DNA of 64,000 nt from Solirubrobacteraceae bacterium (GTDB taxonomy: Bacteria > Actinomycetota > Thermoleophilia > Solirubrobacterales > Solirubrobacteraceae): assembly GCA_035948355.1 (NCBI GenBank), contig DASZJF010000037.1, positions 5,019 through 69,018 on the forward strand, in the 5' to 3' direction. Below, in pieces: positions 1 through 64,000 of the stretch (its first letter is position 1; each line of letters opens with the position of its first letter). The translations under genes and the position numbers were made by a program. A model generated the notes under the pieces. It ran no database searches. It saw only the letters and a program-made list of their open reading frames with translations, and had not been told where the DNA came from.

Positions 1-235
1 TCTGCCTCAGCGGGCTGACCGTGTCAAGAATGCCCACATCCCCCGCCACCACCTCCGCCAGCATCGGCTGGAACACCAGGTAGTTCTCGCGGTTGACCAC
101 CGACACGTCCACCCGCGCCCCCTTCGCCGCCAGGCGTTCCAGGCCCTGCGCCACATACACCCCGCCAAACCCACCGCCCAGCACCACCACGCGGGCCCGC
201 CCCCCCGGCCTGGCCTGCATGTCCGTCACCGCCAT
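1..235 (-). CDS. NAD(P)/FAD-dependent oxidoreductase (type II NADH dehydrogenase-like), 5' part only; runs off the window
   Basis: Not in the ORF track. Manual translation from ATG 235 gives MAVTDMQARPGGRARVVVLGGGFGGVYVAQGLERL...VDVSVVNRENYLVFQPMLAEV. The GxGxxG Rossmann motif and FQPML motif are typical of NDH-2. Confidence 0.85.
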   Translation of the reverse strand, partial: MAVTDMQARPGGRARVVVLGGGFGGVYVAQGLERLAAKGARVDVSVVNRENYLVFQPMLAEVVAGDVGILDTVSPLRQ

Positions 236-339
236 CCCCGCAGTATCGCCCCTCGTGTCTCCTCGCGCCCTTCAGCGGGGATAAGCCCGCTTGAGCGAGC
301 GCTGCCTTTCGCGCACGCGATCGACCGCGGACACAATCC

Positions 340-382
340 GTGCTGGCCGATCGGAGATCCCGTCGATCTCCGATCGGTCGCC
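340..382 (-). repeat. Palindromic repeat family C copy (GGCGACCGATCGGAGATC...GATCTCCGATCGGCCAGCAC)
   Basis: Near-perfect hairpin. The reverse complement aligns with 34207-34245 and 41672-41723. Confidence 0.75.
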
Positions 383-427
383 GTCCGCACGGGCTCGACC
401 CCCCAACCACCACCCCAGCGTCGCCGG

Positions 428-841
428 TCAGGTCGGTAGGCGGTACTTACGGGTGTCGGGGCAGCGCTCCAGCAGGCCGAGCTCCACCAGGGTGAGCGCG
501 TAGCGGTGCGTCGTCGACGGGCTCATGCCGAGGTCCTCGGCCATTTCAACGATCCCGCGCGAGCCCCCGTCCGGGCCGAAGCAGGTGAGGATCGACAGGC
601 CGCGCAGCAGCGAGCGCGACAGGCGCGGGTCGACGGTCCCGATCGGCATGTACCCGCCGAGGCGGGAGGCCGCGCGCCTGTCCGGGCGGTCGTCGCCCTC
701 GGGCTTCAGCGGAGCGTTCAGGGTGTCGGCGATGAGCCTGGAGATGCTCGGCGCGCGGCTGCGCGACGCCGCGCGCATCACGTCGTCGACCTGGGCGGGA
801 GACAGCTTGATGGAGATGGAGGTCGGATCGTCTTCGGTCAT
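428..841 (-). CDS. IclR-type winged HTH protein without effector domain; possible N-terminal ribbon-helix-helix
   Basis: SRSLLRGLSILTCF...GIVEMAEDLGMSPSTTHRYALTLVELGLLER...RKYRL is the IclR HTH signature. The protein ends right after it. Confidence 0.8.
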   Translation of the reverse strand: MTEDDPTSISIKLSPAQVDDVMRAASRSRAPSISRLIADTLNAPLKPEGDDRPDRRAASRLGGYMPIGTVDPRLSRSLLRGLSILTCFGPDGGSRGIVEMAEDLGMSPSTTHRYALTLVELGLLERCPDTRKYRLPT

Positions 842-1023
842 CCCGCGATAATCTCAGATGTAGACGAGTGTCACCAGCCCGTGTTTCTCAGTATGGGAAT
901 GCGTGTCGGGCTCGCCTCGACCCGGCATCGGAGCGCCGGCGGAGGGCGAGGCGCCGGAACGCGCAGGCGTGCGATGGAGCGTCCGGCGGGCACGACCGTC
1001 GGCGGGTAGCCTCCAGCGCTGCG

Positions 1024-3033
1024 ATGTCCATCACCGTCACCCTCCCAGACGGGACGCCCCTGGAGCTTCCCGACGGCGCCACCGGCGCCGACGCCGCCGC
1101 GGCGATCGGCCCCGGCCTGGCACGCGCCGCGCTCGCGATCGAGATCCGTCGGCCAGACGCGTCCGGCGGTGAGGGCGAGGAGCCCGAGATCCGCGACCTG
1201 GCGCGAGAGCTGCCCGATGGGGCCAGCGTGTCGATCCTCACCAAGAAGAGCGGCGCGCCGGCGCTGCAGCTGATCCGCCACGACGCCGCCCACGTGCTCG
1301 CAGCCGCCGTCATCGAGCTCTACCCCGGCGTGCGCATCTCGATCGGGCCGCCGATCGAGCAAGGCTTCTACTACGACTTCGAGTTCCCCCCCGGCGTCAC
1401 CGTCTCCGAGGAGCAGTTCCCCGAGATCGAAGCGCGCATGCGCGAGCACGTCAGCGCGGGAGAGACCTTCGAGCGCCAAGACGTCACGCCCGCGCAGGCC
1501 CGCGAGCGCTTCGTCTCAGAGAATCAGATCTACAAGGTCGAGCTGATCGACGATCTCGTCAGCGCCGCCCCCCCGGACCATCCCCTGGAGACGGTCTCGC
1601 TGTACACAAACGGCCCCTTCACCGACCTCTGCCGCGGACCGCACGCGCCCAGCACCGGCGCGATCGGCGCCTTCGCGCTGCAATCGGTCGCCGGCGCCTA
1701 CTGGCGCGGGAACTCCACCCGCACGATGCTCACGCGCATCTACGGCACCGCCTTTCACTCCTCCGCCGAACTGAAACAGCACCTGGAGCGCCTCGAGCAG
1801 GCGCGCGCGCGCGACCATCGCAAGCTCGGGCGCGAGCTCGACCTCTTCACCTTCTCCGAGGTCTCCCCCGGCGCGGCCTTCTGGCTGCCCGCCGGCACGC
1901 GCCTGTGGAACAAGCTCGTCGCCGTCTCGCGCGAGATGGGCTCCGCGCGCGGCTACACCGAGGTCAAGACGCCCATCATCTACGACGCCGAGCTGTGGAA
2001 GACCTCCGGGCACTGGGGCAAGTACCGCGAGCACATGTTCCTCGCGGTCGACTCCGAGGGCGAGGAGATGGGCGCGGTCAAGCCGATGAACTGCCCCGGG
2101 CACGCGCACCTGTTCGCGATGCGCCGCCACTCCTACCGCGACCTGCCCGTGCGCTACTCAGAGCCGGGCCTGCTGCACCGCAACGAGCCCTCGGGCGTGC
2201 TCCACGGGCTGCTGCGCGTTCGCCACTTCGCCCAGGACGACGCGCACATCTTCTGTACCGAGGAGCAGGTCCAGGCCGAGGTCGCCGGCTGTCTCGAGCT
2301 GGCCTTCGCCACCTACGCGCTGTTCGACTTCGACCTGCGCCTGGAGCTCTCCACTCGCCCCGACGAGCGCATCGGCGACGACGCCATGTGGGATCGCGCC
2401 GAGAGCGCGCTCACCACGGCGCTCGACGAGCAGGGCCTGAAATATGAGCTGAACCCCGGCGACGGCGCCTTCTACGGCCCGAAGATCGACATGCACATGA
2501 CCGACTCGCTCGGGCGCTCGTGGCAGTTGGGAACAGTTCAGCTCGACTACTCGATGCCCGCTCGCTTCGGCCTCACCTACACCGGCGCCGACAACTCAGA
2601 GCACACGCCCGTGATGATCCACCGCGCCTGCTTCGGCTCCTGGGAGCGCTTCATCGGGATCATGCTCGAGCACTACGCGGGCGAGCTGCCGCTATGGCTC
2701 GCGCCGGTGCAGGCGATCGTGCTGCCCGTCTCCGACCACTACAACCACTACGCCCAGAGCGTCGCGCAGGATCTGCGCGCGGGCGGAGCCCACGTCGAGT
2801 GCGACGAGCGTGGCGAGTCCGTCGGGCGCAAGATCCGCGAGGCCGAGCTGCGCAAGATTCCCTACATGCTGATCGTCGGCGAGCGCGAGCAGGCCGATCG
2901 CAGCGTGTCCGTGCGCGAGCACCGCAGCGGCGACACCGGCGCCGTCACGCTGCAGAGCTTCGGCGAGCGGTTGCGGGGCGAGCTATACTCGGCACCGTTG
3001 ACACCCCGCCCATCCTCAGAGCGCGACGCCTGA
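1024..3033 (+). CDS. thrS: Threonine--tRNA ligase
   Basis: TGS domain, editing motifs HDAAH and DLCRGPH, KPMNCPGH, FYGPKID, TVQLD, anticodon domain. ATG 1024 preferred. Confidence 0.98.
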   Translation: MSITVTLPDGTPLELPDGATGADAAAAIGPGLARAALAIEIRRPDASGGEGEEPEIRDLARELPDGASVSILTKKSGAPALQLIRHDAAHVLAAAVIELYPGVRISIGPPIEQGFYYDFEFPPGVTVSEEQFPEIEARMREHVSAGETFERQDVTPAQARERFVSENQIYKVELIDDLVSAAPPDHPLETVSLYTNGPFTDLCRGPHAPSTGAIGAFALQSVAGAYWRGNSTRTMLTRIYGTAFHSSAELKQHLERLEQARARDHRKLGRELDLFTFSEVSPGAAFWLPAGTRLWNKLVAVSREMGSARGYTEVKTPIIYDAELWKTSGHWGKYREHMFLAVDSEGEEMGAVKPMNCPGHAHLFAMRRHSYRDLPVRYSEPGLLHRNEPSGVLHGLLRVRHFAQDDAHIFCTEEQVQAEVAGCLELAFATYALFDFDLRLELSTRPDERIGDDAMWDRAESALTTALDEQGLKYELNPGDGAFYGPKIDMHMTDSLGRSWQLGTVQLDYSMPARFGLTYTGADNSEHTPVMIHRACFGSWERFIGIMLEHYAGELPLWLAPVQAIVLPVSDHYNHYAQSVAQDLRAGGAHVECDERGESVGRKIREAELRKIPYMLIVGEREQADRSVSVREHRSGDTGAVTLQSFGERLRGELYSAPLTPRPSSERDA

Positions 3034-3063
3034 CTTCGGCTTGACGCGCAGTTACGACAGCTA

Positions 3064-3831
3064 GTGCCGGTACCTCGCAGATTCGACCGGCGCCCGCCCG
3101 AGCGGGACCAGACCAGGGTCAACGAGCGCATCCGCGTGCCCGAGGTGCGCGTGATCGACGACGAGGGCAATCAGATCGGCGTGATGAAGACGCCCGAGGC
3201 GCTCAACTTCGCCCAAGAACGCGACCTCGACCTCGTCGAGGTCGCCCCCGAGGCCCGCCCGCCAGTCTGCCGCGTGCTCGACTACTCCAAGTACAAGTAC
3301 GAGCAGGCCCAAAAGCTCAAGCAGGCGCGCAAGCACCAGCAGCAGATCACGGTGCGCGAGATCAAGTTCCGTCCCAAGATCGCCCAGCACGACTACGACA
3401 CCAAGAAGCACCACGTCGAGCGCTTCCTGCGCCACAAGGACAAGGTCAAGGTCACGATCATGTTCCGCGGGCGCGAGGTCACCCATCCCGAGCGCGGCAC
3501 CGCGATCCTCGATCGCCTGGCCGAGGAGCTCTCCGAGCTGGGCGTCGTCGAGCAGCGCCCGATGCAGGAAGGGCGCAACATGACGATGATGATGGCCCCC
3601 TCCAAAGCCGTCCTCGCCGGCCGCTTCGACGGGGCCGGCGCCTCCGACGGCGCGGGACCGGCCGAGCCGGCCGCGGGCGCCGCTGAGAACGGCGCCGCGA
3701 ACGCGGACGCCGGGAGCCCGTCGGAGCCCGCCGCCGCAAACGGCGCCGCCGGCGCCGGCGCGGACGGCGCCCAGAGCGCCGCCTCCTCACCCGAGCCCTC
3801 CACGGCCGCGGGCGAGGACACCGCCGCCTGA
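3064..3831 (+). CDS. infC: Translation initiation factor IF-3 with long Ala/Gly/Pro-rich C-terminal tail
   Basis: RVNERIRVPEVRVI, DLVEVAP, REIKFRPKI, KVKVTIMFRGRE; position thrS-infC-rpmI-rplT. Confidence 0.97.
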   Translation: MPVPRRFDRRPPERDQTRVNERIRVPEVRVIDDEGNQIGVMKTPEALNFAQERDLDLVEVAPEARPPVCRVLDYSKYKYEQAQKLKQARKHQQQITVREIKFRPKIAQHDYDTKKHHVERFLRHKDKVKVTIMFRGREVTHPERGTAILDRLAEELSELGVVEQRPMQEGRNMTMMMAPSKAVLAGRFDGAGASDGAGPAEPAAGAAENGAANADAGSPSEPAAANGAAGAGADGAQSAASSPEPSTAAGEDTAA

Positions 3832-3903
3832 CCGGCGCCGGGCACCGCCGGGTCCATTAGGGCTGGCGCATCGAGCCGGGCATGTCATACTGTTGCGCTC
3901 GAT

Positions 3904-4104
3904 ATGCCCAAGATGAAGACACACTCCGGCGCCAAGAAGCGCTTCAAGGTCACCGCCTCCGGCAAGGTGCGGGGCAGGCACGCTTTCACGAGCCACATCC
4001 TCGAGAAGAAGTCGCCCAAGCACAAGCGCGCCCTCGGCCGTCCGGCGCCGATCTCCGACCACGACACGCCGCGGGTGAAGCGACTGCTGGGAGTAGGCAA
4101 ATGA
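3904..4104 (+). CDS. rpmI: 50S ribosomal protein L35
   Basis: [21 protein letters not shown]...HILEKKS. Confidence 0.98.
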
Positions 4105-4472
4105 CCAGGGTAAAGCGCTCGCTGCACGCGCGCAAGAAGCGCCGCGCGACGCTCGAGCTGACGAAGGGTTTCCGCGGGGAGGCGCACTCGAATTACAAGC
4201 GCGCCAAGGAGGCCCTGATGAAGGCGGACGCCTACGCCTACCGCGACCGGCGCAACCGCAAGCGCGACTTCCGCCGGCTGTGGATCACGCGCATCAACGC
4301 CGCCGCCCGCCAAAACGGCATGAGCTACTCGCAGTTCATGCACGGCCTCTCGCTCGCCGGGATCGAGCTGGACCGCAAGGTGCTGGCCGACATCGCCGTG
4401 CGCGACGCCGACACGTTCCGACGTTTCGCGCAGACCGCCCGTGAGGCTTCGTCGTCGGCGTCGGCCGCCTGA
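4101..4472 (+). CDS. rplT: 50S ribosomal protein L20
   Basis: MTRVKRS...[24 protein letters not shown]; ATG 4101 overlaps the rpmI stop. Confidence 0.98.
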
Positions 4473-4498
4473 TCACCCCACCGACATCGACACGCTCC

Positions 4499-4533
4499 GG
4501 GCGTCGCTCCTGACAGGGACGGCGCCCTTTTTT
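4499..4533 (+). terminator. Rho-independent terminator after rplT
   Basis: GGGCGTCGCTCC-TGACA-GGGACGGCGCCC followed by TTTTTT. Confidence 0.85.
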
Positions 4534-4597
4534 GTGCTCCCACTGAACCGCCACTCCCGACCTCCACACCCATCGCACATCCACCACATCAGCGCCA

Positions 4598-5392
4598 ATG
4601 ACCATCACCTCCCCTCACAACCCGCACCTCAAAGAGCTGCGCCGGCTGGCGCGCCGGCGCGAGCGCGAGCGCGCGGGCCGATTCCTGGCCGAGGGCGAGG
4701 ATCTGATCATCGCCGCCGAGCGCGCCGGATGGCCGGCCGTCGAGGGCTACCGCGTGGCCGGCTCCGAGCTCGGCGGGACACGTTTCACCGACGTCGCGCC
4801 CGATGCGCTCGCGGCCGTCTCGGCGCTCGGCTCGGGCACGCGCGTGATCGGCGTCTACGAGCAGCGCTGGCTGGGCGCGCCCGCGGGCCCGCTGTGCGTG
4901 TACCTGCACGGTGTCCGCGACCCAGGCAACGTCGGCACGGTGCTGCGTAGCGCGACCGCTTTCGGCGCCTCCTGCGTGGCGCTCGGGCCGGACTGCGCCG
5001 ATCCCTATGGACCCAAGGCCGTGCGCGCGAGCATGGGCGCGGTGTTCGCCGTCGCGCTCGCGCGCGTACAGGCGACAGATGCAGCGGGGCCGCACGCGAT
5101 GGGGATATTCGACATGGCTTCGCTGCCGGGCGAGCGCATCGCGCTCGTCGCCGGGGCGGGCGAGCCGTTGGTGGAGCTGTGTACACGGCTCGGCGCTGCG
5201 AACGAAGGCCCGGGAGCGCTCACCCTGCTCGTCGGCTCAGAGCGCTCCGGGCTGCCTGAGGAAGTCGTGAGCGGGTGCGATCACGTCGCCCACATCCCCA
5301 TCGCGGCCGAGTCGCTCAACGCCGCGATGGCCGCGACCGTGGCACTGTACGAGACTACGACCCGCCGCTCGACTAGGGTCCGGGCGTCATGA
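4598..5392 (+). CDS. TrmH/SpoU (SPOUT) family RNA methyltransferase
   Basis: VRDPGNVGTVLRSA, KAVRASMG, LVGSERSGL, SLNAAMAA; conserved position between rplT and pheS. Confidence 0.93.
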   Translation: MTITSPHNPHLKELRRLARRRERERAGRFLAEGEDLIIAAERAGWPAVEGYRVAGSELGGTRFTDVAPDALAAVSALGSGTRVIGVYEQRWLGAPAGPLCVYLHGVRDPGNVGTVLRSATAFGASCVALGPDCADPYGPKAVRASMGAVFAVALARVQATDAAGPHAMGIFDMASLPGERIALVAGAGEPLVELCTRLGAANEGPGALTLLVGSERSGLPEEVVSGCDHVAHIPIAAESLNAAMAATVALYETTTRRSTRVRAS

Positions 5393-6537
5393 TCGAGCGG
5401 ATCGACGAGCTGAGCGCGCAGGCGCGGACGGCAATCGCCGGGGCCGACAGCGGTGAGGCCCTGGAGGAACTGCGGGTGCACTACCTCGGGCGCAAGGCCG
5501 AGCTGCCCCAACTGCTGCGCGGCGTGGCCGACCTGGAGCCCGAGCAGCGGGCGGCGGTCGGCAAGGCCGCCAACCGGGCGCGCCGGCAGCTGGAGGGCAT
5601 GATCGAGGCGCGGGCCGCCGAGCTGAGCGGCGCCGAGCTGGAGCGCCGGCTGCGCGAGGACCGCTGCGACGTGACGCTACCCGGAGCGCCTCCCCAGCCG
5701 CTCGGGCGGCTGCACGTCCTGACGAGCACGCGGCGACGCCTGGAAGACATCTTCCTCGGGCTCGGCTTCACCGTCATGGAGGGCCCTGAGGTCGAGACGG
5801 TTCACTACAACTTCGACGCGCTCAACCACTCACCGACGCACCCGGCCCGCGCGCGGACCGACACGTTCTATGTGGCTCAGGAGGGCGCGCAAAGCGCGCC
5901 CGGTCACGGCCGCCCGGAGGGCGGCCGTCCAAATCAGAACGCGGGGCGGGATGCCCCGCGGAGCAGTTCCGTGCTGCGGACACATACCTCGCCGATGCAG
6001 ATCCGGGCGATGGAGGCCCATCCGCCACCGCTGTACGTCGTCATCCCCGGACGCGTCTACCGCCCCGACTCCGACGCCACGCACACGCCCCAGTTTCATC
6101 AGATCGAGGGATTGGCAGTGGACGAGGACATCACGCTCGCCGATCTCAAGGGCACGCTGCTCGTGTTCGCGCGCGAGATGTTCGGAGATGCGCGCGAGGT
6201 GCGACTGCGCCCGCATTTCTTCCCCTTCACCGAGCCCAGCGTCGAGGTCGACGTCTCCTGCTTTCACTGCGACGGCCGGGGACATCTGCGCGACGGCTCG
6301 CGCTGCTACCTGTGCAAGGGCGAGGGCTGGCTGGAGGTGCTGGGCGCGGGCGAGGTCGATCCGAACGTGTACTCCTACGTAGCCACCACCGAGGCCAACT
6401 CCCCGGGCTATGACCCCGAGCGCGTCCAGGGCTTCGCCTGGGGCATGGGGATCGAGCGGATCGCGATGCTCATGCACGGCATCCCCGACCTGCGGCTGTA
6501 CTACGAAAACGATCTCAGGTTCTTGGAGCAGTTCTGA
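5389..6537 (+). CDS. pheS: Phenylalanine--tRNA ligase alpha subunit, with an in-frame ~27-aa insertion
   Basis: NFDALNHSPTHPAR, LRTHTSPMQIR, FHQIEGL, FPFTEPS, GFAWGMGIERIAM. Confidence 0.98.
   Translation: MIERIDELSAQARTAIAGADSGEALEELRVHYLGRKAELPQLLRGVADLEPEQRAAVGKAANRARRQLEGMIEARAAELSGAELERRLREDRCDVTLPGAPPQPLGRLHVLTSTRRRLEDIFLGLGFTVMEGPEVETVHYNFDALNHSPTHPARARTDTFYVAQEGAQSAPGHGRPEGGRPNQNAGRDAPRSSSVLRTHTSPMQIRAMEAHPPPLYVVIPGRVYRPDSDATHTPQFHQIEGLAVDEDITLADLKGTLLVFAREMFGDAREVRLRPHFFPFTEPSVEVDVSCFHCDGRGHLRDGSRCYLCKGEGWLEVLGAGEVDPNVYSYVATTEANSPGYDPERVQGFAWGMGIERIAMLMHGIPDLRLYYENDLRFLEQF
5883..5962 (+). repeat. Triple-hairpin repeat family A copy, in frame inside pheS
   Basis: Three hairpins (5883-5901, 5908-5926, 5940-5960). 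The architecture and the GTCAC-GG and AACGCGGGGC.GGATGC.CCGCGGA motifs match 56572-56647. Confidence 0.8.
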
Positions 6538-9029
6538 TGCGCGTTCCCGAGACATGGCTGCGCGAATACTGCGACCCCGACCTCGACGTCGCCGGTGTGG
6601 AGGAGCGCCTGACGATGACCGGCACCAAGGTCGAGGCGATCCACCATCACGGGGTGAGCGCCGTCGAGCGGTTCGTCGTGGGCAGGGTGCTCACCTGCGA
6701 ACGCCATCCGAACGCCGACCGGCTGAGCGTGTGCACGGTCGAGCTCGGGGTGGCGTCACAGGACGGCCCGGCGACGATCGTCTGCGGCGCCCCGAACGTG
6801 GCCGCCGGCCAGACCGTGGCCGTCGCGCTCCCCGGCGCGGTGATGCCCGACGGCATGGAGATCAAGCAGGCGAAGCTGCGGGGGGTCATCTCCGCAGGGA
6901 TGATCTGCGCCGAGCGTGAGCTCGGCATCGGGGCGGGCGGGGACGAGGTCAAGGGCATCATGGTGCTCGACGCCGAGCCACCCGGCACGCCGCTGGCCGA
7001 CGTACTGCCGATCGCCACCGAGGTGATCGAGCTGGAGGTGACGCCCAACCGGCCGGACTGCCTCGGCGTGTACGCGGTCGCGCGCGAGCTGCATGCCGCG
7101 ACCGGGGCGCCGCTCGCGCCCGAGCCCTGGCGCGAGGACCCTGGCTCGCCGGGTGCGCCAACGGGCGTCGAGGTGACGGTGCAGTGTCCCGACCTCTGCC
7201 CGCGGTTCACCGCGCGCGTGTTCGAGAACGTCACGATCGCGCCATCCCCGCCGTGGCTCGCAGCGCGGCTGAGCGCCGCCGGGCAGCGGCCGATCAACAA
7301 CGTGGTCGACATCACCAACTACGCCATGCTGCTCACCGGCCAGCCGCTGCATGCCTTCGACCTCGACCGTGTCGCGGGCGCGCGCCTGACGGTCCGCCGC
7401 GCCGGCGAAGGAGAGTCGGTGACGACGCTCGACGGGCAGACACGCACGCTCGACGCAGAGATGGTCGTGATCGAGGACGCAGACGGCCCGACCTCGATCG
7501 CGGGCCTGATGGGCGGAGAGCGCTCGGAGGTCCAGCCGGAGACGACACGCGTGCTGCTGGAGGTCGCCAACTGGTACGGGCCCAGCATCCACCGCACCTC
7601 CTGGGCGCTCGGGCTGCGCAGCGAGGCCTCGGGGCGCTTCGAGAAGGGCCTCGCGCCCGAGCAGTGCCCGTGGGCGCAGGCGGTCGCGAGCAGGCTGATG
7701 ATCGAGTGCTGCGGCGCCACGCTGCTGCCGGGCACGATCGACGTCGGCGGCGAGGGCGCCCCGCCTCCTGCGATCGGCCTGCGCGAGGCGCGCGTCCGCT
7801 CGATCCTCGGCGTCGAGATCCCCCGCCCCCGCCAGGCGCAAATCCTGAACGCGCTGGACTTCCACACCACCGAGGTGGACGACGGGCTGCAGGCGACCCC
7901 GCCGCCCGTCCGGCGCGAGGACGTCACCCGCGAGATCGACCTGATCGAGGAGGTCGCCCGCATCGACGGCTTGGAGCGCCTGCCGGTCACGCTGCCCGCG
8001 CGCCGTGGCGCGGCCGGTCGGCTGACGCACGCCCAGCGGGTGCGTCGCGCCGCCGAGGACGCGCTCGTCGGGCGCGGCCTGCACGAGATCGTAGGCTGGA
8101 GCTTCGCCGAGCCCGCGCTGCTGGACCGACTGCTGCTACCGGCCGACCACCCGCTGCGAGGCGTGGTAAGGATCGAAAACCCACTCTCGGAGGATCAGTC
8201 GATCATGCGCCCGACGCTGCTCGGCTCGCTGCTCGACGCCGCGCGTCACAACGTCGCACGCAATGGCCCCGACCTCGCCATCTTCGAGTCCGGCGCCGTC
8301 TACCGCGCGGCGGATGAGGACTCCGACGGCGATCGCCCCGCCGACGAACACCACGCGCTCGGCGTGCTGCTGGCCGGCGAGCTGGAGCCCTCCTCCTGGC
8401 GCGGGCGCCGCGGCGAGGCTGACTTCTTCGCCGCCAAGGCGCTGCTCGGCTCACTGCTCGATCGCTTCCACGTCGACTGGTCGGTGCGCGAGGCTTCGCG
8501 CTGGCCGTTCCTGCACCCCGGGCGCAGCGCCGAGGTGCTCGTGCGCGCGCCCTCCGCCGAGCCGCTGCTGGCCGAAACGGGGATGCTCGCCAAAGGCGAG
8601 TGTCACCCGGCATCGGTTGGCTTCCTCGGCGAGGTCCACCCGCGCGTGGCCGAGAGCTGGGATCTGGGACGCGCGGCGACGTTCGCGATCGACCTCGGCA
8701 TCCTCGCCGCGGTCGCGCCCGAGGTCGCCTCCTTCATCGCCTTCGGGCCGTTCCCGGCGCTGCGTCAAGACCTCGCGGTCACGTTGCCCGTCGAGGTCTC
8801 CGCGCGCGAGCTGCTGCACCTCGTGCGCGGGGCGGGAGGGGAGATGCTCGACACGGCCGAGATCTTCGACGTCTACACCGGCGCCCAGGTGGGGGAGGGG
8901 CGGCGCTCGCTCGCCCTTGCCATGTCGTTCCGCGCGCTCGACCGCACGCTGACCGACGAGGACGTAGCGCCGGTGCGCGAGCGGATCGTCGCAGCGCTGA
9001 GCGAGCTGGGGGGTGAGCTTCGTGGCTGA
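6537..9029 (+). CDS. pheT: Phenylalanine--tRNA ligase beta subunit
   Basis: HPNADRL, IVCGAPN, TPNRPDCL, RPINNVVDITNY, RFEKG, DLIEEVARI, ferredoxin-fold C-terminus. Confidence 0.98.
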   Translation: MRVPETWLREYCDPDLDVAGVEERLTMTGTKVEAIHHHGVSAVERFVVGRVLTCERHPNADRLSVCTVELGVASQDGPATIVCGAPNVAAGQTVAVALPGAVMPDGMEIKQAKLRGVISAGMICAERELGIGAGGDEVKGIMVLDAEPPGTPLADVLPIATEVIELEVTPNRPDCLGVYAVARELHAATGAPLAPEPWREDPGSPGAPTGVEVTVQCPDLCPRFTARVFENVTIAPSPPWLAARLSAAGQRPINNVVDITNYAMLLTGQPLHAFDLDRVAGARLTVRRAGEGESVTTLDGQTRTLDAEMVVIEDADGPTSIAGLMGGERSEVQPETTRVLLEVANWYGPSIHRTSWALGLRSEASGRFEKGLAPEQCPWAQAVASRLMIECCGATLLPGTIDVGGEGAPPPAIGLREARVRSILGVEIPRPRQAQILNALDFHTTEVDDGLQATPPPVRREDVTREIDLIEEVARIDGLERLPVTLPARRGAAGRLTHAQRVRRAAEDALVGRGLHEIVGWSFAEPALLDRLLLPADHPLRGVVRIENPLSEDQSIMRPTLLGSLLDAARHNVARNGPDLAIFESGAVYRAADEDSDGDRPADEHHALGVLLAGELEPSSWRGRRGEADFFAAKALLGSLLDRFHVDWSVREASRWPFLHPGRSAEVLVRAPSAEPLLAETGMLAKGECHPASVGFLGEVHPRVAESWDLGRAATFAIDLGILAAVAPEVASFIAFGPFPALRQDLAVTLPVEVSARELLHLVRGAGGEMLDTAEIFDVYTGAQVGEGRRSLALAMSFRALDRTLTDEDVAPVRERIVAALSELGGELRG

Positions 9030-10083
9030 TACCACGATGGATCTCCCGCAGGCCTTCGCCGCGGGCTCCCCGCGGGTGCTCGTCGCCGGCGCCACCGGGT
9101 TCGCGGGCGCGCTCGCGGCGCACCTGCTCTGGCGCCATCCCCGCTTCCAGCTCGTCGGCGTGACCGGACGCTCGGAGGTCGGGCGGCGCCTGGACGACCT
9201 GTACCCCCGCTACCGCGTCCCTCTACAGATCGAACAGCTCGATCTCGACCGGCTCGCGCTCGAGCGCGACACCGGCGGACGCCTGGACGCGGCCATCGTC
9301 GCCTACCCCCACGCCGCCGCCGCGCCCACCGTCGGCGAGCTGCGCGAGCTCGGCGCCCGCGTCGTCGACCTCAGCGCCGACTTTCGCCTCGCCTCGGTCG
9401 AGACGTACGAGCAGTGGTACGGGCCGCACCCCCGGCCGGACCTGCTCGACCAGGCTGCCTACGGTCTGACCGAGCTCCACCGCGCGCAGATCGCCGACGC
9501 GCAGATCGTCGCCAACCCCGGCTGCTACCCGACCGCGGCCGTGCTCGGGCTCGCCCCGCTCGCCCGCGCCGGCCTGATCGCCGACGTCGTAATCGACGCC
9601 AAGCAGGGGATCTCCGGCGCCGGTCGCACGTTCGACGACACCACGCACCTGTCGCTGGCGGGCGAGAACATCCTCCCTTACAAGGTCGCCAACCACCGGC
9701 ACACGCCCGAGATCGAGGAGCAGCTGGGTTTGCTCGGCGCAGGCATGCCCGTTCAATTTCAGGCGCACCTCGTGCCGCTCGACCAGGGCGAGCTGGCCAG
9801 CTGCTACGTGACCACCACCCGCACCGTCGCACCGGCCGAGCTCACGGAGCTCTACGCCGACGCCTACACCCATGAGACCTTCGTCGAGGTCGTCGGAGTG
9901 CCTCCCGGTACACGCGACGTGCAGGAGACGAACTTCTGTCGTATCTTCGCCGTCGCCGATCCGCACACCGGCAAGGTCGTCGTGCTCTCGGCGATCGACA
10001 ACCTCTGGAAGGGCACCTCCTCGCAAGCAGTCCAGAACCTCAATCTCATGTTCGGGATCGCAGAGACGGAGGGTTTGCTGTGA
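9022..10083 (+). CDS. argC: N-acetyl-gamma-glutamyl-phosphate reductase
   Basis: GATGFAG, DLSADFRL, YGLTEL, VANPGCYPTA, SGAGR, IDNLWKG. Start is GTG 9022 or ATG 9037. Confidence 0.97.
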   Translation: MADTTMDLPQAFAAGSPRVLVAGATGFAGALAAHLLWRHPRFQLVGVTGRSEVGRRLDDLYPRYRVPLQIEQLDLDRLALERDTGGRLDAAIVAYPHAAAAPTVGELRELGARVVDLSADFRLASVETYEQWYGPHPRPDLLDQAAYGLTELHRAQIADAQIVANPGCYPTAAVLGLAPLARAGLIADVVIDAKQGISGAGRTFDDTTHLSLAGENILPYKVANHRHTPEIEEQLGLLGAGMPVQFQAHLVPLDQGELASCYVTTTRTVAPAELTELYADAYTHETFVEVVGVPPGTRDVQETNFCRIFAVADPHTGKVVVLSAIDNLWKGTSSQAVQNLNLMFGIAETEGLL

Positions 10084-11372
10084 GCGCCGGCAACGACGTC
10101 TTCGGTGACCGGGCCTCCGCCGCTGCGCCCCAGCCGTTCTTCCATTCGCGCTGGGTGCCAACGCCCGAACACGTGCGCGACCTCGGCCCCGGCGCGGGTT
10201 TGCCCGCGGGCTTCCGCGCCGCCGGGGTTGCCTGCGGGATCAAGCCCTCGGGCAACCCCGACCTCGGGCTGCTCGTCTGTGACTCGGAGACTCCCGTCAG
10301 TGCGGCACGCTTCACCGCCACCGGCACGCCCGCTGCGCCCGTGCTGCTCAGCCAGGAGCGCTGCCGGCTCGATGGGCTGCGCGCGATCCTCGCCAACTCC
10401 GGCTGCGCCAACGCCGCCACCGGGCGGCGCGGACTCGACGACGCCGCCAAGACCCAGGGCGCCGCTGCGCTGGCCGTGGGGGTGCAGGAGGCGACGGTCG
10501 CGCTTGCCTCGACCGGCGGCATCAGCTGGTATCTGCCCGTCGACGCGGTGCTGCAGGGCATCCTCGCCGTCCACGGCGAGCTGCGCCGCGAGGGCGACGC
10601 CGACTTCCAGCAGGCGATCCAGACGACCGACGCGTTCGAGAAGCGTGCCTGCCTGGAGGTCGAGCTGTCCGGCGGCCCCGTCCGCCTGACCGCGCAGTGC
10701 AAGGGCGCGGGCATGATCTCTCCCAACTTCGCCACGATGTTCTGCTTCGTGCAGACCGACGCTGTGCTTGAGCCGCACACTGCCGACCTGTTGCTCGGCG
10801 TCTGCGTCAAGCGCTCCTTCGACCGCTGCTCCGTCGACGGCCAGCTCTCCACCAACGACACCGCCATCCTCATGTGCTCGGGCGCCTCCGGCGTGCGGAT
10901 CGCTCCGGAGAGCGAGGACGAGCTGCGCTTCGGCGACGCGCTCGACGCGCTGCTGCGCCAGCTCACGATCCTGATGGTCGCCGACGGCGAGGGCGCCGCC
11001 CGGATCGCGCGCGTGGTCGTGCGGGGGGGTTACCTGGAGGGCGTCGAGGCCGCCGCGCGCGGCGTCGCCAACTCGCCGCTCGTCAAGGCCGCGCTGCACA
11101 GCGGCGATCCCAACTGGGGCCGGATCGTCCAGGCCGTGGGCGCGGCCCTGCCCGGAACCGCTCCGCTGGCGGTGGACATCGCGCTGCAGGGCATCTCCGT
11201 CTGCTCGGCGGGCGTTGCGATTCCCTACGAGGAGGATCAGCTCGCCGAGGCGTTGAAGGCGAAGGAAGTCGAGTACGAGATCACGCTGCCCGGCGAGGGA
11301 GCCGAGACCGAGGTCTTCTTCTCGGATCTATCCCACGAGTACGTAACGATAAATGCCGACTACACCACGTGA
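10080..11372 (+). CDS. argJ: Bifunctional ornithine acetyltransferase/N-acetylglutamate synthase
   Basis: NSGCANAATG, KGAGMISPNFATM, STNDT, DGEGA, DPNWGRI, INADYTT. Confidence 0.97.
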   Translation: MSAGNDVFGDRASAAAPQPFFHSRWVPTPEHVRDLGPGAGLPAGFRAAGVACGIKPSGNPDLGLLVCDSETPVSAARFTATGTPAAPVLLSQERCRLDGLRAILANSGCANAATGRRGLDDAAKTQGAAALAVGVQEATVALASTGGISWYLPVDAVLQGILAVHGELRREGDADFQQAIQTTDAFEKRACLEVELSGGPVRLTAQCKGAGMISPNFATMFCFVQTDAVLEPHTADLLLGVCVKRSFDRCSVDGQLSTNDTAILMCSGASGVRIAPESEDELRFGDALDALLRQLTILMVADGEGAARIARVVVRGGYLEGVEAAARGVANSPLVKAALHSGDPNWGRIVQAVGAALPGTAPLAVDIALQGISVCSAGVAIPYEEDQLAEALKAKEVEYEITLPGEGAETEVFFSDLSHEYVTINADYTT

Positions 11373-11382
11373 GGAGCGAACG

Positions 11383-12231
11383 ATGCGTGACGTAGGCACC
11401 CTGCTGGAGGCGCTCCCGTACATCCGGGAGTTTCACGGCAAGACCGTCGTCATCAAGTACGGTGGCGCGGCGATGGAGGACCCGGCGCTGCGCGAGGAGT
11501 TCGCGCGCGACGTCGTGCTGCTCAAGTACGTCGGCCTGAACCCGATCGTCGTGCACGGCGGCGGTCCCGACATCACCGCCTACATGCAGCGGCTTGGGCT
11601 GCCCGTCGAGTTCGTCGGCGGACTGCGCGTCTCCGACGAGAGCACCGTCGAGGTCGCCAAGATGGTGCTCGTCGGCAAGATCAACACCGAGATCGTGCTG
11701 CGCATCAACCGCCACGGCCAGCCCGCGATCGGGCTGTGCGGCGACGACGGCTCGCTGTTTCGCGTCTCCCGCCGTACCGCGCCCGGGGGCGAGGACATCG
11801 GCTTCGTCGGGCGCATCGACCACGTCGATGTGGATGTGCTCAACCATGTCTCATCCGACTACATCCCCGTGATCGCCTCCGTCGGCGCCGACCGCGACGG
11901 GCACTCCTACAACGTCAACGCCGACGAGGCCGCCGGCGCCGTCGCCGGCGCGCTGGGCGCCTACAAGGTCATCTTCCTCACCGACGTCCCCGGCTGGCTG
12001 CGCGACCCGTCCGATCCCGACTCGCTGATCGGGCAGGCCGGCACCGCCGAGATCCGCGCCGCGCTCGACACGCTCGAGGGTGGAATGCGCCCCAAGCTGC
12101 AGGCGTGCGTCGACGCGATCGGGGCAGGCGTGTCCGCCGCGCACATCCTCGACGGGCGCCTCGCGCACTCGCTCCTCTTGGAGCTCTTTACCGATGCCGG
12201 CATCGGAACCAAGATCGAGGCAGCCGCGTGA
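11383..12231 (+). CDS. argB: Acetylglutamate kinase
   Basis: VIKYGGAAM, VVHGGGP, NVNADEAA, GGMRPKL. Confidence 0.97.
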   Translation: MRDVGTLLEALPYIREFHGKTVVIKYGGAAMEDPALREEFARDVVLLKYVGLNPIVVHGGGPDITAYMQRLGLPVEFVGGLRVSDESTVEVAKMVLVGKINTEIVLRINRHGQPAIGLCGDDGSLFRVSRRTAPGGEDIGFVGRIDHVDVDVLNHVSSDYIPVIASVGADRDGHSYNVNADEAAGAVAGALGAYKVIFLTDVPGWLRDPSDPDSLIGQAGTAEIRAALDTLEGGMRPKLQACVDAIGAGVSAAHILDGRLAHSLLLELFTDAGIGTKIEAAA

Positions 12232-13397
12232 CGCTGTCGGAGTTGCAGGCGCTAGAGCGCGAGCACGTCGTCCCGTCGTATGCGCGCTCCCCGGTGCAAT
12301 TCGTGCGCGGCGAGGGCCCCTGGCTGTGGGACGAGCAGGGCAACGAGTACCTCGACTTCCTCTGCGGCATCTCCGTCACGAACGTCGGACACTGCCACCC
12401 GCGCGTGGTCGCGGCCGTGCGCGAGCAGGTCGGCCGGCTGATGCACGTCTCCAACCTGTTCTACACAGAGCCCGCGATGCGCCTGGCCGAGCGGTTGTCG
12501 CAGTCGAGCCTGCAGGGCAAGGTCTACTTTTGCAACTCCGGCGCGGAGGCCAGCGAGGCTGCGATCAAGCTCGTGCGCAAGGCCCATCCGGGGGGAGACG
12601 TCGTGGTCGTATACGGAGCGTTCCATGGGCGTACGTACGGCGCGCTGTCGGCCACGCCCCAGGAGGCCAAGCAGGCGCCGTTCGCGCCGCTCGTCCCCGG
12701 CTTTCGCGCGGTCGATCCCACGCCCGAGGCGATCGCCGGAGCCGTCGACGCCCGCACCGCCGCGGTGTTGCTGGAGCCGATCCAGGGCGAGTCGGGCGTG
12801 AACGTGCTCTCCCAGGAGACGCTCCAGGCCGCGCGCGCGGCCTGTGACGAGCACGGCGCCGTGCTCGTGTTCGATGAGGTCCAGTGCGGGATGGGCCGCA
12901 CCGGCACGCTCTGGGCCTACGAGCAGACCGGCGTCATCCCAGATGTGATCACAACAGCCAAGGCCCTCGGTGGCGGTCTGCCGATCGGCGCGCTCATCGC
13001 CGCCCCGCACCTAAGCGACGTGTTCCAGCCCGGCGATCACGGCTCCACATTCGCCGGCGGCCCCGTCATCGCCGCCGCCGCGCTCGCCGCCCTCGAGGTC
13101 ATCGAAGATCCCGCGCTGCTCGGACGCGTGACCGCGCTCGGCCACCGGTTGCACGCCGGACTGAAATCCCTCCCGCACGTACTGTCGGTACGGGGGCGCG
13201 GCCTGATGCTCGCGTGCGAGTTGGACGTTCCCGCGCCCGATGTCGTCCGCCGTGCTCTGATAGAGCAGCGCCTGATCCTCAACGCCACCGGCCCCACCAC
13301 CGTGCGCCTGCTGCCACCGCTGATCGTCGGTGAGCCCGAGATCGACACGGCGCTCGAGCGCCTGGGCGCGGCGCTTGAAGGATCAAACGGCGGCTAG
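12228..13397 (+). CDS. argD: Acetylornithine aminotransferase
   Basis: GTG 12228; FCNSGAEASEAAIK, FHGRT, EPIQGESG, DEVQCGMGRTG, AKALGGG, HGSTFAG. Confidence 0.96.
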   Translation: MTLSELQALEREHVVPSYARSPVQFVRGEGPWLWDEQGNEYLDFLCGISVTNVGHCHPRVVAAVREQVGRLMHVSNLFYTEPAMRLAERLSQSSLQGKVYFCNSGAEASEAAIKLVRKAHPGGDVVVVYGAFHGRTYGALSATPQEAKQAPFAPLVPGFRAVDPTPEAIAGAVDARTAAVLLEPIQGESGVNVLSQETLQAARAACDEHGAVLVFDEVQCGMGRTGTLWAYEQTGVIPDVITTAKALGGGLPIGALIAAPHLSDVFQPGDHGSTFAGGPVIAAAALAALEVIEDPALLGRVTALGHRLHAGLKSLPHVLSVRGRGLMLACELDVPAPDVVRRALIEQRLILNATGPTTVRLLPPLIVGEPEIDTALERLGAALEGSNGG

Positions 13398-13670
13398 CGC
13401 GTCCGCGAGATCGTCCGCCGTGGTCTCGACAGCCTCGGGGATCGTGACGACAAGGTGACCCTCGCGTTCGAGAATGCGACGAGGACCCAGCATCGTCATA
13501 CCTACGATCCGATCGGTGCCGGGCGCATATCGAAGCACGTGGCCCTCGGGAGTCGTCTCACCCTCGCCAGCCTCGGCCTCGCCCACACGTAGGTAGAGCA
13601 CGTCGTTCTCGGCGTCGTAGTTCGCATTGTCGAACACGATTGAGCCGATCTTCAAGTTCACGCGTCCCAT
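13383..13670 (-). CDS. DUF2283-like protein, putative antitoxin
   Basis: NYDAENDVLYLRV...GHVLRY...IVGMTML resembles the DUF2283 YD-x-x-x-D-x-L-Y pattern; directly downstream of a small toxin-like ORF. Confidence 0.65.
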   Translation of the reverse strand: MGRVNLKIGSIVFDNANYDAENDVLYLRVGEAEAGEGETTPEGHVLRYAPGTDRIVGMTMLGPRRILEREGHLVVTIPEAVETTADDLADALAAV

Positions 13671-13972
13671 GTCGGAGGGTCCTTTCGGTGTCCGAATGCG
13701 GAGATGATCCGCGCTGGAACCTGCTCATAGCTTACGACAACCAACAGCCACCTACTGGGTCCTATGTCGCTTGCGAAGTAGCGTTTGCGTTCGGGATAAA
13801 CAGGATCGACTTCGATGTGATCGGCAGATGTCACCGCGCGGAGGACGTCGGCGGTGAATGTCGCAAGCTCGGTGTGCTCGAGCAGCACCTTCTCTTGCCA
13901 AATGCGGGCGGGTAGCACGACCCGAGCGCCCTGAGGGTCAACCGTCTCTCCGATGAGTCCGTCGTCGGCCAT
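13658..13972 (-). CDS. DUF4258/BrnT/RelE-like small protein, putative ribonuclease toxin
   Basis: 104 aa; WQEKVLLEH.EL...RKRYF...WLLVVVSY...RIISAF. Overlaps the DUF2283-like gene; lower GC than the flanks. Confidence 0.55.
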   Translation of the reverse strand: MADDGLIGETVDPQGARVVLPARIWQEKVLLEHTELATFTADVLRAVTSADHIEVDPVYPERKRYFASDIGPSRWLLVVVSYEQVPARIISAFGHRKDPPTWDA

Positions 13973-14040
13973 TACGGAAAGGATGTCGCGCGCTTGGGAT
14001 GGCATCGTCCTGCCCAGTGCTCCAGTAGCCTGCGCGAGCG

Positions 14041-15312
14041 ATGAGCGCTTCCGAGCCCCAGCAGGGTTTCCCCCCGCGCACCGCCTCCTACGAGGCCGAC
14101 CCCGAGCGGGTCGGGCGCGTGCTGCTCCTCTACTCCGGGGGCCTGGATACGAGCGTGATGCTCAAGTGGATCCAGGACCGCTATGGCGCGGAGGTCGTGT
14201 GTCTGACCGTCAACCTCGGGCAGCCGGGCGAGGATTACGAGGTGATTCGCGAGAAGGCCCTGCAGCTGGGCGCGCTGGACTGTCACGTGATCGACGCGCG
14301 CGAGGAGTTCGCGCGCGAATACCTGCTTCCCGCGATCAAGGCCAACGCGCTCTACGGCGGCGGCTATCCGCTGTTCACCGCGCTCGGGCGCCCGCTGATC
14401 GCCAAGCTCGCGGTGCAGCACGCGCGCACGAGCGAGTGCGACACGATCGCCCACGGCTGTACCGGCAAGGGCAACGACCAGGTTCGCATCGAGGCGACCG
14501 TCGCGACGCTCGCGCCCGAGCTGCGCACGATCGCGCCGGTGCGCTCTTGGCAGATGGGTCGCGAGGAGGAGATCGCCTACGCGCGCGAGCACGGCATCCC
14601 CGTCAAGGGCGGGACCGAGACCGCGCCCTACTCGATCGACGACAACCTGTGGGGTCGCTCCTCGGAGGGCCGCTGGATCGAGGATCTCGCCCACGCGCCC
14701 GAGGACGACGTGTTTCAGCTCGTCACCCGCCCCGAGGAGGCGCCCGAAGAGGCGCAGACCGTCGAGGTGGAGTTCGAGCGCGGCGTGCCTGTCGCCCTCG
14801 ACGGCGAGCGCTTGCAGCCGGTGCAGCTGATCGAACGGGCGGCGGACATCGCCGCGCGTCACGGCGTCGGGATCATCGACCACATCGAGGATCGCATCGT
14901 CGGGCTGAAGGTCCGCGACATCTACGAGGCGCCCGCCGCCGCGATCCTGCTGGCGGCCCACCAGGAGCTCGAGCGCCTGGTGTGCACGATCCACCAGAAC
15001 CAGTTCAAGCCCCAGCTCGACCACCAGTGGGCCTATCTCGTCTATGCCGGCCTGTGGTGGGAGCCGCTGCGCTCAGACCTCGACGCCTACATGAACAGCG
15101 TCAACGAGCAGGTGACGGGCACGATCGGCCTGAAGCTCTACCGGGGCAGCGTTCGCGTCCTCACCCGCTCCTCGCCGAACGCGGTCTACGACGCGAGCCT
15201 CGCGTCGTTCTCGCAGTCCGGCGGCCTCTTCTCGCAGGCGGCCTCGCCCGGTTTCATCGAGCTGTTCTCGCTGCAGTCGCGCATGGCCTGGCGCCTGCGC
15301 AACGGCTCCTGA
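14041..15312 (+). CDS. argG: Argininosuccinate synthase
   Basis: LLYSGGLDTS, LGRPLIAK, HGCTGKGNDQVR, YSIDDNLWGRS, YEAPAA. Confidence 0.97.
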   Translation: MSASEPQQGFPPRTASYEADPERVGRVLLLYSGGLDTSVMLKWIQDRYGAEVVCLTVNLGQPGEDYEVIREKALQLGALDCHVIDAREEFAREYLLPAIKANALYGGGYPLFTALGRPLIAKLAVQHARTSECDTIAHGCTGKGNDQVRIEATVATLAPELRTIAPVRSWQMGREEEIAYAREHGIPVKGGTETAPYSIDDNLWGRSSEGRWIEDLAHAPEDDVFQLVTRPEEAPEEAQTVEVEFERGVPVALDGERLQPVQLIERAADIAARHGVGIIDHIEDRIVGLKVRDIYEAPAAAILLAAHQELERLVCTIHQNQFKPQLDHQWAYLVYAGLWWEPLRSDLDAYMNSVNEQVTGTIGLKLYRGSVRVLTRSSPNAVYDASLASFSQSGGLFSQAASPGFIELFSLQSRMAWRLRNGS

Positions 15313-15371
15313 GCGAGCGCCCGCACGCGCGGCGGAGGCGTCCGGTCGGAGACATACGCTGCGGTGAGTCA

Positions 15372-15974
15372 ATGATCGCCGAGGGATCTTCGTCATCGTC
15401 ACAGACGCCCGTTCCGCGGGGAGGCCCTTCGCAGCCTCCGAGCGAGCGCGACCTGCTCGCCGAGCGCCGCGCGCGCCGCGCGGCGGAGTCCGGCGAGAGC
15501 GCCCTCCTGCGCCGCGCCGAGATGGCCGAGGCGACCGTCAAGACGCTAGAGGGTCACGTCTCGAGCCTGCAGCGGCGCCTGGAGGGAGCCGAACAGGACG
15601 GGCGGCGAACATCGGAGCTGGCGCAGCGGCTGGAGAACGTGGAGAGCGCGCTTGCGGCGATACGCGAGAGCCACCGCCGGATGGCCGGCACCGTCAGCGA
15701 GCTGAAGGGCGTGGCGATGAGGCTGCGGGCGGCCGTCGACGCCGAGCCCGCGCGGGAGTCCTCGTCGTCCTCTGTCCGTCCGCGCAGCGAGGAGATGACC
15801 GACGCGCTGGCAGCCGCCGTCGAGCGGCTGCGCGCGCGAGCGCAGGAGAGCGTCGCGGCGCGGCCGCCGGATACGACGCCCGCCGTGGCGCCCGTCGTGC
15901 GCGCGCCGCACAAGCACAGCATGTCGCTGATCGGTCGCTGGCGGTTAAGACGCAAACAGCGGCGCGGGCGCTGA
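15372..15974 (+). CDS. Hypothetical coiled-coil protein
   Basis: 200-aa ORF filling the argG-dnaE gap, with heptad-like stretch AEATVKTLEGHVSSLQRRLE and a basic C-terminus; no family recognised. Confidence 0.55.
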   Translation: MIAEGSSSSSQTPVPRGGPSQPPSERDLLAERRARRAAESGESALLRRAEMAEATVKTLEGHVSSLQRRLEGAEQDGRRTSELAQRLENVESALAAIRESHRRMAGTVSELKGVAMRLRAAVDAEPARESSSSSVRPRSEEMTDALAAAVERLRARAQESVAARPPDTTPAVAPVVRAPHKHSMSLIGRWRLRRKQRRGR

Positions 15975-16008
15975 ACGTCCGCCGCCGCGGACCCTAAGAT
16001 CGATCTCA

Positions 16009-19000
16009 GTGTCCGTCCCGACCTGCGCCCATCTGCACGTCCACTCCGAGTACTCGCTGCTCGACGGGGCGTGCAAGATCGAGGCGCTAGCCGCGCGCGC
16101 CGCCGAGTTCGGTCAGCCCGCCCTCGGCCTCACCGACCACGGTGTGATGAACGGGGCCGTCGAGCTGCACAAGGCCTGCGCCAAGCACGGCGTCAAGCCG
16201 ATCGTCGGCTGTGAGATCTATCTCGTCGACGACCACGCCGCCGCGGCTGCCGGTCCCGGCTCCCCGAAGGTGCAGCGCAACCACCTGACGCTGCTGGCCT
16301 CAAGCGACGCTGGCTACCGCAACCTCGTCAAGCTCTCCTCGGCCGGATTTCTGGAAGGGCTCAACCGCGGCAAGCCCACCGTCGATCTCGGCCAGGTCGA
16401 GCAGCACTCAGACGGCGTGATCGCGCTCACGGGCTGCCTGGCCTCGCGTTTTTGCCGGCTCCTGCTGGAGGATCGTCCCGATGACGCGCGCGCACACGCC
16501 GACGATCTGAGGCGGATATTCGGCCCGGACAACGTCTACTTCGAGGTGCAGAAGAACGGGCTCGTGCCGCAGGAGAAGTGCAACGAGGGAATCGTGCGCA
16601 TCGCGCGCGAGCTCGGCGGCGGCCTCGTGGGCACCGGTGACGTGCACTACCTGCGTCGCGAGGACTACGACCACCACACCGCGTTGCTGTGCGTGCAGAC
16701 CAAGAGCACGCTCGCCGCGCCGAAGCTGACGTTCGACACGAACGAGTTCTTTCTGCGCGACAACTCAGAGATGGCCGACGCGTTCGCGCAGTGGCCGGAG
16801 GCGATCGCCAACACGCTTGAGATCGCCGAGCGCTGCTCGGTCGAGCTGGAGCTGGGCAAGCAGCTGATCCCCAGCTACTCAACGCCCGACGGCTCCAGCG
16901 AGAGCGACTACCTGCGCGCGCGTGTGCTCGATGGCTTGACACTGCGCTACGGCGACCCGCCGCCGGCGGCGGCGATCGAGCGCATGGAGATGGAGCTTGG
17001 GGTGATCGACCGGATGGGCTTCAACGCCTACTTCCTGATCGTCTGGGACTTCGTCCGCTATGCCAAGGAGAACGGCATTGCCGTGGGACCCGGGCGCGGC
17101 TCCGCGGCCGGGTCGATCGTCGCCTACTGCCTGGCGATCACCGATGTGGACCCGCTGCGCTATGACCTGCTGTTCGAGCGGTTCCTGAACCCCGAGCGCG
17201 TGTCGATGCCCGATATCGACATCGACTTCTCCGTGCGCGGACGCGAGCGAGTGATGAAATACGTGACCGACAAGTACGGGCGCGAGTCGGTCGCCCAGAT
17301 CGTCACGTTCGGCAAGATGTTCCCGCGCGCCGCCACCCGCGACGCGGCGCGGGTGCTGGGCCTGGACTACGGCACCGGCGACCGTCTGGCGAAGCTGATC
17401 CCCGACCCGATCATGGGTCGCTCGCCCTCCTTCGAGGACTGCCTGAAGCCGGGGCAGCCGCTGCGCAAGGCCTGCGACGAGGAGCCGGTCGCGAAGCAGA
17501 TCATCGACGTCGCGCAGGGGCTGGAGGGGATCGTGCGCAACAGCTCGATCCACGCCGCCGCGGTCGTGATCGCAGACCGCCCGTTGACCGACATCGTGCC
17601 GCTGCAGCTGGCTGACGCCGGCGCGGACGAGAACGGTGAGAAGGCGTATCGCACGGTCACCCAGTTTTCGATGAAGCCGATCGAGGATATCGGCCTGCTG
17701 AAGATGGACTTCCTCGGCCTGCGCAACCTCGACGTGATCGAGGACGCGCTGGACATCATCGAGCGCTCCACCGGGCAGCGTCCGGAGATGACGACGCTGC
17801 CGCTGGATGACGCGCGCACGTATGAGATGCTCGCGCGCGGCGACTCCACCGGTGTGTTCCAGTTCGAGTCCGAGGGCATGCGCGAGGCATTGCGGAAGGT
17901 GCGCCCGGACGAGTTCAACGACCTCGTCGCGCTCAACGCGCTCTACCGTCCGGGCGCCATGGACCAGATACCGGTGTACGCCAAGGGCAAGCACAACCCG
18001 CAGGCGATCTCCTATCCGGACGAGCGCCTGCGGCCGATCCTGGAGTCCTCCAACGGCGTGATCCTCTATCAGGAGCAGGCGATGCAGATCTCCAAGGAGC
18101 TCGCGGGCTTCTCCGGCGCGAAGGCCGACGACCTGCGCAAGGCGATCGGCAAGAAGAATCGCGCGGCGATGGCGGCGCTGAAGCCCGAGTTCGTCGAGGG
18201 TTGCCGCGCGTCCGGCACCAAGCCGGAGACGATCGAGTTCCTCTGGCAGACCAACGAGAAGTCGGCGGACTACTCATTCAACAAGAGCCACGCCGCGTGC
18301 TACGGCCTGATCGCCTACAGGACGGCATGGCTGAAGGCGAACCATCCCGCGGAGTACATGGCTGCGCTGATCTCCTCGGTGATGTCGACCAAGGACAAGG
18401 TCCCGTTCTTCGTCGCGCGCTGCGAGGAGATGGGAATCGAGATCCTGCCGCCGGACGTGAACCTCTCAGACCACCGGTTCACCGTCGGGGCGCCGAGCGC
18501 AAAGGGTGGCGCCGGCGACATCCGCTTTGGACTGGACGCCGTCAAGGGGGTCGGATATCAGGCCGTGGAGGCGATCAAGCGCGCGCGCGAGGAGGGCGGA
18601 GAGTTCTCCTCGCTGTGGGACTTCTGCGAGCGCGTGGACAGCCGCACGGTCAACAAGAAGGCGATCGAGGCGCTCGTCAAGTGCGGCGCGCTGGGCTCCA
18701 CCGGAGCGAGCCGCAAGGGCATGCTCAGCGTGCTCGAGCAGGCGCAGGCAGCGGGCCAGAAGGCCCAGCAGGACGCACAGATCGGGCAGGGCTCGATCTT
18801 CGACCTGGCCCCCGAGCCGGGTGCCCCATCCGCTGAAGGCGACGCGGGCGAGCCTGGTGGGAGCGCGATCGCGGGGGCCGACCGCTCGGAGCTCGCCCAG
18901 CGCGCGGGCGCGGCGTTCCTGCGCCCGGCTCATCCCTCGATCCCTGCCGAGGAGTTCGATCAGGCGGAGCTGCTCGCGGTCGAGAAGGAGGCGATCGGCC

Positions 19001-19656
19001 TGTTCGTGTCCGCGCACCCGCTCAAGCCGCTGCGCGAGATCATGCGCGCGCGCACCGACTGCCCGCTGGCGGCGCTGGCCGACCGTCGCGACAAGGACTG
19101 GGTGACGGTCGGCGGGATCATCGTCGAGGCCAAGCGCATTCGCACCCGCTCCGGCGACCCGATGATGTTCGCCACGCTCGACGATCTCGGCGGCGCCGTG
19201 GAGATGCTCGTGTTCGGCAAGGCGCTGTCCGAGCACGAGGCCGCGCTCGCGGTCGATCGGGTCGTGCTCGTGCGCGGGCGGGTCGATCACAAGGAAGCCG
19301 GCAAGACCTGCCTCATCGCCCAGACCGTCGAGGTGTTCGCCCCCTCAGAGCAGGAGATCGCCGACGCCCGTAAGCAGGCCGACACGGACGCCCGCACGGC
19401 GGTCGCCCTGGCCAAGCCGATGTCGGTGCGCGTGGACCTCGCGGGCGTCTCCCCGAGCGCGATCGAAGAGGTCAAGCAGCTCGCCGCCGACTACCCCGGA
19501 CCGGCCGAGATGTGGATCGAGATCGCCACTGCAGCGGGCATGCGGCGGCTGCGCCTGGGTGAGGCGTACCGAGTGCAGAACACGCCGACCGTGCGGGCGG
19601 AGCTGGAGAGCATTTTCACCTCCACGCTCGCGGTCGCCGAGGCGCTCGCCGGCTGA
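16009..19656 (+). CDS. dnaE: DNA polymerase III alpha subunit
   Basis: PHP domain HLHVHSEYSLLDG, GRGSAAGS, MPDIDIDF, KMDFLGLRNL, FNKSHA, OB fold. Confidence 0.98.
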   Translation: MSVPTCAHLHVHSEYSLLDGACKIEALAARAAEFGQPALGLTDHGVMNGAVELHKACAKHGVKPIVGCEIYLVDDHAAAAAGPGSPKVQRNHLTLLASSDAGYRNLVKLSSAGFLEGLNRGKPTVDLGQVEQHSDGVIALTGCLASRFCRLLLEDRPDDARAHADDLRRIFGPDNVYFEVQKNGLVPQEKCNEGIVRIARELGGGLVGTGDVHYLRREDYDHHTALLCVQTKSTLAAPKLTFDTNEFFLRDNSEMADAFAQWPEAIANTLEIAERCSVELELGKQLIPSYSTPDGSSESDYLRARVLDGLTLRYGDPPPAAAIERMEMELGVIDRMGFNAYFLIVWDFVRYAKENGIAVGPGRGSAAGSIVAYCLAITDVDPLRYDLLFERFLNPERVSMPDIDIDFSVRGRERVMKYVTDKYGRESVAQIVTFGKMFPRAATRDAARVLGLDYGTGDRLAKLIPDPIMGRSPSFEDCLKPGQPLRKACDEEPVAKQIIDVAQGLEGIVRNSSIHAAAVVIADRPLTDIVPLQLADAGADENGEKAYRTVTQFSMKPIEDIGLLKMDFLGLRNLDVIEDALDIIERSTGQRPEMTTLPLDDARTYEMLARGDSTGVFQFESEGMREALRKVRPDEFNDLVALNALYRPGAMDQIPVYAKGKHNPQAISYPDERLRPILESSNGVILYQEQAMQISKELAGFSGAKADDLRKAIGKKNRAAMAALKPEFVEGCRASGTKPETIEFLWQTNEKSADYSFNKSHAACYGLIAYRTAWLKANHPAEYMAALISSVMSTKDKVPFFVARCEEMGIEILPPDVNLSDHRFTVGAPSAKGGAGDIRFGLDAVKGVGYQAVEAIKRAREEGGEFSSLWDFCERVDSRTVNKKAIEALVKCGALGSTGASRKGMLSVLEQAQAAGQKAQQDAQIGQGSIFDLAPEPGAPSAEGDAGEPGGSAIAGADRSELAQRAGAAFLRPAHPSIPAEEFDQAELLAVEKEAIGLFVSAHPLKPLREIMRARTDCPLAALADRRDKDWVTVGGIIVEAKRIRTRSGDPMMFATLDDLGGAVEMLVFGKALSEHEAALAVDRVVLVRGRVDHKEAGKTCLIAQTVEVFAPSEQEIADARKQADTDARTAVALAKPMSVRVDLAGVSPSAIEEVKQLAADYPGPAEMWIEIATAAGMRRLRLGEAYRVQNTPTVRAELESIFTSTLAVAEALAG

Positions 19657-19738
19657 TACGCGTACGAGCCCCGCGCGCACGCCTGATCCGAGCGCGTGCC
19701 TGAATACGGGCGCCTGAATGCTTCCCCGGGCGCTTGGC

Positions 19739-20605
19739 CTACTTCCCTTTGCGGGCTCGCTGCCCCTGCTCGTGCAGCTTCATCGCCAGCGCGATTTCCT
19801 CGCGCGCGGGGCCTTCGCGGTTCTCACCCGGCGTCTCCAGCACGCACGGCAGTTTCTGCAGTCCCGGCGCGGACAGGAACGCCACGCAGCCCTCCTCGCC
19901 GAGCTCGCCCGTGCCGACGTTGGCGTGACGGTCGCGACCCGAGCCCAGCGGCGTCTGCGAGTCGTTCAGGTGCAGCGAGCGCACGCGTCCCCGTCCCAGC
20001 GCGCGCGTGCATTCGCGCTGCACCGAGCTCATGCCGGCGGCCGTGCGGATGTCATACCCGGAGGCGAGCAGATGGCAGGAGTCCAGGCACACCCCGACGC
20101 GCTCGCTCCCGCCGGCCGCGTCCAGCAGTCCGGCCAGCTCCTCGAACGAGCGCCCGAGCGTGCCGCCCGCGCCGGCCGTGTTCTCCAGGTGCAGCTCACA
20201 GCCCTCGCTGTCGGCGAGCGCCTGTGCGATCGTCTGCCCGGCGCGCGCGATCGCCGCGTCCACATCGCCGGTCTTGGCCGAGCCGGGATGCAGCACGACG
20301 CCGGCAGCGCCGATCGCCTCGCCTACGCGCAGCGAATGGGTCAGCGAAGCCAACGATTTGGCGCGGATGTCAGGGTCGTCGCTGGCGCAATTGAGCAGAT
20401 ACACCGCGTGGATCAGCACCGCGCCGATCGGGCTGGCGTCCATCGCCTCGCGGAACGCCGCGTAATCCTCCTCGGTGTAGGCGGTCGGGCGCCACATGCG
20501 CGGCGACTGGTTGAAGATCTGGATCGCCTCACAGCCGCGCTGCACTCCGCGCTCGATCGCTTTCGGCAGCCCGCCCGCGGGCGAGACGTGCGCTCCGATT
20601 AGCAT
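19739..20605 (-). CDS. nfo: Endonuclease IV (deoxyribonuclease IV)
   Basis: MLIGAHVS, IHAVYLLN, VLHPGS, LENTAG, CLDSCH, LHLNDS, DRHAN, LETP. ATG 20605. Confidence 0.95.
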   Translation of the reverse strand: MLIGAHVSPAGGLPKAIERGVQRGCEAIQIFNQSPRMWRPTAYTEEDYAAFREAMDASPIGAVLIHAVYLLNCASDDPDIRAKSLASLTHSLRVGEAIGAAGVVLHPGSAKTGDVDAAIARAGQTIAQALADSEGCELHLENTAGAGGTLGRSFEELAGLLDAAGGSERVGVCLDSCHLLASGYDIRTAAGMSSVQRECTRALGRGRVRSLHLNDSQTPLGSGRDRHANVGTGELGEEGCVAFLSAPGLQKLPCVLETPGENREGPAREEIALAMKLHEQGQRARKGK

Positions 20606-20617
20606 GCGGGCGATCTT

Positions 20618-22045
20618 ATGGTCTCCGGCTCTCCACAGCCCGCCCAAGACGCACCCTCGACGGGCGCGATGCGCCTCAGGTTCGCGCCCTCGCCCACCGG
20701 TGCGCTGCACATCGGCGGCGCTCGCACCGCCCTGTTCAACTGGCTGCTGGCGCGCCACCACGACGGGGAGCTGGTGTTGCGCATCGAGGACACCGACCGC
20801 GAGCGCTCGACTACCGAGAACGTCGAGCAGATCCTCGATGCGCTGCGCTGGCTCGGACTCGACTGGGACGAGGGGCCGATCCTGCAGACCGAGCGCTCCG
20901 AGCGCCACGCGCAGGCCTTGCGGGCGCTGCTCGACGGGGGGCACGCCTACCGCTCCAGCGCGACCGCCGAGGACGTCAAGGCCTACAAGCTCGCCCACGG
21001 CGCCGAGCGCGGCTTTCGCGGCGAGCCCGAGCCCGACGGGGCGATCCGGCTGCGGGTGCCCGACGGGGGCGCGACCGTCGTCCATGACGCCATCCGCGGC
21101 GACACGCGCTTCGAGCACGTCCATCTCGACGACCCCGTGATCGCGCGAGCCGACGGCTCGGCGCTCTACAACTTCGCGGTCGCGATCGACGATCTCGACG
21201 CCCGCATCACCCACGTCGTCCGCGGCGAGGACCACCTGTCGAACACCCCCAAGCAGCTGCTGGTGCTGGAAGCCGCGCGGGCAGTCGGGTTCGGCCCCCG
21301 GACGCCCCCGCCCGTCTACGCGCACCTGCCGCTGCTGCACGGCCCGGACGGCAAGAAGCTGTCCAAGCGTCATGGCGCGGCCTCCGTTCAGGAGCTGCGC
21401 GACGCCGGCTACCTGCCCGAGGCCGTGCGCAACTACCTGGTGCTGCTCGGCTGGGGCGCCGGCGACGATCAGACCCTGCTCTCCACGGAGGAGCTGATCG
21501 GGCGCTTCGGACTCGATCGCGTCAGCCGCAACCCGGCGCGCTTCGACGAGACCAAGCTGCGCTGGCTGAACGGCGTCTGGATACGCAACCTGCCGGCGCA
21601 GGAGCTCTCGCGTCGCATCGAGACGTTCCTGCGGGCAAGCGGCCACGCGGACATCGCTGAGGATCGCAGGCTCGCTCGCGCCGTCGAGATCAGCCAAGAG
21701 AAGATCCATACGCTCGCGGATTTCATGACGCTCACCGGACCGCTGCTCGACGCTCCGGTGGACGATCCCAAGGCACGGGAGCGCTGGCTCGGCGCAGAGG
21801 GACGCGCCGCCCTGCGCGAGTCTCGCGCCGCGCTGGCCGAGCTGGAGGGCTTCACCGAGACCGACGTCGGTCGGGCGCTCGAAGCGGTGCTCGCGCGTCG
21901 CGAGGTCAAGCCGCGCGAGGTGTATCAGCCGCTGCGTGTGGCGATCGCCGGCACGACCGTCTCGCCCGGCATCTTCGAGAGCGTCGCGCTGCTCGGGCGT
22001 GAGGAGACGCTGCGCAGGATCGACACCGCGCTGGAGATATCCTGA
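20618..22045 (+). CDS. gltX: Glutamate--tRNA ligase
   Basis: RFAPSPTGALHIGG, LRIEDTD, VVRGEDHLSNT, KKLSKR. Start 20618 or 20669. Confidence 0.97.
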   Translation: MVSGSPQPAQDAPSTGAMRLRFAPSPTGALHIGGARTALFNWLLARHHDGELVLRIEDTDRERSTTENVEQILDALRWLGLDWDEGPILQTERSERHAQALRALLDGGHAYRSSATAEDVKAYKLAHGAERGFRGEPEPDGAIRLRVPDGGATVVHDAIRGDTRFEHVHLDDPVIARADGSALYNFAVAIDDLDARITHVVRGEDHLSNTPKQLLVLEAARAVGFGPRTPPPVYAHLPLLHGPDGKKLSKRHGAASVQELRDAGYLPEAVRNYLVLLGWGAGDDQTLLSTEELIGRFGLDRVSRNPARFDETKLRWLNGVWIRNLPAQELSRRIETFLRASGHADIAEDRRLARAVEISQEKIHTLADFMTLTGPLLDAPVDDPKARERWLGAEGRAALRESRAALAELEGFTETDVGRALEAVLARREVKPREVYQPLRVAIAGTTVSPGIFESVALLGREETLRRIDTALEIS

Positions 22046-22091
22046 AACTGCTCTCAACCATTCGTCCACGCATGCCGATAGGACATCGACG

Positions 22092-23258
22092 ATGTCAGCG
22101 ACGGCCACAAAGACCAAGAGCGGCGCCCGCAAGACGGCGTCTGCCGCCGCGAGTCGTGAGCGCGGGGCCCTCAAAGCGGTCGCTCCGGCGGCCAGCGGGT
22201 CCGGTGACACATCCGCTCCCGCCCCCCGCCCGACCCCTCGCCAGGGCGAGGGCCACGGCCGGCGCCTGACGAGCGCGTTCGAGGCGCTGGAGGCGTTCCC
22301 CGCCCTCGCGGAGTCGCGCAACCGTCTGCTCGCGGTCGTCGAGAAGGACAACGTCGCCACGGCCGACATCGTCACCGCGGTGGAGTCCGACGTCGCACTG
22401 AGCATCGCCGTGTTGCGTGTCGCCAACCAGGTGCAGGGCAGGCGCGGGCGCGTGGAGACGATCGTCGCGGCCGTCGAAGTGCTCAACGAGCAGACCGTGC
22501 AGGCGCTCGCCGCCCGCGTGCGGACATTCGACTTCTTCGAGCGCTCCAGCGTGTGGGACGCCGCGCCCGAGCGCTTCCGGCTGCACGCTCTCTCCACCCA
22601 GCACGCGGCCGACCGGCTCGCGGCCGAGGTGGGATATGAGCACCGCGACCGCCTGAGTGTCACGAGCCTGCTGCACGACGTCGGCAAGCTGGTGCTGCTG
22701 CACGCCTATCCGGGCTATCCCGCACAGGTCCACCGTGGCGCCAAGACGCCCGAGGAGCGCATCCACCAGGAGCGTCGCGAGCTGGGCGTGGACCACGCGC
22801 TCGTCGGCGGCGTGCTGATTCGCCGCTGGGGACTGCCCAGCGCCGTCGCCACCGCGATCGAGCGTCACCACAACCCCGACGTCGAGGGTGAGGTCGCGTT
22901 CGTACGCCTGGCGGACATGCTCGCCCACTACGAGCAGGGCTCGGTCGTCTCGCCCGGGGAGATGCTGCAGACCGCCCGCGTACTCGGCCTCGGGGCCGAC
23001 CAGCTGCGGCGCGTGATGTATGAGCTTCCCAGCACGACCGGCGAGCGCCAGCGCCACGTCGACCCCTCGCCGCTGTCCGGGCGCGAGCTCGGGGTGCTGC
23101 AACGCCTCGCCGAAGGCAAGGTCTACAAGCAGATCGCGCACGAGCTGACGCTCTCCACGAGCACGGTGCGCACGCACCTGCATAACATCTACGGCAAGCT
23201 CGGCGCGGTCGATCGCGCGCAGGCCGTCCTCATCGCCACCGAGCGCGGTTGGTTGTAG
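22092..23258 (+). CDS. HDOD-domain protein fused to a C-terminal LuxR HTH (transcriptional regulator)
   Basis: HDOD: DVALSIAVLRVAN, LLHDVGKL, DHALVGGVL...WGLP...IERHH. LuxR: LSGRELGVLQRLAEGKVYKQIAHELTLSTSTVRTHLHNIYGKLG. Confidence 0.88.
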   Translation: MSATATKTKSGARKTASAAASRERGALKAVAPAASGSGDTSAPAPRPTPRQGEGHGRRLTSAFEALEAFPALAESRNRLLAVVEKDNVATADIVTAVESDVALSIAVLRVANQVQGRRGRVETIVAAVEVLNEQTVQALAARVRTFDFFERSSVWDAAPERFRLHALSTQHAADRLAAEVGYEHRDRLSVTSLLHDVGKLVLLHAYPGYPAQVHRGAKTPEERIHQERRELGVDHALVGGVLIRRWGLPSAVATAIERHHNPDVEGEVAFVRLADMLAHYEQGSVVSPGEMLQTARVLGLGADQLRRVMYELPSTTGERQRHVDPSPLSGRELGVLQRLAEGKVYKQIAHELTLSTSTVRTHLHNIYGKLGAVDRAQAVLIATERGWL

Positions 23259-23280
23259 TTCCCTAGCATCGCCCTACGCG

Positions 23281-23673
23281 ATGCTCTCGATCACTAGCAA
23301 GTCCCCGTATGCCGTGCTCGCGCTCGCCGAGCTGGGGCGCAGTGCGGGCTCTGACCCGGTGCCGATCGGGGAGCTCGCGCGCCGGCGCGAGGTGCCGGTG
23401 CAGTTCCTGGAGCAGCTGTTCGCCGTGCTCAGGCGCGCCGGGGTCATCAGCTCCCAGCGGGGCGTCAAGGGCGGCTACCGCTTTGCCCGCGAGCCGTCGA
23501 GCGTGACGGTGTTGGAGATAGTCGAGCTGCTCGACGGGCCCCTCGGCCGCGATGCCGTGGGCGTGTTCGCCGACGCGGCTCAGGCCGCGCGCACCGTGCT
23601 GGCGCAGACCACGATCGCTGACGTGATCGAGCGCGAGTCGCGCGAGGCCGGCGCGAGCATGTACTACATCTGA
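23281..23673 (+). CDS. Rrf2 family transcriptional regulator (CymR-like, no Cys cluster ligands)
   Basis: SKSPYAVLALAEL, FLEQLFAVLRRAG, SQRGVKGGYRF; directly upstream of cysK-cysE. Confidence 0.92.
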   Translation: MLSITSKSPYAVLALAELGRSAGSDPVPIGELARRREVPVQFLEQLFAVLRRAGVISSQRGVKGGYRFAREPSSVTVLEIVELLDGPLGRDAVGVFADAAQAARTVLAQTTIADVIERESREAGASMYYI

Positions 23674-23732
23674 GCCGGCCCGCGCCCGCGGGCGCGCTCT
23701 CGGCGAGCCCGCCCACTATTGTCGTCCGCGAT

Positions 23733-24671
23733 ATGTCCCGAATTCCGATCAACATTGCGGAGCTGGTGGGGGACACGCCGCTGATCGCGTTGCCTCAGCT
23801 GCTCGAGGGACCGGCCGCAGACCGCGGCGTGGAGCTGTTCGCCAAGCTCGAGTCGCAGAACCCCGGCGGGTCGGTCAAGGACAGGATCGGCGTGGCGATG
23901 ATCGAGGCCGCCGAGCGTGAAGGCAGGATCGAGCCGGGCCGCACGACGATCGTGGAGGCGACCTCCGGCAACACCGGCATCGCGCTCGCGTTCGTGTGCG
24001 CCGCCAAGGGCTATGAGCTCGTGCTCACGCTCCCGCAGGGGATGAGCCGCGAGCGCGAGAGCCTGCTGGCGCTCTACGGCGCGCGTGTGAACATCACCGA
24101 GTCGCTCGGTGGAATGGGCGAGGCGGTGGCGGCCGCGCGCGCGATGGCCGGCGAACCCGACGTGTTCCTGCCCGACCAGTTCTCCAACCCCGCCAACCCG
24201 GAGGTTCACCGCCGTACGACGGGTCCCGAGATCGAGCGCGCGCTGGACGGTCACGTCGACGTGCTCGTGGCGGGAGTCGGCACGGGGGGCACGATCACCG
24301 GCGCCGGGGGCTACCTGCGCGAACGCAACCCCGACCTGCACATCGTCGCGGTGGAGCCCAGCGGCTCGGCCGTGCTGTCCGGCGGCGTGCCCGGCCCGCA
24401 CCGCATCCAGGGCATCGGCGCCGGGTTCGTACCCGCTGTGCTCGACCGCGAGTTGCTCGATGAGGTGATCCCCGTCTCCGACGACGACGCGATCCACACC
24501 GCCTGGGACTGCGCACGACGCGCGGGCGTGCTGGCCGGGATCTCCTGCGGCGCCGCACTGTGGGGCGCGCTGCAGGTCGCCGCGCGCCCGGAGCTCGCGG
24601 GCAAGCGGATAGTCACGATCATGCCCGACTCGGGCGAGCGCTACGTCTCACAGGCATTTTTTGCTCCCTGA
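23733..24671 (+). CDS. cysK: Cysteine synthase A
   Basis: NPGGSVKDRI, EATSGNTG, GVGTGGT, HRIQGIGAG. Confidence 0.96.
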   Translation: MSRIPINIAELVGDTPLIALPQLLEGPAADRGVELFAKLESQNPGGSVKDRIGVAMIEAAEREGRIEPGRTTIVEATSGNTGIALAFVCAAKGYELVLTLPQGMSRERESLLALYGARVNITESLGGMGEAVAAARAMAGEPDVFLPDQFSNPANPEVHRRTTGPEIERALDGHVDVLVAGVGTGGTITGAGGYLRERNPDLHIVAVEPSGSAVLSGGVPGPHRIQGIGAGFVPAVLDRELLDEVIPVSDDDAIHTAWDCARRAGVLAGISCGAALWGALQVAARPELAGKRIVTIMPDSGERYVSQAFFAP

Positions 24672-24701
24672 GAAGCCGTCGAGCGGCGCTACGCTGTCTG
24701 C

Positions 24702-25445
24702 ATGCCCGGCCTCAGCGTGCTCGCACAGGTCGCGAAAGAGCTGCGTCGCGACATGGACGCCGCCCGCGACCGCGATCCCGCGGCTCGCGGCGTGGGCCAG
24801 GTGGAGATACTCACGACCTGGCCCGGCATCCACGCGCTGCTGGCCCACCGCACCGCACACGCGCTGCACGAGGCGGGCGTGACGCTGCTGCCGCGGGCGA
24901 TCTCGATGTGCTCGCGCGCGCTGACCGGGATCGAGATCCACCCCGCCGCGCAGATCGGCGAGGGCCTGTTCATCGACCACGGCGCCGGTGTCGTGATCGG
25001 CGAGACCGCCGTCATCGGCAACGACGTGACCCTGTATCAGGGCGTGACGCTTGGGGGCACCGGGTTTGCCACGGGTAAGCGCCATCCGACCGTGCAGGAC
25101 AACGTCACGATCGGCTCGGGTGCGAAGCTGCTGGGGCCGATCATCATTGGCCACGGCGCGAAGATCGGCGCCAACAGCGTGGTCATCACCGACGTCCCCC
25201 CGAACTCGACTGTCGTTGGCAACCCGGGCCATCCGGTGCGTGTGGACGGCCGCCGCGTCGAGGGTCCGGACGCCGATTGGATTCACCTGCCCGACCCGAT
25301 CGCCGAGGCGATTCAGGCGCTGGCGAGTCGCATCGGCGCGCTGGAGCGCGCCGTCGGCGAGCTTTCAGGTGAGGAGCCAGACGCTCCGGTAGCGGAGGTC
25401 ACGCCGCTACGTTCTGTGCGCGGCCCCAACCCGGCCGGGGGGTAG
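24702..25445 (+). CDS. cysE: Serine O-acetyltransferase
   Basis: RDPAAR, TGIEIHPAA, FIDHGAGVVIGET, GKRHPT hexapeptide repeats. Confidence 0.96.
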   Translation: MPGLSVLAQVAKELRRDMDAARDRDPAARGVGQVEILTTWPGIHALLAHRTAHALHEAGVTLLPRAISMCSRALTGIEIHPAAQIGEGLFIDHGAGVVIGETAVIGNDVTLYQGVTLGGTGFATGKRHPTVQDNVTIGSGAKLLGPIIIGHGAKIGANSVVITDVPPNSTVVGNPGHPVRVDGRRVEGPDADWIHLPDPIAEAIQALASRIGALERAVGELSGEEPDAPVAEVTPLRSVRGPNPAGG

Positions 25446-25498
25446 GCGCAGGCGGCTGCGAGTGGCGCCGGCCGCGCGCGCATCTATCCTGAGGCTGG

Positions 25499-27868
25499 AT
25501 GTCTGACGAAGCCCAAGCTGAGGTGATCTTGGACGACGACCTCGACGCGCCACGTCCCCCGGGTCAGCAGACGCCCGAGGAGGAAGACCGGATCGAGCGC
25601 CTGCTGGAGGGACTGAACGAGCCCCAGCGCGAGGCGGTCACGCACGGGGAGGGTCCGCTGCTGATCCTGGCGGGGGCCGGCAGCGGCAAGACGCGCGTGC
25701 TGACGCACCGGATCGCGTTCCTGATCTACACCGAGCAGGCGCACCCGAACGAGATCCTGGCGATCACGTTCACGAACAAGGCCGCGCAGGAGATGCGCGG
25801 GCGCGTCGAGCGGCTGCTGGGGCGTAATACGCGCGGGATGTGGCTGATGACCTTCCACGCCGCCTGCGCGCGCATCCTGCGCTCGGAGGCCGAGCGCCTG
25901 GGATACACGCGCCAGTTCACGATCTACGACCAGGCCGACGCGCGGCGGTTGACGCGCCGCTGCATCGACGAGCTGGGGATCGACCCCAAGCGCTTCACGC
26001 CCGCGGCGATCCACAGCCAGATCTCGGCCGCCAAGAACCGCTTGCGCGCCGCCGAGGACTACCGCCAGGCGGTGGGCTCGCCGTTCGAGGAGATGGTCGC
26101 CGACGCCTACGAACTGTACGAGCGCGACCTGCTGCGCATGAACGCGATGGACTTTGACGACCTGCTGTTCCGCGCCGTGAACGTGCTGGAGCTGTACGAG
26201 GAGGTGCGCACGCGTTATGCGCGCGCGTTCAGGCACGTGCTCGTGGATGAGTACCAGGACACGAACTACGCGCAGTACCGGCTGTTGCAGCTGCTAGTCG
26301 GTGGAGGTAAAGCCCCGAAGCGCGGCGAGCGCGTGCAGTTGGAGGGTCATCGCAATCTGGCTGTGGTCGGCGATGACTCGCAGTCGATCTATGGCTTTCG
26401 CGGCGCGGACGTGCGCAACATCCTCGACTTCCAGGACGATTTCCCCGACGCGCGCGTGGTCAAGCTCGAGCAGAACTACCGCTCCACCCAGCGCATCCTG
26501 TCGGCCGCGAACGCGGTCATCGCGAACAACCGCGGAGGCATCGCGAAGCGCCTGTGGAGCGAGCGCGGCGACGGTGAGCCGATCCACGTGCGCGAGCTGG
26601 AGGACGAGCACGGCGAGGCGCGGTTCGTCGTGGGGGAGGTCGAGCGGCTCGTGGACGAGGGCGCCGCGCGCGCGGAGATCGCGGTGCTGTACCGCACGAA
26701 CGCGATGTCGCGGGTGATCGAGGACACGCTCGTGCGCCGCGAGATCGCCTACCAGGTGATCGGCGGCACGAAGTTCTACGAGCGCGCCGAGATCAAGGAC
26801 GCGATCTCCTACCTGTCGTGGCTGGCCAACCCATATGACGTGGTCGCCTTCACGCGCATCGTCAACTCCCCCCGGCGCGGGCTGGGGCGCACGTCGCTGT
26901 CGCGCATCGTGGCGCACTCCGCCACGATCGGCGTGTCGGTGTGGGAGGCTGCCGCCGCGGCGGAACAGATCCCCGGGCTGGGTGCGGCTGCGGTGAAGTC
27001 ACTGAAGCGGTTCATGTCCACGATGGCCGAACTGGCGGAGCTCGCCCAGCAGGGCATCCCCGTCGGGGACCTGCTCGACGCGGTGCTCTCACGCAGCGGC
27101 TATCTCGAAGCCCTGGAAGCGGAGGCGCTGGGAGGCGCGGAGAAGACGATCGAAGCGCAGGGACGCCTGGAAAACCTCGACCAGCTCGTGGAGGTCGCGC
27201 GCGAGTTCGATGCCGCCGCCACCGAGGAGGAGGACACGCTCGACCTGTTCCTGCAGCAGCTCGCGCTCGTCGCCGACGCCGACTCCCGCAGCGAGGACGA
27301 CGGGCTCGTGACGCTGATGACGCTGCACAACGCCAAGGGGTTGGAGTACCCGATCGTGTTCATCGCCGGCTGCGAGGACGGCGTGTTTCCGCACTCACGC
27401 GCGCTCGATGAGGGCGGCCTGGAGGAGGAGCGGCGGCTGTTCTATGTGGGCGTCACCCGCGCCAAGCGCGAGCTGTATCTCGCCTATGCGCGACGGCGTT
27501 CTGTGTTTGGGCAGGCGACATACGGTCTGCGCAGCCGCTTCCTGGATGAGATTCCACCCGAGCTGACCGATCGCGAGGAGGACCGATCGGAGATCGGCCA
27601 GCAGCTGAGCAACGGTGCGCTGGCGGGCGACGGAGCCAGGGGTGGACGGACGATCGGCGGACGCTCTCCGGGAAGTTGGGCGGCCTCCCGCGCCCCGGAG
27701 ACGACCCCGACGAAGGCGTATCGCATGGGCGAGGATGTCGTGCACGCCGCGTTCGGCGAGGGCGTCGTCACCGGCGTGGAGCCGGGCGGCGTGATCGTCG
27801 TGCGATTTGCCGGCGATGGGTCCGAACGCAAGCTGATGGCCGAGTACGCACCCGTCTCGCACCGCTAG
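25499..27868 (+). CDS. pcrA: ATP-dependent DNA helicase PcrA/UvrD
   Basis: AGAGSGKT, VDEYQDTN, LEQNYRST, LYRTNA, TLHNAKGLEY, EEERRLFYV, C-terminal Tudor-like domain. Confidence 0.97.
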   Translation: MSDEAQAEVILDDDLDAPRPPGQQTPEEEDRIERLLEGLNEPQREAVTHGEGPLLILAGAGSGKTRVLTHRIAFLIYTEQAHPNEILAITFTNKAAQEMRGRVERLLGRNTRGMWLMTFHAACARILRSEAERLGYTRQFTIYDQADARRLTRRCIDELGIDPKRFTPAAIHSQISAAKNRLRAAEDYRQAVGSPFEEMVADAYELYERDLLRMNAMDFDDLLFRAVNVLELYEEVRTRYARAFRHVLVDEYQDTNYAQYRLLQLLVGGGKAPKRGERVQLEGHRNLAVVGDDSQSIYGFRGADVRNILDFQDDFPDARVVKLEQNYRSTQRILSAANAVIANNRGGIAKRLWSERGDGEPIHVRELEDEHGEARFVVGEVERLVDEGAARAEIAVLYRTNAMSRVIEDTLVRREIAYQVIGGTKFYERAEIKDAISYLSWLANPYDVVAFTRIVNSPRRGLGRTSLSRIVAHSATIGVSVWEAAAAAEQIPGLGAAAVKSLKRFMSTMAELAELAQQGIPVGDLLDAVLSRSGYLEALEAEALGGAEKTIEAQGRLENLDQLVEVAREFDAAATEEEDTLDLFLQQLALVADADSRSEDDGLVTLMTLHNAKGLEYPIVFIAGCEDGVFPHSRALDEGGLEEERRLFYVGVTRAKRELYLAYARRRSVFGQATYGLRSRFLDEIPPELTDREEDRSEIGQQLSNGALAGDGARGGRTIGGRSPGSWAASRAPETTPTKAYRMGEDVVHAAFGEGVVTGVEPGGVIVVRFAGDGSERKLMAEYAPVSHR

Positions 27869-27965
27869 CGGCATGGGGTGAAACGGGGTCCCATGGCGGC
27901 CCATCTCGGCGGTGCACGCGCCACCGGAACGGCATCCCGCCGTTGTGGATCGTACGATCAGCGCC

Positions 27966-28847
27966 ATGTCCGCCACGATCATCGATGGCAAGGCGATCGC
28001 CGCGCGCGTGCGCGAGGAAGTAGCCGAGGGGGTGCGCGCCTTCACCGAGCAGACCGGCCGAACGCCGGGCCTGGCGACCGTGCTCGTCGGCGACGATCCG
28101 GCGTCGGCGATCTACGTGGGCGGCAAGCAGCGGGCGAGCGCGCAGGCGGGGATGCGGGCGTTCGACGTGCGCCTGCCGGAGGACGCGACGCACGAGCAGG
28201 TCGCGCAGCGGTTGCACGGGCTGGCGGAGGACGAGGACGTGAGCGGGATCCTGCTGCAGCTGCCGGTGCCCGAGCCGCTCGACGGCCCGTCGCTGACGGA
28301 GCTGGTGCCGCCGGAGAAGGACGTGGATGGGCTGACGCCGGTGAACGCCGGCCTGCTATCGCTGGGACGCCCGGGGCTCGTGTCGGCGACGCCGCTGGGC
28401 GTGCTCGAGCTGCTGCGCCAGAGCGAGGTCAAACTGGAGGGCGCGGCGGCCGTGGTGGTAGGGCGCTCCAACCTGTTCGGCAAGCCGATGGCTCAACTGC
28501 TGCTCGCGCGCAATGTGACCGTGACGGTGTGTCACTCACGCACGCGCGACCTGCGCGCCGTGTGCGCCCGCGCGGACGTGCTGATCGCCGCCGTCGGTCG
28601 CCCACGGTTGATCCAGAAGGACTTCGTCAAGCCGGGCGCGGTCGTGATCGACGTCGGCATGAACCGGCTGACGCCGGAGGAGGCTCACAACAAGAGCGGG
28701 CTCGTCGGGGATGTCGACTACGCCGCCGTGGTCGATGTCGCCTCGGCGATCACACCCGTCCCCGGCGGCGTGGGTCCGATGACGATTGCGTGCCTGCTGC
28801 GCAACACGCTCCAGGCGGCGCGCATGCAGGCGGGAATCGAGATATAG
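27966..28847 (+). CDS. folD: Methylenetetrahydrofolate dehydrogenase/cyclohydrolase
   Basis: IIDGKAIA, GILLQLP, KDVDG, GRSNLFGKP, ITPVPGGVGPMT. Confidence 0.97.
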   Translation: MSATIIDGKAIAARVREEVAEGVRAFTEQTGRTPGLATVLVGDDPASAIYVGGKQRASAQAGMRAFDVRLPEDATHEQVAQRLHGLAEDEDVSGILLQLPVPEPLDGPSLTELVPPEKDVDGLTPVNAGLLSLGRPGLVSATPLGVLELLRQSEVKLEGAAAVVVGRSNLFGKPMAQLLLARNVTVTVCHSRTRDLRAVCARADVLIAAVGRPRLIQKDFVKPGAVVIDVGMNRLTPEEAHNKSGLVGDVDYAAVVDVASAITPVPGGVGPMTIACLLRNTLQAARMQAGIEI

Positions 28848-28918
28848 ATGTCGCCGATGTCCCTCGCCTCGACGATCCTCCGTCGCGCCCACGGCGAGCC
28901 GGCTGCGGAGTGGACCCG

Positions 28919-29362
28919 ATGAGCCTCCGACGCCTGCGCCTCGGGGAGCTGCTCGCGCTGGCGGGCGCGATCTGCGTGATCGTGTCGCTGTTTGAGCCGT
29001 GGTATGAGAACTCGCTGGGCAAGCTCAGCGCGTGGGACACGTTCGGACCGGCGCTCGTACTGCTGATCGCCGCGGCTGCCGCCGCGCTCGGGCTGGTCGT
29101 GAGCACGATCACCGAGCGCAGCACGGCACTGCCGGTCGCGGCCGGGGTGTGGAGCACGCTGTTCGGGGTCATCGCCGTGATCGCCGCGATCGTGCGCGTG
29201 CTGGAGCGTCCCGAACACGCCACCTCGTTGTGCGCGGGGGCGTGGCTGGCGCTCGCCGGTGCGATCCTGATGCTCGTCGGGTCGTGGCAGTCGATGCGTG
29301 ACGAACGCGGCTCGATGTACGAGCCGGCGGAACCGCCGCCGCTGCCGCCGCCCGCGCTCTGA
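28919..29362 (+). CDS. Hypothetical four-TM membrane protein
   Basis: MSLRRLRLGELLALAGAICVIVSLFEPWY...; four hydrophobic segments. Confidence 0.75.
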   Translation: MSLRRLRLGELLALAGAICVIVSLFEPWYENSLGKLSAWDTFGPALVLLIAAAAAALGLVVSTITERSTALPVAAGVWSTLFGVIAVIAAIVRVLERPEHATSLCAGAWLALAGAILMLVGSWQSMRDERGSMYEPAEPPPLPPPAL

Positions 29363-29382
29363 GCCCACATAGAATGCCCGTC

Positions 29383-29667
29383 GTGATCGACCGCGATGAA
29401 GTCCTGCACGTCGCTCGCCTGGCGCGGCTGAAGCTGGACGAGGACGAGATCGAGCCGCTGGCGCGGGAGCTGTCGGCGATCCTCGAGCACGTCGCGCACA
29501 TCGGCGAGCTCGACCTGGAGGGGGTGGCGCCGACGACACACGTGGTGGAGGTGACCGGGGCGTTGCGCGCGGATGAGCCGTGGGAGTCGTTGCCGCGCGA
29601 GGTCGCGCTGGCGCAGGCTCCGGCCGTGAGCGGCAACGGTTTCTCTGTACCGAGTCCCCAGGCGTGA
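29383..29667 (+). CDS. gatC: Asp/Glu-tRNA amidotransferase subunit C
   Basis: [15 protein letters not shown]...LRAD...FSVP. GTG 29383 preferred because TAGAAT lies 7 nt upstream and overlaps the alternative ATG 29374. Confidence 0.95.
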
Positions 29668-31145
29668 GCGTCGCCGAGATCATCGAGCTGTCCGCTGCGC
29701 AGGCGGCGCGGAAGATCGCCGCGGGCGAGCTGTCGAGCGGGGAGCTGTTCGACGCCTACCGCGCGCGCGCGGCGGCGGACGAGCTGAACTGCTTCACCTG
29801 GGTTGCGCCAGAGCGCACGAATGGAGCGACCGGCGACTCCAGCGCCCCTCTGGCGGGAGTCCCGCTGGCGGTCAAGGATCTGTTCTGCACCGAGGGCGTG
29901 CCCAGCCAGTCGGGCTCGCGCATCCTTCAGGGGTACGAGCCTCCCTACACCGCCACCGCGGTCAAGCGCCTGCAGGCGGCGGGCGCGAGCCTTCTGGGGA
30001 AGACCAACCAGGACGAGTTCGCGATGGGCTCCTCGAACGAGAACTCGGCGTATGGGCCGGTGCTCAACCCGTGGGATCGCACGCGCGTGCCGGGGGGCTC
30101 CTCGGGCGGGAGCGCCGCCGCGGTCGCAGCGGGACTGGCGCCGTGGGCGCTGGGGACGGACACCGGCGGCTCGATCCGTCAGCCGGCTGCCCTGTGCGGG
30201 ATCGTCGGGCTCAAACCAACGTACGGGTCGGTGTCCCGGTACGGGATGATCGCGTTCGCCTCCTCGCTGGACCAGGCCGGCCCGCTGACGCGTGACGTGA
30301 CTGACGCGGCGCTGCTGCTCAGGCACATGGTGGGCCGCGATCCGTGCGATGCCACCTCGCTGGAGTTTCCGCAGGCGATCGAGCTGCCGAGCGCCGAGCG
30401 CCTGGATGGGATCAGGCTGGGCGTGCCCGCGGAGCTGACGGGCGCCGCCGTGGGCACGGGTGGCGCCGGGGATGGCATGGGCGCCGAGGGCGAAGGGATC
30501 GAAGCGGGAGTGCTCGACTCGTTCCGGGCTGCGCTTGACCGCGCGGCGCAGCTCGGCGCGGAGATCGTGGAGAGCGTCACCCTGCCGCACGCACCGTACG
30601 GGCTGTCCGCCTACTACGTGCTCGCGCCGGCGGAGGCCTCCTCGAATCTGGCACGCTTCGACGGCGTGCGCTACGGGCTGCGCGCCGACGGTGCGGAGGA
30701 TCTGCTGGAGATGTATGAGCGTACGCGCCACGACGGCTTCGGCGCGGAGGTCAAGCGGCGGATCATGCTCGGCACCTACGCGCTGTCGGCCGGGTACTAC
30801 GACGCTTACTACGGTCGGGCGCAGCGGGTGCGGACGAAGATCGCCGAGGACTTCGCGCGAGCGTTTGCCGATGTTGACTTCATCGTCACGCCGACCGCCC
30901 CGACGGTCGCGTTCGAGCTGGGCGCGAAGACGAGCGACCCGCTGGCCATGTACCTGAACGACTACTGCACGGTGCCGATGTCGCTCGCTGGGATACCCGC
31001 CATCTCGATCCCGTGCGGGCTCAGCGACGGTCTGCCCGTCGGGTTGCAGATCGCCGGCGCCGCTTTCAGTGAGAACCGGCTGCTGGACGCGGCGCATGCG
31101 CTGGAGCAAGCGCTTGCCTTCGACGGGAGCGTTGCGCGTGTCTGA
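29664..31145 (+). CDS. gatA: Asp/Glu-tRNA amidotransferase subunit A
   Basis: [56 protein letters not shown]. Confidence 0.97.
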
Positions 31146-32613
31146 GGCGCCCGCACCAAGCGCTCCGGGCGCCACGACGGATCTCGAACCGGTCATCGGC
31201 CTGGAGATTCACGTTCAGCTGAAGACGCGCACGAAGATGTTCTGCGGCTGCGAGCTGTCGTTCGGGGAGCCCGAGAACACGCGCACCTGCCCGGTCTGCC
31301 TGGGGCTGCCGGGAGCGCTGCCGGTCGCGAACGCACAGGCTGTCCATCTCGGCCTGACGATCGGGTTGGCGCTCGGCTGCGAGCTCGCGCCCACGTCGGT
31401 GTTTCATCGCAAGAACTACTTCTATCCGGACCTGCCGAAGGGCTATCAGATCTCCCAGTACGACCAGCCGCTGTGCACGGGCGGGCGTCTGGGGGAGGTG
31501 CGCATCCACCGCGTGCACCTGGAGGACGACGCGGCCAAGCTGACGCACCTCGGCGACAGTGGGCGCATCCACGGCTCGCGGGAGAGCGTCGTGGACTTTA
31601 ACCGCGGCGGCACGCCGCTGGCGGAGATCGTGACCGAGCCCGACCTGCGCAGCGCCGAGCAGGCGAGCGAGTGGCTGAAGCTGTTGCGCACGACGCTGCG
31701 CCAGCTGGGGGTCAGCGACGTGAACATGGAGGAGGGCTCGCTGCGCTGCGACGCGAACATCTCGCTGCGCCCGGCCGGCAGCGAGGAGCTGGGTACGAAG
31801 ACGGAGCTGAAGAACATGAACTCGTTCCGCTTCATCGAGCGCGGGATCAGGGCCGAGATCGCCCGCCAGGAGGAGATCCTGAAAGGTGGGGGAGCGGTCG
31901 TCCAGGAGACGCTGCACTACGACCCGGCCTCGGGTGCGATCACCTCCTTGCGCTCGAAGGAGGAGGCGCACGACTACCGCTATTTCCCCGAGCCGGACCT
32001 CGTGCCGGTGGCGATCGACGAGCAGATGATCGCCCGCGCGCGGGCGGAGTTGGGGGAGCTGCCGGCGGACAGGGCGCAACGGTACGAGCACGAGCTTGGA
32101 GTCAGCGCTGACAGCGCGCGGCTGCTTGCGTTCAGGGCCGAGCTGGGCGACTACTTCGAGGCCGCGCTCGCGGCGTCCGTCGACCCGCCGGCGCCGGCGC
32201 AGGCGCTCGCGAACTGGATCGCCACCGATCTGCTGAGCAGGCTCGCGGAGGACGAAGATCCGGCGGACTCGCGAGTGCGGCCGGGCGCGCTGGCGGCGCT
32301 CGTGGGGCTCGTGTCGGCGAAGCGGATCAGCGTCGGCGCGGGTCGGCAGGTGCTCGACCGGCTCGTGGCGGAGGGCGGCGAGGACCCTGCGGAGATCGTG
32401 CGGGCCGAGGGTCTGGAGGCGATCGGCGAGGGAGATGAGCTGGGCGAGATCGTCGCCGCTGCGCTGGCGGCAAATCCCGATGCGGCGCAGCGCATTCGCG
32501 AAGGGAACGCGAAGGCGATCGGTCCGATCGTCGGGCACGTGATGCGTGAGACCAAGGGCCGGGCCGACGGCGGCGAGGTCACGCGCTTGGTTCACGAGCA
32601 GTTGGCGGTCTAA
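31138..32613 (+). CDS. gatB: Asp/Glu-tRNA amidotransferase subunit B
   Basis: [49 protein letters not shown]. Confidence 0.97.
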
Positions 32614-32671
32614 ACGGACGACCCACATTTTGGACTGTGGGCCAAAGGCAGGATGGGCAGGATGCGCCAAT

Positions 32672-32884
32672 ATGCTGGCCATGAACCCACCAGTGGCCAA
32701 TTCGATCGCCCACTCCCCGCGCCGGTTCGTGCTGTTGCCGGAGCAGGAGGAGGACGTGTCGAGCAGTGGGCCACGGATGCGTCGCTATCGGCTGGCGAGT
32801 GTCGGCCGTCGCTCAGGGATGAGCGAGGTGGACGTGGCGACCGCCCGTATCGCTCGCGAGCTTGGCCGTCTGAGGCGTTCATGA
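32672..32884 (+). CDS. Possible small hypothetical protein (70 aa)
   Basis: MLAMNPPVANSIAHSPRRFVLLPEQEED...; plausible codon use and followed by a terminator-like hairpin; no family recognised. Confidence 0.35.
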   Translation: MLAMNPPVANSIAHSPRRFVLLPEQEEDVSSSGPRMRRYRLASVGRRSGMSEVDVATARIARELGRLRRS

Positions 32885-32956
32885 CGGATACCAGACCGGA
32901 CAGGTCTCTTTGTAAAGGTCTCTCTCCGGCTTCCCTCGGCTGGAAGTGAGCGGGGC

Positions 32957-32999
32957 GCAGCCGGGCGGGGTGGCGATTCCCGCCCGGCTGCACCGTTTT
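32957..32999 (+). terminator. Terminator-like hairpin
   Basis: Perfect 13-bp stem GCAGCCGGGCGGG/CCCGCCCGGCTGC, then ACCGTTTT. Confidence 0.6.
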
Positions 33000-33028
33000 C
33001 GGGTCGAGGTCGGCTAACCTGGAGAGCG

Positions 33029-33211
33029 ATGAACCAGGAAAAGACCTCATCGAGTTCGTTCGCCCGCACGGTCGTGGCCGTGCTCGTGCTGCTCGTCGTT
33101 GGGTACTTCCTGCTGCACGTGCTGATCGGCGTCGCCGTCGCGGTCGCTGGGTTCGTGCTCGTGATCGCGGCGATCGTCGCGGTCATCTGGGCTGTGCGCG
33201 TCCTGCTCTGA
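33029..33211 (+). CDS. Small two-TM membrane protein
   Basis: 60 aa, almost entirely hydrophobic; TAACCT 8 nt upstream. Confidence 0.75.
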   Translation: MNQEKTSSSSFARTVVAVLVLLVVGYFLLHVLIGVAVAVAGFVLVIAAIVAVIWAVRVLL

Positions 33212-33233
33212 GGCGAGAGGGGGCGCGGACAAG

Positions 33234-33539
33234 ATGGCCTACATCGTCATCGCGCTGTGCTTCGGCCTGGCGGGTGGGATCGTCGGCAAAATCAAGGGGA
33301 GCTCGTTCTGGCTGTGGTTCCTGATCTCGGCGGTCGTGCCGATCATCGGGTTGGCCACGGCGATCGTGTATCGCTCCGAGCGCAACGAGCCGCGCCGCGC
33401 CTGCCCGCGGTGCGGACGTGTCACGAAGGTGTATGACGCGGTGTGCACGAGGTGCGGGACCGAGCTGGAGTACCCGGATGTCGTGATCGCGCCCGAATCG
33501 GTGGGGCCCTACCGGTCACCGCCACCGGCGCGGTCCTGA
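33234..33539 (+). CDS. Two-TM membrane protein with C-terminal zinc ribbon
   Basis: Hydrophobic N-terminus followed by CPRC-x10-CTRC. Confidence 0.8.
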   Translation: MAYIVIALCFGLAGGIVGKIKGSSFWLWFLISAVVPIIGLATAIVYRSERNEPRRACPRCGRVTKVYDAVCTRCGTELEYPDVVIAPESVGPYRSPPPARS

Positions 33540-33618
33540 AGGACGGCGATTGTCGCTAGGCGTGGCGGTGGCGCTGAGATAAGGGAGCCCGAAGTCGGAG
33601 GCTGTCTATAACTGGTGG

Positions 33619-34161
33619 ATGGACGCAGCCGACGCTCCGAGCATGCCGGCGCGGGAACGCCTGACGGCTCGCTTCACCCGCCGAGCGGGATTCAAGGACG
33701 AGACCGACTTCGTGCTGCGCGTGGTGCAGCCGGCGCTCGTGGGGATGATCGACGGGACCGTCTCCTCGCTGGCGCCGATCTTTGCGGCGGCGATCGCGTC
33801 GAGTTCGCACACGGCGCTGCTCGTCGGGTTCTCCACGGCGCTGGGGGCCGGGGTGAGCATGGGCTGGTCCGAGGCCCTGTCGGACACGGGCGAGCAGACG
33901 GGCCGCGGCTCGGCGGTGGTGCGCGGCTCGATTACGGGCGGGATGACGACGCTGGGGGGCATCTTTCACACGCTGCCGTTCCTGATCTCCGACGTGCACA
34001 AGGCGCTGCTGGTGGCGGGGGGCGTGGTCGCGTTCGAGCTGTTCGCGATCGCTTGGGTCAGGAAACGGTTCCTGCACGTGTCGATGCGCTCCTCGCTGCT
34101 GGTCGTGACGGTCGGCGGCGCGATCGCCCTGGCAATCGGCGTCGCCATCGGCAGCTCCTGA
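33619..34161 (+). CDS. VIT1/CCC1 family transporter (MbfA C-terminal-like)
   Basis: VQPALVGMIDGTVSSLAPIFAAA, ALGAGVSMGWSEALSD, GGIFHTLPFLI. Confidence 0.8.
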   Translation: MDAADAPSMPARERLTARFTRRAGFKDETDFVLRVVQPALVGMIDGTVSSLAPIFAAAIASSSHTALLVGFSTALGAGVSMGWSEALSDTGEQTGRGSAVVRGSITGGMTTLGGIFHTLPFLISDVHKALLVAGGVVAFELFAIAWVRKRFLHVSMRSSLLVVTVGGAIALAIGVAIGSS

Positions 34162-34296
34162 CTAGCGGTCCGCTGGCACGGCGCCAGCCGGCGTCCTCAG
34201 TCGCTTACCGATCGGAGGTCATCAGGATCCCCGATCGGCCAGCACAGCACACCACGCTCCCTGCGTCCTGGTCTGGCTTGGCCATCGAACCGCTAG
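34162..34296 (+). repeat. Repeat family B copy with nested family C hairpin
   Basis: Closed by CTAGCGGT/ACCGCTAG. Shares GCGTCCTCAGTCGCT and CCACGCTCCCTGCGTCCT with 38165-38265. Confidence 0.75.
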
Positions 34297-34331
34297 GGAT
34301 CGGCCCGAAAAACCGCTGGTAAACTCGGGCT

Positions 34332-36008
34332 ATGCGCGCGGTGGACGCAATCATGGAATGCCTGAAGGCCGAGGGCGTGGACGTCGTGTTCGGGCTGCCC
34401 GGCGGGGCGAATTTGCCGACGTACGACGCGTTCGTGAACGGCGGGATCAGGCACATCCTGGTCAGGCACGAGGCCGGCGGCGGGCACGCCGCCCAGGGCT
34501 ATGCGAAGGCGACGGGGAAGGTTGGGGTGGCGTTCGCGACGAGCGGTCCGGGCGCGACGAACCTGATCACGCCGATAACGGACGCGATGATGGATTCGGT
34601 GCCGGTGGTGTTCATCACGGGGCAGGTCAGGACGGAGCTGCTGGGGACGGATGGGTTTCAGGAGGCGGACACGCTGGGGATCACGATCCCGATCGTCAAG
34701 CACTCGTTCATGATCCAGGACCCGCGCGAGATCCCGCGCGCCATCCACGAGGCGTTTCACATCGCCCGCACGGGCCGGCCGGGGCCGGTGCTGGTGGACA
34801 TCCCCCAGGACCTGTCGCGCGCGGAGATCGAGTACGAGCCGGTGACGGATGTACGGCTGCCGGGGTATCAGCCGACGACGGAGGGCAACCAGAAGCAGAT
34901 CCGCCAGGCCGCGAAGGCGCTGGCGGCGGCCAGGCGCCCGGTGATCTATGCGGGCGGGGGCGTGGTGAACGCGAACGCCTCGGCCGAGCTGGTGGAGCTG
35001 GCGGCGTGCGACCGTTTCCCGGTGACGTGCACGCTGATGGGCCTGGGAGCGTTCCCGGCGCCGCACGAGCAGTGGCTGGGGATGCTGGGGATGCATGGGA
35101 CGCGGGCGGCGAACTATGCGATGGACGAGGCCGATTTGATCTGCGCGGTGGGCGCGCGCTTTGACGATCGCATCACGGGGAAGCTGTCGGAGTTCGCGCC
35201 GAAGGCGAAGTTCATCCACATCGATATCGACCCGGCGGAGATCTCGAAGAACGTGCCGGCGCACATCCCGATCGTGGGTGACGCGAAAAATGTGCTGGCG
35301 AAGCTGGCGGTCGAGTACCGGGCGCTGAGCGCCGACGGCGCGCGGCTGGGCGACTGGTGGCAGCGGATCGACGGTTGGAAAGCGAAGTACCCGCTGTCCT
35401 ACGAGGATTCGAAAGACAACGAGATCAAGCCCCAGTACATGATCCAGGCGCTGTATGAGGCGACGAAGGGCGAGGCGATCGTCTCCAGCGACGTTGGGCA
35501 GCACCAGATGTGGACGGCGCAGTACTACGACTTCCCGGCGCCGCGGCGCTGGATCAACTCGGGCGGCCTCGGGACGATGGGGTTCGGGCTGCCGGCGGCG
35601 ATGGGCGCCGCGGTGGGCTGTCCCGACAGACTGGTGTGCTGTGTTGCCGGGGACGGGTCGGTGCAGATGAACGCGCAGGAGCTGGCGACGTGCGCGCAGG
35701 AGAAGATCCCGATCAAGGTGTTCATCATGAACAACGGGTTCCTGGGCATGGTGCGCCAGTGGCAGGAGCTGTTCTGGGACGGCAAATACAGTCATGTGGA
35801 GACGGGCGAGTTCCCGGATTTCGTGAAGCTCGCGGAGGCATATGGCGCGACGGGGATGCGCTTCGAGGACAAGACGACGCTGGTGCAGGACATGAAGCGC
35901 GCGATCGCGACGGACGGTCCGGTGTTCGTGGACGTGAGGGTGACGCGCGAGGAGAACACTTACCCCATGATCCCTGCGGGCCAGGCCGCGCGCGAGATGG
36001 TTGGGTGA
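34332..36008 (+). CDS. ilvB: Acetolactate synthase large subunit
   Basis: [30 protein letters not shown]-like [30 protein letters not shown]. Confidence 0.98.
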
Positions 36009-36016
36009 CGGCGGCG

Positions 36017-36574
36017 ATGGGTGAACCTGGAACGAAGGCGCCGCTGAGCCTGGAGGAGTTGCAGGCGTCCACGGGGCTGCGCACGGGGCGCAAGCACGTG
36101 CTGTCGATCCTGGTGGAGAACAAGTCGGGCGTGCTGACGCGGATCGCGGGATTGTTCGCGCGGCGGGGCTTCAACATCGACACGCTGACGGTGGGACCGA
36201 CCGACGACGAGCAGATCTCAAGGGTGACGCTGACGGTGGACGGCGCGCTGCACCCGATCGATCAGGTGACGAAGCAGTTGCACAAGCTCGTGAACGTGCT
36301 GAAGATCAGAGACTTGGAGCCTGGCGACACGGTCTCGCGCGAGCTGGCCCTGTTCAAGGTCTCCGCGGACGGGGCGCAGCGCGGCGAGCTGATGCAGATC
36401 ACGGAGATATTCCGCGGCAAGGTCGTGGACGTGACCAAGCGCTCGGTGATCGTCGAGGTGACGGGCACGACGGAGAAGATCGAGGCGTTCGAGGGCATGG
36501 TGCGCCCGTTCGGCCTGATCGAGATGATGAGGACCGGAGAGATAGCAATATCGCGCGGGCGCACGGAGACGTAG
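36017..36574 (+). CDS. ilvN: Acetolactate synthase small subunit
   Basis: LVENKSGVLTRIAGLFARRGFNI, QVTKQLHKL, IEMMRTG. Confidence 0.97.
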   Translation: MGEPGTKAPLSLEELQASTGLRTGRKHVLSILVENKSGVLTRIAGLFARRGFNIDTLTVGPTDDEQISRVTLTVDGALHPIDQVTKQLHKLVNVLKIRDLEPGDTVSRELALFKVSADGAQRGELMQITEIFRGKVVDVTKRSVIVEVTGTTEKIEAFEGMVRPFGLIEMMRTGEIAISRGRTET

Positions 36575-36592
36575 GAACGCGCAAGAGGACGC

Positions 36593-36658
36593 GGGCTTTG
36601 GTGGGTAAGCCAGAGCCAGTCGTTGCATCGAGTTGCGGTCCAAGCCGCTTACCGCAGC
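36593..36658 (+). promoter_or_regulatory. Structured motif family D copy upstream of menF
   Basis: TGCGGTCCAAGCCGCTTACCGCAGC is a 24/25 match to the reverse complement of 44879-44903; the preceding GGTGGGTRAGCCA is also shared. Confidence 0.55.
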
Positions 36659-36704
36659 TGTAGACATTGCGAGAGCTTTGAACGGCAGAAGAGCGATAAC
36701 CGAC

Positions 36705-38168
36705 ATGCAGCGCCTGGAGGGTCCGTTCGCGCTGAGCGAGCAGGATCGCGAAAGGATGGGGGCGCGGCTGGATCTGGCGCTGCGCAGAGCCAGGCGCAGC
36801 GGCGAGCCGACGCTGGCGACGAGCACGGTGCGGTTGCCGGGCACGGTGGACCCGAGCGCCGTGGTGTGTGCGTCGCGTAGACGCGAGGGCGAGCCGTGGT
36901 TCGCGTTCGAGCAGCCCGACCGCGGAGGGGCGGCGCTCGCGGCGCTGGGGGAGGCGGTGGGCCTGAACAGCTCGGGCGAGGAGCGGTTCGCTAGCGTCGC
37001 CGACCGCTGGCGCGGGCTGGCGGCCACAGCGGTGGGGGACCCGCTGGACGATCCCGACCGCTCGGGGCCGGTGGCGGTCGGCGGGTTCGCGTTCGCGCCC
37101 GAAGGCGGCAAGACGCCCGTGTGGGAGGGATTCGACCCGGCCTCGCTGATCGTGCCGGAGGTGGCGATCAGGCGCGCCGCCAAGGGAGCGCGCGAGCGCG
37201 ATCGTGACGAGGGGGACGTGAGGCTGACGCTGGCGGCGCTGATGGCGCCGGACGACACCTCCGAAGAGGCGCTGGAGCGACTGGAAGGGCGCTTAGCGGA
37301 GCTGAGAGAGCAGACGCTGCCGCTGCTGGACCCGGCGCCGACGGGCAGGTACAGCGTGGGGAGCGCGATGCCGCCCGAGCACTACGAGGCGGCGGTGGAA
37401 CACGCGACGGCGCTGATACGAGAGGGCAGGCTGGAAAAGATCGTGCTCGCGCGCGAGGTGGAGGCGCACGCGCCGCGGAAGTATGACCCGGCGGCGATGC
37501 TGGGCGTGCTGCGCGAGGCGTTCCCGGAGTGCTTCTGTTTCTGCGTGGGGCGCGGGGACGCAACGCTGATCGCCGCGAGCCCCGAGCTGTTGGTGCGCCG
37601 CGAGGGCCACCGCGTGAGCACGCTGGCGCTCGCGGGCTCGACCAGACGCAGCGCCGATCCCGCGGTGGACGCCCATCTGGGGGAGCAGCTGCTGCGCGAC
37701 GAGAGCTATCGCTCCGAGCACGCGATCGTCGCGCGACGGATCGAGCGCACGCTGCGCCCGCACGCGGTGTGGGTGGCGGCGGCGCCGGAGCCGGAGCTGG
37801 TGAAGATCGCCAACATCCAGCACCTGGCGACCCCGATCCGCGCGCAGCTCGCAGCTCCAATAGATGCGGTCGAGCTGGCGGGGCTGATGCACCCGACGCC
37901 GGCGGTCGGGGGAGAGCCTCGCGATGTCGCGACCCCACTTATCCCGGCGCTGGAGGGGTTGGACCGCGGCTGGTACGCGGGTCCGGTCGGGTGGACGGAC
38001 GCGACCGGGGACGGCGAGTTCTGCGTGGCGCTGCGCTGCGCGCTGCTGCGCGAGAACGTGGCGCGCTGCTATGCGGGCAACGGGATCGTGCGCGACTCGA
38101 ATCCGCAGGCGGAGTTGGCCGAGACCGAGGTCAAGCTGCAGGCCCTGCTGCCGCTACTGGCCGGCTGA
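36705..38168 (+). CDS. menF: Isochorismate synthase
   Basis: KIVLAR, ASPELL, ALAGSTRR, HLATP, HPTPAVGG, RGWYAG, YAGNGIV; within the men cluster. Confidence 0.92.
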   Translation: MQRLEGPFALSEQDRERMGARLDLALRRARRSGEPTLATSTVRLPGTVDPSAVVCASRRREGEPWFAFEQPDRGGAALAALGEAVGLNSSGEERFASVADRWRGLAATAVGDPLDDPDRSGPVAVGGFAFAPEGGKTPVWEGFDPASLIVPEVAIRRAAKGARERDRDEGDVRLTLAALMAPDDTSEEALERLEGRLAELREQTLPLLDPAPTGRYSVGSAMPPEHYEAAVEHATALIREGRLEKIVLAREVEAHAPRKYDPAAMLGVLREAFPECFCFCVGRGDATLIAASPELLVRREGHRVSTLALAGSTRRSADPAVDAHLGEQLLRDESYRSEHAIVARRIERTLRPHAVWVAAAPEPELVKIANIQHLATPIRAQLAAPIDAVELAGLMHPTPAVGGEPRDVATPLIPALEGLDRGWYAGPVGWTDATGDGEFCVALRCALLRENVARCYAGNGIVRDSNPQAELAETEVKLQALLPLLAG

Positions 38169-38265
38169 GCGGCGTTGAGCGGCGCATCTCTGCGTCCTCA
38201 GTCGCTCGCGTACGTCGTACGCCACGCTCCCTGCGTCCTTGACCTGCTTGCCCAACGCCGCTCAG
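38165..38265 (+). repeat. Repeat family B copy between convergent menF and mmpL
   Basis: Perfect 13-bp closing IR CTGAGCGGCGTTG/CAACGCCGCTCAG enclosing the family B core motifs. Confidence 0.75.
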
Positions 38266-38278
38266 GAGCGTAGTCCCG

Positions 38279-40516
38279 CTACTGGCCGGCTGACTCGCTT
38301 GCGACATCGCGTGCAGGCGCGGGGGAATCTTGCCTGAGGTTGGGCAGCCACCAGTTGCGGGCGCCGAAGAGGCGCATGAGGGCGGGGACGAGGATGAAGC
38401 GGATGAGGGTCGCGTCGATCGCGATCGCCAGCGCGAGGCCGAGGCCGAACTGCTTGAGTTCGAGCACGTTCGCGGTGATGAAGCTGCCGAACACCGCGAC
38501 CATGATCGCCGCGGCCGCGGTGATCGGGCGAGCGGTGTGCTCGACGCCGGTCGCGACCGCGAGCTCGTTGTCGTGAGTCTGCAGCCACGTCTCGCGCATG
38601 CGGCGGATCAGGAAGACCTCGTAGTCCATCGACAGGCCGAACAGCAGCGCGAAGATCGAGAGCGGCAGGAACACCTGGATGAACCCCGTGCTGGTGAACC
38701 CGAGCAGATGCTCGCCGTGACCCTCCTGGAAGACGAAGATCACGATCCCGACGGTCGCGCCGGTCGCGAGCAGGTTCATCGCGACCGCCTTGACGGGCAG
38801 CACGACGCTACGGAAGACGACCGTCAGGAACATCAGCGACAGCGCGAGGATCAGACCCAGCACGAGTGGGACCTTGGCGCGCGTTTCGTTGGACAGGTCG
38901 ACGATCTTGGCGGTTGCGCCGCCGACCGCGACCTCGAGCCCTCCGCCGGCCCGGATCGCTGGCAAGAGCGTGGAGCGGATGTGGCGCACGAGCTGTTCGG
39001 AGCGGTAGGAGTCGATCGCCGTCGCGGGCGCGACCGTCAGCAGCTCCGCGTCGCGACCGGGCGTCGCGACGATCGCGGCGACGTCGTTGTGAGCGGTGGG
39101 GGCGAGCTCGCGCGCCAGCACCGCCGCGCGTGCCGTCTCCGTGCGGTCGAGCGGGCCGCTGCCGCCGCGACCGGCGATCACGATCTCGATCGGCGCCAGC
39201 GCGCCCGCGCCGAACGAGCGCGCCAGCACCCGCTCGCCCTTGCCCGAAGGCGTGCCCGACAGCGAGGCGATGCCGAAGTCCACGCCGGTGCGCAGGCCCA
39301 GCAGGGGGGTCGCGGCGAGGAGTAGCACGGCCGCGATCGTGCCCGCGGCGAGCACGGGGTGGCGCATCACCGCCAGCGCCCAGCGCGCCCACACCCCGTG
39401 TCCGTCGCTCGCCCCCGGGCGGGCATCGCGCGGCTGCATCCGCGCGGGCAGCGCGCCCCGGTCGATGCGCGGCCCCAGCAGCGCGAGCACGGCCGGCAGC
39501 AGGGTCAGCGCGACGATCACCGTGCACACCACGACCGCCACCGCCCCGAGCGCGAACTCGTGATAGATCGGCGCCCTGATCACGACGAGCGTCGCCAGTG
39601 CAAGCGCGACGACCACGCCGGAGAAGAGAACGGTGCGCCCCGAACTGGAGATCGCCGCCCCGACGGCCTCCTCGATCTGCTCGCTCCCAACGGGCTGGTC
39701 GGGATCTCCCCTGCGCCGGGCGAGCTCCTCGCGGAAGCGGCTGACGATGAACAGCGCGTAGTCGATGCCGATGCCGACCCCGATCATCGTGACGATCGTC
39801 GTCAGAAAGCTGTCGAATGTCAGCATCGTCGCGAGCACCGCGAGCAGGCCGAACGTCAACAGCAGCCCGCTGCCGGCGATCGCCAGCGGCACGATCGCGG
39901 CGGCGGCAGCGCCGAGCGCGAGCAACAGCACCAGCAGCGCGATCGGCACCCCGATCGTCTCCGCGCGCTCGACGTCTCCGTTCTCCACCGTCGTGATGTC
40001 CTTCGCCACGGGCGAGTACCCCGTCAGCCACACATGCACGCCAGCAGCGGCGAGCGGATCGACAGCTTCCTGCAGCAGCGTCGCGCGTTCGACCAGCTGG
40101 CGGGGATCGCCGGCGATGCCCACGAGCGCGATCGCGGCGTGACCGTCGCGTGATATCTGCCCGCGCGCGCCCCGGTCATAGGGGCCGGCGACGCCCTTGA
40201 CGTAGCCCTGACGGCGGGCCGTGAGCAGTGCGCGAGCCACGACCGCGCGATAGGCCGGTTCGCCCGCGCGGTGCACGGGCGAGTCGAATACGAGCACGTC
40301 CTGCTCGGCGCCGTGGGCGGCGAAGCGCTGTTCGAGCAGCTGCGCGGCGCGCGAGGACTCCGCCCCGTCGATCCCGTAGTTCGGCGCCCCCAGCGAGCGC
40401 TTCAGCCCCGGGTAGGACGCCGCGCAGGCGATCAGCACGAGCACCCATGCGCCCAGCACCATCCGCCGCCGGCGCGCGATCATCCGTCCCCAGCGGTAGG
40501 CGGCGGCGCTGCTCAT
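38279..40516 (-). CDS. MMPL (RND superfamily) membrane transporter
   Basis: Two TM bundles; GVGIGIDYALFIVSRFREE, SGRTVLFSG, FGLSMDYEVFL, ITAAAAIM, DATLIRFILVPALM. ATG 40516 overlaps the menD stop. Confidence 0.93.
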   Translation of the reverse strand: MSSAAAYRWGRMIARRRRMVLGAWVLVLIACAASYPGLKRSLGAPNYGIDGAESSRAAQLLEQRFAAHGAEQDVLVFDSPVHRAGEPAYRAVVARALLTARRQGYVKGVAGPYDRGARGQISRDGHAAIALVGIAGDPRQLVERATLLQEAVDPLAAAGVHVWLTGYSPVAKDITTVENGDVERAETIGVPIALLVLLLALGAAAAAIVPLAIAGSGLLLTFGLLAVLATMLTFDSFLTTIVTMIGVGIGIDYALFIVSRFREELARRRGDPDQPVGSEQIEEAVGAAISSSGRTVLFSGVVVALALATLVVIRAPIYHEFALGAVAVVVCTVIVALTLLPAVLALLGPRIDRGALPARMQPRDARPGASDGHGVWARWALAVMRHPVLAAGTIAAVLLLAATPLLGLRTGVDFGIASLSGTPSGKGERVLARSFGAGALAPIEIVIAGRGGSGPLDRTETARAAVLARELAPTAHNDVAAIVATPGRDAELLTVAPATAIDSYRSEQLVRHIRSTLLPAIRAGGGLEVAVGGATAKIVDLSNETRAKVPLVLGLILALSLMFLTVVFRSVVLPVKAVAMNLLATGATVGIVIFVFQEGHGEHLLGFTSTGFIQVFLPLSIFALLFGLSMDYEVFLIRRMRETWLQTHDNELAVATGVEHTARPITAAAAIMVAVFGSFITANVLELKQFGLGLALAIAIDATLIRFILVPALMRLFGARNWWLPNLRQDSPAPARDVASESAGQ

Positions 40517-42417
40517 CCCGCGCCTGCCGGCATCGCGTCCCCGTTCGTGCACGCGCGCGAGACGGCTTGCCACACACGGCTGTGCAGCTCCACGTTGGCG
40601 GCGCGGTCGCTACGGGCGTGGATCAGCGTGGAGCCGGCCTGCGGCGCGAGCGCGCGCTCCAGCGCGGCGCGGAAGTCGGGGACCGTGTGGACCGGCTCGT
40701 GCACGAGGCCGTACAGGGCGGCGACCCGAGCGAAGTCGAGGCCCGTGGGGGTGGCCACGTGGCGGGTGTAGATGTCCGCCCCCTCGCGCGCGCTGGCGCC
40801 GTCCTCGGCGCGCGGGTTACGGTCGCTCTCGCGTGCCATCGCCGCCCGCGCGACCGCGAGGAAGTCGAAGATCCCGCCGCCGTCGTTGTCGAGCAGCACG
40901 ATCGTCAGCTTCAGTCCCAGGCGGGTGGCGGCGAGCAGGCCGCCGATGTCGTGCGCCAGCGCCACATCGCCGATCAACAGCACGACGGGGCCGTCGGCGG
41001 CCGCGACCGCGCCGAACGCGCTCGAGACCGTGCCGTCGATGCCGTTGGCGCCGCGGTTGCAGAGCACGCGCGGGGGGTCCTCGCGCACCGGCCAGAAGGT
41101 CTCGATGTCGCGGACGGGCATCGAGGAGGCGACGAACAGGGTCGCCTCTTCGGGCAGCAGCACGCCCAGCTCGGCGGCGACGGAAGGCTCGTCGAGCTCG
41201 TCGCCGTCGAGGACTCCAAGGATCGCCTCTGCCGCCTGCTCGTCGGCGCTGCGCCAGCTCGCGAGCCAGTCCGAGCTCGCGGGGGACAGGGGAGCAGGGT
41301 TCTCGGTTTGCATAGTCTCTTCGTCCGCAGGCGCCGCCATGGACGCCGTCAACTCGGCCAGCGCCGCCGCGGGCTCCAGCGCGAGCGAGTCGCTCAGCAC
41401 CGACGCTGGGTCCTGCCACGCGCCCTCCGGGTCGAGCGCCACCTGACGCACATTCTCCAAGCCCGCGAGCCACGCCCGCAGTGGCTTTGAGACGGGCAGG
41501 TCCCCGACGCGCAGCACCAGGTCGGGACGGCGGGCGCCGACGAACGCCTCCTCGCGCAGCAGCGCGTCGTAGTGGGCGACGGCGGCCGCGCCGCGCCGCG
41601 CCCCCGACAGGGGGTCCGCCAGCAGCGGCCAGCCGATCGCTTCGCAGAACGCGGCGGCGGCGCTTCCCAGCGGCGACCGATCAGGGAGACACTCGCTCCG
41701 CTCGCATCCCCGGATCGGCCAGCGCTCATGTCGCCCGGCGACGAGGACGCCGCGTCGCGCTTCGGCGACGAGTTCTCCCAGCCGCGTCTCGCCGACGGCG
41801 GGCGCCGGTGGGCGGAGCACGTACGGGCGTCCTCCCGGCTTGCCGGTCTCATCCGCGGGCAGCGGATCGGCGTCGGCGATGAGCGGCTCGCGCAGCGGGA
41901 AGTTCAGGTGCACCACGCCCGGCCCGTCCTCCAGCGCGGTCCAGTAGGCGCGGCAGGCGAGCGTCCTGATCCAGCGCAGCCGGGCGGGGCCGGCAATGTC
42001 GTCGTGCGTGCCGACCTCGAAGAACCACTTCGCGGCGTCGCCGAAGATCTTCAGCTGGTCGATCGCCTGTCCCGCGCCGTTCTCGCGCAGCTCCGGCGGG
42101 CGATCGGCGCTCAGCAGCAGCAGCGGCACGCGCGCCTCGCGCGCCTCGACCGCGGCGGGCAGCAGCTCGGCCGCGGCGGTCCCCGAGGTGCAGGCCACGG
42201 CCACTGGCAGACCCGACGCCTTCGCCGCCCCCAGCGCAAAGAACCCCGCGCAGCGCTCGTCCACGTGGGAGTAACACTCCAGTCGCCGCTCGCGCGCGAG
42301 CGTCAGCACCAGCGGAGCGCAGCGCGACCCCGGAGAGGTGCACGCCACGCGCATCCCGCACCGCGCAAGCTCGTCGACGAACGCGCGCAGGAGGACGTAT
42401 GTGTCGGTGGCGCCCAT
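40513..42417 (-). CDS. menD: SEPHCHC synthase
   Basis: SPGSRCAPL, HVDERCAGF, NRGANGIDG, GDVALAHD, DNDGGGIF. ATG 42417. Confidence 0.95.
   Translation of the reverse strand: MGATDTYVLLRAFVDELARCGMRVACTSPGSRCAPLVLTLARERRLECYSHVDERCAGFFALGAAKASGLPVAVACTSGTAAAELLPAAVEAREARVPLLLLSADRPPELRENGAGQAIDQLKIFGDAAKWFFEVGTHDDIAGPARLRWIRTLACRAYWTALEDGPGVVHLNFPLREPLIADADPLPADETGKPGGRPYVLRPPAPAVGETRLGELVAEARRGVLVAGRHERWPIRGCERSECLPDRSPLGSAAAAFCEAIGWPLLADPLSGARRGAAAVAHYDALLREEAFVGARRPDLVLRVGDLPVSKPLRAWLAGLENVRQVALDPEGAWQDPASVLSDSLALEPAAALAELTASMAAPADEETMQTENPAPLSPASSDWLASWRSADEQAAEAILGVLDGDELDEPSVAAELGVLLPEEATLFVASSMPVRDIETFWPVREDPPRVLCNRGANGIDGTVSSAFGAVAAADGPVVLLIGDVALAHDIGGLLAATRLGLKLTIVLLDNDGGGIFDFLAVARAAMARESDRNPRAEDGASAREGADIYTRHVATPTGLDFARVAALYGLVHEPVHTVPDFRAALERALAPQAGSTLIHARSDRAANVELHSRVWQAVSRACTNGDAMPAGAG
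41672..41723 (+). repeat. Family C palindromic repeat, in frame inside menD
   Basis: GGCGACCGATCAGGGA...TCCCCGGATCGGCCAGC matches the arms of 340-382 and 34207-34245; encodes RWPIRGCERSECLPDRSP on the minus strand. Confidence 0.7.
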
Positions 42418-42503
42418 CTGAGCGAACGCTACTCGGCCGCGGCGCTTTCCTGCGTGCGATCGGTCATAGACTGACTCCACGTGTGCGCTGGGACAATCGT
42501 CCG

Positions 42504-43250
42504 ATGACCGTCACGGCCCCCGAGCCCACGACCGTCGTTCTGCTGCACGGATTCAGCGGCACCCACCGCGCGTGGGACGGCGTCGTCGAGCGTTTGCCCT
42601 CCGAACGCTGCCGGCCGCTGGCGCTGGACCTGCCCGGGCACGGCGAGCACGCCGACGCGATCCGCCCGATCTCCTTCGCCGGCTGCGTCGAGCACGTGCT
42701 CGCTCTCGCCCCCGAGCGCTTCGTGCTGTGCGGGTACTCGCTGGGGGGTCGCGTGGCCCTGCATGTCGCTTTGGCCGTACCCGAGCGCGTGTCGCGGCTC
42801 GTGCTCGTGTCCACCACCGCCGGGATCGAGGACGACGCAGAGCGGGCGGAGCGTAGCGGCGCCGACCACCGCCTCGCGGACGAGCTGGAACGCGGGCCGT
42901 TCGAGTCGTTCGTCGAGGAATGGTGCGCCCAACCGATGTTCGCCGAGGATCCGTCACCCGTCGATGCGCTGGCGCGCGAGGACTACCGCCGCAACAAGCC
43001 CGACGCGATCGCCGCGGTCCTGCGCGGAATCGGCACCGGCGAGATGAGTCCACTCTGGCATCGGCTGCACGAGCTGACGATGCCCGCGACCGTCCTGATG
43101 GGAGACCGCGACCTCAAGTTCCAAGCCCTCGGCCGGCGCATGGTCGACATCCTGCCCCAAGCCATCATGGCAGTCCTACCCGGCGGTCACCGCCTCCCCC
43201 TGGAGACTCCCGCCGCGGTGGCGGGTGTGCTCGCGGACTCTGCCCGCTGA
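42504..43250 (+). CDS. menH: SHCHC synthase (alpha/beta hydrolase)
   Basis: LLHGFSG, DLPGHG, GYSLGG nucleophile, GDRD, GHRLPLE; within the men cluster. Confidence 0.85.
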   Translation: MTVTAPEPTTVVLLHGFSGTHRAWDGVVERLPSERCRPLALDLPGHGEHADAIRPISFAGCVEHVLALAPERFVLCGYSLGGRVALHVALAVPERVSRLVLVSTTAGIEDDAERAERSGADHRLADELERGPFESFVEEWCAQPMFAEDPSPVDALAREDYRRNKPDAIAAVLRGIGTGEMSPLWHRLHELTMPATVLMGDRDLKFQALGRRMVDILPQAIMAVLPGGHRLPLETPAAVAGVLADSAR

Positions 43251-43252
43251 GG

Positions 43253-43275
43253 AATTGGTCCCAATTTGCTACCAT
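43253..43275 (+). promoter_or_regulatory. mazEF promoter: inverted repeat and -10 box
   Basis: AATTGG-TC-CCAATT (43253-43266), then TACCAT (43270-43275) 6 nt before the ATG. Confidence 0.6.
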
Positions 43276-43281
43276 GATGGG

Positions 43282-43515
43282 ATGAGCAGGCAGATCGCGG
43301 TGAGACTCCCGGATGAGCTCGTCGAGTTCGTCGACGAGCTGGTCGACTCTGGGGCCGGACGCAGCCGGGCTGCCGTCGTGACCCTGGCGCTCGAGCGCGA
43401 GCGTCGGCGCGCCCTCGCCGCGCGTGATGCCGAGATCCTGGCTCGCACCGGTCCCGATCCGCAGCTCACCGAATTGGCCGAGCACGTCGCCGGCCTGCCC
43501 TCCTCGCTTGCCTGA
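43282..43515 (+). CDS. mazE: Ribbon-helix-helix antitoxin (MazE-like)
   Basis: QIAVRLPDELVEFVDELV...SRAAVVTLALERE; its stop overlaps the toxin ATG (TGATG). Confidence 0.85.
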   Translation: MSRQIAVRLPDELVEFVDELVDSGAGRSRAAVVTLALERERRRALAARDAEILARTGPDPQLTELAEHVAGLPSSLA

Positions 43516-43814
43516 TGCGGCCGATCCATGTCGCGCGGCTCGACAAGGCGCGACCGGTGCTGATCCTGACGCGCGAGCTCGTGCGTCCGCATCTCGCGAC
43601 GGTGACCGTCGCGCCGATCACCACAACGATCCGCGGACTCTCGACCGAGGTGCCCGTCGACGCGGCGAACGGCCTGGCCGAGCCGTCGGTCGTGAGCTGC
43701 GACAACATCGCCACGATCCCGACGGACGCCCTGGGCGAGCGGATCGGGGTGCTGCTCGATCGTCAAGAGCCGGCGCTGGGCGACGCGATCCAGGCCGCGT
43801 TCGACCTCGACTGA
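43515..43814 (+). CDS. mazF: PemK/MazF family endoribonuclease toxin
   Basis: KARPVLILT, VTVAPITT, SVVSCDNIATI. Confidence 0.92.
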   Translation: MRPIHVARLDKARPVLILTRELVRPHLATVTVAPITTTIRGLSTEVPVDAANGLAEPSVVSCDNIATIPTDALGERIGVLLDRQEPALGDAIQAAFDLD

Positions 43815-44846
43815 TCACAGCGGGTTGACGCCCAGGCCCGGTCTTAAGGGCAGGGCGATCTTGCCTTGCCTGGCCGGCAGTTGGTCATCGACGTCTTCGA
43901 GCATGCCGAGCGTCGCCAGTCCGCAGGGGGGGACCGGGCCGCGCGAGGCGAGAGCCGCCGCCGCGTGCAGTGCGGCCGCCACCCCCAGCGGGCCGTCCAG
44001 CGTCGAGGCTACGTAGGGCTCCGCTCCGGAGGCGCGCACGAGCGCCGCCGCCGCCAGCAGGCCCGAGATCCCACCGCAGCTGCCGATCTTCAGACACACG
44101 GCATCGGCCACCCCCGCGCCGAGCGCGCCGTGCTCCGTCGCGGTCTCATCGATCGCGATCCGCGTGCTCACGCGCTCACGCACCTCTCTGATCGCGTGCA
44201 GCCCGTGAGTCGGCTCCTCCACCAGCTCCAGCCCGGCGGGCGCCAGCGCTTCGATCGTCCTCACGGCCTCCTCGACCGTCCACGCGCCGTTGGCGTCCAA
44301 CCGCAGGGCGATCTCCGCGCCCGCGGCCGCACGCACGGCCGCGACGCGCGCCGCGTCATCGCCCGTGCCGACCTTCACCTTGATGCACCCATACCCCGCT
44401 TCCGCGGCTGCCTGGGCCTGTTCGGCCGCGCCCCTGCGGTCGGTCGCGCCGATCGTCGCGTTCACGCTCACCTCGCCGGTGGGGTCGTCGGTGAGCAGAT
44501 TCGCGACCGGCTTGTTCGCGCGCCTGCCCGCGCGGTCCCACAGGGCCATGTCGATCGCCGCCAGCGCCTGGGGCAGGTCATCCTCGCGCCGGCACGCTTC
44601 CACGATCTGCACCCCGCTCATGCCCTGCGTGTTCCCGAGCGCGTCTCTGTAGCGCTCGAGCGCGTTCTCCACTCTCGTGACGCTGACGCCGTCGTACTGC
44701 TCCAGCGGCGCGGCTTCGCCGTATCCCGTCGGCCCCTCTTCATCGGCGAGCGTCACCATCACCAGCTCGCGCTCCTCCACCGTGCCGTGCGCCGTCTCCA
44801 GCGGTTTTCGCAACCGCACCGTCCTGCGCTCGACGCTCAATTTCAT
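43815..44846 (-). CDS. menC: o-succinylbenzoate synthase (enolase superfamily)
   Basis: GEAAPL, IKVKVG, LRLDANG, VEEP, AIDET, LKIG; within the men cluster. Confidence 0.85.
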   Translation of the reverse strand: MKLSVERRTVRLRKPLETAHGTVEERELVMVTLADEEGPTGYGEAAPLEQYDGVSVTRVENALERYRDALGNTQGMSGVQIVEACRREDDLPQALAAIDMALWDRAGRRANKPVANLLTDDPTGEVSVNATIGATDRRGAAEQAQAAAEAGYGCIKVKVGTGDDAARVAAVRAAAGAEIALRLDANGAWTVEEAVRTIEALAPAGLELVEEPTHGLHAIREVRERVSTRIAIDETATEHGALGAGVADAVCLKIGSCGGISGLLAAAALVRASGAEPYVASTLDGPLGVAAALHAAAALASRGPVPPCGLATLGMLEDVDDQLPARQGKIALPLRPGLGVNPL

Positions 44847-44878
44847 CTTGCGCCCCTCACGCTTCCGCTATGCCGGCG

Positions 44879-44945
44879 GCTGCGGTGAGCGGCTTGGACC
44901 GCATTCGCTGAAAGGGCTGACCCATGGCTCACCCACCCATCAGCC
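44879..44945 (-). promoter_or_regulatory. Structured motif family D copy upstream of menC
   Basis: The reverse complement aligns with 36593-36658. Confidence 0.55.
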
Positions 44946-44967
44946 CCCATCCGGTTCACTATCCCTT

Positions 44968-45921
44968 TCAGATCCCGCCGCTCGCGAGGATCCCCGCCGC
45001 GAACAACAGGCAGAACAGCAGCTGCAGCATGCCCGTCTTCGCCAGCGCGCCGTTCAGGGCCGGGCCGTCCACCCGCGTCCTCACCGTCCTCACGACCCCC
45101 ACCGCGAGCGGGATCGCCGCCCAGCTGAGCAGCAGCCACGGCGACATGCCCAGCGCCCACAGCACCGGTGCGCTCACGAACGCGCTTATCGCCATCGCCG
45201 TATACAGGGCTCTCGTGCGTTCCCTTCCCAGTCTGACCGCGAGCGTGCGCTTGCCCGCGCGCCTGTCAGTGTCGATGTCCCTGACGTTGTTCACCACCAG
45301 GATCGCGCTCGCCAGCAGCCCCACCGGCACGGCGCACCCGAACGCCTGCCACGGCAGCTCCTGCACCTGCACGAAATACGAGCCCGTCACCGCGACCACG
45401 CCGAAGAACAGGAACACGAACACCTCGCCCAATCCCTCATACCCGTACGGCCGCGGTCCGCCCGTGTACAGCACGCCCGCGAGAATCGACGCCGCACCGA
45501 CCGCGATCAGCTCCGGTCCCGCGACCGCCACCAGATACACACCGCACAGCACCGCCAGCCCGAACGTCGCGTACGTCGCGATCAGCACCTGCCTGGGTGG
45601 CACCAGGCCACCCGCCGTAACTCTCACCGGGCCAAGTCGGTCCTCGGTGTCCGCGCCCCGGCGCGCGTCCGAGTAATCGTTCGACAGATTCGTCCCCACC
45701 TGGATGAACACCGCCCCCAGCAACGCCGCCACGAACGCCAACGGGTGAAACACGCCCGCGCCCAACGCCAGCGACGTTCCCACAAGCACCGGCGCGACCG
45801 CTGCCGGCAGTGTCCGTATTCGTGCGGCCATCACCCAGATCCGCACCATGCTCGGGCGGTCGGTCATGCCTGTGTCGCCCGGCGCCGTGAGCGTCGAAGT
45901 GCTCTGCATCGCCGTGCTCAC
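44968..45921 (-). CDS. menA: 1,4-dihydroxy-2-naphthoate polyprenyltransferase
   Basis: [49 protein letters not shown]. Confidence 0.95.
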
Positions 45922-46769
45922 GCGCGCCTGGGAAACCGCTCGAACTCCGGTCTGCGCTTCTCCCGATAGGCGTTGCGGCCCTCCTGGGCCTCCTCGCTGC
46001 CGTAGAACAGGAGATTGGCGTCGTGCGCCAATTGCTGGATGCCCGTCAACCCGTCCTCGGCGGCGTTGAAGCTCGCCTTCAGCAACCGCAGCGCGAACGG
46101 CGACAGGGCCAGCATCTCCTCACACCACTTCACCGTCTCAGCTTCCAGCCGCGCGAGCGGCACGACCGTGTTCACCATCCCCATCGCGAGCGCTTCCTCC
46201 GCCGAGTACTGCCTGCACAGAAACCAGATCTCCTTCGCCTTCTTCGGACCCACCAGGTTCGCCAACAGGCCCGCGCCAAACCCCCCGTCGAACGATCCCA
46301 CCTTCGGCCCCACCTGCCCGAACTTCGCGTTCTCCGCCGCGATCGTCAGATCGCACACCAGATGCAGCACGTGCCCGCCCCCGATCGCATACCCCGCGAC
46401 CATCGCCACGACCGGCTTCGGCAACCGGCGGATCTGCACGTGCAGATCGGTCACATGAAAGCGGCCGATCCCCGCTTTGCCCGCCTCGTCCTCGGCGAGA
46501 TACCCCGAATCGCCGCGCACCCGCTGATCCCCGCCCGAGCAGAACGCCTCATCGCCCGCCCCCGTCAACACGATCACGCCGATCTCCGTGTCCTCGCGCG
46601 CGTCCTCCAAGGCCCTCGATATCTCGACGATCGTCTGCGGCCGGAACGCGTTGCGGACCTCCGGGCGGTCGATCGTGATCTTCGCGATCCCCGTCGGCGC
46701 GTCCTGCGTCCCGGACTTCTCATAGCGGATGTCCTCGTAGGCGCCGGCGCTCGTCCAGGTGGTCGTCAT
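45918..46769 (-). CDS. menB: 1,4-dihydroxy-2-naphthoyl-CoA synthase
   Basis: [38 protein letters not shown] 46769. Confidence 0.96.
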
Positions 46770-46793
46770 AGCCGCGAAGGCTAGCCTGTGGCC

Positions 46794-48157
46794 ATGCAGG
46801 TTGAGGGCTGGCTGCATCGCGCCGCGCGCACGCGCCCCGAATCGACGGCCTTCGAGGGCCCCGAGGGCGCATCTTCGTCCTGCACCTACGCCGAACTGCA
46901 CGCCGCTGCGCGCCGCGCTGCCGCCGCGCTGTCGTCCCGCGGAGTGGGGAGGGAGGATCGCGTGGCGATCGCGCTGGCGCCCGGCCCGGCCTTCGCGGAG
47001 ACCCTCCATGCCTGCCTGCTGCTCGGCGCCGTCGCCGTGCCTGTCGATCTGCGCCTCGCCCAGGTCGAGCACGCGCACGTCTGCGCGGGTGCATCTGTGG
47101 TCGTGTCGGAGACGTTGAGCGCCGGACCCTACGCCGAGGCGGGCTCGGAGCTCGTGCTCGACGAACGTCACGATCTCGACGCCGTCGCCGCCGTCATCCA
47201 CACCTCCGGCACCACCTCCGCGCCGCGCCCGATCGAGCTGACATACGGCAACTTCCTGTGGAGCGCCCTCGGCTCCGCCGTCGCTCTGGACCTCGACCCG
47301 GGCGAGCGCTGGCTGTGCGCGCTGCCGGTCTCCCACGTAGGCGGCCTCTCGATCCTCGTGCGCTCGGCGATCTACGCCACGACCGCCGTCGTCCACGAGC
47401 GCTTCGACACCGACCTCGTCCTGCGCGCCCTGCGCGAGCATGACATCACGCTCGTCTCGCTCGTCTCGACGACCCTCGCGCGCCTGCTCGATGCCGGCCT
47501 GGAGCGCCCGCCTGTGCTCCGTTGCGCGCTCACCGGCGGTGGTCCCGTTCCTGACGCGTTGATCGGGCGCGCCCGCGAGGCCGGTGTGCCCGTCAGCTCC
47601 ACTTACGGGCTGACCGAGGCCTGCTCGCAGGTCACCACCGCAGGCCCGTCGCTGTTCTGCACGCGCGTACGCATCGACGGGGCGTCCGGAGACGGAGAGT
47701 TGGAGCATCCCGCAGAGAAGTCCGGGGGGTACTCCCACATCGGTGAGATTCTCGTCTCCGGTCCGACCGTCGCCCCGGGATCGCGCGGTCCCGATGGCTG
47801 GCTGCGCACCGGCGATCTCGGCTCGCTCGACGAGCACGGCTTCCTCCAGGTCACCGGCCGCGTCGCCGACACGATCGTCAGCGGCGGCGAGAACGTCGCC
47901 CCGGCCGAGGTCGAGGCCGTGCTCGAATCCCATCCTGATGTGCTGGAAGCGGCCGTTCTCGGCCGACCCGACCCGGCGTGGGGGGAGGCCGTCACGGCGA
48001 TCGTCGTGCCGCGCCCCGGTGCCACCCTCGAGGACTCGACCCTGCGCGCGTACTGCGCCGAACGCCTGGCCCGCTATAAGGTCCCCAAGCAGCTCGACAT
48101 CGCCACCACGCCATTGCCCCGCACGCATTCGGGCAAGCTGTTGCGCAGGAGCCTCTC

Positions 48158-48161
<4 letters not shown>
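46794..48161 (+). CDS. menE: o-succinylbenzoate--CoA ligase
   Basis: IHTSGTT, TYGLTE, RTGDLG, SGGENV, YKVPK; divergent from menB. Confidence 0.88.
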
Positions 48162-52966
<4,805 letters not shown>

Positions 52967-53024
52967 CGGGGCCGTAAGAGGCGGCTATTAGTGTCTGCTA
53001 ACAAAATCGGGTAGGGTGTCGTCG

Positions 53025-54023
53025 ATGCGCGCAGTCGTCATTACCAAGCACGGCGGGCCGGGGGTGCTCAAGGTCCAGGAGCGGCCCGATCCGACCCTCG
53101 GTGCCGGGGAGGTTCGCATCGACGTTGCCGCCGCGGGGATCAACTTCGCCGACGTGATGGCGCGCCTGGGCTTCTACCCCGACGCGCCCAAGCCGCCGTG
53201 CGTCGTCGGCTATGAGATCGCGGGCACGATCCTCGAGTTGGGCGAGGGCGTCGAGGGCTTGAGCCCCGGTCAGCGGGTCGTCGCCGGCACCGAGTTCGGC
53301 GGCTACGCCTCGCAGGTGGTCGCACCCGCCGACGGCGTGCTGCCCCTGCCCGACGGGCTCACGTTCGAGCAGGGCGCCGCGATCCCCGTCAACTACGGCA
53401 CCGCGTGGATGGGGCTCCTGCGCTTCGGCGGCTTGCGGGCGGGGGAACGCGTGCTGATTCAGGCGGCCGCCGGCGGCGTCGGCATCGCCGCGACGCAGGT
53501 CGCCAAGCGCGCCGGCGCCGAGGTCTACGGGACCGCCTCGCCGGGCAAGCACGCACGGATCTCCGAACTCGGCGTCGATCATGCGCTCGACTACACCAAG
53601 TCCGGCTGGGAGCGCGGCCTGCCGCAGTTCGACGTGATCATGGACGCGATCGGCGGCAAGAGCTTTCGCCGCAGCTACGAGCTGCTCGGCCCCGGCGGGC
53701 GCCTGATCGCCTTCGGCGCCTCCGGTGTGGTCTCCGGCGAGCGGCGCAACCCGATCCCGGCGCTGAAAACCGCGCTGCGTATGCCCCGCTTCAACATGAT
53801 CAAACAGATGTCCGCCTCCAAGGCCGTGATCGGGCTGAACATGTACACGCTCTCCCAGGACGAGCGCCGCCGCGCCGAGGTCAGCGCGGCGCTGGCGGAA
53901 ATGACCGCCGACGGAATCGTCCAACCGGTCGTCGCGGGGACGTTCTCGTTCGAGGAAGCCGGGGCGGCGCAGAACATGATCACCGAACGCCGCAATGTCG
54001 GGAAGGTAATCCTCACTCCTTAA
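53025..54023 (+). CDS. Medium-chain dehydrogenase/reductase (quinone oxidoreductase/VAT-1-like)
   Basis: GINFAD, VGYEIAG, AAAGGVG, RRNVGK; lacks zinc ligands. Confidence 0.9.
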   Translation: MRAVVITKHGGPGVLKVQERPDPTLGAGEVRIDVAAAGINFADVMARLGFYPDAPKPPCVVGYEIAGTILELGEGVEGLSPGQRVVAGTEFGGYASQVVAPADGVLPLPDGLTFEQGAAIPVNYGTAWMGLLRFGGLRAGERVLIQAAAGGVGIAATQVAKRAGAEVYGTASPGKHARISELGVDHALDYTKSGWERGLPQFDVIMDAIGGKSFRRSYELLGPGGRLIAFGASGVVSGERRNPIPALKTALRMPRFNMIKQMSASKAVIGLNMYTLSQDERRRAEVSAALAEMTADGIVQPVVAGTFSFEEAGAAQNMITERRNVGKVILTP

Positions 54024-54099
54024 CGGGCTGGGTTGCGCGGCGAGTCCGTCGCCTCCAAAGCGGTTGCTTCTCGGCGGGTGGGTGCTAATCTGCGCCTAG

Positions 54100-54159
54100 A
54101 TGTCGTTCCAGTTCTCGTCCCTTCTGCTTCTCCTGCTGCTTCCCCCTCTGGGGGAATAG
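54100..54159 (+). CDS. leuA leader peptide MSFQFSSLLLLLLLPPLGE
   Basis: Seven consecutive Leu codons (CTT CTG CTT CTC CTG CTG CTT) 75 nt upstream of leuA; TAATCT -10 box 8 nt before its ATG. Confidence 0.85.
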   Translation: MSFQFSSLLLLLLLPPLGE

Positions 54160-54233
54160 AGCGCGTGGCGGCCGCGTAGCCGCATACCAACGGAGAGCAG
54201 CAGGTAATCGAGACTTCGAAAGGAACCGTAATC
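54100..54233 (+). promoter_or_regulatory. Leucine-sensing attenuator (LEU-element-like)
   Basis: Leu codons CCTGCTGCT (54132-54140) complement AGCAGCAGG (54197-54205); alternative stem TTCCCC/GGGGAA; no U-run terminator. Confidence 0.7.
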
Positions 54234-55841
54234 GTGAGGAACGACATGAGTGACACAGGAGCATCCCCACCTCCGGAGCGAACCGAGCAGGCGCGTGTGC
54301 GGGTCTTCGACACGACGCTGCGCGACGGCGAGCAGTCGCCCGGGATCTCGCTGAACCGCCAGGAGAAGCTGGAGATCGCCCACCAGCTCGCGCGGCTGGG
54401 CGTGGACATCATCGAGGCCGGCTTTCCGATCACCTCCCCGGGCGACTTCGAGGCGGTGCAGGCGATCGCGCGGGAGGTCGAAGGACCCGTGATCTGCGGC
54501 CTCGCGCGTACGAGCAAGCAGGACATCGACGCCGCCTGGAACGCGGTCAAGGACTCCGCGCGGCCGCGGATTCACACGTTCATCGCCACCAGCAACATTC
54601 ACATCGAGCGCAAGCTGCAGACCACGCGCGCGGACGTGATCGGACAGGCGCGCGCGGCGGTCGCGCAGGCGCGCGAGTACACCGACGACGTCGAGTTCTC
54701 ACCTGAGGACGGCTCGCGCTCGGACATCGAGTACATGGCCGAAGTGATCCAGGTCGCGCTGGAGGAGGGCGCCACCACGATCAACGTGCCCGACACGGTC
54801 GGCTACACGATGCCGCGCGAGTACGCAGCGATGTTCGACGAGCTCTACCGCCTGGTGCCCGGTTTGCGCGACGTGGTCGTCTCGGTTCACTGCCACGACG
54901 ACCTGGGTTTGGCCGTCGCCAACTCGCTGGCGGGCGTGGAAGCCGGCTGCCGGCAGGTGGAGTGCGCGATCAACGGAATCGGCGAGCGCGCCGGTAACGC
55001 CTCGCTGGAGGAGATCGTGATGCTGCTGCACACGCGCGAGCCGAGCCTCGGATTGTGGAGCGGGATCGACACGACCGAGATCGCGCGCACCAGCCGCCTG
55101 GTGTCGCGCTTGACCGGCTACCAGGTGCAGCCGAACAAGGCGATCGTCGGTCGCAACGCGTTCGCGCACGAGGCCGGCATCCACCAGGACGGCGTGCTGA
55201 AGGAGCGCACCACGTACGAGATCATGGACGCCACGACCGTCGGATTGAAGAGCAACTCGCTCGTGCTGGGCAAGCACTCCGGGCGCCATGCGCTGCGCGA
55301 CGCGCTGGAGGAGATGGGCTTCCAGCTCGACGGCCAGGCGCTGAACACCGCGTTCAAGCGCTTCAAGGAGATCGCCGACCGCAAGAAGCAGGTCACCGCG
55401 ATGGACCTGGAGGCGCTCGTGACCGACGAGCTGCGCGAGGAGATCCCCGGGTATGCACTCGACTGGTTCGAGGTCGAGGCTTCCTCGCGCCGGCCCCCGC
55501 ACGCGCGCGTATCGGTGACGCTGCCCGCGGGCGGCGCGGCCGAGGGCTCCTTCACCGGCGACGGTCCGATCGACGCCGTGTTTCGCGCGATCAACGCCGC
55601 CGCGGGCGTGGAGGCGCAGCTCGGCGAGTTCACGATCGGTGCTGTCACCGAGGGGCAGGATGCGCTCGGCGAGGTGTCGGTCGTCGTCGAGGTGGACGGC
55701 TCCTCCGGTGCCGGGCAGGGCATTTCGACGGACATCATCGACGCGGCTGCGCGGGCTTACGTGCGGGCGTTGTCGGTGGCGCGTGCGCGGGCGCTAGCTT
55801 CGGCGGACGCCGTCGGACTGCCCGAGCCCGCCGGGCCTTGA
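54234..55841 (+). CDS. leuA: 2-isopropylmalate synthase
   Basis: FDTTLRDGEQSPG, HCHDDLG, NGIGERAGN, HEAGIHQDG, GKHSGRH, regulatory domain GDGPIDA. Start GTG 54234 or ATG 54246. Confidence 0.96.
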   Translation: MRNDMSDTGASPPPERTEQARVRVFDTTLRDGEQSPGISLNRQEKLEIAHQLARLGVDIIEAGFPITSPGDFEAVQAIAREVEGPVICGLARTSKQDIDAAWNAVKDSARPRIHTFIATSNIHIERKLQTTRADVIGQARAAVAQAREYTDDVEFSPEDGSRSDIEYMAEVIQVALEEGATTINVPDTVGYTMPREYAAMFDELYRLVPGLRDVVVSVHCHDDLGLAVANSLAGVEAGCRQVECAINGIGERAGNASLEEIVMLLHTREPSLGLWSGIDTTEIARTSRLVSRLTGYQVQPNKAIVGRNAFAHEAGIHQDGVLKERTTYEIMDATTVGLKSNSLVLGKHSGRHALRDALEEMGFQLDGQALNTAFKRFKEIADRKKQVTAMDLEALVTDELREEIPGYALDWFEVEASSRRPPHARVSVTLPAGGAAEGSFTGDGPIDAVFRAINAAAGVEAQLGEFTIGAVTEGQDALGEVSVVVEVDGSSGAGQGISTDIIDAAARAYVRALSVARARALASADAVGLPEPAGP

Positions 55842-55860
55842 GCAGGGTGAGCACGTAGAG

Positions 55861-55900
55861 CGTCATACGCGCGTCTGTGATAACGTACGCGCGTATGACG
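55861..55900. promoter_or_regulatory. Perfect 14-bp inverted repeat over the -10 box and start codon of the XRE gene
   Basis: CGTCATACGCGCGT-N12-ACGCGCGTATGACG; the spacer contains TAACGT. Confidence 0.6.
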
Positions 55901-56530
55901 CCTCCAGCCGTCCAGACGCCGGTCGAACAGCATCCATCCGCAGCGATCGACCCGCTCGATCCGGTCACGATCGGCGCGCGCGTGAAGGCGCTGCGCGAGT
56001 CCGAGTCGCTGTCGCTGCGCGAGCTGGCATTGCGCAGCGGCGTGAGCGCGCCGATGCTCTCGCAGGTCGAGCGCGGCGAGACGAGCCCTACCCTGACGGT
56101 CGCGGCGCGCATCGCCGCGGGATTGGAATTGCGGTTGTCGCAGTTGCTGCGCCTGGATGAGGACGGCGCCGTTACGGTCGTTCGCCCGAAGGAGCGTCAG
56201 CGCGGGGGCAACAAGCGACGGGGACACAGCTTCGAGGTGATGACCGCCGCGCAGCCCGGGCAGCGCGCCGAGCTCTCACGCCACACGCTTGCGCCGGGAG
56301 GCGCCACCGGCGCCGCGGACGATCCGCCGATGCACGAGCCCGGTAGCCGCGAGACCGCGCTCGTCGAGCGGGGTTCGGTCGTGCTCGTATGCGACGGGCA
56401 GCGCTATGAGCTGGGCGAGGGCGACTGTGTCACCTTCGACGCCGACCTAGCGCATCACTTCGAGAACCCATCCGATGGGGAGGCGGCCTCGTTTCTGGCC
56501 GTCGTCAGCGCCGGGCTGAGGCGTAGTTAG
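55895..56530 (+). CDS. XRE-family HTH + cupin transcriptional regulator
   Basis: IGARVKALRE...SLRELALRSGVSAPMLSQVERGETSPT; cupin HEPGSRE...GDCVTFDADLAHHF. Confidence 0.92.
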   Translation: MTPPAVQTPVEQHPSAAIDPLDPVTIGARVKALRESESLSLRELALRSGVSAPMLSQVERGETSPTLTVAARIAAGLELRLSQLLRLDEDGAVTVVRPKERQRGGNKRRGHSFEVMTAAQPGQRAELSRHTLAPGGATGAADDPPMHEPGSRETALVERGSVVLVCDGQRYELGEGDCVTFDADLAHHFENPSDGEAASFLAVVSAGLRRS

Positions 56531-56571
56531 GTCCTCGTCATGAAACTCGTCTGCCACAACGCCAACCAAAA

Positions 56572-56647
56572 GCCGGGCGAAGCCCGGCGTCACGGGCGGC
56601 ACGATGCCGCACGTGGCCTTAAAACGCGGGGCCGGATGCTCCGCGGA
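56572..56647 (+). repeat. Triple-hairpin repeat family A copy upstream of leuC
   Basis: Same hairpin-GTCAC-hairpin-linker-hairpin layout as pheS 5883-5962, with different stem sequences. Confidence 0.8.
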
Positions 56648-56679
56648 CGTGACCAAAAACCGCGGCGCGGGAATGAACA

Positions 56680-58083
56680 ATGACAAAGCCGAAGAACATG
56701 TTCGAGAAGATCTGGGAGCGGCACGAGGTAGCCCACGGCCTCCTGTACATAGACCTGCACCTGGTACACGAGGTCACGAGCCCGCAGGCGTTCGACGGGT
56801 TGCGCCTGGCCGGCCGCACGGTGCGCCGCCCCGACCGCACGCTGGCGACGGCCGATCACAACACGCCGACCGACGGCACGCCCGTGGCGGCGCGCATCAA
56901 GGACGAGCTCTCGCGCGTGCAGGTGGAAACGCTGGAGCGCAACTGCGCGGAGTTCGGCGTGCCCGTGTATTCGCTCGGCTCGGACCGTCAGGGGATCGTG
57001 CACGTGATCGGCCCTGAGCTGGGGGTGACGCAGCCGGGCATGACGATCGTGTGCGGGGACTCGCACACCTCCACACATGGAGCGTTCGGGGCGCTGGCGT
57101 TCGGGATCGGCACGAGCGAGGTCGAGCACGTGCTGGCGACCCAGTGCATGGTTCAGCACAAGCCGCGCTCGATGCGCATCGCCTACGCGGGCGAGCTGGG
57201 GTTCGGGGTCACCGCCAAGGACCTGATCCTGGGCACGCTCGGGCGGCTGGGCGTTGGCGGGATGACCGGCCACGTCGTCGAGTACGCCGGGCCGGCGATC
57301 GAGGCGCTGTCGATGGAGGGACGGATGACCGTCTGCAACATGACGATCGAGGGCGGTGGTCGCGCCGGCATGATCGCACCCGACGAGACGACGTTCGCGT
57401 GGTTCACCGAGAACGAGCGTCCGGGCGCGCCCCGGGGCGCGGAGCTGGAGACGGCGATCGCGGCCTGGCGTGAGCTGAGCAGCGAGGAGGGCGCCGAGTT
57501 CGACAGCGAGGTGTCGATCGACGCGACGAAGATCTCCCCGCAGGTGACGTGGGGCACGAACCCCGGCATGGTGCGCGCGGTCACCGAGCGCGTGCCAGCG
57601 CCGGAGGAGTTCGACACTCCAGCCGATCGCGAGGCGACCGAACGCGCGCTGGCCTACATGGCCCTGGAGCCCGGCACGCCGATCGAAAGGATTGCGCTCG
57701 ATCGCGTGTTCATCGGCTCGTGCACGAACTCGCGCATCGGCGACCTGCGCGCCGCCGCCGAGGTCGTCGCGGGCCGCAAGGTCGCCTCCGGCGTCGACGC
57801 GATGGTCGTGCCCGGCTCTCAGCAGGTGAAGGCGCAGGCCGAGGCCGAGGGGCTCGATCGCGTGTTCCGCGAGGCCGGGTTCGACTGGCGAGTGGCGGGC
57901 TGCTCGATGTGCCTGGGGATGAACCCAGACATATTGCAGCCGGGCGAGCGCTGCGCTTCCACCTCGAACCGCAACTTCGAGGGTCGGCAAGGCAGGGGTG
58001 GGCGCACGCACCTCGTATCCCCACAGATGGCCGCCGCCGCGGCAATCGAGGGTCACTTCGTAGACATCAGGGATTGGAGCTAA
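56680..58083 (+). CDS. leuC: 3-isopropylmalate dehydratase large subunit
   Basis: [40 protein letters not shown]. Confidence 0.98.
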
Positions 58084-58086
58084 ATC

Positions 58087-58656
58087 GTGGATCCGATCAG
58101 CGTCATCTCAGGGCCCGTCAGCCACCTCGACCGCGCGGACGTAGACACCGACCAGATTATGCCCAAGCAGTTCCTCAAGCGCGTGGAGCGCAGCGGGTTC
58201 GGCGAGTTCCTGTTCTATGACTGGGCGAAGGAGCCGGGATGGGATCTGCCGGCCAATCCGATCCTCGTTGCGGGCGAGAACTTCGGTTGCGGCAGCTCGC
58301 GCGAGCACGCTCCGTGGGGGCTGCAGGATTACGGGTTTCAGGCGATCGTGGCGCCGAGCTTCGCGGACATCTTCTACTCCAACTGCACGAAGATCGGTCT
58401 GTTGCCGATCGTGATCGGCGCGGAGGACTGCCGCGCGCTGGCTCATGCCGGCGCTGGCGAGGTCGACCTGCTCGAGCAGGAGGTTCGCTTCGCTGGGCGC
58501 GAGGTCTCTTTCGAGATCGACCACGAGATCCGCCATCGGCTGCTGAACGGTCTCGATGACATCGCGCTGACGCTCGAGCAGGCGGCGGAGATCGCCGAGT
58601 TCGAGCACGTGCGCGAGCATGTCGGTTGGGCGAACGTCGCGACCACGGCGCTGTAG
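58087..58656 (+). CDS. leuD: 3-isopropylmalate dehydratase small subunit
   Basis: DVDTDQIMP, NFGCGSSREHA, SFADIF, LLNGLDDI. Confidence 0.97.
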   Translation: MDPISVISGPVSHLDRADVDTDQIMPKQFLKRVERSGFGEFLFYDWAKEPGWDLPANPILVAGENFGCGSSREHAPWGLQDYGFQAIVAPSFADIFYSNCTKIGLLPIVIGAEDCRALAHAGAGEVDLLEQEVRFAGREVSFEIDHEIRHRLLNGLDDIALTLEQAAEIAEFEHVREHVGWANVATTAL

Positions 58657-58671
58657 GCGCGGGGGCGAGGA

Positions 58672-59700
58672 ATGAGTCATCGCATCGTCACGCTGCCCGG
58701 CGACGGGATCGGTCCGGAGATCATGGCCCCCGCGCTGGAGGTGCTGCAAAGGCTGGGGGAGTTCGAGTTCGAGGAGCACCCGTTCGGCGGCGCCGCGATC
58801 GACGCGCACGGAGTCGCGCTCACCGACGAGACGCTCGCCGCGTGTCGCACGGCCGACGCGGTGCTGCTGGCGGCGGTGGGGGGGCCGAAGTGGGACAGCA
58901 CCGACCCGAACGCGCCGCGCCCGGAGCAGGGACTGCTCGGGTTGCGCAAGGGGCTGGGGCTGTACGCGAACCTGCGCCCGGTCAAGCCGCTGCCCGCGCT
59001 GTATGACGCCTCGCCGCTGAAGCGCGAGCGCATCGAGGGGACCGATCTGCTGGTCGTGCGCGAGCTCACGGGCGGGATCTACTTCGGCGAGAAGACGCGC
59101 ACGGCCGAGGAGGCCAGCGACGTGTGCGCGTACACGACCGCGGAGATCGAGCGGATCGCGCGCGTCGCGTTCAAAGCCGCGCGGGCGAAGGTCTCGAGTG
59201 TGGACAAGGCCAATGTCTTGGAGACCTCGCGGCTGTGGCGCGAGGTAGTGATCGGCGTGCATGCGCGGGAGTTTCCGCACATCCAGCTCGAGCACGTGCT
59301 CGTGGACAACGCCGCGATGCAGCTGGTCTCCGCGCCGCGGGAGTTCGACGCGATCTTGACGGAGAACATGTTCGGCGACATCCTCAGCGATGAGGCGGCG
59401 ATGATCACCGGCTCGATCGGACTGCTGCCGAGCGCCTCACTGGGTGGGGACGGCCCGGGCCTGTTCGAGCCCGTGCACGGCTCCGCGCCGGACATCGCCG
59501 GCACGGGCGCGGCCAATCCGCTGGCGATGCTGCTGTCGGTGGCGATGATGCTCCGGCACGGACTCGATTTGCCGGACGCGGCGACGGCGATAGAATCGGC
59601 CGTTGAGAAAGCGCTCGATGGTGGCCTGCGCACCCCCGACCTGGGTGGCGCGGACGGGACGGCGAGCGCGACCAGGGCAGTGCTCGACAACCTCGAATAG
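58672..59700 (+). CDS. leuB: 3-isopropylmalate dehydrogenase
   Basis: [47 protein letters not shown]. Confidence 0.97.
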
Positions 59701-59707
59701 GAGTGAG

Positions 59708-60730
59708 ATGAACGTGGAGCCAACGGACCTCATATGGATGAACGGAGAATTCATCGCATGGGAGGACGCGAAGGTCCACGTCCTGACGCACGGATTGCAC
59801 TACGGCACGGGCGTGTTCGAGGGCGTGCGCTGCTATGACACGGAGCTCGGGCCGGCGGTGTTCCGCAACGCCGAGCACGTGGAACGGCTACGGAAATCGG
59901 CCGAGCTGTTCTACATGCCGCTGCCCTACTCCGACGAGGAGTTGCGCGGCGCCACGCGCGAGCTCGTGGCGCGCAATGGACTGAGCTCCTGCTACATCCG
60001 CCCGATCGTCTACCGCGGCTACGGCACGATGGGGCTGAACCCGGTCGACGCCCCCGTGGACGTGACGATCGCCTGCTGGGAGTGGGGCACGTATCTCGGC
60101 GAGGAGGGCATGCGCCACGGCGTGCGCGCGAAGGTCTCCTCGTGGGAGCGGATCGGCCCGCGCTCGCTGATCCCGCACGCGAAGGCCTCGGGCCAGTACC
60201 TCAACAACGTGCTCGCGAAGATCGAGTCGATCAAGGCCGGCTACGAGGAGGCGATCCTGCTCGATGAACATGGGTATGTGTGCGAGGGAACGGGCGAGAA
60301 CATCTACATCGTGCGCGACGGCGTGATCGCAACGCCCGGACAGAGCAACTCGATTCTCGACGGGATCACGCGCCGCTCAGTCATGCAGATCGCCCAGGAC
60401 CTCGGCTACACCGTCGTGGAGCGCGACGTGGCGCGCGCGGAGATGTATCTCGCTGACGAGGTATTCATGTCGGGGACCGCCGCCGAGCTCGTGCCGGTGC
60501 GCGAAGTCGACGACCATCCCGTCGGCACGGGCGAGCCGGGCGAGATCACGCGCGTGCTGCAGGCCGCGTTCGATGACGCGATCCACGGTCGCACCGAGCG
60601 CTACCGCGAGTGGCTGGACGTGGTCGCGCCCGAGGCGCTGCAGACGCCCGACGGCGTAGGCGCCGCCGCTGAGCAGGCGCGTCGCCCCCAGGCCGCCGCG
60701 CCGAGCGGCAGCACCGCCGCGGCGGGGTAG
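59708..60730 (+). CDS. ilvE: Branched-chain amino acid aminotransferase
   Basis: LHYGTGVFEG, YIRP, KASGQY, EGTGEN, ILDGITR, GTAAE. Confidence 0.96.
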   Translation: MNVEPTDLIWMNGEFIAWEDAKVHVLTHGLHYGTGVFEGVRCYDTELGPAVFRNAEHVERLRKSAELFYMPLPYSDEELRGATRELVARNGLSSCYIRPIVYRGYGTMGLNPVDAPVDVTIACWEWGTYLGEEGMRHGVRAKVSSWERIGPRSLIPHAKASGQYLNNVLAKIESIKAGYEEAILLDEHGYVCEGTGENIYIVRDGVIATPGQSNSILDGITRRSVMQIAQDLGYTVVERDVARAEMYLADEVFMSGTAAELVPVREVDDHPVGTGEPGEITRVLQAAFDDAIHGRTERYREWLDVVAPEALQTPDGVGAAAEQARRPQAAAPSGSTAAAG

Positions 60731-60734
60731 GCCC

Positions 60735-62342
60735 ATGTCCCCTATCCAGGTCTACGACGCGACCCTGCGTGACGGCATGGGCGGTGGCGGCATGACGCTG
60801 ACGGCCGCGGAGAAGGTTCGGGTCGTGCACGCGCTCGACGCGCTCGGCGTGCACATGATCGAGGCGGGGTTTCCCGCGTCCAACCCGAAGGAGATCGAGC
60901 TGTTCGAGCTGCTCGAGCGAGAGACGTTGCAGAACGCTGAGGTGGTCGCGTTCGGGATGACGCGCCGGCGTGGCGTGGACGCCGCCGAGGACGAGGGGTT
61001 GCGCGTGCTCGCGGAGTCGTTCGTGCCCGTGTGCACGCTCGTCGGCAAGAGTTCGGTGCTGCAGGCCGAGACCGTGTTGAAGGTGACGCGCGCGGAGAAT
61101 CTGGGCATGATCGGCGAGTCGATCGCGCTGCTAGTGGCCCGTGGCAAGCGGGTGCTGTTCGACGCCGAGCACTTCTTCGACGGGATCGAGGAAGACGTCG
61201 GCTACGCCCTGGAATGCGTGCGCGTCGCGGCGGACGCCGGCGCCGAGCGGGTCGTGCTGTGCGACACGAATGGGGGATCGCTGCCGCTGGACGTGCGCGA
61301 AGCGGTCGAGGCGGTGCGCGAGCAGATGCCGGATGTTCCGCTCGGGGTGCACACCCATGACGACACCGGCTGCGGCGTGGCGAACACGCTCGTGGCGGTG
61401 CAGGCGGGCGCCACGCAGGTGCAGGGGACGATCAACGGCATCGGCGAGCGCACGGGCAACGCCAACCTCGTCACGATCGTCGCCGACCTGCAGTTGAAGA
61501 TGGGGTACGAGGTGCTGCCGGCCGAGCGCTTGGCGCGACTCACGGAGACCGCGCATTTCGTCGACGAGCTGCTGAACCGGACGCCCGACCCGGGGCAGCC
61601 ATATGTGGGAAAGCACGCGTTTGCGCACAAGGCCGGCATGCACGCCGCGGGGGTGCGCGAGTCAAGCGCTGCGTTTGAGCACGTCGACCCGGCGCTGGTC
61701 GGCAATCGCAGCGACGTGTTGATCTCCGAGCTGTCGGGGCGCGCCACGATCGTGGAGAAGGCACGCGCGGCGGGGATCGCCGCCGATGAGGAGTTCACCC
61801 GGCGCGTGGTCGAGCGGGTGAAGGAGCTCGAGCACAAGGGGTTTCAGTTCGAGGCGGCGGACGGGTCGTTCGAGCTGCTCATGCGGCGGGAGGCCGGTGG
61901 TGATCTCGAGTACGAGCCGCTGTTCAAGTTGGAGTCCTGGCGGGTGATCGTCGAAAAGCACGCCGATGGGCGGGCTACCACCGAGGCGACGATCAAGATC
62001 TGGGTTGGCGGCGATCGGTATGTGCGCACCGCCGAGGGGAACGGTCCGGTTCATGCTCTGGACAAGGCGCTGCGCGACGCGATCGGGGAGATTCACCCGC
62101 ATCTGAAGGACATCGACCTGGTCAACTTCAAGGTGCGGATCCTCGATGAGACGAAGGGGACCGGGGCTGTTACCCGGGTGCTGATCGATGCCTCGGATGG
62201 GAAGGATGTTTGGGGGTCGATTGGGGTTTCCGAGAACCTTATCGCCGCCTCTTGGGATGCGCTGGTGGATTCGCTGGAGCGTGGAATGTTGGGCGGCAAG
62301 CCCTCGTCGGTTGCGACGCTACGCTCGGCCGGGAGTGGCTAG
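60735..62342 (+). CDS. cimA: Citramalate synthase
   Basis: YDATLRDG, FDAEHFFDG, LCDTNGG, HKAGMH, FEAADGSFELL, AEGNGPV; second LeuA paralogue of the bacterial CimA type. Confidence 0.88.
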   Translation: MSPIQVYDATLRDGMGGGGMTLTAAEKVRVVHALDALGVHMIEAGFPASNPKEIELFELLERETLQNAEVVAFGMTRRRGVDAAEDEGLRVLAESFVPVCTLVGKSSVLQAETVLKVTRAENLGMIGESIALLVARGKRVLFDAEHFFDGIEEDVGYALECVRVAADAGAERVVLCDTNGGSLPLDVREAVEAVREQMPDVPLGVHTHDDTGCGVANTLVAVQAGATQVQGTINGIGERTGNANLVTIVADLQLKMGYEVLPAERLARLTETAHFVDELLNRTPDPGQPYVGKHAFAHKAGMHAAGVRESSAAFEHVDPALVGNRSDVLISELSGRATIVEKARAAGIAADEEFTRRVVERVKELEHKGFQFEAADGSFELLMRREAGGDLEYEPLFKLESWRVIVEKHADGRATTEATIKIWVGGDRYVRTAEGNGPVHALDKALRDAIGEIHPHLKDIDLVNFKVRILDETKGTGAVTRVLIDASDGKDVWGSIGVSENLIAASWDALVDSLERGMLGGKPSSVATLRSAGSG

Positions 62343-62386
62343 TGCAGGGCTCGGGTGCGGCCGCGGGCTCGGTGCCGGCCGATCGG

Positions 62387-63553
62387 ATGTCGAATCGCCG
62401 AGGAACTGAGGACAGCGGTGGGGACGCCGGCGCTTCCGACCCTATTCCTCTCGCTAAACCCGTATTGGGGGAGGCCGAGGAGCTGGCCGTGTTGGAGGTG
62501 CTGCGCTCGGGGCAGTTGTCGCTGGGGTCTCGGGTGGGGGAGTTCGAGCGCCTGTTTGCAGCTCGGGTCGAGGCAGAGCATGCATGTGCTGTGAGCAGTG
62601 GGACCGCTGGGCTGCATCTTGCGCTGCGGGCGGTGGGGGTTGAGGCTGGGGATGAGGTGATCACGAGCCCGTTCTCGTTCGTGGCTTCGGCCAACGCCGC
62701 TGTGTATGAGGGGGCTCGGCCGGTTTTTGCCGATATCGATCCGGTTACGCTGAACCTCGATCCGGCCGCGGCGGAGGCTGCGATCACCTCGCGGACGAAG
62801 GCCATCTTGCCGGTGCATATCTTTGGCTATCCCGCCGACATGGCCGCGTTTGAGCGGATCAGCGCGGCGCATGAGCTGGGGATCGTCGAGGACGCGTGCG
62901 AGGCGCTCGGGGCTGTGCATGGGGATAATGGGGTGGCTGTGGGCGCGCGCGGGCATCCGGCGGTGTTCGGGTTTTACGCCAACAAGCAGATCACGACGGG
63001 CGAGGGAGGGATGGTCACCCTCGGCGACGGGGAGCTGAAGGAGCGGATCGATTCCGAGCGCAATCAGGGTCGGGCCAAGGACATGGGCTGGCTCGATCAC
63101 GACCGGCTGGGGTTCAACTACCGGCTGTCGGACATCGCCTGTGCGCTGGGGATCGCTCAGCTGGGGCGCCTGGAGGAGATGCTCGCCGGGCGGGCTCTCG
63201 TGGCCGGCCGGTATCGGGAGGCGCTCGCCGGCGTCGAGGGGCTGGGGCTGCCCTGTATGGACATGGATGGGGATCGGCGGGGGTGGTTTGTGTTCGTCGT
63301 GCAGTTGCCCGCAGGGGTGGCGCGAGACACGGTCCTACGTAGGCTTGCCGAGAACGGCATCCAGAGCAAGCCGTATCTGCCCGCCATTCACCTGATGGGC
63401 TACTACCGCGAGCGGTTCGGCCATCGGTCGGGTCAGTTGCCCGTGTGCGAGGACGTGGCGGCGCGTTCGCTGGCGCTGCCGTTCTTCCCGGAGATGACTA
63501 CGAGTCAGGTTGAACGGGTGGCTCGCGAGCTGGCTCGGGCGGTGGGGCGGTAG
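62387..63553 (+). CDS. DegT/DnrJ/EryC1/StrS family aminotransferase
   Basis: VSSGTAGLHLA, SPFSFVASAN, EDACEALG, FYANKQITTGEGG, GFNYRLSD. Confidence 0.93.
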   Translation: MSNRRGTEDSGGDAGASDPIPLAKPVLGEAEELAVLEVLRSGQLSLGSRVGEFERLFAARVEAEHACAVSSGTAGLHLALRAVGVEAGDEVITSPFSFVASANAAVYEGARPVFADIDPVTLNLDPAAAEAAITSRTKAILPVHIFGYPADMAAFERISAAHELGIVEDACEALGAVHGDNGVAVGARGHPAVFGFYANKQITTGEGGMVTLGDGELKERIDSERNQGRAKDMGWLDHDRLGFNYRLSDIACALGIAQLGRLEEMLAGRALVAGRYREALAGVEGLGLPCMDMDGDRRGWFVFVVQLPAGVARDTVLRRLAENGIQSKPYLPAIHLMGYYRERFGHRSGQLPVCEDVAARSLALPFFPEMTTSQVERVARELARAVGR

Positions 63554-63708
63554 AACCCGGCGAGTGTTTCTGGGTGACCCGCAGCCCGCGGCTTCGAACA
63601 CCGTTGTCGGCGCCGGTCACCGCACGAGGAGGCATCGTCGGGAGCGCTTTTGGGTGGTGTCGGAGCGAGTCGGAGACAATCGTGAGGCGTTCGGAGCGCC
63701 GGACTAGC

Positions 63709-63736
63709 TTGACACGGTTCGGAGATCTGGTAATAC
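63709..63736 (+). promoter_or_regulatory. Putative sigma70-type promoter
   Basis: TTGACA (63709-63714), 16-nt spacer, TG-G-TAATAC; the -10 box is imperfect. Confidence 0.45.
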
Positions 63737-63739
63737 CTG

Positions 63740-63900
63740 TGTGCCCCTGACCTCCGGGCAAACGGCCGGCGCCGGGACGTCTCTGACCTGAAGACGAGCG
63801 TCCCGGCGTCGACCTACCAATCCCCAACCGGTGTGGAGCCGAGTGGGATCGCCTACATCATACCCCAGATGCGCCCCGGCGCATCTGGGGTTTTTCTTTT
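63740..63900 (+). ncRNA. Putative structured small RNA or terminating 5' leader (unassigned)
   Basis: Several stems between a promoter-like site and a strong intrinsic terminator; no ORF inside on this strand. Confidence 0.45.
63862..63900 (+). terminator. Strong Rho-independent terminator
   Basis: CCCCAGATGCGC-CCCG-GCGCATCTGGGG followed by TTTTTCTTTT. Confidence 0.9.
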
Positions 63901-64000
63901 GTATTGCTGGGGAAAGATGGATGCAGGCTGTCCGCATCCCGCCAGCGAGCGGATATCCGGCGAGGGCTCGTCGCCGGCTGACCGACGGCGTCCGGGTGAG

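Follow-up and report, generated by a model that had tools for sequence, protein, structure and literature searches.

The gene pheS of a Solirubrobacteraceae bacterium carries an in-frame insert that is probably (about three chances in four) a copy of a non-autonomous interspersed repeat, which resides at operon junctions and occasionally lies in frame in proteins. The repeat has a core of about 83 nt (78-86 nt across copies) with three hairpins and is specific to part of the order Solirubrobacterales. The family is real and undescribed; as a kind, the MIRU-type repeat, it is already known. The element, a structured unit that is apparently mobile, has entered numerous unrelated loci and is almost always oriented with transcription. 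The window referred to below is the whole stretch of DNA analyzed, 64,000 nt of contig DASZJF010000037.1 (assembly GCA_035948355.1) from this soil actinobacterium, whose genome is labeled G000.

The pheS insert and the copy ahead of leuC

The original prediction had placed a triple hairpin in frame in pheS, with extra PheS residues between the DTFY and LRTHTS motifs, and an intergenic twin at 56572-56647, upstream of leuC. Both are present (Table 1). The pheS gene is single-copy in G000 (one match in the genome), and the stretch of the PheS ORF around the insert reads ...DTFYVAQEGAQSAPGHGRPEGGRPNQNAGRDAPRSSSVLRTHTS... The inserted segment begins with CAGGA as an extension on the 5′ side of the 83-nt core and closes with GTTCC after it, giving a net gain of 84 nt (28 codons) relative to the sister genomes G003, G094, and G023. 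G000 groups with these three sisters in the PheS tree with a support of 100/100. The pheS copy folds into three hairpins with a minimum free energy of -59.6 kcal/mol (z = -5.2; 0 of 200 shuffles were equally stable), and the leuC-leader copy also folds into three hairpins (-50.3 kcal/mol, z = -4.2). The parsing into three hairpins was sound as proposed, except that the CAC of what had been read as a GTCAC linker belongs to hairpin 2. The leuC-leader copy is bracketed by the direct repeat ACCAAAA (56563-56569 and 56652-56658); G023, G003, and G094 are empty at this site and read stop-GGAGG-N6-ATG instead.

Table 1. Coordinates in the window of the two element copies and of the genes that they adjoin or interrupt
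Feature	Position	Strand	Basis or remark
pheS, phenylalanyl-tRNA synthetase alpha subunit	5389..6537	+	ORF; PDB matches PheRS alpha, E = 2e-102
93-nt segment replacing the sister genomes' 9 nt CCCGACACG (Pro-Asp-Thr)	5878..5970	+	DNA vs G003, G094, G023
Element core, pheS copy, model positions 1-83	5883..5965	+	R1 91 bits, E = 7e-14; R2 87.8 bits
Hairpin 1, GGGCGCGC-AAA-GCGCGCCC	5883..5901	+	Fold; 5/5 pairs compensatory in family
Conserved GGTCA ahead of hairpin 2	5902..5906	+	GGTCA 80-90% conserved in family
Hairpin 2, ACGGCCGCCC-GGA-GGGCGGCCGT, 10 bp	5906..5928	+	Fold; 10/11 pairs compensatory in family
Unpaired linker CCAAATCAGAA	5929..5939	+	Family consensus ..aTCAg..
Hairpin 3, CGCGGGGC-GGGAT-GCCCCGCG	5940..5960	+	Fold; 7/8 pairs compensatory in family
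3′ tail GGAGCA	5960..5965	+	Family GGAG tail
Element core, second window copy, leuC 5′ leader	56571..56650	+	R1 85.8 bits
leuC start codon	56680..56682	+	30 nt past element; orthologous starts in sister genomes

In an alignment to the solved PheRS alpha chains 4p71_C and 3pco_A, PheS residues 163-192 fall between chain residues 160 and 163, so that about 30 residues are additional at a tight turn of the 4p71_C structure. The loop was placed by this alignment; the AlphaFold2 model of PheS had a mean pLDDT of 52 and was unusable for it.

Copies of the element in pheS were found in four species, namely in G000, G079, and G031 and as a truncated copy in G021. The loop between DTFY and LRTHTS is hypervariable within the genus (7-48 residues), and most of the long inserts are not the element and are unstructured: neither covariance model detects the element in them, and their folding z-scores are mostly near 0. 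The idea that these inserts are decayed element copies is unsupported, the peptide alignment being of low complexity and unconvincing. The different pheS insert of genome G066 has no repeat elsewhere in that genome. As a separate matter, no recombination of a long tract into the pheS of G000 is evident, since the flanks of the insert resemble those of the sisters and not that of G079.

Architecture and distribution of the family

The seed of the first covariance model (R1) consisted of three clean copies to which the structure had been assigned by hand, since a MAFFT alignment misplaced hairpin 1 of the element. A second model (R2) was also scanned, and family statistics were computed on 86 copies (31 in an earlier set). 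The two models together detect five copies in G000, three of which score 86-91 bits with R1 (E about 1e-13), and the likeness of the pheS and leuC-leader copies is far beyond chance.

Covariation across the 86 copies is strong. Compensatory changes are seen in 22 of 24 base pairs, and 86% of cells are paired, compared with 36-40% for slid partners. None of 500 shuffles attained the covariation seen; the signal was also strong in the 31-copy set. Helices 1 and 3 are each 95% paired. The stem sequences vary freely yet pair, while the loops are constant, with a C-GNA-G triloop in hairpin 1, C-NGGAN-G in hairpin 2, and C-NGGAU-G in hairpin 3; the GGTCA linker, the TCAG linker, and the GGAG tail are constant as well, and the GGA of the loops of hairpins 2 and 3 is 80-90% conserved across the family. 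The reading that stems 1 and 2 differ in sequence but keep pairing was borne out, whereas the supposed sequence conservation of hairpin 3 was not, as this hairpin also covaries in the wider family. Copies occupying the same site in different species differ by 24 compensatory pair changes, four of them in pheS. Since substitutions at a shared site preserve the pairing of the hairpins from one species to another, we infer that the structure and the loops are under selection after insertion. That the loops stay constant on covarying stems points to a specific reader, which may be the copying machinery or an RNA-binding protein.

With regard to novelty, nothing in the window matched Rfam at the gathering threshold, permissive scans of four good copies gave nothing useful, and no description of the element turned up in the literature that could be searched, in agreement with the claim of an undescribed family.

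Two other structural candidates were considered and rejected. A hammerhead-like motif on the antisense strand (CTGATG) lacks both GAAA and a three-way junction and gave no match in Rfam, and a terminator would require U-tracts, which are absent.

Of 151 genomes of the uncultured Solirubrobacteraceae genus to which G000 belongs, 73 carry the element, with 1-51 copies each (0 to 51 over the whole genus), and more than 250 further model matches lie at unrelated loci. It is present in two of the six Solirubrobacterales families searched, f1 (14/39 genomes) and f3 (22/39), and no copies were detected with the model in the other Thermoleophilia orders searched. The richest genome, G066, has 51 copies, and G214 has 14. 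Among the dispersed copies of G066, no pair is more than 85% identical and the median identity is 57%, which is unlike a recent transposition burst and would fit either an old spread or a mode of copying that diversifies the stems. A head-to-tail array of four units of 79-80 nt is located at 13976-14290 of contig C91 of G066, and tandem doublets occur in G098, G090, G266, and G214.

Placement at operon junctions and filled versus empty sites

Roughly nine-tenths of the copies lie between genes and not within one, and most have the stop codon of one gene on one side and the start codon of the next on the other. The element points the same way as the downstream gene in 70 of 78 cases and as the upstream gene in 54 of 70. 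The neighbors belong mainly to housekeeping operons (nuo, atp, leu, suc, and ribosomal-protein operons), the host junctions including nuoF-nuoG, leuC-leuD, atpD-atpC, sucC-sucD, rplK-rplA, rpsK-rpsD, and rpsQ-rplN. TGA is found at both ends of the element in 23% of copies (about 1% expected), and the element ends no more than 12 nt from the next start in 32 of 70 copies. In intercistronic copies, the GGAG(G) tail lies 4-10 nt upstream of the next start or runs into GC-ATG-A.

Of the 86 copies, 81 have two or more open frames on the sense strand, and all three frames are open on 38 of 86 sense strands as opposed to 3 of 86 antisense strands. A frame of 27-30 codons that reaches the next start is present in a subset of copies only, about 17 of the 28 with an NTGA overlap. 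The frame of this mini-ORF relative to the hairpins differs between subfamilies, and for this reason there is no conserved mini-ORF peptide. In-frame copies beyond pheS occur in grpE (G021 and G086) and carB (G066), which bears out the proposal that the element creates new peptide loops in essential proteins; overall, 6 of the 86 copies examined are coding.

Several sites could be compared in the filled and the empty state. At the nuoF-nuoG junction and in the leuC leader, G000 has an insert where its three sister genomes have an empty site; the inserts at these two sites (140-155 nt) exceed the core and show no clean duplication. The most precise junctions were observed at sites A and B of G066, where the sequence ...ATGA[element]ATGA... 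replaces a single ATGA or GTGA of G007, G002, and other genomes. At both sites, the insert consists of ATG, 27 codons, and TGA, with the tetranucleotide at both ends and base-precise junctions. In grpE, G021 and G086 have the insert, with GGAGGA on either side of it, and G000 has an empty site. Across the family, flanks of the same copy share longer repeats than flanks of different copies (mean 4.15 vs 3.81 nt; the observed mean was attained in 2 of 2000 permutations), which is a modest signal. Together with the range of copy number and the tandem arrays, the filled and empty sites of G000 and G066 upheld the idea of a structured mobile element.

A co-occurring transposase, which had been suggested as a further check, was not found. 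The Y1/RAYT domain PF01797 was matched in none of five genomes (G000, G066, G098, G021, and G023), all of them metagenome-assembled genomes (MAGs), while control genomes matched; TnpB (PF07282) was absent from the copy-rich genomes searched; and IS110 does not track copy number, being present in some genomes and not found in G066 or G214. In the search for Y2 transposases, the control genomes were silent. MAGs often lose IS elements, and the missing transposase partner is therefore weak evidence. No terminal inverted repeats were seen by eye in the consensus or in individual ends, a feature in which the element departs from a DDE-type MITE.

[quoted passage not shown] Stop codons are nearly absent from the sense strand. 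Many copies have a frame of 27-30 codons that begins on the upstream stop overlap and finishes on or next to the downstream start; in others, the GGAG(G) tail lies at Shine-Dalgarno distance from that start. Coupled translation would in this way be kept despite the presence of an element in the operon, which may be why the element is tolerated there. The same stop-free unit would survive an in-frame landing in a permissive surface loop, where it would add about 28-30 Gly/Pro/Arg/Ser-rich residues to PheS, GrpE, or CarB.

Alternative explanations and comparison with known repeats

A possible, though not the favored, explanation, and one that is compatible with a mobile repeat, is that the element is an RNA with a function for the host, whose GGA hairpins and GGAG tail bind CsrA, another RNA-binding protein, or the 30S subunit and thereby control the junction or the stability of the transcript. 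It would account for the 80-90% conservation of the GGA triplets in loops 2 and 3 and in the tail on covarying stems, and for the maintenance of same-site hairpins by compensatory changes between species whose PheS proteins are only about 80% identical; in pheS, grpE, and carB, however, there is no junction for a copy to control. The loop sequence ACAGGAUGU, present in some copies, resembles the CsrA SELEX consensus RUACARGGAUGU, but the pentaloops of the element are one base short of the canonical CsrA hexaloop. G000 encodes CsrA (PF02599), and across the order it is present in 138 of 151 genomes. In genus g3, all five element-bearing genomes have CsrA and no element is listed in the five that lack it, a pattern drawn from 13 related genomes that are not independent, and CsrA is equally common in families f2, f4, and f5, in which no element was found, and in element-free genomes such as G023. 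A phyletic link between CsrA and the element is rejected, because CsrA is near-universal in the order. The closest near-miss of the whole element in Rfam was RsmW, a CsrA-sponge family (CsrB/Rsm clan, CL00106), whose score of 15.7 bits (gathering score 52, E = 0.88) is at chance level. Compared with CsrB/RsmZ-type RNAs, the element likewise has several hairpins with GGA loops in a genome that encodes CsrA, and it differs in not being a separate sRNA gene and in having two GGA loops per unit. A role of the GGA loops in binding CsrA is possible but unsupported.

A more elaborate and rather unlikely proposal is that the element is a portable operon-junction cassette, which brings together a stop codon, a coupling mini-ORF, protein-binding hairpins with GGA loops, a Shine-Dalgarno sequence, and a start codon. 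Such a cassette would be kept by the host for post-transcriptional control of the junction, through CsrA or another factor that reads the loops, and would be copied, with no transposase involved, by a process that takes RNA or a single strand as its template and is primed by microhomology. This would account for direct repeats that mimic the 3′ end of the element itself (GGAG..TGA), for the strictly sense orientation, and for the lack of shared stem sequences, even in the genome with 51 copies.

The hairpins might also be sites of a Y1 HUH transposase (RAYT or TnpA), as in elements of the REP/REPIN or IS200/IS605 type, in which case single-stranded DNA would be cut next to a short target, here TGA, and the element inserted in one orientation with no true duplication. 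This appears improbable. The absence of terminal inverted repeats, the hairpins at both ends, the single orientation, and the constant TGA beside the left end and at the right end would fit, and this layout is that of IS608-type ends. However, besides the missing PF01797 and TnpB matches, neither a GTAG-type motif nor inverted REPIN pairs were found, and transcription or translation accounts better than the direction of replication for an orientation that follows genes (70/78); each half of the one-contig genome G266 has copies in both orientations. REP sequences are single imperfect palindromes of about 35 nt that have a conserved tetranucleotide on the 5′ side and frequently form inverted pairs. 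The element resembles REP/BIME and REPIN-RAYT sequences as a short GC-rich hairpin repeat that lies in transcribed spacers of operons and might affect the mRNA, but it has three distinct hairpins instead of one such palindrome, direct instead of inverted arrays, one orientation, precisely placed stop and start codons, and no RAYT or Y1 partner found.

Finally, an ordinary indel in a variable PheS loop, with hairpins as a by-product of GC-rich low-complexity sequence and a coincidental likeness to the leuC leader, might be suspected from the length range and the unrelated inserts of that loop, but the copy census and the covariation in three helices (E about 1e-13, more than 250 further matches, and base-precise junctions) suffice to refute it, and the dozens of unrelated genes that the element adjoins do the same for its variant, a leader or attenuator specific to leuC and pheS. 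The original prediction had named as an objection a pheS insertion shared with relatives that lack the hairpins, together with a lack of further copies. Most long inserts in the hypervariable loop indeed lack the element, but many further copies exist, and the objection does no harm.

The interspersed repeat favored here was initially likened to the Rickettsia palindromic elements (RPEs). According to PMC10969869 and PMC3184786, RPEs (Ogata et al. 2000) are palindromic, non-autonomous elements of about 100-150 bp in Rickettsia, a large share of which lie inside ORFs, in frame in unrelated housekeeping proteins, the added peptide being compatible with function. The likeness stands for in-frame insertion into unrelated housekeeping genes (pheS, grpE, and carB), but, relative to these descriptions, the element is shorter (about 83 nt), belongs to Solirubrobacterales, is coding in 6 of 86 copies, and has the stop-to-start operon junction as its main habitat. 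Since about nine in ten copies are intercistronic, the mycobacterial MIRU is the nearest known analogue, ahead of the RPE.

MIRUs (Supply et al. 1997) are described in PMC3184786 and PMC12548453 as GC-rich units of 40-100 bp of Actinomycetota that contain internal inverted repeats, lie co-oriented in intra-operon spacers, and form head-to-tail arrays, and no transposase is known for them. Their insertion at start codons, with a coupled internal ORF (-4, ATGA) and tetranucleotide direct repeats, is reported in the same papers (PMC12548453, PMC3184786). By these accounts, the element shares with MIRUs its size (78-86 nt), its location in intra-operon spacers, its co-orientation with flanking genes, the -4 overlap of its ORF with the stop and start codons of its neighbors (in a subset of copies), direct repeats at filled sites (ATGA/GTGA, GGAGGA, and ACCAAAA; modest overall), head-to-tail VNTR-like arrays, GC-rich inverted repeats, and the lack of a transposase that could be found. 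Set against the same accounts, it differs in its occurrence in the class Thermoleophilia, its defined build of three strongly covarying hairpins whose loop motifs are constant, the in-frame position of some copies in essential genes, and a copy number that, within one genus, differs between species over a range of 0 to 51.

Thermoleophilia are a little-known lineage of soil bacteria, most of them uncultured; this is the first interspersed repeat family to be characterized in them, and its covariance model is usable. In annotation, it accounts for odd inserts of 28-30 residues in PheS, GrpE, and CarB and for long spacers in housekeeping operons. The element joins insertion of the MIRU type into stop/start overlaps, with coupling kept, to insertion of the RPE type in frame into essential proteins, and both behaviors may follow from a single property, that of a structured unit whose sense strand is free of stop codons.

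A family of three-hairpin repeats

The element of the source genome (G000; 2.6 Mb, 68.6% G+C) is a repeat of ~83 nt, one copy of which lies in frame in pheS and another before leuC. The sequences first reported for these two places agree on re-reading, and each stretch folds into three consecutive hairpins that are far more stable than shuffles (z = -5.2 and -4.2, respectively). Two further copies in G000 were revealed by a search with a regular expression and a hairpin descriptor. A covariance model built from three clean copies scored 86-91 bits for the pheS, leuC-leader, and nuoF/nuoG copies and 31 bits for a degraded copy before pepA, and an improved model (R2) picked up one more, decayed, in the spacer between trpS and scpA.

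In the host genus of uncultured Solirubrobacteraceae, R2 matched in 73/151 genomes with 1 to 51 copies per positive genome; all genomes compared are MAGs, and orthologous copies within these counts are not independent. The 51 copies are in genome G066 and include four head-to-tail units of 79-80 nt. Within the order Solirubrobacterales, the element was detected in two families (f1, 14/39 genomes; f3, 22/39) and not in f2, f4, f5, or f6 (0/18, 0/38, 0/15, and 0/1), and none was found in 125 genomes searched from other Thermoleophilia families. A match to a known Rfam family, which the original prediction had named as an outcome that would count against it, was not obtained at the gathering threshold, with nothing meaningful below it, and no published description was found in the searchable literature. 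The element represents a new family within a kind of bacterial repeat that is already known.

The predicted hairpins are supported by covariation. Among 86 copies, standard pairs occupy 86% of cells vs 36-40% with slid partners, both-sided changes are present in 22/24 pairs, and the observed covariation was reached by 0/500 shuffles (covariation was likewise strong in a 31-copy version). The constant parts are single-stranded or closing pairs, namely C-GNA-G, C-NGGAN-G, and C-NGGAU-G in hairpins 1, 2, and 3, and GGTCA, TCAG, and the GGAG tail outside them. When copies at the same site in different species were compared, 24 pairs (four within pheS) had changed on both sides and still paired, while 43 pairs had undergone some decay. 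Such paired changes indicate that the hairpins are maintained where they stand, rather than owing their pairing solely to descent from different source copies.

Features of the element and its sites (bare positions count along the window, which spans G000:C37:5019-69018; inserted sequence in parentheses)
Feature	Location	Description
pheS ORF	5389-6537	product with QEGAQSAPGHGRPEGGRPNQNAGRDAPRSS between DTFY and LRTHTS
PheS loop	5869-5979 (loci L040-L089)	DTFY to LRTHTS
pheS copy	5883-5962	three hairpins, in frame
Small PheS insertions	6270-6400	residues ~296-340; about HLRDGSR and ATTEANSP
leuC-leader copy	56572-56647	three hairpins
Direct repeat at leuC-leader copy	56563-56569, 56652-56658	ACCAAAA on both sides
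Possible alternative pairing	56644-56666	CCGCGG in the 3' arm of hairpin 3 has a possible alternative partner, another CCGCGG located 13 nt further downstream
Site A		empty (G007) GCGCG-ATGA-TCGTC; filled (G066) GCGCG-ATGA-(GGACC...GAGC-ATGA)-AAATC
Site B		empty (G007, G002) CT-GTGA-CCTTC; filled (G066) CT-ATGA-(GGGTC...GGAGC-ATGA)-CCTTC
grpE site		empty CAGGACGA / TCCG; filled CAGGAGGA / (element...GCGGAGGA) / CTCT
Four-unit array	G066:C91:13976-14290 (L222)	units joined by GCA-TGA-GGG
CsrA (PF02599)	G000:C30:10746-10901

Copying and candidate partners

A co-occurring transposase, which the original prediction had proposed to seek, did not emerge: Y1/RAYT and TnpB were not detected in the copy-rich genomes, IS110 presence did not track element copy number, and no terminal inverted repeats were seen. 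In the search for Y2, the control genomes were silent. Copies within G066 share at most 85% identity with one another (median 57%), which speaks against faithful copying in a recent burst. This divergence fits either an old spread followed by compensatory evolution in place or a copying process that diversifies the stems.

Recognition by a CsrA-type protein is suggested by the GGA loops on the hairpins together with the GGAG tail and by a near-miss to RsmW in Rfam (at chance level); CsrA is encoded in G000. However, CsrA is found in 138/151 genomes of the order, element-free families included, and the idea is without specific support. CsrA is uncommon in Actinomycetota. In one genus, g3 (13 related genomes, not independent), CsrA is encoded in all five element-bearing genomes, and for the five that lack CsrA there is no element among the matches listed.

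Filled and empty sites at operon junctions

According to gene calls from GC3 periodicity and Pfam, the neighbours are housekeeping operons, such as nuoF-nuoG, nuoJ, leuC-leuD, atpD-atpC, sucC-sucD, rplK-rplA, rpsK-rpsD, rpsQ-rplN, rpsM, grpE, recO, kdpA, pntA, and others, and the downstream gene is co-oriented with the element in 70/78 cases. Many copies open with the stop codon of the upstream gene (TGAGG.., GTGAGC.., CTAGGG..); at the other end, they either finish in GGAG(G), 4-10 nt upstream of the next start, or run straight into GC-ATG-A. Of the copies, 34% have TGA at their 5' boundary, 38% at their 3' boundary, and 23% at both, with a background of ~10% per window.

Empty counterparts, which the original prediction had proposed to seek among pheS orthologues, were found at nuoF-nuoG, in the leuC leader, at sites A and B, and in grpE and carB. 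In the three closest relatives of G000, with which it groups at 100/100 support in the PheS tree, nuoF overlaps nuoG through TGATG, and the junction between leuC and the gene before it reads stop-GGAGG-N6-ATG. In G000, both junctions are longer by 140-155 bases, and the element lies within this extra DNA. The junctions in G066 are base-precise at sites A and B, where the 4-nt stop/start overlap is the entry point and its tetranucleotide is present at both ends. Over all copies, direct repeats in the flanks average 4.15 nt within the same copy vs 3.81 nt between different copies, those of at least 6 nt account for 14% vs 4%, and the observed mean was reached in 2/2000 permutations; the effect is genuine, although modest.

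At sites A and B, a 27-codon frame from the 5' ATG to the 3' TGA joins the upstream stop and the downstream start via two -4 overlaps. Among the 28 copies with an NTGA overlap, ~17 have a frame of 27-30 codons that terminates at the next start or right next to it, in the form of ATGA, TGATG, TAATG, or TGAnATG. Two or more sense frames are open in 81/86 copies, and all three are open on the sense strand in 38/86 vs 3/86 on the antisense strand. Since the frame varies relative to the hairpins by subfamily, openness alone, and no peptide, is conserved. The four-unit array of G066 lies directly before a gene starting MNHLLSIEDLDR, with the last unit ending in the ATG of that gene, and its period of 3n-1 shifts the mini-ORF of each unit by one frame.

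Two other arrangements were observed. The subfamily nearest the pheS copy, located upstream of a GT4 glycosyltransferase (L014, L170, L179, L180, and L015 in G025, G083, G065, G146, and G009), occupies nearly all of the ~110 nt that separate two divergent start codons (CAT-CTCAGAGGA-element-15 nt-TTG), leaving little room for a promoter. At L034, L035, L173, L190, L200, and L208, the upstream ORF runs through the element and stops at or just past its 3' end, so that the element supplies that protein with a C-terminal extension, its final ~22-30 residues.

Copies within proteins

When PheS is aligned with the solved PheRS alpha chains of P. aeruginosa (4p71) and E. coli (3pco), the alignment breaks exactly at the insert: residues 1-162 and 193-382 align, and 163-192 fall as extra sequence between chain residues 160 and 163. 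Structure prediction of PheS was too poor for use (mean pLDDT 52). The insert is distinct from the reported Thermoleophilia signature indel of PheRS alpha, which lies elsewhere in the protein, at positions 244-285 (PMC6544083). Two further small insertions relative to P. aeruginosa PheRS alpha lie around a Cys-rich CxxC...CxxC segment, and one of them may correspond to that indel.

The PheS loop is hypervariable and an indel hotspot in the genus: of 80 genomes, about half have 7 residues there, and the others have 11-48. Its length often differs between sister species, and RLGxPE(D/E)LV terminates many unrelated inserts rich in Gly, Ala, and Pro. The element is present only in G000, G079, G031, and, truncated, G021; the other long inserts are mostly unstructured and have no detectable relation to it, and that of G066 is not a repeat. 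In G000, 93 nt replace 9 nt of the sisters' sequence (net +84 nt). In a PheS tree with the loop masked, the four carriers are spread over different clades with good support, yet G000, G079, and G021 have junction sequence beyond the hairpins in common, CTCAGG(G)A and GGAGCAG. These shared junctions may stem from a single old insertion followed by losses, from transfer of a short tract, or from several insertions out of one subfamily.

In-frame copies also occur in grpE (G021 and G086, EEARRASGQRPAGSRPSSSERGPGGLAE) and carB (G066, KAVRGADGQGSPEGSPSSQNTGLQAPRS), both of which are without the element in G000. At the grpE site, comparison of the empty and filled forms indicates that the repeat resembles the tail of the element itself. 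In pheS and carB, the copies keep one and the same reading phase throughout, and the grpE copy shares their GGT-CAN phase before a one-base shift within hairpin 2. Copies, empty sites, and the in-frame insertions in pheS, grpE, and carB support the original prediction of a structured mobile element that creates peptide loops in essential enzymes.

Mycobacterial interspersed repetitive units (MIRUs) are reported to measure 40-100 bp, to lie in the spacers of operons in the same direction as the genes, and to insert at start codons, where they carry an internal ORF with -4 coupling; their filled sites show direct repeats of a tetranucleotide (PMC3184786, PMC12548453). The junction design of the element matches that of MIRUs. 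By analogy, the element can be regarded as working in a MIRU-like manner at operon junctions and, inside proteins, like a Rickettsia palindromic element.

Follow-up and report, generated by a model that had tools for sequence, protein, structure and literature searches.

The locus raises the question of why two genes of menaquinone synthesis, menF and menC, are preceded by the same structured motif, and whether this motif regulates them. In the window, by which we mean the whole stretch of 64,000 nt that was analysed, positions 36593-36658 (+) and the reverse complement of positions 44879-44945 could be aligned along ~65 nt, each with the same orientation towards its downstream gene, menF or menC, as had been described in an earlier reading made from the letters of this DNA (the sequence-only reading). 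The 25-mer TGCGGTCCAAGCCGCTYACCGCAGC, which occurred exactly twice in the window, was found in none of 100 dinucleotide-preserving shuffles, and the 3′ halves of the menF and menC copies were identical at 24 of 25 positions. The gaps of 46 nt to menF and 32 nt to menC were correct against the annotated ATGs, and the identities of the two genes were upheld by Pfam (Chorismate_bind and MR_MLE, respectively). The sequence-only reading had proposed a menaquinone regulatory RNA or operator and had named a fourth repeat family as a fallback; it is the fallback that is favoured by the evidence, namely multiple copies, unrelated neighbours and insertion. We consider it probable (roughly 0.8) that the motif in front of menF and menC is an interspersed non-coding repeat of ~85 nt, restricted to one lineage, whose insertion at gene junctions dates to the ancestor of a subclade and which has been mostly stationary since then.

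The location of the element had been recognised correctly, and its 3′ end had been placed too early: it lies ~18 nt further on, at ~36676 in the menF copy and at ~44860 in the menC copy. The claim that the motif occurs in the window before men genes only did not hold either, as a third and more diverged copy was detected on the + strand, starting 9 nt downstream of where an unrelated ORF (62210-63553) stops. The three copies, the arms of their conserved stem where assigned, and the surrounding genes are listed in Table 1.

Table 1. Repeat copies, stem arms and neighbouring genes in the window
Feature	Position	Strand	Remarks
Repeat copy 1	36592..36676	+	ilvN-menF spacer; TCCAAGCC subfamily; nhmmer E=1e-16, CM 91 bits
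Copy 1 stem, 5′ arm GGTAAGC	36604..36610	+	partner, 36647-36653
Copy 1 stem, 3′ arm GCTTACC	36647..36653	+	partner, 36604-36610
Repeat copy 2	44860..44942	-	menA-like/menC spacer; nhmmer E=2e-16, CM 87.5 bits
Copy 2 stem, 5′ arm GGTGAGC	44927..44933	-	compensated A-to-G / T-to-C change relative to copy 1
Copy 2 stem, 3′ arm GCTCACC	44884..44890	-	partner, 44927-44933
Repeat copy 3	63563..63648	+	GACCC/GGTCACC subfamily; nhmmer E=6e-12, CM 79 bits; more diverged
ilvN, acetolactate synthase small subunit	36005..36574	+	upstream of copy 1; Pfam ALS_ss_C, ACT
menF-like, isochorismate synthase family	36705..38168	+	downstream of copy 1; Pfam Chorismate_bind 6.7e-69
menC-like, MR_MLE family	43815..44846	-	downstream of copy 2; Pfam MR_MLE_C, MR_MLE_N
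menA-like UbiA prenyltransferase	44968..45921	-	stop codon abuts the inserted segment with copy 2; Pfam UbiA

The host genome (G000) is a 2.6-Mb MAG of 49 contigs with 68.6% G+C and a completeness of 95.5%. A 21-mer taken from the motif had 15 sites in it at three or fewer mismatches, and an iterated nhmmer profile (E<1e-6) detected 53 copies, the same number being obtained with a covariance model trained on 40 of them. The conserved core was ~84 nt long (tTtGGTGGGTGAgCCAtAGCCgG...GCgGTCGGCGCCGcTCACCGCAGC.G.CGGC.T..CGgGAGCGcTt), and the whole element measured ~85 nt, or up to ~115 nt with variable linkers; the flanks of the copies carried no conserved motif. Copies were single, with no tandem arrays and no BIME-like clusters. 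The family was essentially intergenic, only one of the ~53 copies being clearly intragenic, and in 20 of the 53 both flanking genes were within 40 nt, indicating that the element fills the spacer. As placed with purpose-made codon-usage log-odds gene calls covering 85% of the genome, 18 copies were codirectional and sense, 15 codirectional and antisense, 15 convergent and 5 divergent, compared with a background of 1540 codirectional, 314 convergent and 307 divergent spacers. There was no bias between sense and antisense (binomial p=0.73), and convergent spacers were preferred to divergent ones (15 vs 5, p=0.04). A run of at least three T residues was present at the 3′ end of just 16 of the 53 copies. 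Genes next to the copies included those for SufBD, SufS, GDP-mannose dehydratase, DegT, a PP-loop ATPase, adenylate cyclase, an AI-2E transporter, an ABC ATPase, a carboxyltransferase, YebC, a nucleotidyltransferase, a GT2 glycosyltransferase, an FGGY kinase, topoisomerase I, a PD-(D/E)XK nuclease, a sigma-70 factor, a translational GTPase, transaldolase and DsbA; these functions are unrelated and make up no single pathway or regulon. The hairpin repeat is multi-copy, is tied to no pathway and has no orientation preference relative to transcription.

When the covariance model was run across 40 relatives, comprising the host's own genus and 16 genomes from five other families of Solirubrobacterales, copies per genome numbered 53 in G000, 54 in G023, 41 in G003, 17 in G008, 5 in G005, 4 in G021, 2 in G007 and 1 in G001, and there were none in 16 other members of the genus and none in the 16 genomes of the five other families. 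A scan of viral contigs for the two-arm pattern gave no matches, and 79 stretches with this pattern were found in a handful of JGI soil metagenomes. Judging from the genomes covered, the family was found only in a subclade of one uncultured genus of soil Solirubrobacteraceae. A literature search for described repeats of Solirubrobacterales found none; the family itself is undescribed, and its kind (REP/REPIN/MITE-like intergenic repeat) is known and ordinary. One more structured repeat family is hereby documented in the uncultured Solirubrobacterales.

Regulation of menaquinone synthesis, by a cis-acting RNA (riboswitch or leader) or an operator common to menF and menC, would agree with the position of the two copies, both of which are sense and directly upstream of men genes, with their being kept at the same, orthologous places in G023 and G003, and with the presence of a covarying stem. 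It is nevertheless hardly credible in view of the ~51 other copies located by unrelated genes, including 15 antisense to the host operon and 15 in convergent spacers, and in view of the corresponding loci in relatives. Enrichment upstream of men or respiratory genes had been proposed as the mark of regulation; upon scanning the genome and its relatives, the element was found upstream of menF in 5 of 80 Solirubrobacterales menF loci, namely in the five closest relatives, and the other 75 were without it. The menA-menC junction was empty in G008 and G015, where menC starts within ~10-15 nt of the stop codon, compared with ~120 extra nt in G000, G023 and G003, and the ilvN-menF spacer was short and element-free in G002, L120 and L129. 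An Rfam search, likewise proposed, returned no match at the gathering threshold in the window (Rfam 15); in E-value mode, matches were at chance level only, the best being a sub-threshold hit of Cupriavidus-1 (30 bits, cut-off 45.5) to one copy, on its reverse strand. Consensus scans of the three window copies predicted no sigma-70-type promoter and no canonical intrinsic terminator. Copies scattered at unrelated genes and absence before men orthologues are the two outcomes that the sequence-only reading had itself named as speaking against a regulatory role, and both were observed, the latter at most of the orthologues. As there is no evidence of a shared menaquinone riboswitch or operator, men annotation and regulon inference should not lean on this motif, by which a tempting false lead on men regulation in soil Actinomycetota is removed. 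The copies at menF and menC would be present as those junctions tolerated insertion, and if they influence men expression at all, this would be a by-product, e.g. of a hairpin transcribed along with the genes or of menF starting at a TTG.

Regarding that start, the menF ATG at 36705 was not kept in the closest relatives (ACG in G023 and AAG in G003), and a TTG in the menF frame, which lies at 36678 within the repeat's 3′ end (GAGAGCTTTG), was conserved in G000, G023 and G003. The menF start codon may be supplied by the 3′ end of the repeat, in which case the gap of 46 nt is possibly no leader. Such repeats mislead start-codon calling, and they fragment MAG assemblies.

Relatives with empty sites were available at six junctions, including the two at the men genes. 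The cleanest case was C13:27385, where two genes overlapped in ATGCCTGA in G008, G014 and G015. In G000, this overlap was split by a 114-nt insert between ATG and CCTGA, which gave the upstream gene a new TAG two codons on and the downstream gene a new ATG, such that ATG was present on both sides of the insert. At C40:99594, C47:13953 and C8:102130, spacers were 5-45 nt in relatives vs 106-190 nt in G000. The flanking genes were left intact by the insertion. A comparable fit is known from the MIRUs of mycobacteria, reportedly described by Supply et al. in 1997, which are said to be operon-oriented, to occur often in tandem arrays and to carry small coupled ORFs. The hairpin family is similar to them in its site at operon junctions and in that the insert keeps or regenerates the stop and start codons on either side (C13:27385), and differs in that its copies stand singly, in both orientations and also between convergent genes.

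Insertion relative to related genomes, together with the small size, the lack of coding capacity and the multiple copies, would be accounted for by a classical MITE, i.e. an IS deletion derivative moved in trans by a DDE transposase and having terminal inverted repeats (TIRs) and a fixed target-site duplication, and one clean site, C13:27385, did show a duplication of ATG (3-nt, possibly 5-nt). However, the other five filled/empty comparisons were too diverged to judge, and no consistent target-site duplication emerged from them. TIRs were absent, as the two ends of the consensus (TTTGGTGGGT... and ...GGGAGCGCTT) show no complementarity and pairing is internal. No cognate IS could be assigned among the transposase families covered (Y1, TnpB, IS110 and DDE_Tnp_1): IS110 and DDE_Tnp_1 occur in the genus in counts that do not track repeat copy number, with no IS110 and one weak DDE_Tnp_1 match in G000 for 53 copies, and no DDE_Tnp_1 in G008 for 17 copies. 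The TnpB zinc-ribbon domain was found in none of 26 genomes of the genus, and the genes between nearby inverted copy pairs were housekeeping genes with no transposase among them. A classical MITE is therefore quite unlikely. Bacterial MITEs (Correia, ERIC and RUP) are small, non-autonomous intergenic insertions which can be co-transcribed, give start and stop signals, and now and then lie in frame inside genes (PMC10969869). Our family resembles them as a small, non-autonomous intergenic insertion that can be co-transcribed, can contribute start and stop signals and has one in-frame copy, and differs from them in the lack of TIRs, of a consistent target-site duplication and of an identifiable parent IS.

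The 2.6-Mb host genome looks very IS-poor (no IS110, Y1 or TnpB, and one weak DDE_Tnp_1 match) despite its wealth of short structured repeats of several families. Some congeners that lack this hairpin repeat have 20-30 IS copies.

The in-frame copy is located on the opposite strand at L248:1287-1396 (G000:C8:29786-29895; CM 82.7 bits), within a variable loop (~aa 92-119) of a conserved Wzy_C / O-antigen-ligase-like membrane protein. The longer form of this loop was common to G000, G023 and G008, and the loop was 20-25 residues shorter in G014, G017 and G004. Hairpin repeats sitting in frame in protein-coding genes are known as the Rickettsia palindromic elements, RPE (PMC10969869). The copy in the Wzy_C-type loop is a likeness to RPE, from which the hairpin family differs by being essentially intergenic.

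The core of the element is predicted to form a long imperfect hairpin. The sole structure predicted by RNAalifold from 40 copies was a 7-bp long-range stem, GGTRASC/GSTYACC, and alignment of 80 copies (G000 and G023) to a model holding only this stem suggests that it is kept paired through compensatory changes. Pair 27:75 was G-C in 50 copies and A-U in 30, and pair 29:73 was G-C in 51 and C-G in 29, neither of them being broken in any of the 80. The covariation score of the stem was higher than those of all 500 shuffles and all slid registers, with the covariation limited to two stem positions and requiring few independent events. An outer extension (20-23 with 80-83) was imperfect, with 87% paired. 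The stem originally proposed, TGCGGT/ACCGCA, was not supported: only 72% of its cells were paired in the 80 copies, which equals the shuffle level, and its central pair was unpaired in 49 of them. The ACC of ACCGCA belongs to the conserved 7-bp stem, with which the TGCGGT/ACCGCA hairpin competes, showing no covariation. Two other candidates were rejected, namely an inner stem, GCCGG/TCGGC, which reached 71% pairing and was disrupted in the TCCAAGCC subfamily, and a pseudoknot of AGCC with the 3′ GGC, which had three conserved pairs and no covariation.

Folding energies of single copies were ordinary for their composition (z = -2.0, +0.6 and -0.7), and when the menF and menC copies were folded to minimum energy, the covarying stem was not used. 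A G-U pair, 41:64, was dominant on the + strand of the element, and this strand was more stable than the - strand by 2.3 kcal/mol (p=0.003). Comparison of sense with antisense copies revealed no dependence of the strand difference in folding energy on host transcription (p=0.31), which counts against selection through host mRNA. It could be that the arms are kept complementary by hairpin-templated or template-switch repair of quasi-palindromes, with no selected function.

REPs are small extragenic imperfect palindromes that are abundant and species-group specific and have a stem kept by complementary changes (Nunvar et al. 2010, PMC2817692). In the REP/REPIN-RAYT system, a GT(A/G)G head is found 5′ of the palindrome, and the RAYT gene is flanked by two inverted copies (PMC2817692). 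The family described here is similarly a short non-coding extragenic palindrome, with tens of copies in a narrow lineage and a size near that of a REP doublet. An element of the REPIN type, in which two inverted REP-like halves fold into a hairpin and a RAYT (Y1) transposase does the copying, would thus be consistent with the size of ~85 nt, the imperfect palindrome, the compensatory stem changes and the mainly extragenic, species-group-specific distribution in tens of copies. However, RAYT (Y1_Tnp, PF01797) was detected in none of six element-bearing genomes, G000, G023 (single contig), G003, G008, G005 and G021, by a search that was positive in 6 of 14 control genomes. There was no GT(A/G)G head, the bases outside the arms being TGGTG and, reverse-complemented, GCTGC, and BIME-like clusters were missing; the copies also appear to be old and positionally stable, not dynamic. 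A REPIN in the strict sense is, therefore, very unlikely. The hairpin family resembles REPINs in architecture and MIRUs in its fit to junctions, yet it lacks defining features of REPINs and MIRUs, and of MITEs as well.

Of 40 copies sampled in G023, 23 could be matched to a G000 copy with collinearity throughout the 1.1-kb test region; the others were mostly in regions that had been rearranged or were lineage-specific. Among these 40 there was no clean site left empty in G000, and no recent presence-absence polymorphism between the two genomes was apparent. These results suggest that the family is largely older than the split of these species, and mobility is deduced solely from more distant comparisons. 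Between G000 and G023, orthologous pairs of the element were 85.7% identical, compared with 79.7% for codon position 3, 78.0% for other intergenic sequence, 94% for codon position 1 and 96.5% for codon position 2. Within the element, the stem arms and the unpaired motifs AGCC, GGC and GAGCG had 0-2 changes in 23 orthologous pairs, and the apical region varied freely.

Changes between orthologues were not confined to single bases. Four orthologous pairs differed by a block switch, TCCAAGCC vs TCGGCGCC (CAA/GGC), which had occurred in both directions, and one pair had a coordinated in-situ switch from G:C to C:G in the stem. Gene conversion among paralogous copies would be the best explanation for such multi-base switches. 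In G023 and G003, the copy at menC carried the other block than it did in G000; gene conversion among copies would also explain both this difference and the 24/25 identity between the two men copies of G000. With its clean filled and empty sites, its covarying stem and its traces of gene conversion, the family is useful for studying spread in systems with no recognisable transposase.

The near-invariance of the arms between orthologues, at silent-site divergence of ~20%, and the identity of the element (86%) against neutral classes (78-80%) raise the possibility that the element is primarily not a selfish relic but a structural module maintained by the host as RNA or DNA, such as an mRNA-stabilising or processing hairpin, a + strand small RNA or a protein-binding cruciform. 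Retention of most copies since the species split, the G-U pair 41:64 on the + strand and the greater stability of this strand whatever the host orientation point in the same direction. On the other hand, orientation to host transcription is random, so that a function in host mRNA would need to work both ways round; folding stability is unexceptional, no promoter or terminator was predicted, and gene conversion among copies is able to mimic constraint. We regard such a module as possible, though doubtful. Rather less likely is a hairpin module that is independent of RAYT and either kept by the host or spread by an undescribed route such as hairpin-templated copying or gene conversion, not a decaying relic, acting as 'punctuation' at junctions with near-invariant arms and a strand asymmetry regardless of host transcription as its signature; were this true, the element would uncouple overlapping genes, supply stop and start signals, and form a strand-specific RNA or DNA structure.

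For the interspersed repeat that we favour, the course of events may have been as follows. The family would have spread as a non-autonomous hairpin element, the mobilising enzyme of which has possibly been lost, and would now be largely immobile. Its persistence may be due to selection or repair preserving the hairpin, as DNA or as RNA, and selection would also have acted against copies damaging neighbouring genes.

Other inserted segments were noticed at or near the junctions compared. In L122:120-345, L150:200-425 and L121:200-280, the ilvN-menF spacer contained a different repeat, TCGGTCGCTCGCGTGCAAAGCAC...CTGCTTGC...CCTCAGG, which resembles window elements at 34162-34296 and 38165-38265; in L121, this repeat adjoins a copy of the hairpin family, suggesting that the ilvN-menF junction is an insertion hot spot. 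The menA-menC junction of G002 (L076:2485-2700) had an unrelated insert of ~130 nt where G000 holds repeat copy 2. At G000:C32:57208-57422, an extra 214 nt following the C32:57115 copy was absent from G023. In G023, L090:617-754 was another segment, of 137 nt, lying directly beside a copy and matching C8:15385-15496 and C10:21921-22032 of G000.
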